Positions 1 to 64,000 of a stretch of 64,000 bases of DNA are shown here, in pieces (positions within the stretch are counted from its first letter, which is position 1; the number at the start of each line of letters is the position of its first letter). The DNA is from Octopus vulgaris (Eukaryota), in contig OX597818.1 of NCBI GenBank assembly GCA_951406725.2, forward strand, positions 118,978,001 to 119,042,000, in the 5' to 3' direction. The notes beneath the pieces are model-generated. The model did no database searches. It had not been told where the DNA came from and was given only the letters and a program-made list of their open reading frames with translations. The position numbers and the translations under genes are program-made.

Positions 1-1782
1 CTCTAGGACACAGGCAAGTAAACAACCCAGAAGAATTCTTTGCCACTTTACCAGCGGCCAAAGAGACAAAAATTGAGTACATCAACATCGAAGAAGATGA
101 TATCACACTAGCCATTGATGAGATTGACACAAACTCAGCTGCTGGACCTGATGGATTCCCAGCGATCCTTCTCAAATCGTGCAAACGAGCCCTTGCAGAA
201 CCGCTACAGCTTCTTTTTCAGAGCTTTCTTGCAAGTGGTAAGCTCCCAGTCAAACTGAAAGAGGGGGTAATATGCCCTATCCATAAGGGAGGTAGCAGAG
301 CAGATGCTAAAAATTATAGGCCTATCTCTCTGACCTCACACATCAGCAAAGTCATGGAACAAATAGTCCGTAAGAAACTAATCATGTTCCTTGAAGAAAA
401 TGACTTACTGTCTGACACCCAGCATGGATTTCGACCAGGTAGAGGCTGCCTAACACAGCTCCTGCAACACTATGACTGGGTGTTGAAACAGCTACTAAAT
501 GGCTCAAATGTGGATGTAATATATCTTGACTTTGCAAAAGCCTTTGATAAAGTCGACCATGGTATGATCTGTCACAAACTGCGTGGTCTCGGCATAGGCG
601 GGAAACTTGGAGAGTGGCTGCACAACTTCCTAAAAGACAGAAAACAGGCAGTTGTGAGCAATGGAGCCACCTCCAGGGAAACGCAAATAACAAGCGGTGT
701 CCCACAGGGCACTGTCTTGGGGCCACTGATGTTCATAGTGGCCCTTTCAGACATGCCTTCAGTTGCTACGATGACCACCCTTGCTAGCTATGCAGATGAC
801 ACAAAAGTCTCCCACGCAATACAAAACCCTGAAAATATTGCGCATCTGCAACATGAGCTGGACACAATATACAGGTGGGCTGAGGACAACAACATGCAGT
901 TTAATGCAGGTAAGTTCCAGGCCCTGCGCTACTGGCACACAAAGGTAAATGACGTGAAGACTGGATACACTGGCCCAGGAAGAATTGCAATCCCTGAGTC
1001 AAAATCAGTGCGTGACCTGGGCATTGACATGAGCAATGATGCATCTTTCCAAATGCATATTGCTAATCTGGTGATAAAATGCAGACGGCTAGCTGGATGG
1101 ATTCTCCGAACTTTCAGAACAAGAGAGAAGGAGACACTGATGGTCCTATGGAAAACATTTGTCCTCAGCCGCTTGGACTACTGCTCCCAACTTTGGTCAC
1201 CACACAATATAAAACAAACAGCAGAACTCGAAGCAACTCAGAGAAGCTACACAAAGAAAATCGTCTCAATGCAAAATGTCAGCTACTGGGAAAGACTGAA
1301 GGTATTAAACCTCTTCTCCCTGGAGCGGAGGCGGGAGAGATATGCAGTGATATACATCTGGAAAATCCTGGAGGGTCTTGTCCCAAACTTTGGCATTCAA
1401 AGTTACTCCAACCGTAGAACGGGGCGCCGCTGCGTGGTGCCAAGGATTCCAACATCACCATCAAAATACAGGTCCAGATACTGCAACAGCTTGGGTTTCA
1501 GAGGACCACAGCTCTTTAACATCCTCCCTAAATGCCTGAGAGACTTACATGGTGTGGATGTGGGTTTCTTTAAAACTAAACTGGATCTCTTCTTGTTGGG
1601 AGTCCCAGATGAACCTACCTCACGACAGGAGACACGGATGCGGGCAGCAGCATCGAACTCCCTTGTTGATCAAGTGCCACGTATCAGAGGTGGATTCACA
1701 AACTAGTGTAGCTCATTCAGCGGTGGTGCCCCAGCATGGCAGCGGCCTTCGGGCTAAAACATTTTTAAGCATTTAAGGATTT
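1..1782 (+). mobile_element. 3' part of a CR1/L2-superfamily LINE with short 3' UTR, stem-loop and (ATTTAAGS)-like tail
   Basis: RT ORF ends at 1706. UTR GGTGGTGCCCCAGCATGGCAGC-GGCC-TTCG-GGCT-AAAACA, then atttttaagc-atttaagg-attt, then (TA)n. Confidence 0.85.
3..1706 (+). CDS. Non-LTR retrotransposon ORF2 (reverse transcriptase), CR1/L2-type; 5' end outside the window
   Basis: Frame is open from base 3 (AAGPDGF, PIHKGG, NYRPISLTS) into the 354..1706 ORF, which has QHGFRPGR, YLDFAKAFDKVDH, SGVPQGTVLGP, YADD and C-terminal SLERRRERY / RGPQLFNILP. No stops in 1.7 kb. Confidence 0.92.
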   Translation, partial: LGHRQVNNPEEFFATLPAAKETKIEYINIEEDDITLAIDEIDTNSAAGPDGFPAILLKSCKRALAEPLQLLFQSFLASGKLPVKLKEGVICPIHKGGSRADAKNYRPISLTSHISKVMEQIVRKKLIMFLEENDLLSDTQHGFRPGRGCLTQLLQHYDWVLKQLLNGSNVDVIYLDFAKAFDKVDHGMICHKLRGLGIGGKLGEWLHNFLKDRKQAVVSNGATSRETQITSGVPQGTVLGPLMFIVALSDMPSVATMTTLASYADDTKVSHAIQNPENIAHLQHELDTIYRWAEDNNMQFNAGKFQALRYWHTKVNDVKTGYTGPGRIAIPESKSVRDLGIDMSNDASFQMHIANLVIKCRRLAGWILRTFRTREKETLMVLWKTFVLSRLDYCSQLWSPHNIKQTAELEATQRSYTKKIVSMQNVSYWERLKVLNLFSLERRRERYAVIYIWKILEGLVPNFGIQSYSNRRTGRRCVVPRIPTSPSKYRSRYCNSLGFRGPQLFNILPKCLRDLHGVDVGFFKTKLDLFLLGVPDEPTSRQETRMRAAASNSLVDQVPRIRGGFTN

Positions 1783-2640
<858 letters not shown>

Positions 2641-3209
2641 CACATACACACATATACTGAGAGAGATGTGGAAAGAGAAAGTGATGTCTCGCCGCAGCAT
2701 ACAAGATATTCTCGCTATTTATTCAAAGGAGAATACACAATATTCATATCAGAGAAAAATATCTTCGTAATATTATACAATTCTGCATAGTATAATTTGC
2801 GTGTTATTGCCAGAGACATGAATTAAAAGAAAACGAGACCATATGTAAATAGAAAAACTACAATTAACTTCTAAGTATATTGAAAGAAAACACTTCTTAT
2901 TATGAAGTGTTGTTCAGAAAAAAATAAATAAATAATCTGAAATTAATATGCTTTCGAAATTCTGTTTGTTTTTCTTCTTTCCGCCTGACATATGCGCATA
3001 TATACACACATGTATGCAAGTACACACACACACACACACATACATACACACATGCGCGCGCGCACTCACACATACATACATACACACAGACCCACACACA
3101 CACACGATTGTGCAGGTCTTATGTATGGGTATATATGTGTGTATGTATGTGTTTACTTATACATGTACTATGTGTGTCGATATATATATATATATGCATG
3201 TATTTTATA

Positions 3210-3255
<46 letters not shown>

Positions 3256-3345
3256 CATACATACAATCATACATACGTATATACATACATACAAATCGAT
3301 AGATATATACATAAGCAAACACAAATGCACAAATATGGGCTGTAC

Positions 3346-3383
<38 letters not shown>

Positions 3384-3431
3384 TTCCTGGCCTCAACCCA
3401 ATGTTGAAACAATGAAAGACAATACAATAGG

Positions 3432-3470
<39 letters not shown>

Positions 3471-4142
3471 ACATGTTCGATTTATACTGTTCCCGTTCTA
3501 CATACTTCCATCCATCCATACATTTATTCACACATCTATAAGCACAGATTAATAACGCATACTCCTAAATGAAATATTAGTAGCGTGTACGTATCTGCAT
3601 AGATTGCTTCTTGTAAAAGCGTATTGCATAGCTACATGTATATATCTCATTCTGTCTATAATGCTTCTCAAATTAATATTTCCGTTTTTCTTTTTTTCTA
3701 TCTTATGTTATGATTCTCATTGTGTTTCTTACATCATCGCCGGTTTTTTAATCCATTTTTTAATCATAATATTGTCGAAAAACAAATATCTGGTTTATTT
3801 ATATTCTATTTTTGAAATATAATGTAACATTAAGGTGAAATATAAATAAAAAGACTTGTCTCTCGAACAGATTGATAATGTTGCAACCAATTATATGAAC
3901 AATTGATGGAATATCGATAAAAGAAAACTAATTTCCTTACGTTAATTTATCTTTTCTTTTTCAAGTTGTTTCTTATACTTTGCTTCTAAACATGTAATAA
4001 CTAAGCGATTAAAGGCTATATTTTTGGTTGATATTTGGCGAAACCGGTTCAGATTTCAATTCCCACTATACCAAAGGGTTTTCCATTTCTTCTTGTTCTT
4101 AGATGCACTTTATTATTATATAAACCAGTATATCCGATTGTG

Positions 4143-4492
4143 GAGGCGCAATGGCCCAGTGATTAGGGCAGCGGACTCGCGGTCATAGGATCGCGGTTTC
4201 TATTCCCAGACCGGGCGTTGTGAGCGAAAACACCTAAAGCTCCACGAAGCTCCGGATGGTGGTGATCCCTGCTGTACTCCTTCACCACAACTTTCTCTCA
4301 CTCTTACTTCCTGTTGCTGTTGTACCTGTATTTCACTCTCTGTGTCACGCTGAATATCCCCGAGAACTACGTTAAGGGTACACGTGTCTGTGGAGTGCTC
4401 AGCCACTTACACGTTAATTTCACGAGCAGGCTGTTCCGTTGATTCGGATCAACCGGAACCCTCGTCGTCGTAACCGACGGAGTGCTTCCATC
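4143..4492 (+). mobile_element. tRNA(Arg-like)-derived SINE with 13-bp target-site duplication
   Basis: A-box TGGCCCAGTGATT and B-box-like GGTTTCTATTCCC. Flanked by direct repeat ATATCCGATTGTG at 4130-4142 and 4493-4505. Same head as 41833..42135. Confidence 0.85.
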
Positions 4493-4761
4493 ATATCCGA
4501 TTGTGAAAGACAAGATTGGTCCTACTACGAATTCGTAGTATAAGCCTTACATTATAGAGCGTTTATTGTCCCATTGTAAAAATACGTCTCACACATATTT
4601 GAAATAACCTGCTTGTTTATTTCTCACCAGCTCTTTACTGTATCATTTGTTCGCAAGCGCAACTCAGCCACTAATATAGACTGTTCTAAGATAACGCTAC
4701 AGCTTTATAATCTGGGAGAGTTATGCCTCTTCATTGTCTGTTTCTTTACTACCAACAAGTG

Positions 4762-4968
4762 GCTAAACACAGAGGAGATGAACAAGGACAGACAAACGGA
4801 TTAAGTCGATTACATCGACCCCAGTGCGTAACTGGTGCTTAATTTATCGACCCTGAAAGGATGAAAGGCAAAGTCGACCTCGGTGGAATTTGAACTCAGA
4901 ACATAACGGCAGACGAAATACGGCTACGCATTTCGCCCGGCGTGCTAACGGCTCTGACAGCTCGCTGA
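4762..4968 (-). mobile_element. SINE family B (central GCCTTTCATCCTTTCGGGGTCGATAAA..AAGTACCAG domain, MetaSINE-like)
   Basis: Reverse complement matches the copies at 14288, 20338, 31133, 34395 and 48035. Confidence 0.75.
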
Positions 4969-5889
4969 CTTATACCTCTTCATTATCACCTACTGAGGAA
5001 CACTCAGGTGTTGGAAACGCTTCTAGAGTTTCGATAGGGAGAGCATATATTTTGCAGACAAGGTGCTTTACACCTTTTACCATTATCCAAATTATTTTCA
5101 CACTGTAAACTGCAGTGAATTTGCATTTACAAGTTAACATATGATTCAAACATATTTCAACTAACCTACATTGTGGTTATACCACCACATCTATGTTTTT
5201 GTTCTTGTTGTTATTATAGATGCAAAGACCGAATATCAGCTTTGAACGAGTAGATAAGAAATCAAATGCCTTCTAATGTGTGACCAGATCAAATGTCGTA
5301 ACAAGAAGGCAAACACGTTATGTAAATACTCAAACACACACGCGCTAAAGTTTATATGTGTATACACACATACACTTATAAACGCCTACACATTTAAATT
5401 TATGCTGGGTTTCGTTCGATTTTGACAGTCTTCGTCTATAATCTTGAATCGTGTTGTATATAACTGTCTCAATGCATACGTAAATATAGCAATTTGAAAA
5501 TCATATAGCGGATTAGATTTGACTACTACTATTACTATTCATTAACTCAAATACACAAGTGGCTAGCATGTTTCCCTGGTTAAGATTTCCTCCTCGCAGC
5601 TGCATGAAGTTGTGTTCAATCTAATTATGCACTGCATTGAGCAAATTATTTAGACTACTAGACTACTCCATCCATCTTGACGATAAATGACTGATGAATA
5701 AATTTAGCAGATTGAGATTTCGTGAAAGCCCATCGTATAGCTGAGTCACTTGTGTATGTGTGTGTGATTGTGTGTGGCTCTGTGTGTGTGTGTGTGTGTG
5801 TGTGTGTTTCCCTTCGCTATGTAGCAGATTTGTTATACCAAGGTTATTTTGTGATTTGGCTATCATGAACGAATAGAAAAAACTAGCAA

Positions 5890-5998
<109 letters not shown>

Positions 5999-8900
5999 AT
6001 CAACTTCTTTCAATTCTATTTCCCTTTCTTGCCGAGTGCCTTCCTGATACCTAGGGCGGAGAAATGCACTGTATACATTGGTAGGCCATTAAAAGAAGCA
6101 CACCAGATTGTTCATTTGCAAAGTCGTGCGACAGAGAAAAAAGGAAAGACAGAGAGAAAAAGGAAAAAATGAAAAAGTAAACAGAGAAAATAAAGGGGGG
6201 GGATGCATGAGAATACGCAGAGACAACGCCAGGGACATTCTTAAATAATTTTCAGTTCATTTTTTGATCATTCCAAGTGTCGCTACAATTACTGGTAGTG
6301 TAACCGTCTTGTGATGCCACATCTTTTCGATTTCGATTACCAAACCTCCAATTGTGAGTTACTTGAAAGAAAGACTTAATCGTTCACATTCTGCACCTTG
6401 AGAATTTTTAATGAGAAAAGTTCTCATAATTATTGAAGAGCTATGAAGGTGCAATATTATCTACAAATTCTCCATATAAGTAACCTAATGAGAATTCAGT
6501 GTTTCTATCTGATGGAAGTCTTAAGTAAAATAGAGGTAAAATTTTGCGCAACGCTTCGAAGATTTCTGCTGAAATGCATAAATATAAGTAGATAGTGAGA
6601 CAAATTTCTCGTCATACAACATGATTCAGTGAAACAAATATACTTATACTAATATAATTTGCTATGTAGGTTTCTAGGAAAGTTGGTCTTCCATATAAAG
6701 AAATCATTGTAGATAAACAAAATCAAAACGCCTTGTAGTAAGACATCCGCTTTTAGCGCGACGAATTCACAATGTTGTCATATACTAAACCAAGCAATTC
6801 CTTTTACAAACCTCATATCATTAAAACATGTTGCATAACAAAAATCCCCATGTTTTAATATCCCACTCCATCATGCTGGACCTTATTTATATTCAGCCAA
6901 AAACAAAACAAAACAATATTTAAATTATGTCTTCTATTTCTCCGATTCATGCATAGTAAATATTCATTGGTCTTGATATTCAACTAAATATTCTAGTTTT
7001 GTGTAGTGTGTGTATTGTTTTACTATATACACGGAAAAATCACTTTCTGAGTGTAGGTTCTAACACTTTGCTATCTAACGGATTCTACTGAGATAGAAGG
7101 AAGCGCAGTGTAATCAAGTTACGTTATATCCTATTTAAACAATTTCTTAAACGCATTCTCTTCTATCTCAACGTCTTTTGTAATGTTTTCTTTTGGTCAG
7201 ATTACTCTGGAGAGTTTGCATAAAACCTGTCTTGTTAATTATCCACAAAACCTCTGCTGGACAAAAAGCTCTCGAAAAATCAATGAAGAAAATAATGACA
7301 ACAACGAAAAATAAATCATTAATAATAACGGTACTATCTTATTCCGTCATCCGCTAGCCTAAAGATATCTAACACTTCTATCTCAGCATTTATATGTTTT
7401 AGTTATGGCTTCAACGTATAAGAATGAACAAAGATAATGTCGTCACTTGATATAGATTAACAGCTTAAGTGATTAGGGAAGACATTCTCCGATCTATCTC
7501 AGGGGACAATGGCAAATAAATGAGAGGATATCATACAGTTCATTATCTTGCCTTTTTTTCCTGTCTTTGACGCGCACGCGCACGACAGTTTCTTATTCGA
7601 TCTTTAATGCAATTCTTACTAATCCCTATTGACTAAGCCGTAATAGAAGAATATGAAACTAAGTTTACTTGATAATATGTAATCTTAAATATATATTAAC
7701 AATAAGTGGCAGATCTACGTTAAATGCAGGTGTTATATATTGTCCGAAAAAGAAGAAACCAATACTCAGATACGTTGATAAGGAGATATCTTCACATCCA
7801 ATGATTTCAATACATACAAACAATTCCAATACGAAAGACCATTTTCGCCGAAAAATAGATTTGAGAATAAAATTGAACCTGGAAATCTTTAGATACGATA
7901 CTTTAATACAAATAAGTTTATTAAGTGAATTTCTTTGAATAACATTTGCTTAATTTATCTTCGAAAACTTTATATAAGAACTCTATTTGGTATCGGGGTA
8001 TGAAGAAATTTAGCACTAGATAATGTCTGAAAAAAAGAAAAGTATTTCATTCGTTTGGAAATTGTTTTCTAGAAGTAAATAAACTATACTGAATATAAAA
8101 ATGATCTTTTTGAATGCTTGTGAACGTGTATTTGCGTGTTCGAGAGCGCTATGTTTTGTTTTAAGAAGGAAAACGTGTGAGGTTTCATAGACAATTCCGA
8201 ATTTAAAACATTTGTGCTTGAGAAAATGGAGGTCTTTGAGATTATATAGTGTGCAATACAAGTAAAAACCTGCAAATATAAGAAAAAAAAGTCGCAGTTA
8301 AATTTTATTTAATACTCGCTACAACCAATTTTTTATAGTTCTCGAGTTATTTTCTTATAGTCTCGTTTTTCACTGCGATAAGCATTTCAACGACAGCTTA
8401 TAAGGAAAAATTTTACAGAACATATTTTATTAGCTTAAAACGAAGTCTATAATGAATTAAAATTTATAAAAGCTTGGTAATATTTATCCAAATAGAACCT
8501 CTAAGAAACAAGTGGAATATAGAAATCAATACTCCTGGGGAAGTAAACAATTCGAAGGTGAAATTATATAATCAGTTTCGGGTTTATTTAATATTTACTC
8601 TTTCTTCATACAATAGAAATATCCGAAAATTATATAAGCGAAAAGTTATATTTTATATAAATAGCTTATTTTCATAACTATTGTCAAATTTGCTGTTGAA
8701 TACAAGTAAAATTATCAAGGATTCTACTTTATAAGTTTAAAAAGTAATATGCATCGTATTAATCCAAGATAATCAGATTACTTACGTATTAATTTACAAA
8801 GGAGAGAAGCAGGAAATGTAAACGGTCTGCAGAATATAAATAAATTGGGGAAGGCACCCCCTTTCAAATGAAAATGCAATGTAAAAGAATTTATCAATTC

Positions 8901-9149
8901 CACAGGCTTATAATTTTGACGTATTAAACGTAACTCTATTCAGCTCTACAAATCTATCTTTGCATTCCATATGGGGAGTCAGTTAATAATACAACATATT
9001 ATTGTCGGATTTTATAAACACAGACACGCGTGCGTTCACACACACGTGCATGCATACAGACATGTATATGGGGGTATATATGTAGGTGCGTATGAGAGTG
9101 CACGTAGTAATGTCTGCGCGTGTATTTTTTATTCTTTATATTCTTTTAT

Positions 9150-9460
9150 TTGTTTCAGTTATTTGACTACGGCCATCCTGCTGCACCGCCTTTAGTCGAC
9201 CACAGGATTTATCCTTCCATCAGACTCTTTCGCTGAACCACAAAGTTACGGGGACGTAAACACACCAACATCGGTTGTCAAGCGATGGTTGGGGGAGAAA
9301 CAAACGCAGACACACAAACATATAGGGGATTCTTTCAGTTTCCGTCTACAAATCCACTCACAAGGCTTTAGTCGACCCCAGACTGTAGTAGAAGACACTT
9401 GCCCAAGGTTGCACGCAGTGGGACTGAGCAAGCTACTTAACACACAGCCACTCCTGCGCC
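9150..9460 (-). mobile_element. SINE family A (tRNA head, microsatellite middle, GGCGGTGCTCCAGCATGGC tail); internally deleted copy
   Basis: Head GGCGCAGGAGTGGCTGTG..AAGTAGCTTGCT, body GTGAGTGGATTTG.AGACGGAAACTGAAAGAA, tail GTCAAATAACTGAAACA. Lacks ~23 nt ahead of and into the B-box compared with the 48305 copy. Confidence 0.8.
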
Positions 9461-9461
9461 T

Positions 9462-9469
9462 AAAAAAAA
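9462..9469 (-). terminator. RNA polymerase III terminator (T8) of the tRNA-Met gene
   Basis: A8 on the + strand gives T8 on the - strand, 4 nt after the discriminator base. Confidence 0.8.
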
Positions 9470-9473
9470 TATG

Positions 9474-9567
9474 TGCCCCAGGTGAGGATCGAACTCACGA
9501 CCTTCAGATAACTCTGATTTGTTAGTTGATTATGAGACTGACGCGCTGCCTACTGCGCTACCGAGGC
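9474..9567 (-). tRNA. tRNA-Met (elongator, anticodon CAT) with a 21-nt intron at 9510..9530
   Basis: GCCTCGG TA GCGC AGTAGGCA GCGC G TCAGT CTCATA [ATCAACTAACAAATCAGAGTT] A TCTGA AGGTC GTGAG TTCGATC CTCAC CTGGGGC A. Mature length 73 nt, full cloverleaf, U31:U39 pair typical of eukaryotic elongator Met, intron at the canonical 37/38 site. Confidence 0.93.
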
Positions 9568-9667
9568 CACTCGGCATAGAAATATCATTATTTCTAAGTC
9601 TCTCTAAAGGAGAATACGGCAGCGGTACTAGATATTAACAGTTATCGCCAAGCTAATACGTCAGTCC

Positions 9668-9723
<56 letters not shown>

Positions 9724-10430
9724 CTGTGTCTGTGTGTCTGTGTGTCTGTGTGTGCGTGTGTGCGTGTGTATGTGTGTGTGTGTGTGTGCGTGTGTGCATA
9801 TAGATATACATATATACCTATCTATCTGTCAGTCTGTCTATAGACGGATAGATATGATGGCTTTGCTTACCCGACACTTGAAAGTGAAACTCAATATTTT
9901 TATTGGGATGGAAAAAGAATTTTCTATTCTACCGAAGTATTGAGTAATACATAAGTTTAATTTAAAATTATTCTTATTATAACATGAAAGCAAACATTTA
10001 TATATGTATGTGTGTGTGTCTGTGTGTGTGTGTGTGGCAATGATTGTATATGTTGCAGTGGAGTGTCACAATGTATGAAATGTATCTTCCTGCAACAAAT
10101 CTCTTTCGCGGTAAAATATCCTTGGCCACGCCAATTTTCTTAGGGGGCAGGCATCTAGATTATATATAAGCAATAATAGCTTTCTGTCACACGAGCAATG
10201 CGAAAAGAGGAGTAAAGAAGATTACGGATAAAGATTAGAAGGAATGAGGGCCATGAGAGAGAGGTTGGATAATTATATGTACAATGAAATGTTGGGGAGT
10301 TCCCTCCTGAGGACTTACGTGGTGGTACCAATAAATAATGCGAAGAAATCCTTTCCTTTCAGTGCTACAGATTTGCTCTACTAGTTAAGAACAAAACGCA
10401 TATATACTACTGCCGTAGTCAGTTAGATGT

Positions 10431-10704
10431 AGGCACATGGCCTAGTGTTTAGAGCAGCAGGCTCGCTGTCGAGGGATCGCGGGTTCGAATCTCAGACCGG
10501 GCGATGTATGTGTTTATGAGCGAAAGGCGTGGGTAATGGCGAACTTCTGCTGACTCTTTCGCCACACTTTCCCTCACTCTTTCTTCCTGCACATTGCAGC
10601 TCACCTGCGACAGACCGGCGTCCCGCCCAGGTGGGGGACCTATACGCCAAGGAAACCGGGAAACCGGCCCTTATGAGCCAGGGATGGCTCGAGAAGGAAC
10701 AAAC
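10431..10704 (+). mobile_element. tRNA-derived SINE with V-SINE-like central domain
   Basis: A-box TGGCCTAGTGTTT, B-box GGTTCGAATCT, domain GACCGGCGTCCCGCCCAGG...GGAAACCGGGAAACCGG shared with 41833..42135. Confidence 0.75.
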
Positions 10705-11713
10705 TGTCAGTCAGGGCACCTGATAAGAATGAAATGTGTGAAAACTATCATCAAGCTTTCGGTAAGTGTCCGTAAGATCCTGACATGTGGAACTATATCA
10801 AACATTTTTTATTGGGGGTGGTAAACCTGTGACACTCGGCTGTATTTGTTATAAACTTTGTTCTCTCCACCTCGATTTGTCTAGATTATGGGTGGGCATT
10901 TTTCCAAGTATGGAGATCAATTTCATGAAATCCACTAAAAATTCTTCAAAGCGGTGCACCAGTATGACCACAGTCTAATGACTGAAAGAAGCAAGAGGAA
11001 AAGAGATAAAAATTTCTCACGTTGAAGGGTCAATCGGTTAATTCTCTCTTTAAATTACTGTTAACAGAAGATTGATACACACATACACACATATTCATAC
11101 ACATAGATATATTACATTATACATACATGTACACACACAAATGTATATATATGTGAGTGCATGAGTTTGTGTGTGGTTGGGTATGCCATCCAAATTTTCT
11201 TTAAAGATTTGAAGGAAATAAATTCTCAGTATTTCGGTTGTATTCTGTGTTTCTTTGATTCAAACGAATATACACATGGGAAGATAATTATAAGTGTTTG
11301 TAGTTAATTATACACCATGAAATGAAATCTTGTAAATGATAAATCTTCAGATATGTATCTTCAACGACATTTAAATAATTTCAACCATGTTTTTGCAGAA
11401 AAAATATCAAATACATTTCTCCATTCATAAAAACAAAACAAAACAAAATATTTATGCAAATCTAATGAAGGAAAACTCGTGATTTTCATAACAACTTTAA
11501 TAGATAATAAATTATCGTTATGTAGCAAGCTGAGATATTTCCCTCTACGATGTTATTTTAAGACTTTCGCTTGCTTTTCATACAGTTTTAAAATTAAATT
11601 ATAACGGATTTCGTTTTGAGTTACAGTATATATCTTTAGATACTTGCCGCCGATGCAATGTATATGTAGTCAACAGAAAAAATACCGCGGTTATGGAAAT
11701 GTAATAAATAATA

Positions 11714-11873
11714 GGCGCGGGCGTGGCTGTTTGGTAAGAATCTAGCTTCTCGACCACACGGTTCCGACTGCAGTCTCACTGTGTGGCACCTTGGGCAATT
11801 ATCTTCGACTATAGACTTGTGCCAACAAAAGCCTTGTGAGTGGATTTGGTAGACGGAAATTGAATGCCCGTCG

Positions 11874-11906
<33 letters not shown>

Positions 11907-11916
11907 GTGTGTGTGT

Positions 11917-11953
<37 letters not shown>

Positions 11954-12160
11954 TTTGTGTCTGTTTTTGTTCCCCAACCATCGCTTGACACTCGATGTTG
12001 GTGTGCTTACGTCCCCGTAACTTTAGCGGTTCGACAACAAAGACCGACTGAATAAATACTAGGCTCACGAAGAATAAGTTCAGGGCTTGATATATGCGAC
12101 TGAAAAAAAATCATTAAGACAGTGCTCCAGTATGGCCACAGTCAAATGACGGAAACTAGT
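11714..12160 (+). mobile_element. SINE family A
   Basis: Same head, body, internal (TA)/(TG) and tail (GTGCTCCAGTATGGCCACAGTCAAATGAC) as the 48305 copy. Confidence 0.8.
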
Positions 12161-12315
12161 GCAGACGGAAACCTGACTGAATATAATCTATAATCATGTT
12201 CTATGTCTGAATGGCGAATGGGCGAATAAAGTAGAACACATGAGCGAATGCCGATATTCTATTTATGTTACTTTAACTGTAGGTTCCATGTTACGATATT
12301 CTGTTTTAAATATTA

Positions 12316-12700
12316 CTAGCAGTATCGCCCGGCGTTGCTCAGGTTTGTAAGGGAAATAACTATAAAGCATTTTTAGAGAGCTATAGCCAAAAAATAGCAA
12401 AAAAATGGAAAAAAATTATGGTAAATTTTTTTTTGATAGTTAAAAAAGGTGGAGTTGCGTCCCCTACACAGTTTGTGGTTTGTGTTCCTGATTCTCGACC
12501 CCATGTCGAATTTATCGATTTTTTTCAGAACTGGGGGAACTTTTCAAAATTTTCGCTGCGTTAGTTTTGAATTATGACATTAGGCTATATGTGTGTCAAG
12601 TTTCATCAGAATCGGTTGAAAGCCGTGGTCAGGGTGATGGTACAAGCAAACAGACACACAGAAACACGCACAGACAAACTGCCGTTTATATAGAGAGAGA
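12316..12700 (-). mobile_element. Non-autonomous Helitron (Lep1-like architecture)
   Basis: Minus strand reads A|TCTCTC...CTAG|T, i.e. insertion at AT with no TSD. Subterminal hairpin CCTG-A-GC-AAC-GC-CGGG; ACAG/ACAC repeats near the 5' end. Confidence 0.75.
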
Positions 12701-13465
12701 TTCTCAATTTGTGATTGTCTTTCGTCTACAGAAATGCATAAACTTAAACCCAATACATAGAAACATTATCTCAAATTAACGCAGATTTGTAATAATTATT
12801 ATCCTCCTATATCCCATAAAAGGATTACGTGACACGTTTAATATAAATCCCATTTAGCTGCAACATCACTCAGCAGATGAAGTTATTCGTTACCAATTAC
12901 TGCATGCACATAGTAACTATCGCATCATCCAAATATTAATTTAAACGTATACAAATCTAGTTAAAGGTATATGAAAAGGCAAAACCTTTTATGCGAACGT
13001 TGATCCAATCTTTGTAGGTTAAAAAAGTGAGAATGTTTCTTACTGGCACTACGTCGATTACGACTGAGAACCTGTGCTGGCGGTGCCCGCGAAAGTTGCG
13101 GAGAATATAGGGTCGAGAGGAAATGAAACAATACAAAATGGACATACGAAAGTGAATAAATGTAATTTAAGTCGAAACAAAAAAGAAACGAGCAAAATAT
13201 AGCCTTAGGACCAAAAAGACAAGAATAGTGGGTATGTCTGAGAAGGCATCCTAAAGGATTAGAAAACAACAAATAGCAAGGCAGTGGGGCAAAGAGAATT
13301 CAGGGCCAGTCCTCTACGCAACAGGGGTGAAAAAGAGAGAAAAAGAAGGCTAGCCACGGGTCACGTGTCAGCAGCAGGCACGGGGAAAATGGGGCAGGAG
13401 AGAGGGAAAGAAAGAACGAGAGAGAGAAAGCAAGGGGATGAAGGGGAAAAAGGAGAAAGAAGTGC

Positions 13466-13529
13466 GACTTTTTATTGATGTCCTGAAGAGACCCAGAACG
13501 GGTCGAAACGTGTTGTACCCAATAAAGTC
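13466..13529 (+). ncRNA. Hammerhead-ribozyme-like motif (type I, Penelope-like)
   Basis: CTGAAGA (13483-13489), stem II GACCC-AGAAC-GGGTC, GAAAC-GTGTT-GTA. Distal stem I GACTTT..ATTG / CAATAAAGTC pairs; proximal stem I is imperfect. Confidence 0.5.
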
Positions 13530-13680
13530 TATTACACATACTATCTCCTATTTTATTTATACTGTTACTCTAACCGCCACTACGAAGTTCTTGCAGTAAA
13601 TGTATGGATAAAAACAGGTAATCGAAACTGTGCTGGAGCTTTACTCATCATCTATTTATACATTTTTGTACAATTTCTCC

Positions 13681-13747
<67 letters not shown>

Positions 13748-14287
13748 ATGCATAATCCATTCAATAACAAATAAATATTGCACAGCCATCTTGAAATATT
13801 TACCTTTTATCTAAATTTATGCACTGAAAGGGAGCAAATGAAATAACCGATGAATGTAGCAATATCAACATTAAATATTTGCAATTTACATTTTCTGGCT
13901 TGAACAGAACTTGCTGCGTGTCTTCCTTCATTTGCTAAATTAATCTGTCGCTCTATCCAATTAGTTAATTAGAAGTTTTGACAACATATTCATTGCTAAA
14001 AGGAACGGCTTCGAATATATTTCACCCAAATATTTCTCATGTTGCTTTATCTTACAACTTTACTCAGCTTGAATGAAATATTTCGGAAAATAACATTTTT
14101 CCATCATTCTCAATTTCTGTTCGCAAAGGAAAAATGTAGGTGTCCATGAATTTCTTACCAGATAAGGAGAAACGATGTCACCCCACTATGGGTAAAGCAC
14201 ATATTCACATACATACTGCATACGTACATATGTGTATGTGGTGTGTGTATATGTCTGTGTGTAAATCCAAATTTTACACACGTCGAT

Positions 14288-14693
14288 CTGGCAGAAACGT
14301 TAGCGAGCCGGTCGAAATGCTTAGCGCTATTTCGTCTGCGGTTACGTTCTGACTTCAAATTCCGCTGAGGTCGACTTTGCCTTTCATCCTTTCGGGGTCG
14401 ATTAAATAAGTACCAGTTGCGCACTGGGGTCGATATAATCGACCTAATCCGTTTGTCTGTCCTTGTTTGTCCTCTCTGTGCTTAACCCCTTGTGGGTAGT
14501 AAAGAAATAGGTATTTCGTCTGCCGTTACGTTCTGAGTTCAAATTCCGCCGAGGTCGACTTTGCCTTTCATCCTTTCGGGATCGATTAAATAAGTACCAG
14601 TTACGCACTGGGATAGATATAATCTACTTAATCCGTTTGTCTGTCCTTGTTTGTCCCCACTGTGTTTAGCCCCTTGTGGGCAGTAAAGAAATA
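14288..14693 (+). mobile_element. SINE family B with tandem duplication of its 3' ~180 bp
   Basis: TATTTCGTCTG...GTAAAGAAATA occurs twice head-to-tail (~14329-14510 and ~14511-14693). Confidence 0.8.
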
Positions 14694-16034
14694 AGTTCAC
14701 CTACTTTACTAAATGCTAAAAATATTTGTCGACATTCGACTGTTATTGGGTTCACATCAAAAATGTATACATGGGTTTACCCATCCGTTTATATAAACAT
14801 CATGTCTCTATAAGCATTTATATGGAACTGAAGGTATAAAATTTTCCCACTACAATTGTTTATATCAAGATGAATTTTACGATTTAATCATAAGCAAAAG
14901 ATGTGGTGTTGCTATTTCAGGCATAGAGAAATAAACAGAATGTTGATATACATTTTATCTGCAAATGAGCTTTATGAAGTAGTTGCGAATACCTGACAAT
15001 CGGGTTGGTAATCTAGTTCTATACCATTTACCTTTGCTTCAGTGTGAAACAAAGGTATTAACGTTATGAAATATGACAAAGGTAAGCCCTTTGAAATCCT
15101 ATGCCGTCATAGAGTGGGAAAATTCTACAATTTTCGTGAGGATTAGATTATTAATCTGCTAGCTTGTTGGGAATGCAAACAACACTGATATTGTTGACAT
15201 TAATTTCTTATTTAACAGCCCTTCATCTAACGCTTTTCAAGCACACATATGCTGCTACCAAACGTGATCAACGCTTCCATAACTGCGGATATATCAGAGA
15301 TGGATATTGAGTACCATACATCACATTATTATATGAAATGAATGCCTACAGGTAGCCAATTCTTGCAGTCTAGTGATGTGCAGTCTATACACGCCAGTGT
15401 GTCTCTATGTCAATAAATACTACGTTGTCAGTAACACCGGAAATGTAGAAGAATTAATTCGAAACATGACAGCCGTGTCTACTCTCAACTTATTCGTGTG
15501 CAAACTTTCGATACCTTGTTACGGGCAAAGTATGTTACTCATGTTGTTGCTATATTGTTACTATATACGTTTTTGTTATACTTTGGTGTTTCTGGTTTTG
15601 ACTTCACCTGCTAAAGGGCAAAATGCGCTGATTGTTTAGCAAAATGTCTGGCCTTGATTTGGAAAACCCCTAATCAAAATTATCCAATCCTTATGTGCAC
15701 TATTTTCAAAGGGGTAATTTATGACTTCTGATATTTATGATAGTGATATCAAGTTCACATGACCGCGTATACGCACCTACAGATATAATATTTGTCATGT
15801 TTTAGAATCTTTTAGCTTTGTATTTGTTTGAAAAGATACAAAATATAGATTAATCACAAGCTAATTTCGTTATTACCACCTACGTAATTGTCCGTAGCTC
15901 GTCAGTGTGAACGTCTTCGCAAATATAATTTGCAAAACTATACACGAGACTTTCGCATGATATTGAACATGCATAGAGTTCTATCAATTACACTTGGGGT
16001 TATCTTTCAAAAGTCTTCGTTTTGGCGAGCTAAA

Positions 16035-16068
<34 letters not shown>

Positions 16069-16130
16069 CATAGATACATACATATATACATAAATACATA
16101 CATACATACATGTGTATATATATAATATAT

Positions 16131-16176
<46 letters not shown>

Positions 16177-16210
16177 TATAATATATATATATAATATATA
16201 TATATAATAT

Positions 16211-16336
<126 letters not shown>

Positions 16337-16344
16337 TATATATA

Positions 16345-16392
<48 letters not shown>

Positions 16393-17174
16393 TATGTATA
16401 TATATGTATATAATGCTCATGACCACGTCGAGTATAAACAATTAATCCAAAGTAGCCGTTCAGATTTTATGACCTTGACCGGCAAAATCAGAACGTTCGA
16501 CATTTTATGTATTTGCTCAGACGCGCGCCCGCCCGCACACACACACACACACATTTACACACACACATGCACACACGCACACACATGTATATAGACACTC
16601 TCGCTGTCTCTTAGTGTCTCACTCACTCTTTCTCTATCTACCTATCTCTGTGAAAGCTGGCGCCATACATACATAATGCAGTGAACATTGTATGTGCAAG
16701 TAATTCCTTTAGTATTTTAAGACTATTTAAACCATGCTAGACTATCTGTGCTAAAAATACTTGATCATTTACAGATGCAAAGAGTCAATATTTGCTAAAA
16801 ATGAGTAAAGAAAAAATATCTTTAAAACTACTTGAAATCTGATATTTCATGGACGGAAATAATATCGATTGTACCAAACAGAATGATATTACATTTCAAC
16901 AAACCCAAAATTATTTCACTAATTCCACCCCCACAAAAAGAATATATATATATATATACCGATTTTCTCTCAGCTATAGTATGCATTTAAAGAATTCTAC
17001 ACAAAATGTTCATACTTATTCCCAGAAATAGATTCCGGAGAGTGTATGGGAAAAATGAGAGAATTACATCTATAAATAACTTTTTGTGCATACAAAATGT
17101 TAACTATAATTATATATACTGTATGAATATTTTAAGGGATGCATAAAGCATTTACTGTTAAGATCATATATATC

Positions 17175-17257
<83 letters not shown>

Positions 17258-17742
17258 ATGTGTGTGTGTGTGTATGTGTGTATTGCGCCAAACTTTGCTT
17301 GAAACGTATAATTAGTATGTATAGAAAGTTGCATGAAATAACTGAATTTAAATAACGAACGGATAAATTTTTTAAAGCAAGACCTTCGAAAAGATTTACA
17401 CATACAGGTATGGATATGGAGAATGTGTAAAGTGTTTGTGTATCTTGGGGAAAATTAAATACCGTCACGTATAAATCTGTTAACATAAATCACTCTCAGT
17501 TATCCTATCAATTTTTAACATTCGCCGGTGAACATCAAATTCATTGTGATGCATATATACATGTCTGACCTCGATGGGCAGGAATACATATTTTAAGAGA
17601 CACATTTTCAGCATTTTCACAGATAAAATCTTAAGGACGAGAATGTTTGTAATTTCATGTTTAAATGAATAGCGTTACTTGCGTTTGTGTCTTTGTGTAT
17701 ATCTATCTATCTATCTATCTAAATATATATATATACACAAAC

Positions 17743-18146
17743 TTTAGAGGACTGACCACTAAAAGTGGACAGCCAGTATGCTAGATATAGACGTCAAAAT
17801 CGCCATTTTCCACGAAGAATGTGTTCTCAAGAAAAAAATCAGCAAAAAAACAAATTATAAAAATAAGCAAGACAAATGAAAATATACGAAATAAAAAAAA
17901 CATTGTCTATGTACTAAATAGTTTCAGTCGTTAATATTTACGTATATGGATACGGAAACATCTGCAGGATCATCAGCATAGATAATCGTTTTTTATTTCG
18001 TATATTTTCATTTGTCTCGCTTATTTTATACTTAGTTTTTTTTTTGTTGAATTTTTTCTTGAGAACACATTCTTCGAGGAAAATGGCGATTTTGACGTCT
18101 ATATCTAGCATACTGGCTGTCCACTTTTAGTGGTCAGTCCTCTAAA
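17743..18146. repeat. Long inverted repeat (arms 17743-17911 and 17977-18146) enclosing a hammerhead-like core on the - strand
   Basis: TTTAGAGGACTGACCACTAAAAGTGGACAGCCAGTATGCTAGATATAGACGTC... is mirrored by ...GACGTCTATATCTAGCATACTGGCTGTCCACTTTTAGTGGTCAGTCCTCTAAA. Confidence 0.92.
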
Positions 18147-18471
18147 TTTTGCATGTAAAATAATTTTAATCTTAAGAAGTAATCAATAATTTCACCAAGT
18201 AGAATTCGGTATGAAAAAAGGACCATTTCACGGTAAACTTAAGTAATACTTAATAAAAAGGGTTCAGCAAAGATTTGCTTTACCACATACCGAAGTTTAG
18301 AAATAGCAGCCAAAAATCTTAGCTATTTCTTCTACTTTAAAAATGAACTCCTAGAGAAACCAAAATACTTGAAAATAATTCACACAGGCAGAGAGTAAAG
18401 CAACGAAAATCAATCAATATCTGGTCATCCATGGACGCGCGTTTCAGGACTTATTCTTTGTAAGCCTAGTA

Positions 18472-18529
<58 letters not shown>

Positions 18530-18661
18530 AACACCTTTTCTCAATCCAACAATGAAATAATTAAATTATACCATATAGAAAAAATTAAATATAAGATAAA
18601 AACATATACCAATAATTAAGTACTGTACAAAATAATAAATAAAAAGTATATATTTTATTTT

Positions 18662-19059
18662 TTACTTGTTTCAGTCATTTGACTGTTGCCATGCTGGAGC
18701 ACCGCCTTTAGTCGAGAAACTCAACCGTAGGACTTATTCTTTGTAAGCCTAGTACTTATTCTATCGGTCTTTTTTGCCGAACCGCTAACATACGGGGACG
18801 TTAACACACCAGCATCGTTTGTCAAGCGATATTGTGGGGACAAACACAGACACACAAACATATGCACACACATACATATGTATATATACATATATACGAC
18901 GGGCTTCTTTCAGTTTCCGTCTACCAAATCCACCCATAAAGCTTTGGTCGGCCTGAGGCTATAGTAGAAGACACTTGCCCAAGGTGTCACGCAGTGGGAC
19001 TGAATCAGGAACCATGTGGTTGATAAGCAAGCTACTTACCACATACCCACTCCTGGGCC
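18662..19059 (-). mobile_element. SINE family A
   Basis: Reverse complement of the 48305-type consensus, including tail TTTACTTGTTTCAGTCATTTGACTG..GCCATGCTGGAGCACCGCC. Confidence 0.85.
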
Positions 19060-19168
19060 TATATATATTTTTATTATTTTTATAATTTGTATATATTTAT
19101 TTTATTATAAATGCAAGACAATACCACGAGGGAATCAACGTAAGCTTAAATAACAAACTGCTGATAAG

Positions 19169-19224
19169 TGAACCGCGATAGGTGAACCGCGATAGCTGAA
19201 CCGCGATATTGCGATGGATTACTG
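19169..19224. mobile_element. Orphan end of a pogo/Tigger-like DNA transposon with three subterminal repeats
   Basis: TGAACCGCGATA x3 followed by TTGCGATGGATTACTG (reverse complement starts CAGTAATCC, Tigger-like TIR). Confidence 0.5.
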
Positions 19225-20337
19225 CATACAATATCTGATGAAGCTTTAACAATGGTTACGGAATGCAAATAAGTGCTTTGTGTACTGAAGCGCGATAACT
19301 GGTTCAGAATTGGAAGAGAAAATGAAGTGTTCGTATAATATTGTTCTAATTTATAGATAGATTTACATATAATATTAGCTTATATATATATATATGACCT
19401 CAACTAATACTTTTATCCTGAATAAAATCAACCCACTTATCTGGCACTTATATTCTTGTATATATAACTGTAAAATTTTTTATTCAACATGAGACAATAA
19501 ATTCTAGTCGAACTAAAAATTAGATTATGCTATAGATTCATAAATCGAGATGAGGAATGGCTTAAATCTCGTAGTATCTACACCGATAACACTTCAAATT
19601 ACCCGTGTCTGAGATCATGAATCTTGTTAAGGGATCCAAATTCAAAATTCAGTTACATGAAATAATAATGTGTCTGGATAGATGCAATTCAGGTTAGACA
19701 ATTAAAGTAGGATAATATTAATCATACGCTTTTCCTCAGCTGCAACTTATCTAGAAGAAAGTGATTAATATCAAATGAAAGTAAACGATTTCAGTATTAG
19801 CTTATGAAGCATAAATCTGAACTTAACAATATAGATTTTATCCATTAACTGCCAGATGAATTAAACAATTTTGACATTCAAGTTGAAATTACGAATCAAG
19901 CCATTAACCTCTATTCACTTGGCGTTCTGAAAGAGACGAATAACTATTTAAACATCGTTAGGAACATCATCTAAATTGACGGTTGGAAATGTTTATTTGC
20001 ATTTCTGAAGATAATACTTAATGCTATTTGCTGCCAATCAACTGATAGATCTGACGTCGGTCAAGAACCCGTTGGTTTAGAGTTGAAGATAGTTTACTGC
20101 TTATGAAATATACAGTAAAGTGGTTTACAAAACGTACAACATCAACAGTGTGTAATTTGTACTGACGTGCGTGTGAATACATTCTCAGTATCAAAATATT
20201 TATTTTAAAAATTATAGAACGCACTGCGAAAGTTACATTGGTGAGCTCCATGTTTTGGAAATAAAACTCTATAAGTATTAGTAATCGGACGTAAAATAAG
20301 TTGGAATAAAATGCGCTCACATATCACTAAGATTTAA

Positions 20338-20452
20338 GGCGGCGAGTTGACAGAAACGTTGGCACACCGGGAGAAATGCTTAGCGGTATTTCGTCTGCCG
20401 TTATGTTCTGAGTTCAAATTCCGCCGAGATCGACTTTGCCTTTCATCCTTTC
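20338..20452 (+). mobile_element. SINE family B, 5' part
   Basis: GGCGGCGAGTTGACAGAAACGTTGGCAC...CTTTGCCTTTCATCCTTTC. Confidence 0.75.
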
Positions 20453-22199
20453 ACCCATGTTTACAACATGAAATGCCGCTAAGCATTTTGTCCGGTGTAC
20501 TACCGATTCTGTTAGCTCACCGCCTTAATTCCGTTTTAAGTATTAAAAGTCACATTTAAAAAGCGCGTTTCCAGTATTTTGTCCAACGCCTGTAGGTAAC
20601 AGAAATGAACGATAAAAAATGATAACGATAAAACCCTGCAGGCCTAGAGACCTATATTTTGATGACAATGTACACATCGCATACTCCGGTCTGTTTGTAC
20701 ATCTGAAAAATAATAAAATCTGGACGAAGGAGCAGAAGTGATTTCAATAACGCATCTGATGAATTAGTCAAGTAAACAGAGGGAAAGGCATAGATTGATC
20801 ATTGAAAAAAGCTTGAAACACACAACTATATAAATAATTAGATCTAATGCTAACATGATATATCTACCACGCCATTGCCAGACGTAAAGCAATCAAAGGC
20901 AAAGCAAAATGAACAAGTTTTATACAAGTCTCATGCATATGAGAAGTCTTTTAGTTTCAATTTAGCTTTAGTCCCATGAATATATTAATTAAATGTAACA
21001 ACTCGTTATCATGAATCAAATCGTTAAATTGTAAAAATGTCACTGAATTAGAGAAGCTGCTGAAAGCTATCCATGAGCCTGAAACTAAAATTAGGGTTTT
21101 AGAACACGGTACATATATGAATATTTAAAATTAGAAGAAACTGATAGAATAAGTGCAAGGCTTAAAAATATAGACACCGGTGCTGATTCATTCTGCTAAA
21201 AGACTACATGGCCTCAGTCGTATACTGAAGAGAGTAAATGATATAAGGAGATAAAATATATCCCCGTTTCACACAGAAATGAAGAGGATAGAAAAACAGG
21301 AAATATTACGAAGAAAAATTGTAGTTAAATACACTTGAAAGCAAGATGAGGATAATTGTAACATGTTAAGGAAAACGAAGAAAACGAAATATTTTTTGTT
21401 GTAAAGAATATACAAAAAATAAGTAATTGTACTCGGGGAAAACCTGTATTTAAAGACATTTCATAGAGAGGTAAATTACATGAAGAATAATTCCATCCAA
21501 ATGGAAGGCTGAAGTATGTTACAGAAAAGAATGTAGAGAAAACCATTTCAAATTTAGAGCTGTTATAGATCATCATAGCAGAAGTTTTGTAAAAAATCTG
21601 CTGATGGTACATACTTAACCTACTACTTAGACTTAAGAGCAACGTGCTAGCTGTATGATGATCATTGCAGTGTATATAGCCTGAGATTAGAAAGACTGAG
21701 AGTTCAAGAATGCTGAGATAGTTGCACACACTGCATTTGTTATAAGGAACGCTTTTCATTAAAGATATGTGTGCAAGTGTATGTGTGTATACATCTGTGT
21801 AAATATTTATCCGGTACCTCTATTATCAAAATTTATATTACTGTTCTTAAACCAGTTCTTTTCAGCAATTTTTGGTTTGCCAGCTAACATATTCATTTGA
21901 TTTGCAAGTTATTGAAATATTGACTGTTTTTTGTTTACATATCGTTCTCTAGGTCATTCCGCAATTCCTGTTAAATTGTCATATACTTTATTTTTCTACC
22001 TACCTCGTTCTTTTCTCCTTTTCTATATAGTTTTTTTCAACACAACTATTTTCTATTTTCCTTTTACCGTATAGTTTCCGACATACATAAAAAATATGCT
22101 GGCTTCATGTTTTTTTTTTTTAAATATAAAACTAAATATTCTTTAACTTAGGGATTCAGTTGTTATCCTTACTCTACATAGGGGTGGCAGTGCGATTTT

Positions 22200-22670
22200 A
22201 CGATTTTGTCATGGACAGGATCAAAGAGCCAATGTGATATTTTGCGTTTAACTTGGAAAGACCGCTCCAGACACATTGACCGTGCTTCGGCAAGCTAACA
22301 GCGAAGAGGCAATGGGTATTGCGTAATGCTTTAAGTGTTACGGGCGCTTCAAAAGTGGAGGATGATGAGCGATCTGGAAAACCTGCCACGGGCGTCATTC
22401 CCGGAAACGTTGTATTGTGTCTCGAGAATAAGTCCGAAGGGTCAGACCGACGTACTGCTGCTACGTTTTGAAGTTTTCGAGGGAGGAAGTTCGGCGAAAG
22501 CGACTGGAACGTGCAGCGCGAAGAATTAGACTTGTCACTGTAATTTCCTCACTTGTGAGTTTCTTGGCAAAAAGAACATGGTATCGCTTCCGAACACGCT
22601 CTCTTTGTTAGATTTAGCACCAGCGGATTTCTGTCTCTTCCCCAAGAGGAAAATGCAGCTCAACGTTCAC
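22200..22670 (+). pseudogene. Decayed mariner (DD34D-type) transposase remnant
   Basis: Broken N-terminal HTH peptides (TLTVLRQANSEEAMG, RFKSG, EDDERSG) and C-terminal LDLAPADFCLFPKRKMQL, resembling the YSPDLAPxDFxLFPKLK motif. Stops, frameshifts and an internal deletion. Confidence 0.7.
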
Positions 22671-22807
22671 CGAACTGTCCGACGAACGGCGACGTGAAAC
22701 TCAGAGTAACAGGTTTTGTTAAATTTTCTGCTGCTTTAAATAAAGCATATTACTCTACCACTGGAATTTGAGTACTCTTTTTTCCACCTTGTTTATGTGT
22801 TTACTCC

Positions 22808-22960
<153 letters not shown>

Positions 22961-24879
22961 TATATACATACATATATGTACATACTTACATATACATGTA
23001 TATAAATATGCATATATGGGCACAGTACGTCACAGAACGTTACCAATATGAAATACGAAATACGAAAACATGGAATACGAGCTTTCTGTTGCGAGCAACG
23101 AAAGAAACAAATGAAAAACAAGACGAGCAACATAGAGAACGGCTCTTCATCAGTTGTCGGCTATTTTGCTACTCCGTAGGTATGCATGTATATATGCATG
23201 TCCGTGTGCGCCTTTGTGTCTGTGTATGAGAATCGGTGTTGGTACATTTGCGTCTCCGTAACACAGCGGTTCGGCAAATAAGTTGATAAAATAAATACCA
23301 AGCTTAGGAATAATTAATCGAGTACTGAAGTCGATTCCTAGAACGAATATATTGCTCAAGGCGGTGCCCCAGCATGACCACACCCTAATAACTAAAACAA
23401 GAAAAATATAAAATATATTGACTCTATGACACTGAGTTGGCAGAATCGTTAAGCACGCCAGACGAAAATGCTTAGAAGTATTTCGTCCGTCTTCACATTT
23501 TGAATTCAAATGCCACCGAGATCAACTTTATTCTTTCTATTATTCTTTATTTTTTATTTCTATCATTCTTTATTCTTTCTATAACTTTCATTTTTTGTCG
23601 ATCCATAAAATGGACACCATTGCTGCCACTGTGTCAATGTAGGCGACTTATTCCCTCTGCCGAACTTGGTAGCCGTGTGCCAAATTTTGAACCCAATATT
23701 AAATATATGATGTACTTTATACAATACGTATTTTATATATTATGTATCTTATACAATATGTATTTAATATAATACATATATATAATAAAAATATATCTTT
23801 TAAGATTATTTCGTTTTTCAATTTGGTTTGCAAGATTCTTTATGTGAATTCGTGTGTTGAAGCACATTTTGTTGTGCCTGCAGAGAGTCATTATTTAGCA
23901 CACTCACCGGTTAAGTTTCCACTTATTTACTAATTTATTTTTCCTAAATATACAAGTAAATGAGTGGAAGCTTTACCGGTGAGTGTGTTAAATAAAAAGG
24001 CACTAAAAGTGAATGACTCTTTCAAGATTGTAACATCGGACAGTTTTTAGAGGAGGAAAAGTATAAAATTCTTGTTCCATAATTTTCTTTTCTAAGTTTT
24101 TAATTCTCTCACGTCGAAGTTGTTTATAACTTTGTTGGATAGTGTATTTATACCTATTATTCCAACACTACTTTATTAATTTCAGTTTTAATACTGTCTA
24201 TCATTTCTGTGATCGTTCTTAAGTAAATATATACGTGATTCTTTTCTAACAGTCTGATTTAAATATCGGGAGACAGAAACACATTTGAAAGTTTTCCGTC
24301 TACGTGAGAATATATTTACCTCACTAATATATTACTAATGGTTGTTAAATTCAAGTAATTTGTTACTGAGGCCAAAGCCGAGTTGATGAATACAGGTGAA
24401 CTATCACATTGATACATTCTTCTGTATATCAACATAGGACTGATTTTAAATACCATGTCTTTGCTCTGCGGAAATATAAATGTTTTACGTTTTGCACATC
24501 GAGTCTCAGATGTAAGTTATCATGAAAGATGAACTGTGGCGGGAAAGAAAATATTAGCAAAAATTAGAAACGAAATGTTTAATAATAACTTCACGGAATC
24601 CATACATAGCTACAAAAACATATATGAATTCATAGAACTAAGTTTGAAGCGCAGACTACACAGTTATGAAGGCATCGACTAAAAATCCACCACATAGCTT
24701 GGTATCTTTTATGGGTACATTCAGAATAAAGAGGAACGACTTGCACATGCACACACACACACGCAAACACACATACACGTACAAACACACAAGCACACAC
24801 ACCATATATATATACATATATGCATGTATGTATGTATTTACATATGTATGTGCGTGTGTATGTGTATAAGACCACTCTG

Positions 24880-25030
24880 TGGGTGGTTGGTGTTGTGAAG
24901 AGCATCCAGCCGTAAAGATCATGGCAAAAAAAGTCACTGAAATTTGGTGCAGTTTTCTGCCTACGTCCTGTCAAACCGTTTAACCCGTGCCAGCATGGAA
25001 AGCGGACAGTAAATGATGATGCTGATGATA
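24880..25030 (+). mobile_element. SINE/LINE 3' fragment ending in (GAT)n
   Basis: TGGGTGGTTGG..GAAGAGCATCCAGCCGTA...GCCAGCATGGAAAGCGGAC..AAATGATGATGCTGATGAT. Confidence 0.5.
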
Positions 25031-25550
25031 TATAAGACGGGCCTTTTTCACTTTCCACCTACAATATTCACTGTGAAATTTGTGTTCGGCAGGAGACTAT
25101 AGCAGAATGCATTCTCCCAATGTACCACTCAGTCGTACTGTACCCGGAGCCATGTGTTTGGAAGGCAATTCCCTTACCACACCCCCACTGCAACGCCTGT
25201 ATGTGTTTAGTGTTTCAACATCTTATGTTTTTAAACTGGTCGAAGTTATCAAAGTGCCACCCAAATAGAGCACCGCGTCTCTTTACAACTACTTCGTTAT
25301 AAGTATATGCTAATTTAGCCAATATAAGGAAACGATATTGTCATTATGAGATCGTTATTAGTATCAATCTAACATCATCATCATCATCATCAACAACTTT
25401 ATATTTATTATATTAATATAATCATTATTACTTTAATATAATCAACGAATACAGTATGCTATTTCATACAATTCTCTTAGCATGTGTGTGTGAGAGCGCG
25501 CGTGCCAGTGTGAATCTGTATTCGAGTGTATGTATGTATAACAATATATG

Positions 25551-25635
<85 letters not shown>

Positions 25636-25735
25636 CAGACAGACAAATATATGCATGTAAATACATTTATATATATATATGTGTGTGTGTGAGTATACAT
25701 ATATTATATATATATATGTATATATACATATATAC

Positions 25736-25792
<57 letters not shown>

Positions 25793-25793
25793 C

Positions 25794-25882
<89 letters not shown>

Positions 25883-25976
25883 CAGAAAAAGAGAGAGCGA
25901 AAGAAATAGATAGATAGATAGATAGATAGATAGATGTTTTTACATACATGTATATATGTGTATGTATATACGTGTA

Positions 25977-26024
<48 letters not shown>

Positions 26025-26452
26025 TATGTGTGTGGGTGTGTGTGTGTAAGTATGTATTTATATTTGAGAGAATGTACCTGCGTGTTATATTATGCATATA
26101 GGTATAAGCGAAAAAAAAAGAGAATCTAAATTTTAATAGAATCATAGCAACACAGACCTCAGTAATAATGGCTTTCGATGGGTATTCAGAGGTGATTAGC
26201 TTTATTTTCATGAGCAGAAAAATATAATACGCTGGAGGGTCAATTAATATCATGCTTTCTCTATATTATTAAATGCGAAATATAAAGTAATACAATAAAT
26301 ACATGGAAAATTTTCAGAAAAACTTTCCTGAAAGATGCTTTTTTTTTATTTCTAAAAAAAAAATATGTAGGCGTGGTAATCCTAATGATAACGTTCTAAC
26401 TTCATTTTATTATTTTTACTTTTCATTTGCAACAATTAAATAAAACAGCGCC

Positions 26453-26496
<44 letters not shown>

Positions 26497-26615
26497 ATAG
26501 ATAGATAGATAGATATAGATATACGCAAAAAGACACATATACATATATATTACATATGTGTATATATCTATTTATACACAAATATATATATATACATACA
26601 TATATATGTGTATTA

Positions 26616-26663
<48 letters not shown>

Positions 26664-26795
26664 GGTATATATACTGTATATATATATATATATACATACA
26701 TGTATATATATATATATATACATGTATATATATATACATGTATATATATACATGTATATATATATAAATATATATATATACATGTATATATATAC

Positions 26796-26830
<35 letters not shown>

Positions 26831-26988
26831 CATACATACATACATGTATATATATACATATATACATACATACATGTATATATATACATATATACATACA
26901 TACATGTATATATACATATATACATACATACATGTATATATATATATATACATATATACATACAAACATACATACATACATACATACA

Positions 26989-27024
<36 letters not shown>

Positions 27025-27463
27025 TATAGCGGCTTTATGCTTGAAACAAATATACTTAATTTAATTAAGCCTAATTTGAATGTTATTCTGTAGCTGCTCG
27101 TTTGTTTGGATTTTCTCGAATATTATTTTGTTTAGCAGCGCCAAAGTGCTACATTTGTATGCTATTTGAATAGTGTGTTTGTTTGTTTTTAGCAAAATTT
27201 TGAGGAGAGTGAACTGCAATGTTTTTTTTTTCTGCGCCTGAAATAGGTTCCCCTCCAAAAGGCCAATTAGAAATATTCAGTATGTTACCCAAATGAAATT
27301 AGCAAGAATATATATTTCCTTTTGGGAAAAATGAATATTGGAATAAATATGTGGATATGTTTTTGCTGTGGATATTCGTTAAATTTAAGAATTTCGTTAA
27401 ATCTTATGATACACATGCATACACTCACACACACACACACTAACGCACGCAAATATACACATT

Positions 27464-27496
<33 letters not shown>

Positions 27497-27521
27497 GTGT
27501 ATGTCTGTGTCTGTGTGCTTG

Positions 27522-27567
<46 letters not shown>

Positions 27568-29098
27568 TGTATGTATATTGAATGTGGTAACGTCACGCAA
27601 ACGATGTTTATCACGAATATATCGCACGCCCAACGCCACCGCACAGTAGCTGAGACACAGGCAGACAGACAGGTGACAGGCAGGCAGACTGGCAGACAAT
27701 TAGGCAGACCCATTGAAATAGGCGCTTATGCGTAACAAATGACTATATAGAATATCGGTAAACGAATAAGTCCAAAGTTAAGCTTTGACAACGGTATTAT
27801 CGAGTGTGAATTAGAATATTTTTGTACTCGGTAGAGCCACGTACAGTTTAAAAAGTCCACAAAATAAATAATTATATTTCAAAACACTTCAAACGATATT
27901 TCTGTATTTATTAATCCTTATTAATCATTTATTAATTATTAATACATATGAATTCTAATATCAACCACATGTTCAGAAGACATATTTAAATACAATTTAT
28001 AAAATCTGATACCCACCTGAATCTTAGATGAACAAAGAAAAATTGGGGAGGAAAGATAAAGTAGAGAAAAGAACAAAATACCAGAATTAAAAAAAAAAAA
28101 TCTGAGATAATTGAAAATATGTAACACTATCGCCGAAAATATGTAACATAATATTCGTTTTGAGACTGTGAAGGCGAGGTAGTATGAGCATGAAGATAAA
28201 AGGGAGAGTTTTGGGAAACAGATTTTACTCCCGAATGACCTATTTGTCGCCAACCTCCATATTTTCCAGGTTAGATCATTAATCTCCCAGTGTAATGAAC
28301 TTGATATTATTACATGTAGAACTGAAAATAAATGATGGGGGAATGAATGGCGTTTTTTGCTCTAAAAGATCGAGTGGTAGTTCAAAGCATGGGGACAAAC
28401 TCGGTGATGCTATCGCGGTGAACTCAGAAATAGTTGTTTACAACCTGGGAACAAAAAAAAGAATACAATTATAGGCAAATACGAAAACACTGCACCAAAC
28501 ATAACCATGCACTCCGCCAATATATCGGCTTACCAATAAGATTTTTCATTTTAGTTTCTGTCTACTTGTCAAGGAAATACAGAATACTCAAGTGCGAGTG
28601 ACAAAAAATACACGTGATGTTGAAATGAATATCTTAAGTACGCAGTCCAGTATACATATACATATACACATACACACACACACACGTTCAGATTTTTGTA
28701 GTGTGTATGCCTATTGAGACTTGGCTGTAGGCTATGTAGCTATATATCTAAGAATTATATAGTTATATCGTCTAGGACCAATAATTATTTTATACAATAA
28801 AATAAATCGCTCGGAAATATTTGGTATATAAAATTTAATTGAAATATTTATATGAACGATCATTATATTAGACATATAAAGCATCGAATCCATATTCTAC
28901 TTTAGCTACATATTAGAGACTTCAATTTGTAAATTTCTTGAATTATGTAGTTTTCGATGCAATTTCTTTCGGCAAAACAAAAGATGAACTGGCCACGTCG
29001 GGAGACAACTGTGTACATAATTTTGCTATTTTATAGATAACTACTAAGTAAGTATGTAAGTAATAATAATAATGATAATAATAATAATAATAATAATG

Positions 29099-29135
<37 letters not shown>

Positions 29136-29152
29136 AAATAATAATAATAATA

Positions 29153-29596
29153 GATGCCCTGATGCAGTACTAGGCAGTGGCTCTCATGGCTTCTCATCTT
29201 AACTGATTGAAAGTGTTATCATGGACATTGTTTTGTATTGGTATAAACGATAGACTACAGCAAATATTCTGCTCAATACCACAGATTTGCTTGTCAGTTG
29301 TTTGACCGTAACCAGTTGAGCATGTCCCTTAGTGGTTGACGATATGTACATCTCTGGCCACAAGCAGAAGTAGTGGGGGAGCATCATAGCCATGTATTGA
29401 GAGGGATGGGTTATTCGACCAGAAGAAAATTCTAACTGGGCCACACCTGCAAGGTCATGCGCTGTTTATCTTGATATGAGATCACCATGTCGCGCACATA
29501 TGGTTGTGAGACATGTGCCTAGTGCCATGATGGGTATACTGGGCTTCGATTATTTAACCCAGTGTCACTTTGATGGCATGCTCTGCTCTCTCGCTC
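29153..29596 (+). mobile_element. Non-coding interspersed element inserted in (TAA)n, copy 1
   Basis: Homologous to 39674..40188; (TAA)n directly on both sides. Confidence 0.8.
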
Positions 29597-31132
29597 AATA
29601 ATAATAATAATAACAATAATAATAATAACAATAATAATAATAATAATAATAATGCCTCAGCTAAAAGCTATACATTCTTAATATATAATAGCTTTGAATT
29701 ATGGCACAATTTCAGCCGTTTGTAAGGGGAGACCACTACACCGATCGTAGTACTTCAGTTGTATTTATTTTGTCGACCACAACGGAATTTTAATTCAGAA
29801 CATAAACACGAATGCAATGTAGTAACCATTTTGCTTTGTGTGCTAAAGATTCCGCCAACTCATCATCCTGCAATCCGAACAGATATGATCATCTATTCTT
29901 ATAATTTAAATTTTCCGCGAAGCGCACACTCGTCTTAACTCTTGTCTACAAGTTCAAAATATTACATTTTAATATAAGATGGTAGCCACAAATTGAAGTC
30001 AGGAACACATTTTAATATTATTCTTGAAGCCTTCTGGTCATAGTTAAATTGCTATAATATTCTTATATTTATTGAGTCGATACTTATTGACATCTTTAAA
30101 CTTTATGTCATTTAATGTAGTTTTATCAGTTTTATGTATTATTGCTGTGGGTGAAATATATTGCAGTCAACGGAGGAACGAACCTCGTGTTCAATCGACG
30201 TGGTAGTAGCTATTGGAATATCTTTAATCCGGAGGCAGCTGGATTATGGGTGAATTTGGGCAATTTCCCACAAGGCCAGTTATATACGTAATAAAATATT
30301 TAAACGGTGGAACAGTTAATTATTTTTAGATAAGTAAATTTTCTTTACAGCAGTTGTATACTGTCAACTTAACGTGACAGTCCCATAAAGGGAATCACAC
30401 CACCGCTATTTAGCCCTAGGAAGCATCAACGTTTCCTGTCGGCTTTGACACATTTCCTGTGTTCTTTACTTATCTAAAAACATTTAATTTTTCCACCGTT
30501 TGAATATACTAAATGACGAGAGGACGAGAGAAAAATCCTTGAATAAGTAAATACAGGCTGCCTTGTAGATGATTCGTGCTTTTTGTTTTGAAAACATCCG
30601 TAAATCGCAATGTCCGCATGTTTTACAAGTATTACGAATAAAACTCCAGTTAAAAATGAGAAATTATTTTCATTGCTATATTAAAAAAACTAATGTATAA
30701 AATAATTACTACACAAATTATGATGTTTTTTTAGAATTTTGATATAAAATCATGTCAGGAAAACTATTTTAGTGACCTCTACAATTATGATAAAGCAGCC
30801 ATAACAAGCAGACAAAGATACCTGAAGTTCCAAAACTGATATTGTAAAATAACTTCATTTAGATAACTTAGACATGTTTCGGGCAAAGGTTGGCCCAGAC
30901 CACCTGATAGGATTTGTTGCGTCATTTTAAAGACAGGTTTTGAAGTATTATGACCCATTCAAGTCGAGACGTGCCATTGACTGAGGTATAAGTGACTTGT
31001 CTGGTATCCATAGAAGAGAGATTTCCAGATTTCGTTTGAAGGTGATGGGATGTTTTTGTTCGATTTAATTTGAGATAATGTTAAATAGAGAAGGAAAGGA
31101 TATTGTATTCTAAAATATTTTAGGTGCTGTAT

Positions 31133-31345
31133 GGCGGCGAGCTGGCGGAAACGTTAGCACGCCGGGCGAAATTCTTAGCGGTATTTCGCCTGTCTTTACG
31201 TTCTGCGTTCAAATTCAGCCGAGGTCGACTTTGCCGTTCATCATTTCGGGGTTGATAAAATTAAGTACCAGTTGCGTACTTGGGTCGATCTGATAGACCA
31301 GATCCCTCCTCAAAAATTTCGGGCCTTGTGCCTAGAGTACAAAAG
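31133..31345 (+). mobile_element. SINE family B
   Basis: GGCGGCGAGCTGGCGGAAACGTTAGCACGCCGGGCGAAA...TTAAGTACCAGTTGCG; similar ATATTTTAGGTG(C/T)TGT on both flanks suggests a TSD. Confidence 0.8.
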
Positions 31346-31761
31346 AATATTTTAGGTGTTGTGAGACTAAATTATGCAGCATCTGTATGCCTGGTTGTGC
31401 CAGCATTAATGAATTCTGAATCTGAAGTTAAGGTCATTTGCGAAATGCTAGTGATATGATCTCCACATTGTGCAAATAATGTATCACTCACGGTGCCACT
31501 TGAGAGAATAAAGATTGAACGGTAATGCATTTCAGTTTAGTTTCCCTTCACTTACAATAGGAATAGAATCAACATGAATTGAAACCGGTAACGTATTTTA
31601 ATAAACACGTAAATATCTCCCTACATTAATTCATGACAAACCTCCAACTGTATTCTCTTTTTGTTACCTATATATATTTGTGAGTGTGTGTGTGTTTGTG
31701 AGTGTGTGTGTGTTGATGTGTCTGTTTGCGGATATATCTATGCCTCTATATTCAACAATAC

Positions 31762-31816
<55 letters not shown>

Positions 31817-32283
31817 TATATAGATAGATATATATATATATATACAAATGATGAAGAAGATGGAGATATTGAAGGTAATAAAAGTTTATTTATCCGTTAC
31901 AGCTATTGCAATTATACACAGAGAAATTAATTAAGTATTAAAATCATGTATATGAGCGTATTCTCTTCAGAGTGAAGAAAATGTACCCTTAGATATTCTG
32001 TGTGTTTGCTTCTAGACTCACCAAAGCAGACTGATTATTACTGTTTATGATTTATATTTATATGTTTTGGGGCGAGTTGGTTGTGGCTTAGATGGAGTAT
32101 GTAAATAGAAGTAGAGTAATAAAGAATGAATAAATAGAAATTATAGAGTAAGATACAATATAAATAAAGTACAATATGAATGAGGTGAAGAAGTAAATTA
32201 CATTTGTAAGATGTATATGAAGTTGAGAAAATTTGTCTATATATAGTTACACGCATACACATGTTTATATAATTATCTGTCAC

Positions 32284-32321
<38 letters not shown>

Positions 32322-32389
32322 TAAGACAAATGTTTTACAGTTGGTAACTTACTGGTATATTCCATCTGTGCTTCATTTGCTACACACAT

Positions 32390-32449
<60 letters not shown>

Positions 32450-32574
32450 AACCGGTAATTCCCGGTGGTAAAAATGTTCTATTGAAACGCATTATTACTC
32501 TGATATAAGAAAGCAATTTCGTTATAACTGCCACAAAAGGTGTATTTTCCGTCGCCAAAGAGTACAAAAACTGT

Positions 32575-32775
32575 CAGCTGGAGGAAGGAGAGATTCTTGG
32601 AGGTTGGTGAGAGATGTTTTTGGAGGTTGGTGAAAAAGATTGTCGGAGGTTGGTGAAAGAGGTTGTCGGAGCTTGGCGAGAGAGGATATCTGAGGCTAGC
32701 AAGAGAGGTTATCAGAGGTTGTCTAGAGAGGTTGTCGAGAGAGGTTTTCGGAGGTTGGTAAGAGAGGTTGTCGTT
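32575..32775. repeat. Degenerate purine-rich minisatellite (GAGGTTGTCG / GAGGTTGGTG units) in an unclassified repeat
   Basis: About ten imperfect GAGGTT-cored units. Confidence 0.7.
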
Positions 32776-33147
32776 CACAGAAAAACTATTGTTTTACTGT
32801 GAGAAAAGCGCTGTTGAAGTGTTAAGTGAAATTTGGCAATCGAGCATCGAATCCACGCTATGCCTGCATAAAGCCACCACAAATCCGTGCTGCATAAAGC
32901 CACTACAAATCCGTGATGCATATCCACCACCACAAATCGAGCTGCACGAAGTTTTGTCAGTGAACAGGTCGCGGTCTCAAAGCGACGAAAATAATTTGAC
33001 AAATTAAATTTAAATGTTGAAGTGAATCTAACGGTTTTGTGTGTTTCTTAAATGGCTTATAAACACCTTCCACGCTGCAATTGTTTTCGTTCCAGCACAC
33101 GATCTCAGATCAAGTCACTCGCTATGCAAGTACATCTCCGTAATATA

Positions 33148-33180
<33 letters not shown>

Positions 33181-33232
33181 ATATGTTCTAAAATACTCAC
33201 AGCCTTGGTTTTTATCTTATTCTGAAAATCTT

Positions 33233-33293
<61 letters not shown>

Positions 33294-34394
33294 TCCCGTT
33301 AAAGATGACGTATTAGCTTTCAGCTTTTTACCGAACGACCCGCAAAAGTGATTTGTTTATAGTTTAACTCATTCCCTTCATGAAATGGACTTTATTGTCT
33401 GAACCGGCGCTCGTTGTACTACGCGTCAAGTGTCGAAGTGATCGCAGACCAACGTGAGATGATGTGTTTTGTCCAAAAACACAACCCCAACATCCGGTCC
33501 AGGACGTTGGGCCTCGATCTCGTTAACCTCTAGGTTTTACGCATTTTGCATATGCTTAATGTGAAATCTAGTGTTGATACAAATTTTCTTGAATTAATTA
33601 TGCCAATAGGAAACGAACGCACTGGTTCTTTTTCCCTTCATGTATTTTCAATCAGATAGTTACCTAACCAATTTGCTAAGCGGTTGCTTGATCAACCGTT
33701 GGGTCAGTCATCCATTTAGATTTGTCGCATTCTTTTCGTCTCCATACGTGACCTCATTAATGACATGCCCTCGCTACTTCAGTTATTTCTGTCTCTTAGT
33801 TTTCAGACTGTATCTATATTTATTGTTACTCGGATGTGATTGAGGATGCTTCAGAGAAGTGGAGTGTTTATGTGTAGGTGTATGCATGGCATGGATTCTG
33901 TGAGAGCGTGAGAGAGAACATATGTGTGTGACATTGTACGCGTGTCTCTGAGTGCACGCTTTTTTATATTCATGTTGTAGATTCTGTAGAATGTGTGAGT
34001 GGTTAAACTTTTATTTATTTTCTTTTTTCTTCTATGTTTAGTGTCTTTGTGTTTATGAATAGACTGCAGGTGTGTGGGTGTTCACGACTTGGAATGCGTG
34101 CTTGTTTGGACTTTCCAGAACTATCGCATTTTAAAAATATTTCCGTAAATTTTTTGGAACGGAGACGATCACATTTCGATTTTCTGATTCACTTAATCTT
34201 TCCTTCTAATGTCAGGAGAAGAAAAAAATTATGTTCCACCGTAATATATGATACACTTACATATTCAAACAAATAAGCATACAGTCACTTTCTCACACAG
34301 GCGCAAATTTACACAAAACGCAAAGATAACTATATCATAAATTCTTACAAATATACAGGTATATAATTCTTATTTTTTATTTCTTTATTGCACA

Positions 34395-34778
34395 CAAGCG
34401 GCTAAACATAAAGGGGACAAACAAGGACAGATAAAAGGATTAAGTCAATTACATCTATCCCAGTGCATAACCGGTACATAATTTATTGATTACCGAAAGG
34501 ATGAAAGGGAAAGTCGACCTCGGTGGAATTTGAACTCCAAACGTAATGGCAGACGAAATACCTATTTCTTTACTACCCACAAGGGGCTAAACACAGAGAG
34601 GACAAACAAGGACAGACAAACGGATTAAGTCGATTATATCGATCCCAGTGCATAACTGGTACTTAATTTATCGACCCCGAAAGGATGAAAGGCAATGTAG
34701 ACCTCGGCGGAATTTGAACTCAGAAAAACCGCTTAGCATTTCGCCCGGCGTACTAATGTTTTTGCCAACTCGCCGCCC
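34395..34778 (-). mobile_element. SINE family B with the same tandem 3' duplication as 14288
   Basis: GACAAACAAGGACAGA...GAAAGGATGAAAGG...GGAATTTGAACTC occurs twice. Confidence 0.8.
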
Positions 34779-35571
34779 TGATATTATTCTTATTTCTTGC
34801 GTGGAGAAAGGAATCGCAGCAGTACGTGATTGGTACTGTGTACATCGACCGATTTAACACCAGCATGCATATGCACGGTGTTATGCTTCGGTATGCACAT
34901 ACATGGGGATTCATAATTGATCCTGTTTACTTAACATTTTATTTCTGTTATTTTGTTTGTGTGAGAGTGTGGCTGGTCGTTTTGCTGGCAGTATGGGGAT
35001 TAAATGATAGTTTCCATTCAGTTATTTGTCTACATTCACTTATCTCGCAACATGTATAGATTTGATTTTTAATATCTATGTTATTTAGTATGCCTACATG
35101 TTTAACTTTAATATACTGATAGAATAGCGATATTGGTTTCCTATCACTCTATCTCTATCTCTTCCAGTTTATTTCTGTTCTCTCAGGCCAGCTCCTAATA
35201 GATCTTTCCTTCAATTCTTACATTTGGCCTCAAAAAATATTAACTGGTCTAAAACGTTCCTAGTTTTGTAGTTAATCAATACAAATTTGATGGGTACATG
35301 TGGTCTAATGGAAGTGGATGACCTATTTTCGGAGCTCATGGAATTTTGTGCTTTCTCTACCGCTCCAATTCTAAGTTTAGGGTCCCTTATTAAGTCTATA
35401 TTCTCCGAAAGTTCTATGGTCAAGCTTGTAGCAGTAGAGACCTTCGGCGTTCTTGGCCCCTGAACCATATCTCTCCTCACCGTTATAGGGGGCGGTGATG
35501 TCTATCCGCACGTGCGAGCCCTCTTTCCTTTTTGTCTACCGGTCCCATGGGAAATATTTATATCTTGTTAG

Positions 35572-35719
35572 AGGCAAGGTTTTCCAAAATTGATTCAAAT
35601 AAAGGCAGTGACAGTCAGCATGATAACATTAAATGCAAGAACGAAAGTAGCAATAAAACGGAACAGCTGAATATCAGCAGTACATCAGCATGGTTAAGTA
35701 GAAGAAACACAGCTTTTTG
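35572..35719 (+). CDS. Candidate internal coding exon of an unidentified host gene
   Basis: ttgttag| acceptor, open frame (E)ARFSKIDSNKGSDSQHDNIKCKNESSNKTEQLNISSTSAWLSRRNTAF, |gtaagg donor; non-repetitive sequence. Confidence 0.35.
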
Positions 35720-35818
35720 GTAAGGTTATTTCACTTTATTTTAATTATTTCTCAATTCAGCCATCTTTCAATATTCCAAGCACTTATTTTTCAGTCTAAC
35801 TCAATAGACGGTGCATTT

Positions 35819-35881
<63 letters not shown>

Positions 35882-36043
35882 TTTCTCTTACTCTTTCGTT
35901 TCAACTCTGCCATATCCCACAGAGGTAAACATGCACCCTTTCTCTTTCTCTCTTCCTCAACTTCTTCCACCAGCTAACTATATAACTACATAATATAATA
36001 GCAATCGCTTCCGCTAAATCTCGCCACTTGCAATCTCACCCTC

Positions 36044-36069
36044 AATAATAATAATAATAATAATAATAT

Positions 36070-36121
<52 letters not shown>

Positions 36122-36152
36122 GATAATAATAATAATGATAAGGATAATAATA

Positions 36153-36251
<99 letters not shown>
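36044..36251. repeat. (TAA)n microsatellite
   Basis: Directly visible. Confidence 0.97.
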
Positions 36252-36252
36252 G

Positions 36253-39200
36253 TAAACACCGGGGACGTTTAAGATGTGAGAACGATAAAACAGTGCTCCG
36301 AAATCTATCCACAAACATCGAAAACAAAGACATCGTATGGAGCCAAAAATTTATTAACAAAGGATTGGACTATATCCGAGTAAATAATACTCATTGAAAT
36401 TTATTACTATTTACGAAACGAAATGATGTATTTTAACTCGATATCATCTCCACCTCTAACACGACACATGTAAAAAGTAAAATAATCAAAGAACTGAAAA
36501 CCACAGAGCTCAAAATGGACCACCGACCATACCTCCCAAAAATCAAAATAGACGAAACAACAACACCAATTATAAACAGCATAAACCTAGCCGTCACGGA
36601 ACTAATAGCCACTGAAACAAAAAGCGATATCACTGAGCTACATGACTTAGTATACGCAGCAGCCACTGCAGCCACAAAAGAAGCTGGATACACACTCAAA
36701 CCCATCCAAATAGGAGTACCACCACCCAAACAAACCCTGTGGATAAATAACATCCAAAACAAAATACAAAAAATGAGAAAAGATCAGTCGATTCTTAATG
36801 AAATCAGTAGACAATCAACGCTACTGAGCAACAAAAACAAAAAAAAAATACTCCGCAAATACATCACAGAAAAAGCTTTACCTGAGATAAAAGAAAAGCT
36901 AAAGCAAGATATCCTTGCCAAAGCACAAAGGATCCGCCGGTACGAGAAACGCCAGCACTTCTTTGAACAAAACAAAAAGTTCAACTCCAACCCCAAAAAG
37001 TTCTATCAAGAACTTGGCAAAAATAAAATAGAAATCACTGCAGCACCAACGGCAGAAGAAGTGGAAGAATTCTGGAGAGAAATATGGTCGGCGAACGAAT
37101 AACCAAAAAAAGGAGTATTAAAACAACAAACTCATCATCTGAGAAATTTGGACCACCATAACAACTGAAGAGGTCACCCAGGCACTGCAAAGACTAAGCA
37201 ACTGGAAGGCACCTGGGCATGACAAGATCCCCAACTTCTGGTTGAAATATCTAACAGGAATGCACAAAAAGCTGGCTGAAAACTTTAACAACATACTAGC
37301 AGAGCCAGAGACAATGCCTGCATGGCTCACGAAAGGGGAAAACCCTCTTAATTCCCAAATCAAATGAGACAGCAAAACCAGAAAACTACAGACCAATAAC
37401 CTGTCTCCCTCCAATGTACAAGGCATTTACTGCAGTGATATCGCAAAGGTTGAACAAGCACCTAGACGAAAACAACCTGTTGCTAGAAGAGCAGAAAGGA
37501 TGCCGCAAAGGCTCATATGGCTGTAAAGATCAACTAATGATTAATAAAGCCATAACTGAAGACAGCCACAGAAAGAAGAAGGGCCTCAGTATGGCCTGGA
37601 TCGACTACAAAAAGGCGTTTGATAGTATCCCCCACACATGGATCCTCGAAACACTAGCCATTAACAAAGTAGCACCAACGATTATAAAATTCATAGGACA
37701 CTCTATGAATAAATGGCAAACAGTCCTACACCTCCAAACAAAAGAGGGACTCATGAAAACCAAAGACATGCCCATTAGAAGAGGAATATTCCAGGGAGAC
37801 ACGCTCTCTCCACTCCTTTTCTGCTTGGCACTGTCAACTCTATCTGATATGCTAAATAGAACTGGATGCGGATATAAATGTTACGGCAAAACGATCAGTC
37901 ACCTTTTATATATGGATGACCTAAAACTATACGCTACAAATGACAAACAGCTGGAAACACTATTAAAGACAGTTCATGGATTTACCAAAGAAATAGATAT
38001 GAAATTTGGATTAGAAAAATGCGCCAAAGTAACCATGAAAAGTGGAAAGCTAGTTAAGAGTAGCAACATCACACTAGATAAAACCAATGAAATAAAAGAA
38101 TTAGACCAAAGCCAAACTTACAAATACTTAGGAATCCATGAACTAGATAAGACACAACACACACAAATGAAAGAGAAAATAAAAAAAGAATATTATAGAC
38201 GAGTTAGATCAATACTAAAAACAGAGCTCAATGCTAAAAACAAGATAATAGGTATTAACACTTTAGCTGTCCCAGTTATAAGTTACAGCTACAGTATCCT
38301 TAACTGGACACTAAATGAACTGACCAAGATAGATAGGAAAACAAGAAAAATAATGACAGGATCTAGGATGCATCACCCAAAATCTGACATAGAAAGACTA
38401 TATATAAAACGTATAGAAGGTGGTAGAGGCCTTATACAGCTGGAAAACCACTATAAAATAACCACCATAGGACTGCAAAAATATCTACTTCAGAAGGAAG
38501 GAAAACTGATACAAATAGCGGCAAAACACGAGCAAAACAAAAAACTGGTCTCAGTATTTAAGGAAGCTGACAAATACAAACAAGAAAACATACCACCTAA
38601 TAAATATGAAGAAGAAGAAGAAGAAGAAGAAGAAGAAGAAGAAGAAGAAGAAGAAGAAGAAGAAGAAGAAGAAGAAGATGAAGAAACAACAAAACCTATA
38701 AAAGAAATGAAATCCAAACTAAAAATAGAACAGCAACGAACCATGATAAAACGATGGCAAGAAAAGCCCCTTCATGGTAACTACTGAACTAAACTAAACT
38801 CAAAAGAAATAGACAAAGAAAAATCCCAGCAATGGTTGAGAAGCTCAGGACTCAAAGCAGAGACAGAGGGATTTTTTATTGCTGCACAAGGCCAAAGCCT
38901 CTCCACCAGAAATTATCAAAAACATGTAATGAAAAGAAATATAACAAGTAACTGCAGAATATGTGGAGATGGACAAGAAACAATAAATCATATTATCTCT
39001 AGCTTCCCAGTCCTAGCTAAGAAGGAATATATTCACAGGCATGACAGAGTTGGAACCTACATACACTAGAAGCTATGCCAACATGGAATAACAACAGAAA
39101 AAAGATGGTATAGGCACACACCAGAAAAGGTCACAGAAAACGAGAAAGCAACCATACTCTGGGATATGCCGATACTCACAGATAGAGAAATTAAGGCCAA

Positions 39201-39612
39201 CAGACCAGATATAGTTGTCAGAGATCATGAAGAAAAAAATGCTTTCTAATTGATGTATTAATACCAGCGGATGACAACGTGTCTCTAAAAGAAATGGAGA
39301 AACTTTCGAAATACAAAGACCTGGAAATAGAGGTAACCAGAATGTGGAATCTAAAAACAGAAACAATTCCTATCATAGTAGGTGCATTAGGCATGATAAA
39401 AAAATATTCAGACAAATACATAACAAAACCACCAGGACTTACAAACACATATAACATACAGAAAATTGCACTACTAGGCACTGCACACATCCTACGCAGA
39501 ACACTTTCCATACAATAACCATCAGAGCATCACAACAAATCACAGCACATACCCAAGGCACACAGAGCTGCGCTCGGTAGTGAAGTGAAAGCACGCTATA
39601 AAAATAAAACTA

Positions 39613-39615
<3 letters not shown>
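36253..39615 (+). mobile_element. Decayed R4/Dong-clade non-LTR retrotransposon (RT, CCHC finger, restriction-like endonuclease); 5' boundary uncertain
   Basis: Pieces 36515..37102, WKAPGHDKIPNFWLK, 37414..38787 (WIDYKKAFDS, GIFQGDTLSPLLF, YMDD, GGRGL), 38836..39069 (CRIC..ETINH, RHD), ILWD..TD..IKANRPDIV, 39279..39518 (EKLSKYKDL, IIVGALG). Split by stops and frameshifts; 3' end abuts (TAA)n. Confidence 0.88.
37414..38787 (+). pseudogene. Reverse transcriptase domain of the R4/Dong element
   Basis: RT motifs as above; contains an in-frame (GAA)23 tract. Confidence 0.88.
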
Positions 39616-39673
<58 letters not shown>

Positions 39674-40188
39674 GATGCAGTATCGGGCAGTGGCTCTCAT
39701 TGCTGCTGACCTTAACTGATTGGAAGTGTTATCATGTACGTTGTTTTGTCTCGGTAAAAAAGATGGGCAACAGTAAATATTCTGTTTGACCTTAACCAGT
39801 TGAGCATGTCCCTTAGTGGCGATATGTGCCTCTCTGATCAGAAGCAGAAGCAGTGGGAGAGCATCATAGCCGTGTGTTGAAAGGAATTCTTTGGAGTTTG
39901 AATAATTCACCTATGGAAACGTGGGTGTTTCGTTCAACATCCTCATACAATCCTTATTCAAGGACCTTTTGAGCGGGATGGGCTACTCGACCAGCAGAAA
40001 ATTCTAACTGGGCCCCACCTGCAAGGTTATGTGCTGTTTATCTTGATATGAGAACACCATTTGCGCACATATGGTTGTGATGCATGTGTCTGGTGTACCA
40101 TTATCAGACGGGTAGTCATGATGGGTATAGAGGGCTTCGTATATTTTATCCCAGAGTCACTTTGATGGCATGCACTGCTCTCTCACTC
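39674..40188 (+). mobile_element. Non-coding interspersed element inserted in (TAA)n, copy 2
   Basis: GATGCAGTA..GGCAGTGGCTCTCAT...CACTTTGATGGCATGCACTGCTCTCTCACTC, matching 29153..29596. Confidence 0.8.
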
Positions 40189-40227
40189 AGTAATAATAAT
40201 AATAATAACAATAATAATAATAATAAT

Positions 40228-40490
40228 GGTTATACTCGTGATGATGTACCTCTGATAATTGGTGCTTTGGGAACAGTAAACCAAAATATAGACATATGGC
40301 TGAAGATTGAAATAGTATATACGGAAGAGCCCCTATAGAATGTTTGCCTCTTAGGGGCAGCAATAATTATCAGGAGGATTCTAAGCACTTGAAGGTCTAG
40401 CGAAAACGTGTGGATACGTCAGGTTAGTGGTAATAACCAGCAACCCTATCAATCGTACCAGGACTATGACCAAACCTGAGCTTTGTTTCT
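40228..40490 (+). mobile_element. 5'-truncated 3' end of a second R4/Dong-like family
   Basis: VPLIIGALGTV...*NVCLLGAAIIIRRILST* parallels IPIIVGALGMI...QKIALLGTAHILRRTLS of the upstream element; (TAA)n on both sides. Confidence 0.7.
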
Positions 40491-40658
40491 ATAATAATAA
40501 TAATAATGATGATAATAATGATGATGATAATAATAATGATGATGATGATGATAATAATAATGATAATAATAATAATAATGATGATAATAATAATAATGAT
40601 GATAATAATAATAATGATGATAATAATAATGATGATTATAATAATAATGATGATGATA

Positions 40659-40690
<32 letters not shown>

Positions 40691-40708
40691 GATAATGACG
40701 ATGATGAC

Positions 40709-40739
<31 letters not shown>

Positions 40740-41269
40740 CAAGGATGAAATATGTTGACTGGTACTCAGTAAAATCTGCTCGAGTGATCGTTACTAATAT
40801 AGATGATACTGGGGAAAATATACAAATAACTTATTGTTTGGATAGAGGCTGTGTACGCAGAAACCCCCACACGGACTCACACCCACAAACACACACAGAT
40901 ACACACGTCTGGACATACGTATATCCGCCCACCCATCCATCACCACCCACATATACACGTACATGCTACAGAGCGATGTAATGTAGATCGATACATTTTA
41001 ATCCATATATCTAGATAGTAAAACCAATTTTTCAGCGTACTGAAAATTTCGGAGAGACAGCATTAAGTCAATGTAAAATTATCAGGAATTCTATTTTCAT
41101 AAATTTATTGTATTTTGTGGATTTGTAATTCTAAAATAAATTCATCATAATATTCATCTATTTAGTCCTCTTGGCTTCTGCACATCCATTAAAACAGAAT
41201 TCATTTAAATAATTCTTGATACAACCGGAAACTATTAACCTTATTACGTTGAGATTTTGCTGTTTCTAG

Positions 41270-41297
41270 GATGAGTCTCTCTTCACGATTATTCAAA
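41270..41297 (+). CDS. Candidate 28-bp microexon (W)MSLSSRLFK
   Basis: ttttgctgtttctag|G acceptor and AAA|gtatgt donor; phase 2 in, phase 0 out, matching both neighbouring candidates. Confidence 0.3.
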
Positions 41298-41832
41298 GTA
41301 TGTCCGCTGAATTTCATAATTCATAACTTTGTAAAGAACAAAGATTCAATGTGCTGTGTTATAAAGAAAAATATTATATGGACGTTATTCAGCAAGTGCT
41401 ACAAAATATATCGTTACAAGTTTTCAGCTCATTTTCGCTTTGTCTTTTAATGGAAGGCTCCAAGTATCCGGAAACAGAAATGCATTAACTTGGACAAAAG
41501 AGATATTTCATAACGGAAAAGTGTAGCTGCCAATTACATCGATGGAAATTCTTTCATTTCCATTGTATTATATACATTAGACAAACAAATTAAAGTTTTA
41601 AAAAAATTGAGCGCGCGAAAACATTTGTTTGCGTACGTTATTTTTCTGCTTAATTAATTATTATTTAGTAATACATTTGTATTTTGCTAAAATGATGTGA
41701 ACATGTTTGAGACTCAAACTACAGGTGAAACAAAATACACGATAACTTTTAATAACAATGGCATTGATATTTATTTATTGATTTTCTGTTTCTTTTTGCA
41801 TCAAGTATATATAGGAGTATTTATTTTTTATT

Positions 41833-42135
41833 TATGCGCCCTTCAAGCCTAGCCAGGCTCGTGGGCCCAGTTTCGCGGTTTCTGTGGTGTATGTGTTCTC
41901 CTCAGCTGGACGGGACGCCAGTCCATCGCAGCGTTACTCAAGAAACAGGAAGAGAGAGTGAGAGAAACTTGGGACGAAAGAGTACAACAGGAGTCGCCAC
42001 CAACCCCTGCCTGAGCCTCGTGGAGGTTTAGGTGTTTTCACTCAATAAACACACACAACGCCCGGTCTGGGAATCGAAACTGCGATCCTCCGATCGCGAG
42101 TCCGCTGCCCTAACCACTGGGCCATTGCGCCTCCA
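41833..42135 (-). mobile_element. tRNA(Arg-like)-derived SINE with V-SINE-like domain and A-rich tail
   Basis: Reverse complement: TGGAGGCGCAATGGCCCAGTGGTTAGGGCAGCGGACTCGCG...GATGGACTGGCGTCCCGTCCAG...GAAACCGCGAAACTGGG...ATAAATAAAAAATAAA. Confidence 0.85.
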
Positions 42136-42396
42136 CATATGATTGTATACTAAAAAACAGAAAAAAGTCATTCGGATGGAGTTCAGTGGGGAATTGTAAA
42201 GCATGCAGAAATTATTTTATATAAGTGACCTTTCCTATCCTTTCCGTTTACAGGGAAAAATTAGTGAAATAATAACAGATTAAAACCAGCATCACTAAGT
42301 AGAAATCACATCGACAGTGTAGAGCCAACAGTTATTACATACTATCAAGACTTATGAAAGGATTCTGTTACTATAATATTGCAAAATTTTATTTAC

Positions 42397-42672
42397 ATTT
42401 ACATTATTTACATTCGACGGATATTTGTCTTCATCTTATTTGTTGTTAATACAATGTTTCGGCTGATATATTCTCCAGCCTTCTTCAGGTGTCTTGGAGG
42501 AAATTTCGAACCTAGGTTCTCATTCCTAAGGTATTTTTCAATGTTATTATTATTATTATTATTCAAGTCCCTGCTTGGAATCGAACTCAGAATCTTGGGG
42601 TTAGTAGCCCGCGCTCTTAACCACTACGCCATATGCTCGTGGGCATATCCGTTGAATGTAAATAATGTAAAT
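42397..42672 (-). mobile_element. tRNA-headed short element with a hammerhead-like motif, bounded by 28-bp inverted repeats
   Basis: A-box TGGCGTAGTGG, B-box GAGTTCGATTCC, (AAT)n, then CTGAAGA-A-GGCTG..CAGCC-GAAA. Inverted repeats at 42397-42424 and 42645-42672. Confidence 0.7.
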
Positions 42673-43798
42673 AATGTCCATAATTCCTCATCTCTTAAGT
42701 ATAGAGCTGAACTTTATTTTTCTTTAAATAAATAAGTACTGGCTGGTGGTACTTCTCTGAGTGAGAACATTCTCCATTCTGATGATTCTACAGATTTGCC
42801 GTCCCATTTAAAACGCTTCCATCATAGCGTAATCGACTTAAATAATGTTAGTTGTAGATGCTTTGTATACTTTTATGTAATAGAAATAAGGATTCTGAAC
42901 AAAAGCTACAGAACTAGAAATGAAATAAGCATCCAATAAATAAATATAATTAAGCAACAAATTTAATAGGAATGGCTTTGAGTATTCGATATAAAGATTG
43001 GTATCAATGGTGGCTTTCAGTGTCTAACATTTCAGTTCGACGATTCAGTAACTGCGAAGGAATGAAACAGGAAAATTCATTTGGTAATCTAAGCTTTTCA
43101 TATTAACCTGTTTCTAGGACGATAGAGTCGAATAGATGGAAGTTAATAAAGTTAATATCTGGGTAATTATTTCTGAATCTATACCAGAAGATTACAAGAC
43201 AAAGTGAATTTGTAATCAAATTTGAAACTATACAAATGCCACAAAAAGGTTTTGTCCGACACACTATCAATAAACTACCATTTGGCCGACTTAAAAACAT
43301 ATTTCCCAATTGAAATTTATTTAGTTATATTTAAGACACCCTTAAATACTTTTACCCTATCAAACAAGAAAGCTGTTGTAATATTTAATTTTATCACTCT
43401 TTATGTGAATAAATCTTTCACAAATAATGTTATATTTTTAAAAGATTCATTAAATTTTAAATGATTATGAATAAACGAATAAACAGCCCCAATATATAAC
43501 TATTTAATAAAGGGATAGAAGAGGAATTTTAATTAAACGCCGTTGAAGATTTACTAGAATTAGCTTTATTACAACAACAGTTATATAACTTAATGAATTA
43601 GCTAAGCTTTAAATTTAAAAAAAGACATACGTGAGATAAAAATAGACTAACATTAAGATTTGATATAACAGCTTATGTCAAACTGTTGCTGTTACAAGAA
43701 TGAAAATAACAATGTGTATCTTAAAGCTAAACTTTATTTACTTTACAATTAAATGTATAATACTCATCTCTAGCACATGAACATTACCCCACGTTATA

Positions 43799-44260
43799 CA
43801 GGGTGTTTAATGTCATGTATATGCAGATTGCGGTGAATAAATTGACGTCAAAATTGCGCAAAAGTGAAAATAACATTTCATTTTAACATGTATATGTACC
43901 AACATTACATAACAAATATATTGAAATACTTGAGTATTTCATGATACTTTAGTATTTCAAGATAATTTATTTAATAAAATCGTTATTGGCTTCAATCTCG
44001 ATCTCCAGACGACTTCGGAATCTCGGGTAACTCTTCTGGCCGGTATCCTCGTTTAAGCTGGTGAATGCTGCCATAATCCTGGCCTTTAGTTCATCTTTGG
44101 TGTTACAAGGAGTTTGGTGGTCTCTCTCTCAACTGCGCCCCACGCATAACAATCAAGGGGGTTCCAGTCTGAGGAGTTAGGTGGCAAGACGTTAGAGGTG
44201 ATATCTTTGCAGAAATTGTCTGATAGCCACAGCTGGACTCTTCTGCTTGTGTGGCATGGT
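43799..44260 (-). pseudogene. Tc1/mariner (maT/DD37D-like) transposase C-terminal remnant with terminal TA|CAGGGTG
   Basis: Minus strand PCHTSRRVQLWLSDNF...LPPNSSDWNPLDCYAWGAVERE /frameshift/ CNTKDELKARIMAAF...FRSRLEIEIEANNDFIK*; matches WPPNSPDLNPLDYxVWG. Confidence 0.78.
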
Positions 44261-45575
44261 GAGTTTTATAAAACTAAAATATCAATTTAAGAACGTAATG
44301 CATTTATAACCACATTGAAAAGTTGCCGAAATCATTGGAAACTTAGCAAAAATAGTTACTTCGTTTCAAAGGAAATGCTGTTTTCGTTTTGCTTCCACTT
44401 GGCATACTTAAAGAAAAACGCATAGGAATTTTTTTGTCCCTATACCCTTCTTATCTTTCAGTAAATATCACTTCAATGCCCGTAAGATTCATTTTTTAAT
44501 CACGATAAAATAACTACAGAAACAACGCATGTTTTTTCTTTGGCTTCCCCTCCCTTTCTATTTCTTCTTTGTCAACAATTCTTTGTACTTGATGTCGATA
44601 ACACGACAGATTAAATTGTTGAATGAGTTTGACTGTTTGACCGGTAAAAATTCTGACCAAAACATATCAACAATCCCATAATTTTTAATCAGTCAGCTCA
44701 AATGTTACCGTGAATTTGTAATATCTATTTCGCTCGGTCGTAAGTTTTGAAATTATTATCATTAGCCATACTCTATATTGAACAAAAAAATTCTGAAATC
44801 AGAAGTATAATATAGCTAATTAATCTTTCGTTGATTTACTAAAATTAACTTTCCGTTTTATTGAAACAGATTTACAATTCACGATCGCAGTAACCTGAGG
44901 TGTACTGTAACAAAAGTGAAAGTAGAGTATTCATTTATATTTACAACTGAAAGTGTTTTTCTCTTCAAAATAAAATTTGAAAGTTACAAAAAATATGAGT
45001 GCAGAACTAAGTCAAATCTCCAACAAATACATTTTTACAATTTTTTCACAATATTCCTCATTTTACTGCGGGAAATTTCTCTGAAAAATCTTTGCAGGAA
45101 AGTGAGTAGATTGACTACATATTTCTTTCATTGATCTATCGCAGTTTTTCTTCGCCCAACAAATTCCTGTGAGACTTGGTCGTTATTTCTAGCATGTGTA
45201 TAGTCTGCTTGAAGTCCATGGAATCGGGAAAGAAGGGGGTTGGGGATATTTCATTTATTTATTTATTTATTGTAAAATTAATATTTTACAGTTTTCTTCA
45301 GAATCATAATGTTCGTATTCTCAAAAGAGTGAAAAATGAAGAAATTTGAATTGAAATTTTGAATTTGCGAATTTCGCAAATTTTTTTCAGAATAGGAATT
45401 TCCATAACCGAAAACATGGGTTTCCGTAAAAAAACAATTTTAAAGACAGCGGAGGAAGGGTTGGGTTATGTTTTCCCATGTGTGCCTAGTATTTATTGCA
45501 TGACCAACCTCAGAAGTCACTGCACGCCGCTGATATATACTGGTATATACATATGAGAGACACAGAGAGGGCGAC

Positions 45576-45630
<55 letters not shown>

Positions 45631-45930
45631 CAAACAGATAGATAGACAAACAGATAGACAGATAGACAAACAGATAGATAGATAGACAAACAGATAGATA
45701 GATAGATAGATAGACAAACAGATAGATAGATAGACAAACAGATAGATAGATAGACAAAGAGATAGAAAGATAGACAAACAGATAGATAGATAGACAGACA
45801 GACAGCTAGCTAGCTAGCTAGATAGATAGATAGATACACAATTAAAGATTAATTAAAAAATTGACAAACATCCCTTACAGCTCTAAGGGATGTTTGTCAA
45901 TTTTTTCTGTTCTCTCATCTTATTATTACA

Positions 45931-45971
<41 letters not shown>

Positions 45972-46005
45972 TAGATAGATAGATAGATAGATAGAAAGAT
46001 AGATA
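45576..46005. repeat. (GATA)n/(GACA)n microsatellite interrupted by a 52-bp palindrome at 45855..45906
   Basis: AAAAAATTGACAAACATCCCTTA-CAGCTC-TAAGGGATGTTTGTCAATTTTTT. Confidence 0.9.
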
Positions 46006-46544
46006 GGAAAAAGAGGGTAAGAGAGATGCACGTATGTCTGTTATAATTTTAAAGAGAGTGGGAGATATGTAAGATCACACATATCAACTTCAGCATAATA
46101 AATATATCAGAAGTGTGGAATCCACTTATTTATTTAATAAGGCAAAGAAAAACAGACAGGACAAAATTGTTTGAAGGTAAAATATTACACTTTGCTATTT
46201 TGCCTGATTAGATCCTTAATATGTTATCATTGTTAATTCCAAGATCGTTTGTATGTGTGCGCTTTTGTGTGTGTTTGTGTGACTGTGAGGGTGTATATGA
46301 GTGTGTGTGTGTGAGAGTGTGTGTTTGTGACTGTGAATGTGCGCGCGCATGTGTTTGTGCGTCTGTGCATGGTTATGTGTGTGTGAGTGTTTGTGGGTCG
46401 GTGAATGTGTGTGTGTGTGAGTGTGTCTGTGACTGAGTATGTGCGCGCATGTGTTTGCGTATGTGTGTGTAACTGTGAGTGTGCGTGCACGCGTATGTGC
46501 GTATGTGCGCGTGCGTACGTGCGTGTGTGTGTGTGTGTGTGTGT

Positions 46545-46790
46545 GATTCTGAGTGTGCTCGTACGCGTGTGTGCGTATGTCTGTGTGCGTACGTGTGTGT
46601 GTGTGATTCTGGGTGTGCTCGTACGCGTGTGTGCGTATGTGCGCGTGCGTACGTGTGTGTGTGTGATTCTGGGTGTGCTTGTACGCGTGTGTGCGTATGT
46701 GTGCGTACGTACGTGTGTGTGTGTGTGTGTGATTCTGGGTGTGCTCGTACGCGTCTGTGCGTATGTGTGCGAGCGTACGTGTGTGTGTAT
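46545..46790. repeat. ~60-bp minisatellite (4 units) built from GT/GC dinucleotides
   Basis: GATTCTG anchors at 46545, 46605, 46665 and 46731. Confidence 0.9.
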
Positions 46791-46854
46791 GAGTGTGTGT
46801 GTGACTGTGAGTGTGCTAGTAGGCGTGTATACATGTGTGTGTGCATGTATAACA

Positions 46855-46990
46855 GACTTCTGGGAGGAGAGCGAGAAATTAGTGGTTGGAAAGTAGAAAA
46901 TGCGGAATCGAATCATTTGGCTATTCGGAGGAGAATGTTGTTGAGAGACTTGTTCTCTCCATTATTCTTCCTCATTACGTTAATCATTCT
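46855..46990 (+). pseudogene. Highly decayed non-LTR RT fragment (R4/Dong-like)
   Basis: IRRRMLLRDLFSPLFFLITL resembles IRRGIFQGDTLSPLLFCLAL in the 37414..38787 ORF. Confidence 0.4.
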
Positions 46991-48034
46991 TAGAAGTATA
47001 CAGAGTAAATTGAGGCTCGCCGATAATTTTGTCAACACCACGGTGAAAAAATGACCGCAAACTGTACACAAGAAATTAACACACCTTCATAATCCAATCA
47101 CTGAAAGGCTGTTTTGGGAGAATAATTGTGCAGTGTTAATTCTGAAGAACGGCTGAAAGCTAAAATCTGGTGGTATGAATATGCAAGACAATATCATAAG
47201 TGCTTTGTGAATTACTGAGAGATACACATACCTAGGAGTACCTCGGAATATAGGACAATGAGTGAGGCATACGGCAGGTAAGCAAAGGAAAGATCAAATG
47301 AAACCTCATGAAATATCAACAATGCTTCAAAATACATCTCGCGGTCAAACTTGCAAAGAGCTGCCCAATACTAATAACCACTCCCTGTGGAACCACCAGC
47401 TATATCAGTACAATGACCACAGATTTTAGGTAAAATTTAACAAATTTAAGTACATAAAACTAGCCATAAACCACTGTATATCTTGAAAGATATATACATA
47501 TGCTGCTATAGTGGAACATTATCATTCCCTGTAAGTTAGAACTAAATATAAATATAAAATAAGCAAATACTTTCAACACAATCGACGAATGGACAAATGG
47601 ACAAATGCTAGAGCGGAACAACAACAATAAAATATTCAAAACGAACCAGAACATTTTTTTTATTAAACAACATTGACAGATGAAAGAAAATTCCTTATTA
47701 AAACTCATTCAGCAGTATGTGCTGAAAGAAGTTTATAATAACTGGGCAATTAGTGAAAGTGCTGCCTATAAATAAATACTACCAGGACGTGCCAGGTTTG
47801 CACCACAGACAGATATTAAATAATTGCCGATCGATAATGCTTGAGACGGAGATGAAATTTGTTGATATTAGGCTGGAAGCATCGGAATAAATTGCACTCT
47901 AAACATGGTACAAAATACTGAAATAACTGACGCATTTGAGTAGCAATATCACCACCAGCAATCCAACAACAAAATATACTAATCTAATGAAATAAGTTAT
48001 ATAAAACAAACACCAATATGTAAGATCTAGGTAG

Positions 48035-48240
48035 AGAACTGGCGCAATCGTTAGCAGGCCGGGGGAAAATCTTAGTGGCATTTCGTCCGTCTTTGCATTC
48101 TAAGTTCAAATTTTTCCAAGGTCAACTTTGTTTTCATCCATTTCGGGGTCGATAAATTACGTTTTAGTTGAGCTCTGGCGTCGATGTAATCGGCTTAGTC
48201 CCTCCTTCGAAATTACTGGCCTTCTGCCAAAATTTGAAAT
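48035..48240 (+). mobile_element. SINE family B
   Basis: TCATCCATTTCGGGGTCGATAAATTA domain with the family head. Confidence 0.7.
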
Positions 48241-48304
48241 GAATTTGTAATAGCTGGAGGAACATACCAAAGAATCGATGGTCAATGTAAATAATATTAA
48301 CGTT

Positions 48305-48690
48305 GGCGCAGGAGGGGCTGTGTGGTAAGTAGCTTGCTTACCAGCCACATGGTTCCGGGTTCAGTCCTACTACGTATCACATTGTGCAAGTGTCTTCTAC
48401 TATAGCCTCGGGCCGACCAAACCCTTGTGAGTGGATTTGGTAGACAGAAACTGAAAGAAGCCCGTCGTATATATGTATATGTGTGTGTGCGCTTGTGTGT
48501 CTGTTTTGTCCCCTCAACATCGCTTACAACCGATGCTGGTATGTTTGCATCCCCGTAACTTAGCAGTTCAGCAAAAGAGTCCGATAGAATAAGTACTAGG
48601 CTTATTAAGAATAAGTCCTGGGGTCGATTTGCTCCACTAAAGGCGATGCTCCAGCATGGCCGCAGTCAAATGACTGAAACAAGTAAAAAA
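48305..48690 (+). mobile_element. SINE family A, near-complete copy
   Basis: A-box GGCTGTGTGG, B-box GGTTCAGTCC, internal microsatellite, tail GGCGATGCTCCAGCATGGCCGCAGTCAAATGACTGAAACAAGTAAAA. Confidence 0.88.
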
Positions 48691-49262
48691 GCAAAAGAGT
48701 ATCATACACATTGACACGCCAAAGCTAAAGGAAAGACGTCTTGAAACACCACATACGTATCAATGAACTGCCTTCTCGATGAATCAACACGAAAGGAGTC
48801 CTCAGAGACTTGCACCTTTTGCCCAATCCTCAGCCATATGCAGTATTACAAGGGTTTACATATGAATGGAAAACAAAATCTACTTTAAGACCATCTCAAG
48901 AAATTTTCTCACATAATCCTCCCATCTTTTCAATGTTATGATAAACATTTAAATAATATATCAGGCAGTTTAATCGAAAACAAGATTTAGAAATTGCAAA
49001 GCAAACTTATTAAATATTCGGCCTCATAAGCCTAGGTGTGATTGTTGATAAGAATTTTGCTTCCAAACTGCATGGTTCCGGGTTAAGCCTCTTGGGTAAG
49101 TGAGCCCTAATAAATCACCCGAACGCCCGAAACGACCAACGTCTTACAAATAGATTAATTTGATGAAGCTACAAAACACTACTGTACACACACACACACA
49201 CATATATATATATGATTGTATGTATAAACACACACACACGCACACACACGCAAATATATATA

Positions 49263-49547
49263 CAGGGCAGCCCCAAAGTAGGTTTTCGTTTATCACGTAG
49301 GGACTTTAAATTTCTTTAAAAAAATGTTATTACATTTAAATTTCCATCTTATAATTGGAGCCCTCCTTAATACAGAGGGTTTCTTGTACATGCAGAAGAC
49401 ATCTCACCTGGCTAGTACCTTTATATTGTAATTAGCATAGAATAATGGTTTCATGGTATTTTTTTTTATAATTAAGATTTAAACTGTTAATATATGCATG
49501 CGAAAGAGATAGCTGAATAACTGTAAACCTACTTTTGGGCCACCCTG
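49263..49547. mobile_element. Tc1/mariner-type MITE with TA target duplication
   Basis: TA|CAGGGCAGCCCCAAAGTAGGTTT ... AAACCTACTTTTGGGCCACCCTG|TA imperfect TIRs. Confidence 0.85.
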
Positions 49548-49557
49548 TATCTGTGTA

Positions 49558-49595
49558 TCTTTCTGTTGAAGAGCGTAGGCTCGAAACGTTAAAGA
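49558..49595 (+). ncRNA. Minimal hammerhead-like motif, variant core (copy 1 of 4)
   Basis: TCTTT-CTGTTGA-A-GAGC-GTAG-GCTC-GAAA-CG-TT-AAAGA. Confidence 0.45.
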
Positions 49596-49692
49596 CTTGT
49601 TTTATTTATATTTCCTGAGCGCCATACTAATACAATTGTTCGTTTGTTTTCCACCTGCCTTCGTCTTTTGTTTATTTTCATAAAGCTTCCCG

Positions 49693-49740
<48 letters not shown>

Positions 49741-49751
49741 GTGTGTGTATT

Positions 49752-49798
<47 letters not shown>

Positions 49799-49799
49799 A

Positions 49800-49835
<36 letters not shown>

Positions 49836-50675
49836 CTAGCATTACAGACCCGTCGTTGCCGGGTCATAGTGCTAGTGCATGTATATATGTGTATATATAT
49901 GTGTACATATTACATGTACATCTATATATATACATCTACTCATAAAATACAAAATACAAAGTTATATCTTGATATCGCTAGTGATAACAATACTCGAAAT
50001 ATATAACAGACTGGAATTGTTAGCCCATCTCTTGTACTTTCGATCAATTGTATCTTGCCCTCCCTCTTGTATAGAAGTGTGGCTACAATCCGACGGTTGC
50101 AGCGAAATTCATTTTTGGACTTTCTTCTATCGAGGAGATTTTAACAAAAATACTTCCGTGTAAACGGTGAAAATATTGTCAATTTCCCCAAACAGGGACA
50201 CAATTCAATTTTTAAACAATAATCAAAGCTCCTTCTCCCAAAGAGGGAGGGTTACGGTTTACAATTATTTAACAAATGCAACACAACAACGCTTCCCTTA
50301 CGAGGAACCAACAAACATGATAACAATAGTTAAACAGAAATAATAATAACAACAAACCTTACGGTAAACCAAAAAGCCGTACTCTGTTGAAGCTATAGGC
50401 CTTTATGGATCAGAAATAAACTAACAGCGGTACTCAGTAGATATTTCTTTATTACGATTATAAAAATCGGTACACAGAATTACAAATACAGGACATACAT
50501 ACAAAAACATTTAAGAGAATCGTTTAAAAATTGTTTAAATTCGTTATAAAAATATTAACCTTTGCTTAACTAGTATAGCAAACAACAGTAGGTAACCTTG
50601 TCGTCTCACTGGCGTTTTTACACCCCGGCAATTTGTGAGGCCCTGCAGCTTCCACTTCCTCTCTCTCCTCCATGA

Positions 50676-53600
50676 TCAAGCTGGGTTTCTCACACCCACC
50701 TTTCTTTCTACTTCCTTCCATCTTTTCTCGTACACACCCCGCGGCAGGGTCCTCTTCTCCAGCCCCATTTTGCTCTTCAGATGATATCTGAAGTAAGTGA
50801 GCAAGCCGGGTCCGGAGATGAAGGACCCTATCGCGGCTCCTTCCATTCTCGTTCTCCACATGCATTCCTTTACCACTGCCACCGTGCAGTGGAAACATGC
50901 CTCACCTTCCTTCGAGAGTCCAGTTGGCGGTATCATCTTAATCATAGACTCAGCCGACAGCTGTACTCGTCCCAGATGGGACAACACGTGTTCTGCGTAA
51001 CTTATCAAGTCGGACAACTTCCGACAGTGAACAAAGGCGTGCTGGACGGTTTCATCGTCCAACCCGCACCTTGGACACGTCGGTGGCACTTGAACTCCGT
51101 GCCGCGATAACTTCTCGCGAACAGGTAAAGCATTCCTGTAGCACTGCCAGGCCAGGGATCTTTGGAAATTATCCAAATACCCCGACCTGAAAGTTTTTTT
51201 AAACAGGTTGGCGAGCTGGTCTTCATCAAACCCCAGAGCCCCTCCTAGGACGTCGTCATTTTTTACCTCCACCAGCCCTCTATAAAATACCGAGGTGGTA
51301 TTTCCGCAGCCGGCCTTACCCGTCTTGTGGATCAGCGTGAGTGCCTGTCGGCACTCTTTTTGCCATGGAGTCAGTTTCCATCTTTTGATGTAACCGGGTT
51401 TAAAATTAACTAAGGAGGCCGGTCTCGGGAAAAATCCCTCTGCCAGCGGACTCCACACCTTATCACCCTCCAGGTGGTGCCAGAGGTGCCTTAGCCTCAA
51501 CGCATGTCTGCGCATCATCAACCAAGGCATCCCTAACCCGCCCTTTAACGGTTCTTGGCAGCAAACGGATCGTCTCACAAGTGGCTTTCCTCCTTTCCAC
51601 AAAAAGCGGAAAAGGATTCGTTCCAACTTGTTAAGCCATGAATCGGGGCAAGGGACAACGGTCAGGCGGTAGGTGATTACAGATGCAATAAACATCTGCA
51701 CCACCTCCGCCCTTCCTTTCAGGGACAGAGACCTTCCGGACCAGGTCCGTACTATGGCCTCCACCCTGCTCGTCACCTCGCTCCAGTTCTTCTCCGTTTG
51801 GGAGTCTGGTCCAAACCAAACTCCCAGCAACTTAACAGGGCCATCCGTCCAGTGTCCCACGACACTGGACGATATCGGCTTGCTCCTCCAGGTGCCGAGG
51901 CGCAAGCCAACCGATTTGTCCTTGTTAACCTTTGCTCCTGCCACCGCCTCGTATCCTCTGATAACCTCCTCCACACAAGGTAGTTGGGCCTCTTTGGACA
52001 CGATGAGGGTGACGTCATCCGCGTAAGCAGTCACCGTCCTCCCACCTCCGATTTCATCCGAGTTACTCCCCAGCCTCTCCAACTTTCGCAGCAGTGGCTC
52101 AAGAGCCAATACGTACAAAAGTGGTGACAAGGGGCACCCCTGACGCACTGAACACTTGATCGAAAACGGTTCCGTTAGGTAACCGTTTATCTGGACGGTG
52201 GACTTGATGCCGCTATACATAGCGGAGATCCACCCGCGAAATTCAGGGCCCAGCCCAGTCGCTTCGAGGACCGTCGCCAGGTACCCATGGTCTACCCTAT
52301 CGAAGGCTTTACTTTGGTCTAAATGGACCATTACCCCACCTTTGCCGGCTAATTTACCCACCCTATCTAAGGTGTAGCGTATAAGGTGAAGATTGTCCTG
52401 GATCGACCTGCCTGGAATTGCACATGTCTGTGCTCTCCCTACAAGTTTCTCCACGACAACCGTCAACCTTTTTGCTAACACCTTGGCCAGAATCTTTAAC
52501 TCTACATTAAGTAGAGTTATGGGCCTGTAGTTACTAATATTATCCCCCTTGCTCGGGTCTTTCTGGATTAGCGTCACCACTCCCCGGCTTACAGAACTGG
52601 GGATTCTCCCATTCTGCTGCCAGTTCGTGTAGACGCCTGCCAGTATTCCCCCGAACAAGTCTGGCATACTTTGGTAAAACTCATAGGGCAGACCATCCAA
52701 CCCCGGCGACTTCTCCCCGGCGCATCCGGCCAGTATCTCCTTTATCTCCGCGGGAGTGATCGCTCCCTCACAGCACTCCACTTCACGCCCCGCGAGCCGC
52801 GGTCCGCCGGCCAGGAAGTCCTTTAAGGCCCTCCCCCGATCCAGCGAACCACCACCCCCGAACACGCGAGCGAAATGCTGGTGAAGAAACTTTTGCATCT
52901 CCTCCTGTCCATAGATCTTTTGTCCCTGTTCGTCAGTCAAAGATTTAATTGAGGCTCTATTGCCTCTCTTACTCTCCACACGACGGGCCCATACGGCCAC
53001 GTTAATACCTTCTCGTTTCCCAGCACGCAGCTTAGCTCTGACTCTGCAACCTTCGTACTTGGAGTTAAGGTGACGGTACAATACCGTCCTTGCCGCCAAC
53101 ACTCCGGATGCAGAGCCAGCTTCCATTGCCTCGTCTAGATTCTTGACTAAATCGCCCTCTAGACTAGCCCTATCTATCCTTAGCTGATTGCTAAATCTGA
53201 CGGACTCTAAACGAATGGCTCTTTTGAGGGCGTGCCACCATCTATTGTTAATGATGGTGCCACACAATGCCCTCTGAACTAACACCTTAATCCGGGTACG
53301 GAAGTCTTCACAATTCAAAATAGCCTTGTTCAGCTTCCAGTACCCGGGTCCCTGTCTATGACACTTGTCTAATTGCACCTCACACGTCACAAATTTGTGA
53401 TCCGAGTAAGGTACAATATGAAATTGTGGACAACTAAACGTATCCTTATCTCTTTTCTTAATAAATATCCTATCTAGATACGATCTGTGTGAGCCGTCGT
53501 TGTTACTCCACGTCCACTGTGGAACGCTCGGCTCATCCAGTCGGTAACGGTCCACTAGATCAAAGCTCTCTAGTAGACCCTTGAGGCTAGGGTTCCCCTT

Positions 53601-54065
53601 CCTATTGGTTGAGCCAACACTGTCGATGTGCGCTTCAAGGACAGTGTTAAAGTCCCCTACTAGGATTACTGTTTTCGACGTCGCTAAAAAGGGCTCCAGG
53701 TTCCGGAAAAAACCCGTCTGTCTACCCTCGTTCGGGGCGTAGACAGCTACCAACCTGAAGGACTGTTTACTTACGTGAGTCACATCCAGGACAACCAGCC
53801 TGCCTTCTGGGTCCAGAAAGACAGTACTTACCTGCAAGTCCAAGCTCTTCCTGATGAAGACTGCCACGCCTCTGCCTCTTCCTCGGCTAGGAGAAATAAA
53901 TTTCTCGAAACCATTTAGAAGAGGCGAGAACGCTTGGGTCTCGCTCATCTTGGACTCGGTTGCAATAGCAATATCTACACTGTGTGTCGTGAGGTCGTTC
54001 AGGAAACAAATTTGTTTCCGTTTCGACCCCATTCCACGTACATTTATACAGCCCAGCTTAGCCAT
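50676..54065 (-). CDS. ORF2p: APE endonuclease, reverse transcriptase and C-terminal zinc finger (1129 aa), Tx1/L1 clade
   Basis: CINVRG, VYAPN, ILVGDFN, SYLDRIF, YSDH, GPGYWKLN, KSPGLDGLP, NYRPITLLN, LDQSKAFDRVDH, VRQGCPLSPLLY, YADD, GGLG, CPRC..ETVQHAFVHC. Uninterrupted. Confidence 0.95.
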   Translation of the reverse strand: MAKLGCINVRGMGSKRKQICFLNDLTTHSVDIAIATESKMSETQAFSPLLNGFEKFISPSRGRGRGVAVFIRKSLDLQVSTVFLDPEGRLVVLDVTHVSKQSFRLVAVYAPNEGRQTGFFRNLEPFLATSKTVILVGDFNTVLEAHIDSVGSTNRKGNPSLKGLLESFDLVDRYRLDEPSVPQWTWSNNDGSHRSYLDRIFIKKRDKDTFSCPQFHIVPYSDHKFVTCEVQLDKCHRQGPGYWKLNKAILNCEDFRTRIKVLVQRALCGTIINNRWWHALKRAIRLESVRFSNQLRIDRASLEGDLVKNLDEAMEAGSASGVLAARTVLYRHLNSKYEGCRVRAKLRAGKREGINVAVWARRVESKRGNRASIKSLTDEQGQKIYGQEEMQKFLHQHFARVFGGGGSLDRGRALKDFLAGGPRLAGREVECCEGAITPAEIKEILAGCAGEKSPGLDGLPYEFYQSMPDLFGGILAGVYTNWQQNGRIPSSVSRGVVTLIQKDPSKGDNISNYRPITLLNVELKILAKVLAKRLTVVVEKLVGRAQTCAIPGRSIQDNLHLIRYTLDRVGKLAGKGGVMVHLDQSKAFDRVDHGYLATVLEATGLGPEFRGWISAMYSGIKSTVQINGYLTEPFSIKCSVRQGCPLSPLLYVLALEPLLRKLERLGSNSDEIGGGRTVTAYADDVTLIVSKEAQLPCVEEVIRGYEAVAGAKVNKDKSVGLRLGTWRSKPISSSVVGHWTDGPVKLLGVWFGPDSQTEKNWSEVTSRVEAIVRTWSGRSLSLKGRAEVVQMFIASVITYRLTVVPCPDSWLNKLERILFRFLWKGGKPLVRRSVCCQEPLKGGLGMPWLMMRRHALRLRHLWHHLEGDKVWSPLAEGFFPRPASLVNFKPGYIKRWKLTPWQKECRQALTLIHKTGKAGCGNTTSVFYRGLVEVKNDDVLGGALGFDEDQLANLFKKTFRSGYLDNFQRSLAWQCYRNALPVREKLSRHGVQVPPTCPRCGLDDETVQHAFVHCRKLSDLISYAEHVLSHLGRVQLSAESMIKMIPPTGLSKEGEACFHCTVAVVKECMWRTRMEGAAIGSFISGPGLLTYFRYHLKSKMGLEKRTLPRGVYEKRWKEVERKVGVRNPA

Positions 54066-54093
54066 TGTGGGTGAGAGAAGGAAATGTATATAC

Positions 54094-55517
54094 TCACGGT
54101 TGCGAGAGGGAGCATGACAGTTTCAATCTGCCTGCTTCCCTTTCTTCCGTTGCTGCAGGGTTCTTGACCGGCGTTGCCACTGGGCTCTGGGTGGGTGTGG
54201 TTGCCGGGGTTATTGCCAGTTTACCCTCCATTACCTCCTTGGTTACATCTCTAATAAGACGGTTCCTCAGGTGTTCCTGAAGAACCTCCTCCTTCCACTC
54301 GTTCTCCCCTACCTTCGCGAAACGAGCGGTCGCCTTCCCATCTGAGGTTCTACTATACAGTGGAAATCTCGCGAGTTTGCAGCATTTGTAAACTTTTTCA
54401 TTTTTTTCATCAAAGGCTATAATTCTTTCGTTTTTCGATATGCACTTTTTGATGTCTTGTTTTATGGGGAGGGGTTTGGCAAACTGTTTTCCAATGAAAA
54501 CAGTGCCATGGGGGTAGGGTTGGGGGATTTGTTTAATGTGTGTGTCTGCTGTGTTTGTTGTTTTTTTCCTTGTTTGGGGAGGGGAGTCCTGGGTGTTCTC
54601 TTTTTTTTTTTGTGTGTGACTTGTGTGTAGTCCATTGGTTCTTTTGAATCCGTTTTCGTTTCCGTACTTGTCTTCTTCATTTGGTTGTTCTTGCTTGTTT
54701 CCTCCCCTTCAGTGACAGGTACACTTTGAGGAGGCGTTTCTTCTGTTCTTTTTTTCTTAATGCAGTTGGACCGGACGTGACCCTTCTCTCCACACTTGAA
54801 GCATCTGGGTCTACGTCCCTCCACCGACACTCTCATGGACGTGCCGTCCTCATTAAAAATTCTGTCAGGCAGGCTCTCCAAGATCTTGTTCTCTGCCTGT
54901 ACGAGGAGTTCCAAGGTCTGACCCTTCCAGCGTACCACTTCCTTCCTTCTCATTTGCAGAATTGAAATTTCCCGCTCCATGTTGTGTAGTACCGCCGCTG
55001 CCACCCACATGATGTCGTACCCTCTGGGTATGTCATCTACCACTAACTTTGCAGTTCGTTTCCCCATATACGAGGGTAACAACATGATGTCGTCGCTTTT
55101 TAAGGTTAACGACGACACCTCCTTCGCCACTTCTGCCGTGTCGAAGTGCACCTCTACCGTAGCACTACGTGCGCCTCTCGCGATGTGACGAATTCTGTCC
55201 CACACCGGGGACAGGCACTTCTCAACAATTTCGTTTTTCGCGTCCATAATCTTTTTTTCCTTAAAGCTATACACTTTATAAGTTACAATCCTTTCCTTGA
55301 TTTCTTGCACTTTCGCTTGCGGCGGTACCAGCCTTATCTCTCCTCCTTCCACCTTTACAAGATTCCTGTATTCATACAGCTGTTCGATCTTGAATTCGAC
55401 CTCTATCATAGCGCCGCCCACCGCGGCCGAGAATGACTGTTTGGTTACTGGGTTTTCCATGGTTTCACCTTTTCCCATCACGGGAAAATCGTCCTTCGAC
55501 GTTAAGTCGAACTCCAT
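54094..55517 (-). CDS. ORF1p (gag-like, CCHC zinc knuckle) with a -1 frameshift, most simply at the A11 run (54601-54611)
   Basis: ATG at 55517 (MEFDLT), SFSAAV, CFKCGEKGHVRSNC. Zero frame stops at 54462; the -1 frame stays open from the A run (ENTQDSPPQTRKK...LSCSLSQP*) to TGA at 54094-54096, 28 nt before the ORF2 ATG. Confidence 0.8.
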
Positions 55518-56481
55518 CACCTCAAAGGTAGCAAATTTCAAATAATACAAAATTTTCTGCCCCGTAGGGCGAAAATCACCGTTTCACAACGGGCACTGTT
55601 CAAAGCAGTTGGTACAAACAATAAATTCACAACTTCGACTCTCTTAAATGGGAGCAGCAATTTTCTCACAACGCAAACAGAAAAATAACGCAATTAACAG
55701 AAGCGGTACTCAGTAGAATCCTTAATGCTAGCTAATTAGCAAATAATCTAATGTAAAAGCCGTGCACACCTCCATCTGGACTATTCCATTTTTGCACTTA
55801 AATTTTATTTTTTTATTTATTCCCATTCATGTGAAACCACTGATTCAAGTTCAAGTCATTGATGCAATTTTATACCAATTGCTATATTTTTACTTCTGTT
55901 ATGTTACGATAATATTATACTTTAGTTTGATTTTAATTATTACTTACTACATATAATTCAATTGTTATTATTTTTGCTGTTAAAGTGAAAATATCTGACA
56001 TAAAATAGGGAAATATTTTTGTTTCACTTTTAACACGTAATACTGAAATAGTGGAGAAGATATGATATTGCTATGGGCTCGCTCTAGGCAAGAAGTTGAA
56101 CATTTGTTTTTTTCCCATGAAACTACATGGACCCTAAGTAAGGCAATGTGTAAAATTTGAATGAAATTGGTTGTGTAGTTCTCGAGTTTTAGGGAAACAC
56201 ACAGACAGACAGACAAACACACACACATTTTCAGTTTTATATATATAAAGATATAACGATGTGTGTGCGTGTGTGTGCATGTGCGTGCTTGTGCATCCTT
56301 GTGCAGATCTTCCCACCACCGCTTACCAAACGGTGTTGGTTGGTTTATGGCGACTCAAATAGTGGTGCGGCAAAAGTGTTCCATACAATAAGCACCAAGA
56401 TTTACAAATAAGTATTGGAATCGATTTGATCGATTGATGTCTTTCAAGGCGCCCCACCACCACCACCACACACACACAAAA

Positions 56482-56868
56482 TCACCATAGCTGCTTGCTT
56501 TCCAACCAAATGATTCGAGGTTCAATTCCACTTTGGCAACTTCGATACGTATCTTCTGTTATAGACTTGGGCTGACAAAAGTCTTGTGAGTGGATTTGGT
56601 CGACAGAAACTGAAAGAAGCCCACCATGTATATATATACATATATGTATAGGGCGTAAGAGCCTGTGTGTATGTGTATTCCGCAGCACTGCTTGACAACC
56701 GGTGTTGGTATGTTTATGTCTCCGTAACATTAGCGGTTCGGCAAAAGGCCCCGATATAATAAGTAGTAAGTTTTAAAAAATAAGTCTTGCAGTCGATACG
56801 TTTGACTAGAATCCTCCAAGGTGGTGCCACAGCATGGCCGCAAGAAAATCTCTAAAACAAGTAAAAGA
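56482..56868 (+). mobile_element. SINE family A, diverged copy
   Basis: CTTGTGAGTGGATTTGGTCGACAGAAACTGAAAGAAGCCC body; tail GGTGGTGCCACAGCATGGCCGCA. Confidence 0.75.
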
Positions 56869-57871
56869 TAAATAGATAAAAGATATACGTTGTGTGTGTA
56901 TGTGTCTGCGTGAGTGCATGTAAATGTGTGCGTGTATGTGTGTTCGTGTGTGTGTGTGCGTGTGTGCGTGTTTGTATGTGCGTGTGTATATGTGTGTGTG
57001 CGGGTGTGTATGTGAGTGCGAGTGCGTGTGTGCAAGTGTGTGTGTATGTGTGTGTTTGCGTGTGTGTATGTCTATGTTCGTGTGTGTGTATGTGTGCGAG
57101 CGTATATGTGCGTGTTTTTGTGCCTGTGTATGTGTGCCTCTGTGCGTGTGTATGTTTTTGTGTGTGTGCGTCTATGCACGTGTGTGCGTGTGTATGTGTA
57201 TATGCATATGTGTGTGTGAGAGAGAGTTTTTATGCAGGCATGTATGTATGTGTTTTTACGCTCATATTCATTTCCAAAATGTAGAGAAAAATCATTTCAA
57301 CGAAAAAGTATGATGCAAAATCACAGAACCATAAATGCCACCAGTGAAAGAATAATTGCAAGGAAAACATGAAAGTACTTCAGACAAAAATACAATTTCG
57401 TTTACATGCACAAATAAATGTAGGAAAAACGAAGCATAGTAGCAAATATTATTGGAAGTCATGCAAGGAAAACAGGACATGAGGTAAAGAATATATTATA
57501 ATACAAATATGTAAAATGAAAACTTAGTAAGGAACTATAGAAATAGTCAATAGTCACCATGTTGTTTATAGTAGTTCCAAAACATAATATTTCCGAATTA
57601 CTATCTAAAGCTTATTTGAACCCGTAAATCAGGATGATCAACATTCATAATACGTTTTGTCTCTTTACTCACATGAAATCATTTTATATTTCTTCATGCG
57701 TATATTAAACAAATATCGATTGCTAGATGTATTCTGAGAAGATTTCATAAGATTAAACAGACCCTAAAATGCAGTTAACAGTTTGAACTAATAATGCAGA
57801 GAAATGACTAAGGAAACGTTAAAAATCTTGTCCTTGCACTCTTTGTCATTGTCGTAGTTTTGAATAACACG

Positions 57872-57923
<52 letters not shown>

Positions 57924-57936
57924 ATATCTATCTCTT

Positions 57937-57996
<60 letters not shown>

Positions 57997-58183
57997 CTCG
58001 CCATGATAGATCGGTAGCCACTACACAAATTTTTTTCTCTCCTTGTTTCTTTCTGTGTTCCTTTCTGTGGAAGAGCGTAGGCTCGAAACGTAAAAGACTT
58101 TTACAATTCCCCAGCATTATACTAATACATCTCTTTGTTTTCTACACCACCTGTCTTCGTCTTTTGCTTTTTTCGTGAATTCT

Positions 58184-58187
<4 letters not shown>
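57997..58187 (+). mobile_element. ~190-bp element between (TA)n tracts carrying the variant hammerhead-like motif (58061-58096)
   Basis: CTTT-CTGTGGA-A-GAGC-GTAG-GCTC-GAAA-CG-TA-AAAG; flanks homologous to 49558-49695, 60830-60970 and 62440-62592. Confidence 0.7.
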
Positions 58188-58225
<38 letters not shown>

Positions 58226-58254
58226 TCATATATATATATATATATATATTTATA

Positions 58255-58311
<57 letters not shown>

Positions 58312-59183
58312 GTATATATATAATAATAATAAATATTAGGGAATAAATCCAAATTTACAGGGAAAAAATCAGATTTAGGATTAAATCCAATTTTATAGTA
58401 AAATATTATAAAATATTATTAGAGACAAAACCTAATAATATTTTATGTATATATATATATATATATATGTATACATATACATATATCCTCATCTATCTAT
58501 ATATACACACAATCGTAGACACAAGCACCCATATGTGTGTGTGTATGCGCGTATATATATATGTATACATATAAGTATTTATATATGTATGTATATACAG
58601 AGCGAAAGATATACCTTGTTAATTAATCTCTTGAGTTGTGTTGTATTTATGAAGATACATATGCATATAATGGATATTACGTGAACCTGTATATTGACAT
58701 AAGCTCATAAAATTACGTGTGTCTGTATGTGGTAAATGTATTTCTTAGTGTTGCAAGGTATGTATGTGAATATTACACATTTTCCACCGTTGATATCTGC
58801 ATAAGAAAACATTTAGCTAAATGCATTTCATTATATATTTATGTCTGTAAATGCAAAATTTATCTGTAGTAGTTATGGGGATATATTGCAAGAGCGCTAA
58901 TGCCGATTTGTCTTGCAAGTCTTATGGACATAACTTTCGAAGTAACATATTCTACAGTATAATGATTGAAGAATATAGAAGTTGACCGAGTGTCGCGTTT
59001 TCCAGTAGACTAGGTCTGTGAACATGCTTTACTTTGTTAAATATCTTCAGCTAAGCACATATTATTTCAAAATCTGAAACATTAGAAAGATACAAAGATA
59101 GAAATTTGTGTGGGAAAATTATATTAATCACACAAAAACTACTCCAAATTCACACACAGTTATACATACACACAGGCTCATAC

Positions 59184-59284
<101 letters not shown>

Positions 59285-59285
59285 C

Positions 59286-59441
59286 GAGAGGGATGATCAC
59301 TATGTGGACAACCCTTATGCTAGAAGTAGATCTGCTATGGCCTTACTACTAATACATTTTCTTGAGAACATTTCTTAGTGGTAAGGCCATAGCGGATCTT
59401 CTTCCTGCATAATGGATGTCCACTTGGTGGTCATCCCTCTC
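59286..59441. repeat. Imperfect inverted repeat (~67-bp arms) next to (TA)n
   Basis: GAGAGGGATGATCACTATGTGGACA...GCTATGGCCTTACTACTAA / TTAGTGGTAAGGCCATAGC...TGTCCACTTGGTGGTCATCCCTCTC. Confidence 0.88.
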
Positions 59442-60225
59442 ATATATATGCAATAACATTTTCTGAACCTTCAGATTTTAATATGCTAGACCACTGGTTT
59501 TAAGTTGATGTTAATCAAATTAATATTCAATTTTTCACCCTTATTTTAAATTTAAATATATATATATATTATAATTTAGGGTATCGAAGTTTTTTTTACT
59601 CTAGCCCCTGGCCGACCAAAGCTTTGTGGGGGGATTTCGTAGACGGAACCTGAAAGTTTGTGACTTTGGGTAAAAGAAAATGCACAAGGATCAATTAATT
59701 GTGATTTGATTTAACATATTCCCCACTCAGAGTCACACTTTTTGCAGCGGTACTTCAGTTTTTCTAAGACATGCGAAAAAAAAAATCGAAACGGTGCCCC
59801 TCCCCCAACAAGTCCTTTTACTATACCCGCCAAACCAGGAACGTTTCAGTACACCCTCATGTGTGTTTGTGTGTGTGTTTGTATCCTCATCATCGCTTCA
59901 CGACCTGCGTTGACTTTTTACATCTAGTGGTTTAGCGATTGTGTCAAAGTGAATAAGTGCCAGGCTTTGAGAAAAAGTACTGGCGTTGATTAGTGCCCTT
60001 GCATAGCCGCATATCAATAAGTAAAACAAATAATCGATAAGAGATATCCTTATTAGTGATTTACCTTTTATTTGAGACACTAATCTTCCTAAATCATCTG
60101 TTAATCCAATACCGTTTCAAGATAATGCCCCTCTCATCATCAGAATATAAGTGATGCAAATAATATGTAATTCGCTTGATTTGCGAGTGGAAATAATTCC
60201 AAAGATCTTTTACACTTTTACTCTT

Positions 60226-60425
60226 CTACTTGTTTCAGTCATTTGACTGTGGCCATGCTGGAGCACCGCCTTTAGTCGAACAAACCGACCCAGGGACTTA
60301 TTCTTTGTAAGCCTAGCACTTATTCTATCGATCACATTTTCCGAACAGCTAAGTGACGGAGACATAAACACACCAGCATCAGTTGTCAAACAATGCTAGA
60401 GGAACAAACACAGATACACAAACAT
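60226..60425 (-). mobile_element. SINE family A, 3' half
   Basis: TACTTGTTTCAGTCATTTGACTGTGGCCATGCTGGAGCACCGCC tail. Confidence 0.82.
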
Positions 60426-60432
60426 ACACACA

Positions 60433-60524
<92 letters not shown>

Positions 60525-61292
60525 CATATATACTACGGGCTGTAAAAAAATCATCCACGCTGGATTTAGAAAAAAAAAAGGGGTTAAATCTTTTACATTT
60601 CCTGAAGCTGTCTGTTTTTATGATTTTTTTTTTTAGTAACCAACCTATGTCTTGTCTGTATCATCTATTCTGGCTGTTTTTTGTTGTGACAATAACGTAT
60701 GTTATGATACTGCCGTTCATTGTGCTTTGTAGCGCTGGAAGTAAGTGTGATAGAAAATAATGAAGCTATGAATAGTTATTCGTAATTGAACCACCAAACG
60801 CAACAGGTTTCGTTTATTACATTCTCTTTCTCTTTATTTCTTCTAATTCTTTTCTTTCGAAGAGCGGGGGCTCGAAACGTAAAAGACATTTTCATTTTAT
60901 CCAAACGTCAACCTAATATATTTGCTTGTTTTCCACACACATGTTTTCGTCTTTTTTTTTATAAATTTGAAATATACATACATACAAAAGCACGTGTGTG
61001 TTAGGGTACGTATGTTACCATTTGTGCACGTATACATTTATATATCTTCCTGAGATATAAACAGTGCAATGAATATATGTATGTGTGCGCATATTACCAA
61101 TAAACTAGATATATTTTTATACGTATTCCAGAAAATTATAAGTAATATGTTCTTCAAGAAACAAAGCTACGTGTGTCAAGATATTTCTGTGTATCTGATA
61201 TGTAACACGAATGTAAAACAGATTACATAATATCTCAAAGATTTTATACGAATCTGTTCACCTTTTCTTTTATTTGTCCTTCTTTTACAAAG

Positions 61293-61436
61293 ACAGCCGA
61301 GAACAAGACACCACTTCTCAGACTCCAGTCTATCCACAACGGAAGCTGCAGCCGTACCGGTACCCAGAGTAATTTGATTGCGCTCACTGAACTAAACAAC
61401 ATGTCCCCTTTCATTGGAAGTGAAACTCGGAACTAG
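61293..61436 (+). CDS. Candidate terminal coding exon of an unidentified host gene
   Basis: Long pyrimidine tract 61261-61286 and AG, then open TAENKTPLLRLQSIHNGSCSRTGTQSNLIALTELNNMSPFIGSETRN*, followed by ~750 bp of unique UTR-like sequence. Confidence 0.35.
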   Translation, partial: TAENKTPLLRLQSIHNGSCSRTGTQSNLIALTELNNMSPFIGSETRN

Positions 61437-62272
61437 CGGTACTCCATTTGAAGCAGATGCATATAATTTGCGAAGAAATGCAGGAAAATGGCTAGCGTCT
61501 GTTTAATAAATGGTATTCGATCATAGTGGGAGTAAGCCCTACTGGATGATATTATCGTTTTTGATTTCCCTAATCAATCGAAAAGCGAGTCGAAATAGTT
61601 GAAGATATTTCAAGGATACTGGAGATGACAAGGGTGATCAACAGGTCTCACCAGGCCTCTAATGTGTGCATACTGTAAGAATTTTGGTAATTATCATTTT
61701 TCGACCCGTCGTGATCTGAGCCGCATAGACAATTGAAAATTTAATATTCAAATATTTACTGCAGCAACCAGGTTTAACTGACTCCCCAGTTCTGCTGGTC
61801 AGGAAGTGAAACTACGCCAGCTTCGGGAAGATCATGAGTCCATGGGATAGGTGGCCGTTGCCAGGTGGGAAACAATGAAAAAGAATTGTCAGCACCCTCA
61901 AAACCACACTCATTTCATGAATCCAATGCATATCTCAATTGCTACTTCTTAATCCTCAGCTAATTAAAATTCATTGTATCCGGTAAATTGAAGTCCAGCT
62001 AGAGACAACGCTCTTTATTAGATTCCTATTGTAGCAAACATGCACATTGTGTAGATTGCGCATAATTTGTTCAGACTTGAAAGGTTGATGTATCCAAATA
62101 TCACAATACAGGTGCTTCTTTGACAATCCACGAAACATAGATAAAAGCGGCTTACTTTTACAATGTCATTTAAACGTATAAAAATAATTATAAATTTTTA
62201 GATTAGACACAAACTTACATACCTAAATGCGTATACACACATATCACGCACACACACATGTACACATATATG

Positions 62273-62364
<92 letters not shown>

Positions 62365-62392
62365 GTGTGTGTATGTGTGTGTATGTGTGTGT

Positions 62393-62435
<43 letters not shown>

Positions 62436-62439
62436 TGTG

Positions 62440-62592
62440 GTGATAATTTGCAAAACAAACAAAAGATGAAGACGCGTGTGTTAACAACAAACAGATGTAT
62501 TAGTTTAAAGCTCCGGAAGTGATAAAGTGTTTTAGGTTTCGAGCCTACGCTCTTCGACAGAAAGGAACACAGAAATAAACAGGGAGAGAAAA
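62440..62592 (-). mobile_element. Short element with the variant hammerhead-like motif (copy 4)
   Basis: Reverse complement CTTT-CTGTCGA-A-GAGC-GTAG-GCTC-GAAA-CC-TA-AAAC. Confidence 0.65.
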
Positions 62593-62630
62593 TATATATA
62601 TATATATACATACACATACACGCACGCACG

Positions 62631-62719
<89 letters not shown>

Positions 62720-64000
62720 GCATATATATGGGTGTCTAAAACGCTGTACTCTATTGGTTCTTAGAATGTGAATAACATTAAAAACTTAGCAAACTAGTTT
62801 ATGCTACACAATCAGGTAGATGTGCGTGTACATCTACTTTTCAGAGTGTGAATGTTTGTGAGTGTATGTAAATGCGTCGGAACGTGTATGCGTGAAAGTG
62901 AGAGTCATTTTATTCGGATACCAAATGTAGCGTACGGAATTTAATTTACCTTAATACGAAATTAATAACAATTCTGGAACATTTTATGTGTAAATAATAT
63001 TCGGTAATTTTTCATTTTTTTTTTCTTCTATTATCCCTGTAACTCAATTATATTAACACTGTGTGATTGATCAAATTTCATTTCAATTGTCTTAGGCAAC
63101 TGTACGACGGCGCAGCACATCTTTGCACAGCGCAAAACGTGGAAATGTTATGAAGCGAAACCCTTGAAAATGTACAGAATGTAATGGTAAGTGTCTGTCC
63201 TAAATACTAACACTGATTTTAAGGTATGATTGCATTGCATCAATTTTTCTTTCTAAAACAAGTTAGTCATCAGATAACCTCACTAAGGTGGTGATCGAGC
63301 AGAATTCTTAGAACGTCGAATTTGCTTTACCATATTACTCTCAGAATTACTATTCTACTAACTTTGCCCTTCTCCCTTTCGATGCCATTACCAGTAATTC
63401 TGTGTGTGTGTTTGTGTGTGTGTGTGTGTATGTGTATGTGTGCATCTGCGTGTAGGCGTTCCTTCAGTGCTTGTACGCGCACGCGTAGGTCTGTGTTTGT
63501 GTGTGTTATGAAGCTAAACGGTCGATGGCATGGCAGAAGTGAAATACAGGTGTGAAACAAAGCAAGAGAGGCAAGGGAAGGTAATATGACTGAGTTAGAA
63601 AACCACTGTGTAGGAGTGTTTGTGTTTTTATGTGGGCGAATAAAAACCGCGGGAGAGTTCTGGAGGCTACATATGTATGAATGAAAGACAAAAGCTGGTG
63701 GAGTAATAGCGAAGTGCTTATGTGTGTATGTATGTGTGCGAAGAATGCATAGTGTGAGTATTTGCGTGTCCACATGACTATATGTGTAGGTATATGTGTG
63801 TAAGAGATATAAAATATAGTGTATATATGTGTGGGTAGGTGTTTATAACTGCTATTATTATTAATGAATGGAAGAATTTTTTTATAACTTCATCTAATGG
63901 ATCCTCGAATGCTTCAAATGAGAGAATGGCATATTTTTTTTTTTTTGTTTAAATTACCATTGTTTTGGAAAACATATTTACATTAGATATTTCATGAATT

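What the first reader, a model, noticed from the sequence alone, without database searches (positions are those of the whole stretch)
17743..18146. Hammerhead core whose stem I is a ~170-bp inverted repeat
Seen on the - strand: arm...CUAUG-CUGAUGA (17976-17970)-[44 nt]-GAA-ACUA-UU-UAGU-A-CAUAG...arm. The catalytic core, stem III and a GUA cleavage triplet (17914-17912) fill the spacer exactly, and the long arms are stem I. The stem II region has a distal hairpin (AUGUUU-C-CGUAU-CCAU-AUACG-U-AAAUAU), but its base is unpaired in this copy, so this copy may be inactive. Inference: a fold-back Penelope-derived or retrozyme-like element whose transcript would be a long dsRNA opened by self-cleavage, a possible ADAR or Dicer substrate if the host is a highly editing cephalopod.
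Basis: partly seen in the sequence, partly recalled or inferred. Interest (0 to 1): 0.72.

Follow-up and report, generated by a model that had tools for sequence, protein, structure and literature searches.

The report
Two-armed hammerhead retrozyme insertion
This is one damaged copy of a common 535-base non-coding jumping element that carries a predicted self-cutting hammerhead RNA; its mirror-image shape is the family's usual head-to-head insertion pattern, likely made by copying from both cut DNA ends, and not a purpose-built double-stranded RNA.

Summary
In detail: arms 17738-17911 and 17977-18151 flank a type I hammerhead core. The element is one copy of a ~535-nt non-coding, (TA)n-targeting repeat (at least 333 exact motif copies; tandem dimers exist), a Penelope-type non-LTR retrozyme. 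The family ribozyme is under selection: core 2.9% vs arm 7.8% variation, compensatory changes in stems II and III. This copy has 2 of 4 proximal stem II pairs broken and has lost the natural stem I internal loop, so it is likely inactive. The fold-back is not the element's design: 81 of 160 sampled insertions are head-to-head with scattered junctions, and the junction at stem I occurs once in the genome. It is best read as a 5-nt microhomology join. In 49 of 50 classifiable head-to-head insertions the two arms start at two different fixed sites 95 nt apart, as expected if both target strands prime. The scan noted this two-site rule before on other DNA (e1-10322590, e1-8824735). A pre-set test for arm ends at the cut site was not passed (3 vs 2.4-3.5 expected). 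No usable RNA data; no autonomous partner found.

The parts
17700..17735 (.). (TA)n/(TAGA)n target microsatellite at the outer end of arm A
   Evidence: sequence; same target at most family 3' ends
17736..17911 (-). Arm A: monomer positions 360-539, from the predicted cut site to fixed 3' end site A
   Evidence: site A is the end of 42 segments in sample 1
17907..17911 (-). Hammerhead stem I 3' strand (CAUAG); predicted cleavage between 17912 and 17911, after GUA 17914-17912
   Evidence: cleavage position inferred from hammerhead numbering, not assayed
17913..17922 (-). Stem III, palindromic in the consensus; one loop change here
   Evidence: U-A to C-G double change in 29 of 101 aligned copies
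17922..17925 (-). Core strand GAAA (G12 A13 A14 A15.1)
17926..17969 (-). Stem II: U.U at the base, 4-bp proximal helix (2 pairs broken in this copy), 3x3 internal loop, 12-bp distal hairpin
17970..17976 (-). Core strand CUGAUGA
   Evidence: position 7 is the only variable core position, 12%
17977..17981 (-). Junction: 5-nt microhomology that is both the natural stem I 5' strand and the inner end of the inverted arm
   Evidence: one of 446 junction classes with >=5 nt microhomology on the monomer
17977..18173 (+). Arm B: inverted copy of monomer 360 to about 560; runs through site A into about 22-27 nt of the 95-nt tail, outer end lost
   Evidence: B-type assignment inferred because the arm passes site A
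18172..18445 (-). 5'- and 3'-truncated copy of a second hammerhead repeat family (577-nt monomer), abutting arm B

Best explanation
The locus is a single, decayed head-to-head insertion of a ~535-nt non-coding hammerhead retroelement, likely written by a borrowed Penelope-like reverse transcriptase-endonuclease from both cut target strands. Shown: the monomer, tandem dimers, (TA)n targets, two fixed 3' ends A and B 95 nt apart, and A+B pairing of the two arms. Inferred steps: (1) a multimeric or circular RNA is the template, since copies read across both the cut site and the monomer ends; (2) both strands of a TA tract are nicked, one primes at site A and the other at site B; (3) the two cDNAs stop at variable places and are joined by microhomology; (4) here one cDNA ended at the start of stem I 3' and annealed through the 5-nt stem I complementarity to the other, which leaves the core as the spacer; (5) later mutation and a deletion at the outer end of arm B. 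The family ribozyme is predicted to cleave weakly as a monomer and better as a dimer, by analogy with axolotl HHR_Amex2; this copy is predicted not to cleave.
For: Family size: 234 and 333 exact motif matches, 2177 first-look candidates. Monomer 535 nt; hammerheads 532-540 nt apart in dimers. Head-to-head: 43 of 88 and 40 of 74 insertions, 81 of 160 after removing one duplicated pair from each sample. Outer ends: A+B 49, A+A 1, B+B 0 among 50 classifiable, P 9e-14 against a coin toss; the other 31 had at least one end that could not be assigned. Junction positions scattered over the monomer. Arm B holds tail sequence absent from arm A, which a simple snap-back copy of arm A cannot give. Core 2.9% vs arm 7.8% non-consensus, P 0.0006; 53 cells with double changes vs 17.1 in shuffles. 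Literature: inverted 5'-truncated copy plus one-sided tail is standard for PLEs (PMC8557442, PMC3846280); PAc cleaves and extends both strands and starts at two internal sites bounding the tail (PMC11167929).
Against: No autonomous partner with shared sequence was found among 25 GIY-YIG loci and 8 longer stretches, so the enzyme is inferred from architecture. The tail is 95 nt, not the 30-40 nt described. Arm B's outer end is missing, so this copy's own A+B status is inferred. No cleavage assay and no RNA evidence. The consensus monomer's minimum-energy fold pairs the core strand with stem III instead of forming stem III, so activity of the monomer is uncertain. The covariation shuffle ignores relatedness; the double changes are a few subfamily events counted many times.
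Confidence: 0.82

Rival explanations
1. The junction records ribozyme action: arm B ran off the 5' end of a self-cleaved RNA, and its last five bases then annealed to the other cDNA through stem I.
For: Arm B ends exactly at the first base after the predicted cut. Ends within 0-3 nt of the cut: 5 vs 2.3 expected in sample 1 (P 0.08) and 5 vs 1.5 in sample 2 (P 0.018). Four of 333 end exactly there vs 1.7 (P 0.09).
Against: The test set in advance on the 233 unseen matches gave 3 vs 2.4-3.5 expected (P 0.43-0.68). With 5 nt of microhomology the true end could lie anywhere from the cut to 5 nt inside. This copy's own stem II is damaged and both arms share diagnostic changes. About 95% of copies read across the cut site.
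Confidence: 0.25
2. A dedicated fold-back element whose transcript is a long dsRNA opened by self-cleavage and processed by ADAR or Dicer.
For: Any read-through transcript would form a ~170-bp duplex, MFE -253 kcal/mol. About half of the family's insertions are inverted and would do the same.
Against: The configuration is a singleton. Arms have drifted apart by about 4% with indels, as much as each from the consensus. Stem II is broken and the stem I internal loop is lost. The only repeated junctions seen were duplicates with shared flanks.
Confidence: 0.04
3. Self-priming (snap-back) at a hairpin, as proposed for PLE inverted repeats in PMC3846280, or a later DNA-level fold-back duplication, produced the inverted arm.
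For: The junction here is at a self-complementary stem; a few other copies have near-symmetric junctions (L116 472/473, L147 7/5, L299 246/246).
Against: Most junctions are asymmetric; arm B carries tail sequence that arm A lacks; a copy-back would give A+A or B+B ends, seen 1 of 50 times.
Confidence: 0.1

Closest known systems
Metazoan non-LTR retrozymes (Cervera and de la Pena 2020, PMC7229834, passages read; Li, Clavereau, Pollet bioRxiv 10.64898/2026.07.22.740005, part 1 of 5 read)
   Same: Non-coding, low-GC repeat with one type I hammerhead per unit, palindromic stem III, monomers and tandem dimers; U.U at the base of stem II as in axolotl HHR_Amex2, which self-cleaved 22% in one hour as a monomer and better as a dimer.
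   Different: Unit of 535 nt (150-450 reported); mostly dispersed partial copies rather than long arrays; stem II extended to 4 + 12 bp; circular RNA and cleavage not shown here.
Insertion units of EN+ Penelope-like elements (Arkhipova et al. 2013, PMC3846280, passages read; Craig et al. 2021, PMC8557442, passages read)
   Same: 5' truncation, partial tandems, adjacent inverted 5'-truncated copy in head-to-head orientation, tail at one end only, (TA)n preference, hammerhead in the repeat.
   Different: No RT/GIY-YIG ORF; tail 95 nt instead of 30-40; the 2013 paper explains the inversions by self-priming, whereas the end pairing here points to two primers.
PAc (Poseidon of Anolis) in vitro system (Frangieh et al. 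2024, PMC11167929, parts 1-2 of 4 read)
   Same: Two internal RT start sites bounding the tail, AT-rich target, both strands cleaved and extended, hammerhead cleavage not needed for insertion.
   Different: That paper saw no difference in start site between top and bottom strands; here the two arms of one insertion nearly always use different sites.
Minimal PLE hammerheads (Cervera and de la Pena 2014, PMC4209133, parts 1-2 of 4 read)
   Same: Palindromic helix III, long helix II, pairs of motifs 100-700 bp apart on opposite strands.
   Different: No G10.1-C11.1 pair in this family; helix III has 4 potential pairs.

Membership tests
Type I hammerhead ribozyme | Core CUGANGA, GAAA, UH in the standard order | tested here: met
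   12 core positions 1-5% variable, N7 12%
Type I hammerhead ribozyme | Stems I-III paired, with compensatory changes (family) | tested here: met
   95.4% of cells paired; double changes at stem III (29 and 4 of 101) and distal stem II (10, 4, 3, 2)
Type I hammerhead ribozyme | Stem II paired in this copy | tested here: not met
   2 of 4 proximal pairs broken, pair probabilities 0-0.49
Type I hammerhead ribozyme | G10.1-C11.1 (R-Y) pair | tested here: not met
   U.U in the consensus; precedent with activity in HHR_Amex2 (PMC7229834)
Type I hammerhead ribozyme | Self-cleavage | not testable with these tools
   needs an assay
Non-LTR retrozyme | Non-coding repeat with at least two consecutive units each with a complete hammerhead | tested here: met
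   L034, L143 and others, spacing 532-540 nt; no ORF search was run on the monomer itself
Non-LTR retrozyme | Expression as linear and circular RNA monomers | not testable with these tools
   only contigs of runs not on record as RNA
Penelope-like element insertion | Head-to-head inverted 5'-truncated copy with one-sided tail and microsatellite target | tested here: met
Penelope-like element insertion | Sequence shared with the pLTR of an autonomous RT + GIY-YIG element | tested here: inconclusive
   no shared sequence in 25 of 148 GIY-YIG hits fetched, plus longer stretches; other PLE families not examined
Autonomous Penelope-like element | RT and GIY-YIG ORF | tested here: not met
   no such ORF near the locus; units abut directly in dimers

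The most novel reading that the evidence does not exclude
Head-to-head Penelope-type insertions are the genomic record of one enzyme dimer priming from both target nicks, each at a different fixed internal start site (49 of 50 classifiable cases). This would explain the inverted repeat and the one-sided tail together and replace the published self-priming proposal; in a small minority of copies, possibly this one, an arm runs off at the ribozyme cut and joins through stem I.
Probability: 0.55. Interest if true: 0.5.

Novelty: new member of a known kind. Interest (0 to 1): 0.27.

Why it matters
The locus itself is an ordinary decayed copy. The family is a further retrozyme with good covariation support and an unusual U.U stem II base that can be assayed. 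The strict A+B pairing of arm ends bears on how Penelope-like elements make inverted repeats with one-sided tails, which PMC8557442 lists as unexplained, and it is directly testable in the PAc system. Two searches did not list a paper stating this rule, but the scan has recorded it several times already.

Tried and rejected
Stem I as a junction hot spot: 9 vs 3.1 5' ends at the stem I 5' strand in sample 1 (post hoc) did not replicate, 0 vs 2.2. Cut-site excess: pre-set test not passed. Snap-back copy of arm A: rejected because arm B holds extra tail. Assembly artefact: unlikely since the arms differ at 7 of 171 aligned positions plus indels; short-read contigs covered the unique left flank in three other runs but none spanned the element. 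Autonomous partner: a young RT + GIY-YIG family with a 781-aa frame and others share no sequence with the monomer. Expression: no RNA holder listed; contigs of five runs only guessed to be RNA hold pieces of the family, which is no evidence either way. Rfam: only AT-rich hairpin matches below gathering score. One search used a misregistered structure string and is void; one search is the valid count. Left out of the 101-row alignment: 8 of 108 extracted copies (large deletions, or the second arm of the same insertion); the window copy was added. Left out of sample 2: 4 non-family matches, the window locus, and 8 of 78 listed places (six tandem duplicates of L247, one already held as L005, and none other intended). 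L080 was first mis-called by my extension script and re-called.

Full report
Observation. The arms align with 164 matches and 7 mismatches. The window is rich in microsatellites and retroelement remnants and shows no host gene near the locus by ORF listing. The genome has 2.8 Gb in 227 contigs; earlier scan notes call it octopus-like, which I did not verify.

Family. A DNA search gave 2177 first-look candidates, 40 scored; most match only the hammerhead plus the 3' arm. Upstream of the core the other copies carry a different, shared sequence, and the sequence after the arm leads back to it, giving a 535-nt unit. Exact motifs occur 234 times (natural 5' context) and 333 times (start of the 3' arm). 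Hammerheads 532-540 nt apart show tandem dimers. 3' ends fall at two fixed sites, A (42 segments) and B (43 segments), 95 nt apart, followed mostly by (TA)n.

Ribozyme. On 101 aligned copies the structure has 95.4% paired cells and 53 cells with double changes against 17.1 in shuffles; slid controls pair 25-48%. Stem III U-A becomes C-G in 29 copies. These are a few subfamily events counted many times. In the sample chosen by a motif outside the core, the 12 core positions vary 2.9% on average, arm positions 7.8% (P 0.0006), and position 7 is the only variable core site. The natural stem I is 5 bp, a 4x4 internal loop and 6 bp; stem II is U.U, 4 bp, a 3x3 loop and 12 bp. A U.U base of stem II is known from the weakly active axolotl HHR_Amex2 (PMC7229834, passages). 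The consensus monomer's lowest-energy fold pairs the core strand with stem III, in line with a ribozyme that needs a dimer or protein help (inference). In this copy two proximal stem II pairs are broken and the stem I internal loop is replaced by the arm; two of its changes are shared with L128, so part of the damage predates this insertion.

The fold-back. The arm-to-core junction is found once with an exact pattern; of 5 matches with two mismatches, only the window has this layout; a junction in distal stem I gave 0. Head-to-head insertions are common: 43 of 88 in sample 1 (98 of the first 100 listed places of 333) and 40 of 74 in sample 2 (variant motifs), 81 of 160 after removing one duplicated pair each. 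Their inner junctions are scattered. Their outer ends are A+B in 49, A+A in 1 and B+B in 0 of 50 classifiable cases; 31 had an end that could not be assigned. Arm B here passes site A and keeps part of the tail, then abuts a second hammerhead repeat whose own end is also missing, which suggests a later deletion. The junction has 5 nt of microhomology, seen in 0.9% of random pairs but offered by 446 junction classes on the monomer.

Does the junction mark the cut? Arm B ends at the first base after the predicted cleavage, so I tested 5' ends. Sample 1: 5 vs 2.3 expected within 0-3 nt; sample 2: 5 vs 1.5; a test fixed in advance on the 233 unseen matches: 3 vs 2.4-3.5. A small excess is not excluded but is not shown. 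A cluster at the stem I 5' strand did not replicate.

Mechanism. Best fit: a PLE-type enzyme nicks both strands of a TA tract, primes at sites A and B of a multimeric or circular RNA, and the two cDNAs are joined by microhomology. PAc cleaves and extends both strands and starts at two internal sites bounding the tail (PMC11167929). Inverted copies with a one-sided tail are standard PLE anatomy (PMC8557442; PMC3846280), the latter proposing self-priming, which fits the A+B rule poorly. The genome holds many GIY-YIG elements (148 matches of 150 scored), one with RT and GIY-YIG domains in a long frame, but none of those fetched shares sequence with the monomer.

Novelty. The family is a new member of the non-LTR retrozymes with PLE-type ends. 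Searches for hammerhead or retrozyme with octopus or cephalopod listed no description of it, and no paper held all five terms for two-strand head-to-head priming. I reached the A+B count in the same turn in which the scan's notes showed that earlier agents had described the same rule in other families; those notes are not independent support, and they mean this locus adds a further example rather than a first sighting. Verdict: real, explained, low to moderate interest.

Noticed in passing
window 18172-18445 (-); full unit in L181: Second hammerhead repeat family, 577-nt monomer, G-C at the base of a long stem II, palindromic stem III, GUC cut triplet, also ending in (TA)n and with inverted copies; 2413 first-look candidates.
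   Followed up: partly
L210-L214 (e.g. G000:C16:20834900-20840200): Young RT + GIY-YIG family, copies 98-99% identical, about 4.8-kb unit with direct terminal repeats of about 500 nt, a 781-aa frame with a Cys-rich linker (Neptune-like by recall) and an upstream frame; my hammerhead pattern found no canonical motif in its repeat.
   Followed up: partly
L215 (G000:C14:47994800-47998000): Another GIY-YIG element flanked by 766-nt 100% identical inverted repeats, each with a CCGAAGA-type hammerhead-like motif.
   Followed up: no
window 50676-55583 (-): Apparently intact two-ORF LINE (373 aa and 1148 aa frames).
   Followed up: no
window 36437-38787 (+): Broken RT-like frames (221 and 495 aa) with inserted trinucleotide runs.
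   Followed up: no
window 18446-18476 and 18729-18759: 31-nt exact direct repeat belonging to a common short repeat that often neighbours the family in TA tracts.
   Followed up: no
window 59357-59440: Weak (72%, 90 nt) match to the arm, possibly an older relative.
   Followed up: no
L093 and L151: Two head-to-head copies on different contigs with the same junction and about 870 nt of shared sequence including flanks: duplicated after insertion.
   Followed up: yes

Follow-up and report, generated by a model that had tools for sequence, protein, structure and literature searches.

The locus considered here is a window of 64,000 nucleotides of Octopus vulgaris DNA (contig OX597818.1, positions 118,978,001 to 119,042,000), in which a LINE lies inside a Helitron. 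It raises the question of whether the LINE was guided to that site, and by what, or whether the two elements have simply been copied together.

The composite element and its junctions

Helitrons begin with TC, end in CTRR, carry a short hairpin near the 3' end and insert between A and T without duplicating their target. All these features were found on the minus strand of the window, where a non-autonomous Helitron of 1.14 kb carries the LINE inside it. The 3' part of the host (49836-50441), to which the downstream duplication copy belongs, aligns continuously with empty copies at 88-96%, and its terminus (49836-49865) is formed by a hairpin (49847-49865; a 6-bp stem with a loop of 7 bases, lying 11 bases from the 3' end) and by CTAG (49836-49839) followed by T, as in the listed Helitron copies with an intact end. 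The 5' part (55702-56251) contains a short ACAG/CTGT run (56201-56212) and starts with TC after an A (56251-56250). The nesting proposed by the first-pass annotation is real, and both of the Helitron ends that it had recognized (hairpin and CTAG on the left, TC and ACAG on the right) were recovered. The 3' hairpin-plus-end motif is present in 63 and the 5' motif in 48 of the 79 Helitron loci scanned, many of which stop short of one or other end.

The inserted element (50442-55701, minus strand, 5260 bp) is a non-LTR retrotransposon of the L1/Tx1 group, as indicated by an ORF2 combining an APE endonuclease, a reverse transcriptase (RT) and a C-terminal zinc motif, and by a duplication of the staggered-nick type; no poly(A) was found at its end, as previously noted. 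ORF2 (50676-54065, minus strand, 1129 aa) is open and matches the profiles PF03372, PF00078 and PF13966 (zf-RVT), and its RT is nearest to L1 among solved structures (L1 ORF2p, E 2e-67, vs. R2, 2e-25). ORF1 (54094-55517, minus strand) carries a CCHC zinc knuckle, typical of the Tx1 clade, whose match to PF00098 is barely over the cut-off. No named Tx1 protein occurs among the homologue matches listed for the LINE, the closest named relatives in that list being unannotated cephalopod, turtle and fish proteins. The element had been described as intact: this holds for ORF2, but not for ORF1, which is cut to 351 aa in the assembly by the loss of one base in an A-rich run (54601-54611) that brings an early stop; 11 of the 35 units have an ORF1 of 472-478 aa. 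Since the extra base is present in contigs of two runs, this frameshift may be either an assembly error or a shared variant. An AATAAA sequence (50448-50453, minus strand) ends 6 nt before the 3' end of the element and, if it acts as a signal, is predicted to place RNA cleavage within the downstream duplication.

The element is flanked by a perfect target-site duplication of 16 bp, with the downstream (3') copy at 50426-50441 and the upstream (5') copy at 55702-55717, both on the minus strand; the latter is likely to stand at the 5' end of the element RNA, judging from the other loci discussed below. Indeed, position 50441 adjoins 55702/55718 in empty Helitron copies, and the joint between 50425 and 55702, with 16 shared letters, is read in contigs of two runs. 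The imperfect 16/17-bp direct repeats previously assigned to the junctions (50107-50122 and 55783-55799) are internal Helitron sequences and not a target-site duplication, as both are present, 399-465 bp apart, in 18 of the 33 empty copies scored (the other 15 failed a 3-substitution match). Moreover, the empty junction predicted from them has no match genome-wide with up to three mismatches, so that the proposed target sequence was wrong. It follows from the position of the perfect duplication that the Helitron ends lie about 600 and 550 bp away from the LINE, rather than 290 and 470 bp. The duplication measures 15-20 bp at ten other sites of the family and 78 bp at one.

Separate insertions at a single Helitron base

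The LINE family comprises 26 loci, 12 of which (46%) occupy one identical Helitron base, far above chance; these 12 loci hold 23 units, including six arrays, and the position is exact to the base in all 23 units. The share exceeds the threshold used to define target-specific elements, that is, one repeat in more than 20% of the flanks, as given in PMC4494074. The earlier suggestion that the family targets a Helitron site holds for these loci, but the remaining 14 lie outside the Helitron, mostly behind TATA-like boxes. The full 5' end is kept in 23/23 Helitron-site units vs. 9/14 other loci. Nineteen of the 23 Helitron-site units and five of the ten units of the C9:59.2M array were aligned; the short fragments L095 and L117 and a diverged second unit at C27:22.9M stayed outside the alignment, and the pattern hits L128 and L129 were excluded, giving either no match or a 67-78% relative.

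The preferred host is not the high-copy Helitron that had been proposed. Occupancy varies with the bases upstream of the cut (10/46, 2/32 and 0/~518): the favoured hosts belong to a small, short subfamily (10 of 46 copies filled), two of the 12 filled hosts come from a subfamily with 48 extra bases, and the bulk of about 518 older copies is uninserted. The 14 older copies that were retrieved share the 12 primer-end bases, and the same variant is carried by two young filled hosts; since the older copies with this variant are empty and the young ones filled, the choice is not explained by a 16-base pairing alone. A G-vs-A variant 13 bases from the nick was rejected as the determinant: G occurs in 10/12 filled hosts vs. 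6 among the first 100 sites listed, but it is common in the empty sites of the short subfamily too (9/10 filled, 29/38 exact empty sites) and thus tracks the subfamily. A captured small-RNA gene at the site was also discarded, no Rfam family reaching the gathering level in the six target loci scanned; the same scan gave only microsatellite-driven matches and hence no sign of targeting to tRNA, 5S or other Pol III genes.

Arrays were found at three unrelated duplications, their units being joined by one duplication. They do not appear to be assembly artefacts, as adjacent units differ in haplotype; as weak further support, two runs from a single study each contain one contig that crosses the head-to-tail junction, with fewer than 31 bases of the upstream unit past the duplication.

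The 12 Helitron-site loci are separate insertions. The host Helitrons diverge by 3.8%, with a minimum of 2.6% between any two of the 12 filled ones, vs. 0.07% in the EN-linker region of the LINE (0.95% over the whole element), and a single clade of filled hosts is rejected (p-AU 0.004 for the 12 hosts and 0.025 for the 10 short-type hosts). The passive spread of one old insertion through rolling-circle copying of a composite Helitron, envisaged in the first-pass annotation, is in keeping with the intact ends of the Helitron in the window; however, hosts about 50 times more diverged than the EN-linker region, and interspersed with empty copies, contradict it for the 12 loci and make it scarcely credible. 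It might also be argued that empty copies were converted by homology-directed repair or cDNA recombination, with no target-primed insertion. The LINE units are mosaics, and filled hosts are somewhat more alike than empty ones near the junctions (0.014 vs. 0.036; 0.027 vs. 0.063), but the empty copies compared are a mix of subfamilies, and only a few bases from the junctions several filled hosts show variants of their own, along with a deletion of 25 bases. Long conversion tracts are therefore absent, and we consider this mechanism very improbable.

How the site may be chosen

The flanks of the dispersed copies suggest a first component of target choice. Among the 12 dispersed sites that have a duplication, 9 show a TATA-like box at -34 to -26 (8 of 11, p 8e-7, when one shared site is counted once), in a test that was made after the flanks had been viewed and that includes some one-mismatch matches in TA-rich DNA. 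Eight other distance intervals at the same sites gave 0-1/12, and the background rate was 9.4% in one control set (1206 sites) and 4.3% in another (233 sites). Likewise, a separate ORF1-only family has the box at 6 of 18 distinct sites (p 0.005; 0-2/18 in other intervals). The family is thus likely to seek out predicted starts of transcription lying about 30 bases downstream of TATA-like boxes. The first-ATG frames behind the dispersed sites are short, and the promoters there are candidates.

Could such an aim suffice? The Helitron base might itself act as a strong start site, one that lacks a TATA box in the short subfamily, with the duplication borne by the RNA as no more than a by-product of initiating transcription there. 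This idea accounts for the TATA link of the dispersed sites and of the second family, and for the arrival of an unrelated ORF1-only element at the same base; in the non-short hosts, moreover, a TATA-like box accompanies 2/3 insertions vs. 3/21 empty copies, although these numbers are small. On the other hand, a TATA-like box (up to one mismatch) occurs in only one of the 12 filled hosts, and the short subfamily, to which 10 of them belong, including that of the window, has none; start-site targeting alone is therefore insufficient there. Furthermore, the starts of the sites follow lineage, and placing 12 of the 26 loci in a single type of promoter would be highly selective if every start site were acceptable. 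As a complete explanation, we regard it as rather improbable.

A second component may reside in the element RNA. At 3 of the 12 Helitron loci, all of them arrays, the outer 3' copy of the duplication has a variant that is missing from the outer 5' copy, and one array junction carries the site twice. Three dispersed copies bear extra blocks of 15-16 bases at their 5' end resembling older duplications, for which local templating could be an alternative source. In addition, the site start of dispersed copies resembles that of the nearest relative (p 0.003 in the 6 young loci and 6e-5 in the full set of 11), and two units whose endonuclease is identical to that of the Helitron copies, with 0-1 changes elsewhere in ORF2, share a different site start. 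Taken together, these observations suggest that the 5' copy of the duplication is likely to travel on the element RNA, and that the LINE is likely to return to a used site via this copy. Such a memory is not required, as the ORF1-only element reached the same Helitron base with a 5' end that resembles another site.

The main competing explanation assigns the choice to the endonuclease, as in Tx1L, whose endonuclease nicks almost exclusively its own site according to PMC1950540: one APE allele would read the short-subfamily Helitron sequence to either side of the nick, and the other sites would be due to other alleles or to off-target cutting. Of the Helitron-site units in which the domain survives, 18 of 18 indeed carry an allele with S29, V30, V106 and S149, which also occurs in 3 of 15 other full-domain units; it is retained even in mosaics with a swapped ORF1 and 3' half, and the occupancy of the Helitron follows the bases upstream of the cut. 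The same endonuclease, however, is found at unrelated sites in those three units, several different sites, as well as a 10-unit array, carry a second allele, and the region of the hairpin loop (aligned to L1 192-202) differs in only one of the 34 units holding it. The TATA spacing and the discordant 5' copies are also left unexplained. The sequence evidence for specific cutting by the endonuclease is thus mixed, and we judge that explanation unlikely, though the least so of the alternatives.

On balance we lean, by a narrow preference, towards a two-tier guidance of the separate insertions, in which start-site aim and an RNA-carried landing site act together. The LINE has entered one base of 12 Helitron copies, probably through target-primed reverse transcription; the family would aim at predicted start sites some 30 bases downstream of TATA-like boxes, and the RNA ends, carrying a landing site of 15-20 bases, would favour return to the same sequence. 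Transcription would start exactly where the 5' duplication begins, and the AATAAA 6 nt from the end would let the RNA extend into the 3' duplication; both RNA ends might pair with the nicked target and prime the first and the second strand. A lineage once established in the Helitron site may then have spread afresh to sister copies and piled up on its own 5' duplication.

Known systems and significance

Transposon-targeting, stacking Tx1 elements are already published. The crocodilian Tx1-Mar, Tx1-9_AMi and SINEU-3 prefer fixed positions in non-autonomous DNA transposons and share with the octopus LINE a 16-base duplication, tandem copies around one duplication and flank-derived 5' extensions; hitchhiking was tested and rejected there as well (PMC4494074). 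Their targets are Mariner, Harbinger and LTR elements, whereas the octopus host is a Helitron, and the octopus LINE also differs in its base-exact position in 23/23 units, its lack of poly(A) and the TATA spacing shared by its off-Helitron sites. Xenopus laevis Tx1L in Tx1D is likewise an APE-RT element at one DNA transposon site (PMC1950540, PMC6719617, PMC4494074); its specificity was shown in the endonuclease, whereas identical endonucleases occur at unrelated sites in octopus, with 14/26 loci outside the transposon.

Drosophila R1 also forms tandem arrays by insertion into its 5' duplication, gains precise junctions from flanking sequence on the RNA 5' end and has off-target sites sharing 4-9 bases with the main site, but it belongs to the R1 clade and targets 28S rDNA, with no promoter link described (PMC2718515). 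The short target-like RNA proposed to anneal to the nicked strand in SART1Bm and R1Bm is a further likeness, although their telomeric or rDNA target is fixed and no lineage-wise change of site is described there (PMC7265360). A position fixed relative to the transcription start recalls Dictyostelium TRE5-A, whose ORF1p binds TBP, Brf1 and Bdp1, and yeast Ty3; these target Pol III genes, TRE5-A 44-54 bp upstream and in opposite orientation (PMC5911963), whereas the octopus sites are predicted TATA-type starts entered in the same orientation, with a duplication beginning at the predicted start. Neither a Helitron-targeting Tx1 nor a TATA-linked LINE site was found in the literature searched, which extended neither to Repbase nor to the Tx1 survey of 2004 or the Tx1L publications.

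A changed endonuclease is commonly invoked to explain why Tx1 families are known from so many unrelated target repeats. This young family represents a natural experiment in this respect: the same ORF2 protein occurs at different sites, the sites go with lineage, and the distance from TATA-like boxes is fixed. If the endonuclease alone decides, the octopus LINE would be another transposon-targeting Tx1 element with a new class of host. If the RNA ends help to pick the site, targets could be switched with no change in protein. Landing at start sites would also rewire transcription nearby. A broader claim, which we put forward only tentatively and hold to be less probable than its negation, is that an animal LINE family reads core promoters, entering at the base some 30 nt past the TATA box, and inherits its target through a copy of the site on both RNA ends, acquiring a new multicopy target with no change in its endonuclease. 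If true, the family would represent a natural system of insertion, steered by RNA and anchored at promoters, in which the start site of the host transcribes the LINE, and it would offer a route for the frequent target changes of Tx1 families.

Boundaries and coding capacity of the nested elements

The repeat around the LINE qualifies as a non-autonomous Helitron under the usual criteria of end motifs and 3' hairpin, since its 5' end (A/TC, at 56251) and its 3' end (hairpin and CTAG/T, at 49836) are both present and recur in other copies; the nesting proposed in the first-pass annotation is correct. A genome search with 50126-50700 returned 11 matches spanning the whole query and 29 ending at 50441. 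At 18 of the 19 fetched loci ending there, the window sequence from 55692-55718 onward resumes within about 50 bases, another insert interrupting the remaining one. The limits of the insert are 50442-55701, flanked by a perfect 16-base duplication, and the empty joint with the 16 shared letters is visible in two public sequencing runs. The direct repeats originally read as junction duplications are internal Helitron sequence (both occur in 18 of 33 empty copies, about 400-465 bases apart), and the empty junction predicted at that stage found no match in a genome search.

The description of the LINE as intact holds for the minus-strand ORF2 (1129 aa, with matches to the APE, RT and zf-RVT domains) but not for the minus-strand ORF1, which has a CCHC match and is frameshifted at an A-rich run. 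Both ORFs are full-length in only 2 of 35 aligned units; assembly error may contribute, since many of the breaks are one-base indels. Human L1 ORF2p is the nearest to this ORF2 among the solved structures compared, the nearest named RT relative is an Argonauta protein, and the family likely belongs to the Tx1 clade. Frequent template switching is suggested by the mosaic structure of the aligned units. Most units carry 0-4 changes per 250 bases at element positions 1750-2500 (the endonuclease region), and this near-invariance spans subfamilies whose ORF1 differs by 7-18%. The window also contains long arrays of 3-base period in 9-base steps (35955-36361, 40398-40700 and 29010-29191) and is rich in TA/TG microsatellites.

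Recurrent insertion at one Helitron base

A degenerate 3'-end pattern (45 matches) and DNA searches led to 28 fetched places, the window included; two were dropped, leaving 26 family loci. The suggestion that the family targets Helitrons applies to twelve of these, which share the identical Helitron base, while the remaining 14 lie elsewhere. This is not chance, because only 596 of the approximately 66 million TCT(A/T) sites are Helitron sites of this kind. The exact junction pattern recovered 24 junctions, 23 belonging to the LINE family and one to another element. Occupancy, approximate because the patterns differ in stringency, is 10/46 in the short Helitron subfamily, 2/32 in the one carrying 48 extra bases and 0/~518 in the others. 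Six of the twelve loci are head-to-tail arrays (2, 2, 2, 2, 3 and 6 units) joined by a single copy of the duplication; multimers at 5/10 short-type loci exceed the Poisson expectation (p 0.003), to which unequal crossing-over following a first dimer could add.

Passive copying by rolling-circle transposition, also envisaged initially, did not produce the twelve loci. Indeed, the filled hosts diverge by 3.8% on average (41 empties, 4.9%), the closest pair being 2.6% apart, whereas the LINEs at 11 of these loci diverge by 0.95% overall and by 0.07% in the endonuclease and linker, and a tree constrained to keep the filled hosts together was rejected (p-AU 0.004). Private host variants directly adjoin the junctions, which argues against long conversion tracts.

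The same base and duplication are used by a 1.66-kb ORF1-only element (L181, G000:C6:63001551-63003241) with 31-50% amino-acid identity to the window ORF1 and a common AATAAAGAAATA end. Through this copy we found a separate family of ORF1-only elements that shares the LINE's 3' end; it has at least 40 matches, several of which lie in arrays that have duplications of their own. At L181 and in longer Helitron copies, the Helitron carries about 400 additional bases at window position 50090 that match ORF1 at 33-34%, a remnant of a related retroelement.

TATA-like boxes at dispersed loci

At the 14 non-Helitron loci the duplications are mostly of 15-20 bases, usually starting with TCT, and two loci have none. 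A TATA-like box (TATAWAWR, up to one mismatch, element's strand) lies at -34..-26 in 9 of the 12 sites with a duplication, compared with 0-1/12 when eight other windows were scored and 4-9% at control sites; such boxes had been noticed at three old copies before the test was made. By this spacing, the first base of the duplication would fall on a predicted start site. In the ORF1-only family, the box occurs at 6/18 distinct sites (30 loci examined), or 6/13 without the five that are array junctions. Against the generality of this link, only 1/12 filled Helitron hosts has a box: the six-unit locus, where a private change creates TATATAA. Several old, unfilled Helitron copies (among L161-L174) carry TATAAG about 28 bases before TCAGT in the site region, in the orientation opposite to that of the LINE.

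An older LINE subfamily (L110, L127, L130, L179; C9:77.64M, C25:8.96M, C2:59.40M) sits behind a TATA-like box inside tandem repeats of about 610 bp (at least 10.8 units at C9) without any Rfam match; two of these loci share an identical site, by duplication or separate insertion. A further site (L099, C2:182.80M) probably marks the front of another element, since a 282-aa ORF1-like frame of a different family starts 251 bases downstream. Other loci comprise an array at a non-Helitron duplication (L111-L116, C9:59.204-59.253M; nine full units plus one cut by an assembly gap, one of these units having another haplotype and differing from its neighbours by about 3.3%), a 5'-truncated unit with a diverged full-length relative (76-89%) downstream of it, the two joined by one duplication (L124, L177; C27:22.946-22.955M), a 3' fragment of 77 bases flanked by a duplication of 78 bases (L095, C1:114.657M) and a 200-base copy in which an RT piece is fused to the 3' end (L117, C9:89.338M).

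Target choice and possible RNA-borne site copies

One endonuclease allele is present in 18/18 Helitron-site units retaining the domain, versus 3/15 others, and mosaic units keep it while both flanking sides are swapped, as expected if the endonuclease alone set the target. However, this allele is confounded with the 5' end of its lineage, and units with an endonuclease identical to that of the Helitron copies occur at unrelated sites; we consider this explanation unlikely. Targeting of start sites alone, which the boxes at dispersed loci would fit and their scarcity in filled hosts would not, appears less probable still. The older Helitrons are empty although the 14 copies fetched share the 12 primer-side bases, so some feature of the chromatin or of the sequence upstream of the cut must also matter.

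We lean, by a modest degree, towards a combination in which the LINE aims at start sites about 30 bases behind TATA-like boxes and RNA ends carrying the landing site favour return to it. The transcript would begin at the 5' duplication. RNA usually ends 10-30 bases beyond AATAAA, and this signal stops 6 bases short of the element's end, so that the RNA would run past it into the 3' duplication. Three array loci have a variant in the outermost 3' site copy that is absent from the outermost 5' copy, one array junction carries the site twice, and three dispersed copies bear extra 5' blocks of roughly 15-16 bases resembling earlier duplications; all of these would be the expected trace of a transcript that begins with the 5' duplication. 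Arrays formed at three unrelated duplications. In dispersed copies the site start resembles that of the nearest relative more than under permuted labels (p 0.003); this test used 6 young loci, left out the old subfamily and the first base, and counted a reciprocal pair only once.

As in the octopus LINE, Tx1 families described in PMC4494074 occupy transposons (Mariner, Harbinger, LTR and piggyBac elements) and form tandem copies around a 16-base duplication. Excerpts of other reports describe arrays and flank-bearing RNA for R1 (PMC2718515), start-linked targeting at Pol III genes (PMC5911963) and proposed RNA-target pairing for SART1 and R1Bm (PMC7265360). Recently active L1-Tx1 and Helitron families are reported in an octopus (PMC13282606), the portion consulted containing no target analysis. 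The literature searched described neither a Helitron as target nor LINE sites linked to a TATA box, although the target figure or supplements of PMC4494074 may name a Helitron. The Helitron landing site, with its coordinates corrected, is real, base-exact and recurrent, and its possible connection with transcription starts and with site copies on the RNA is testable.
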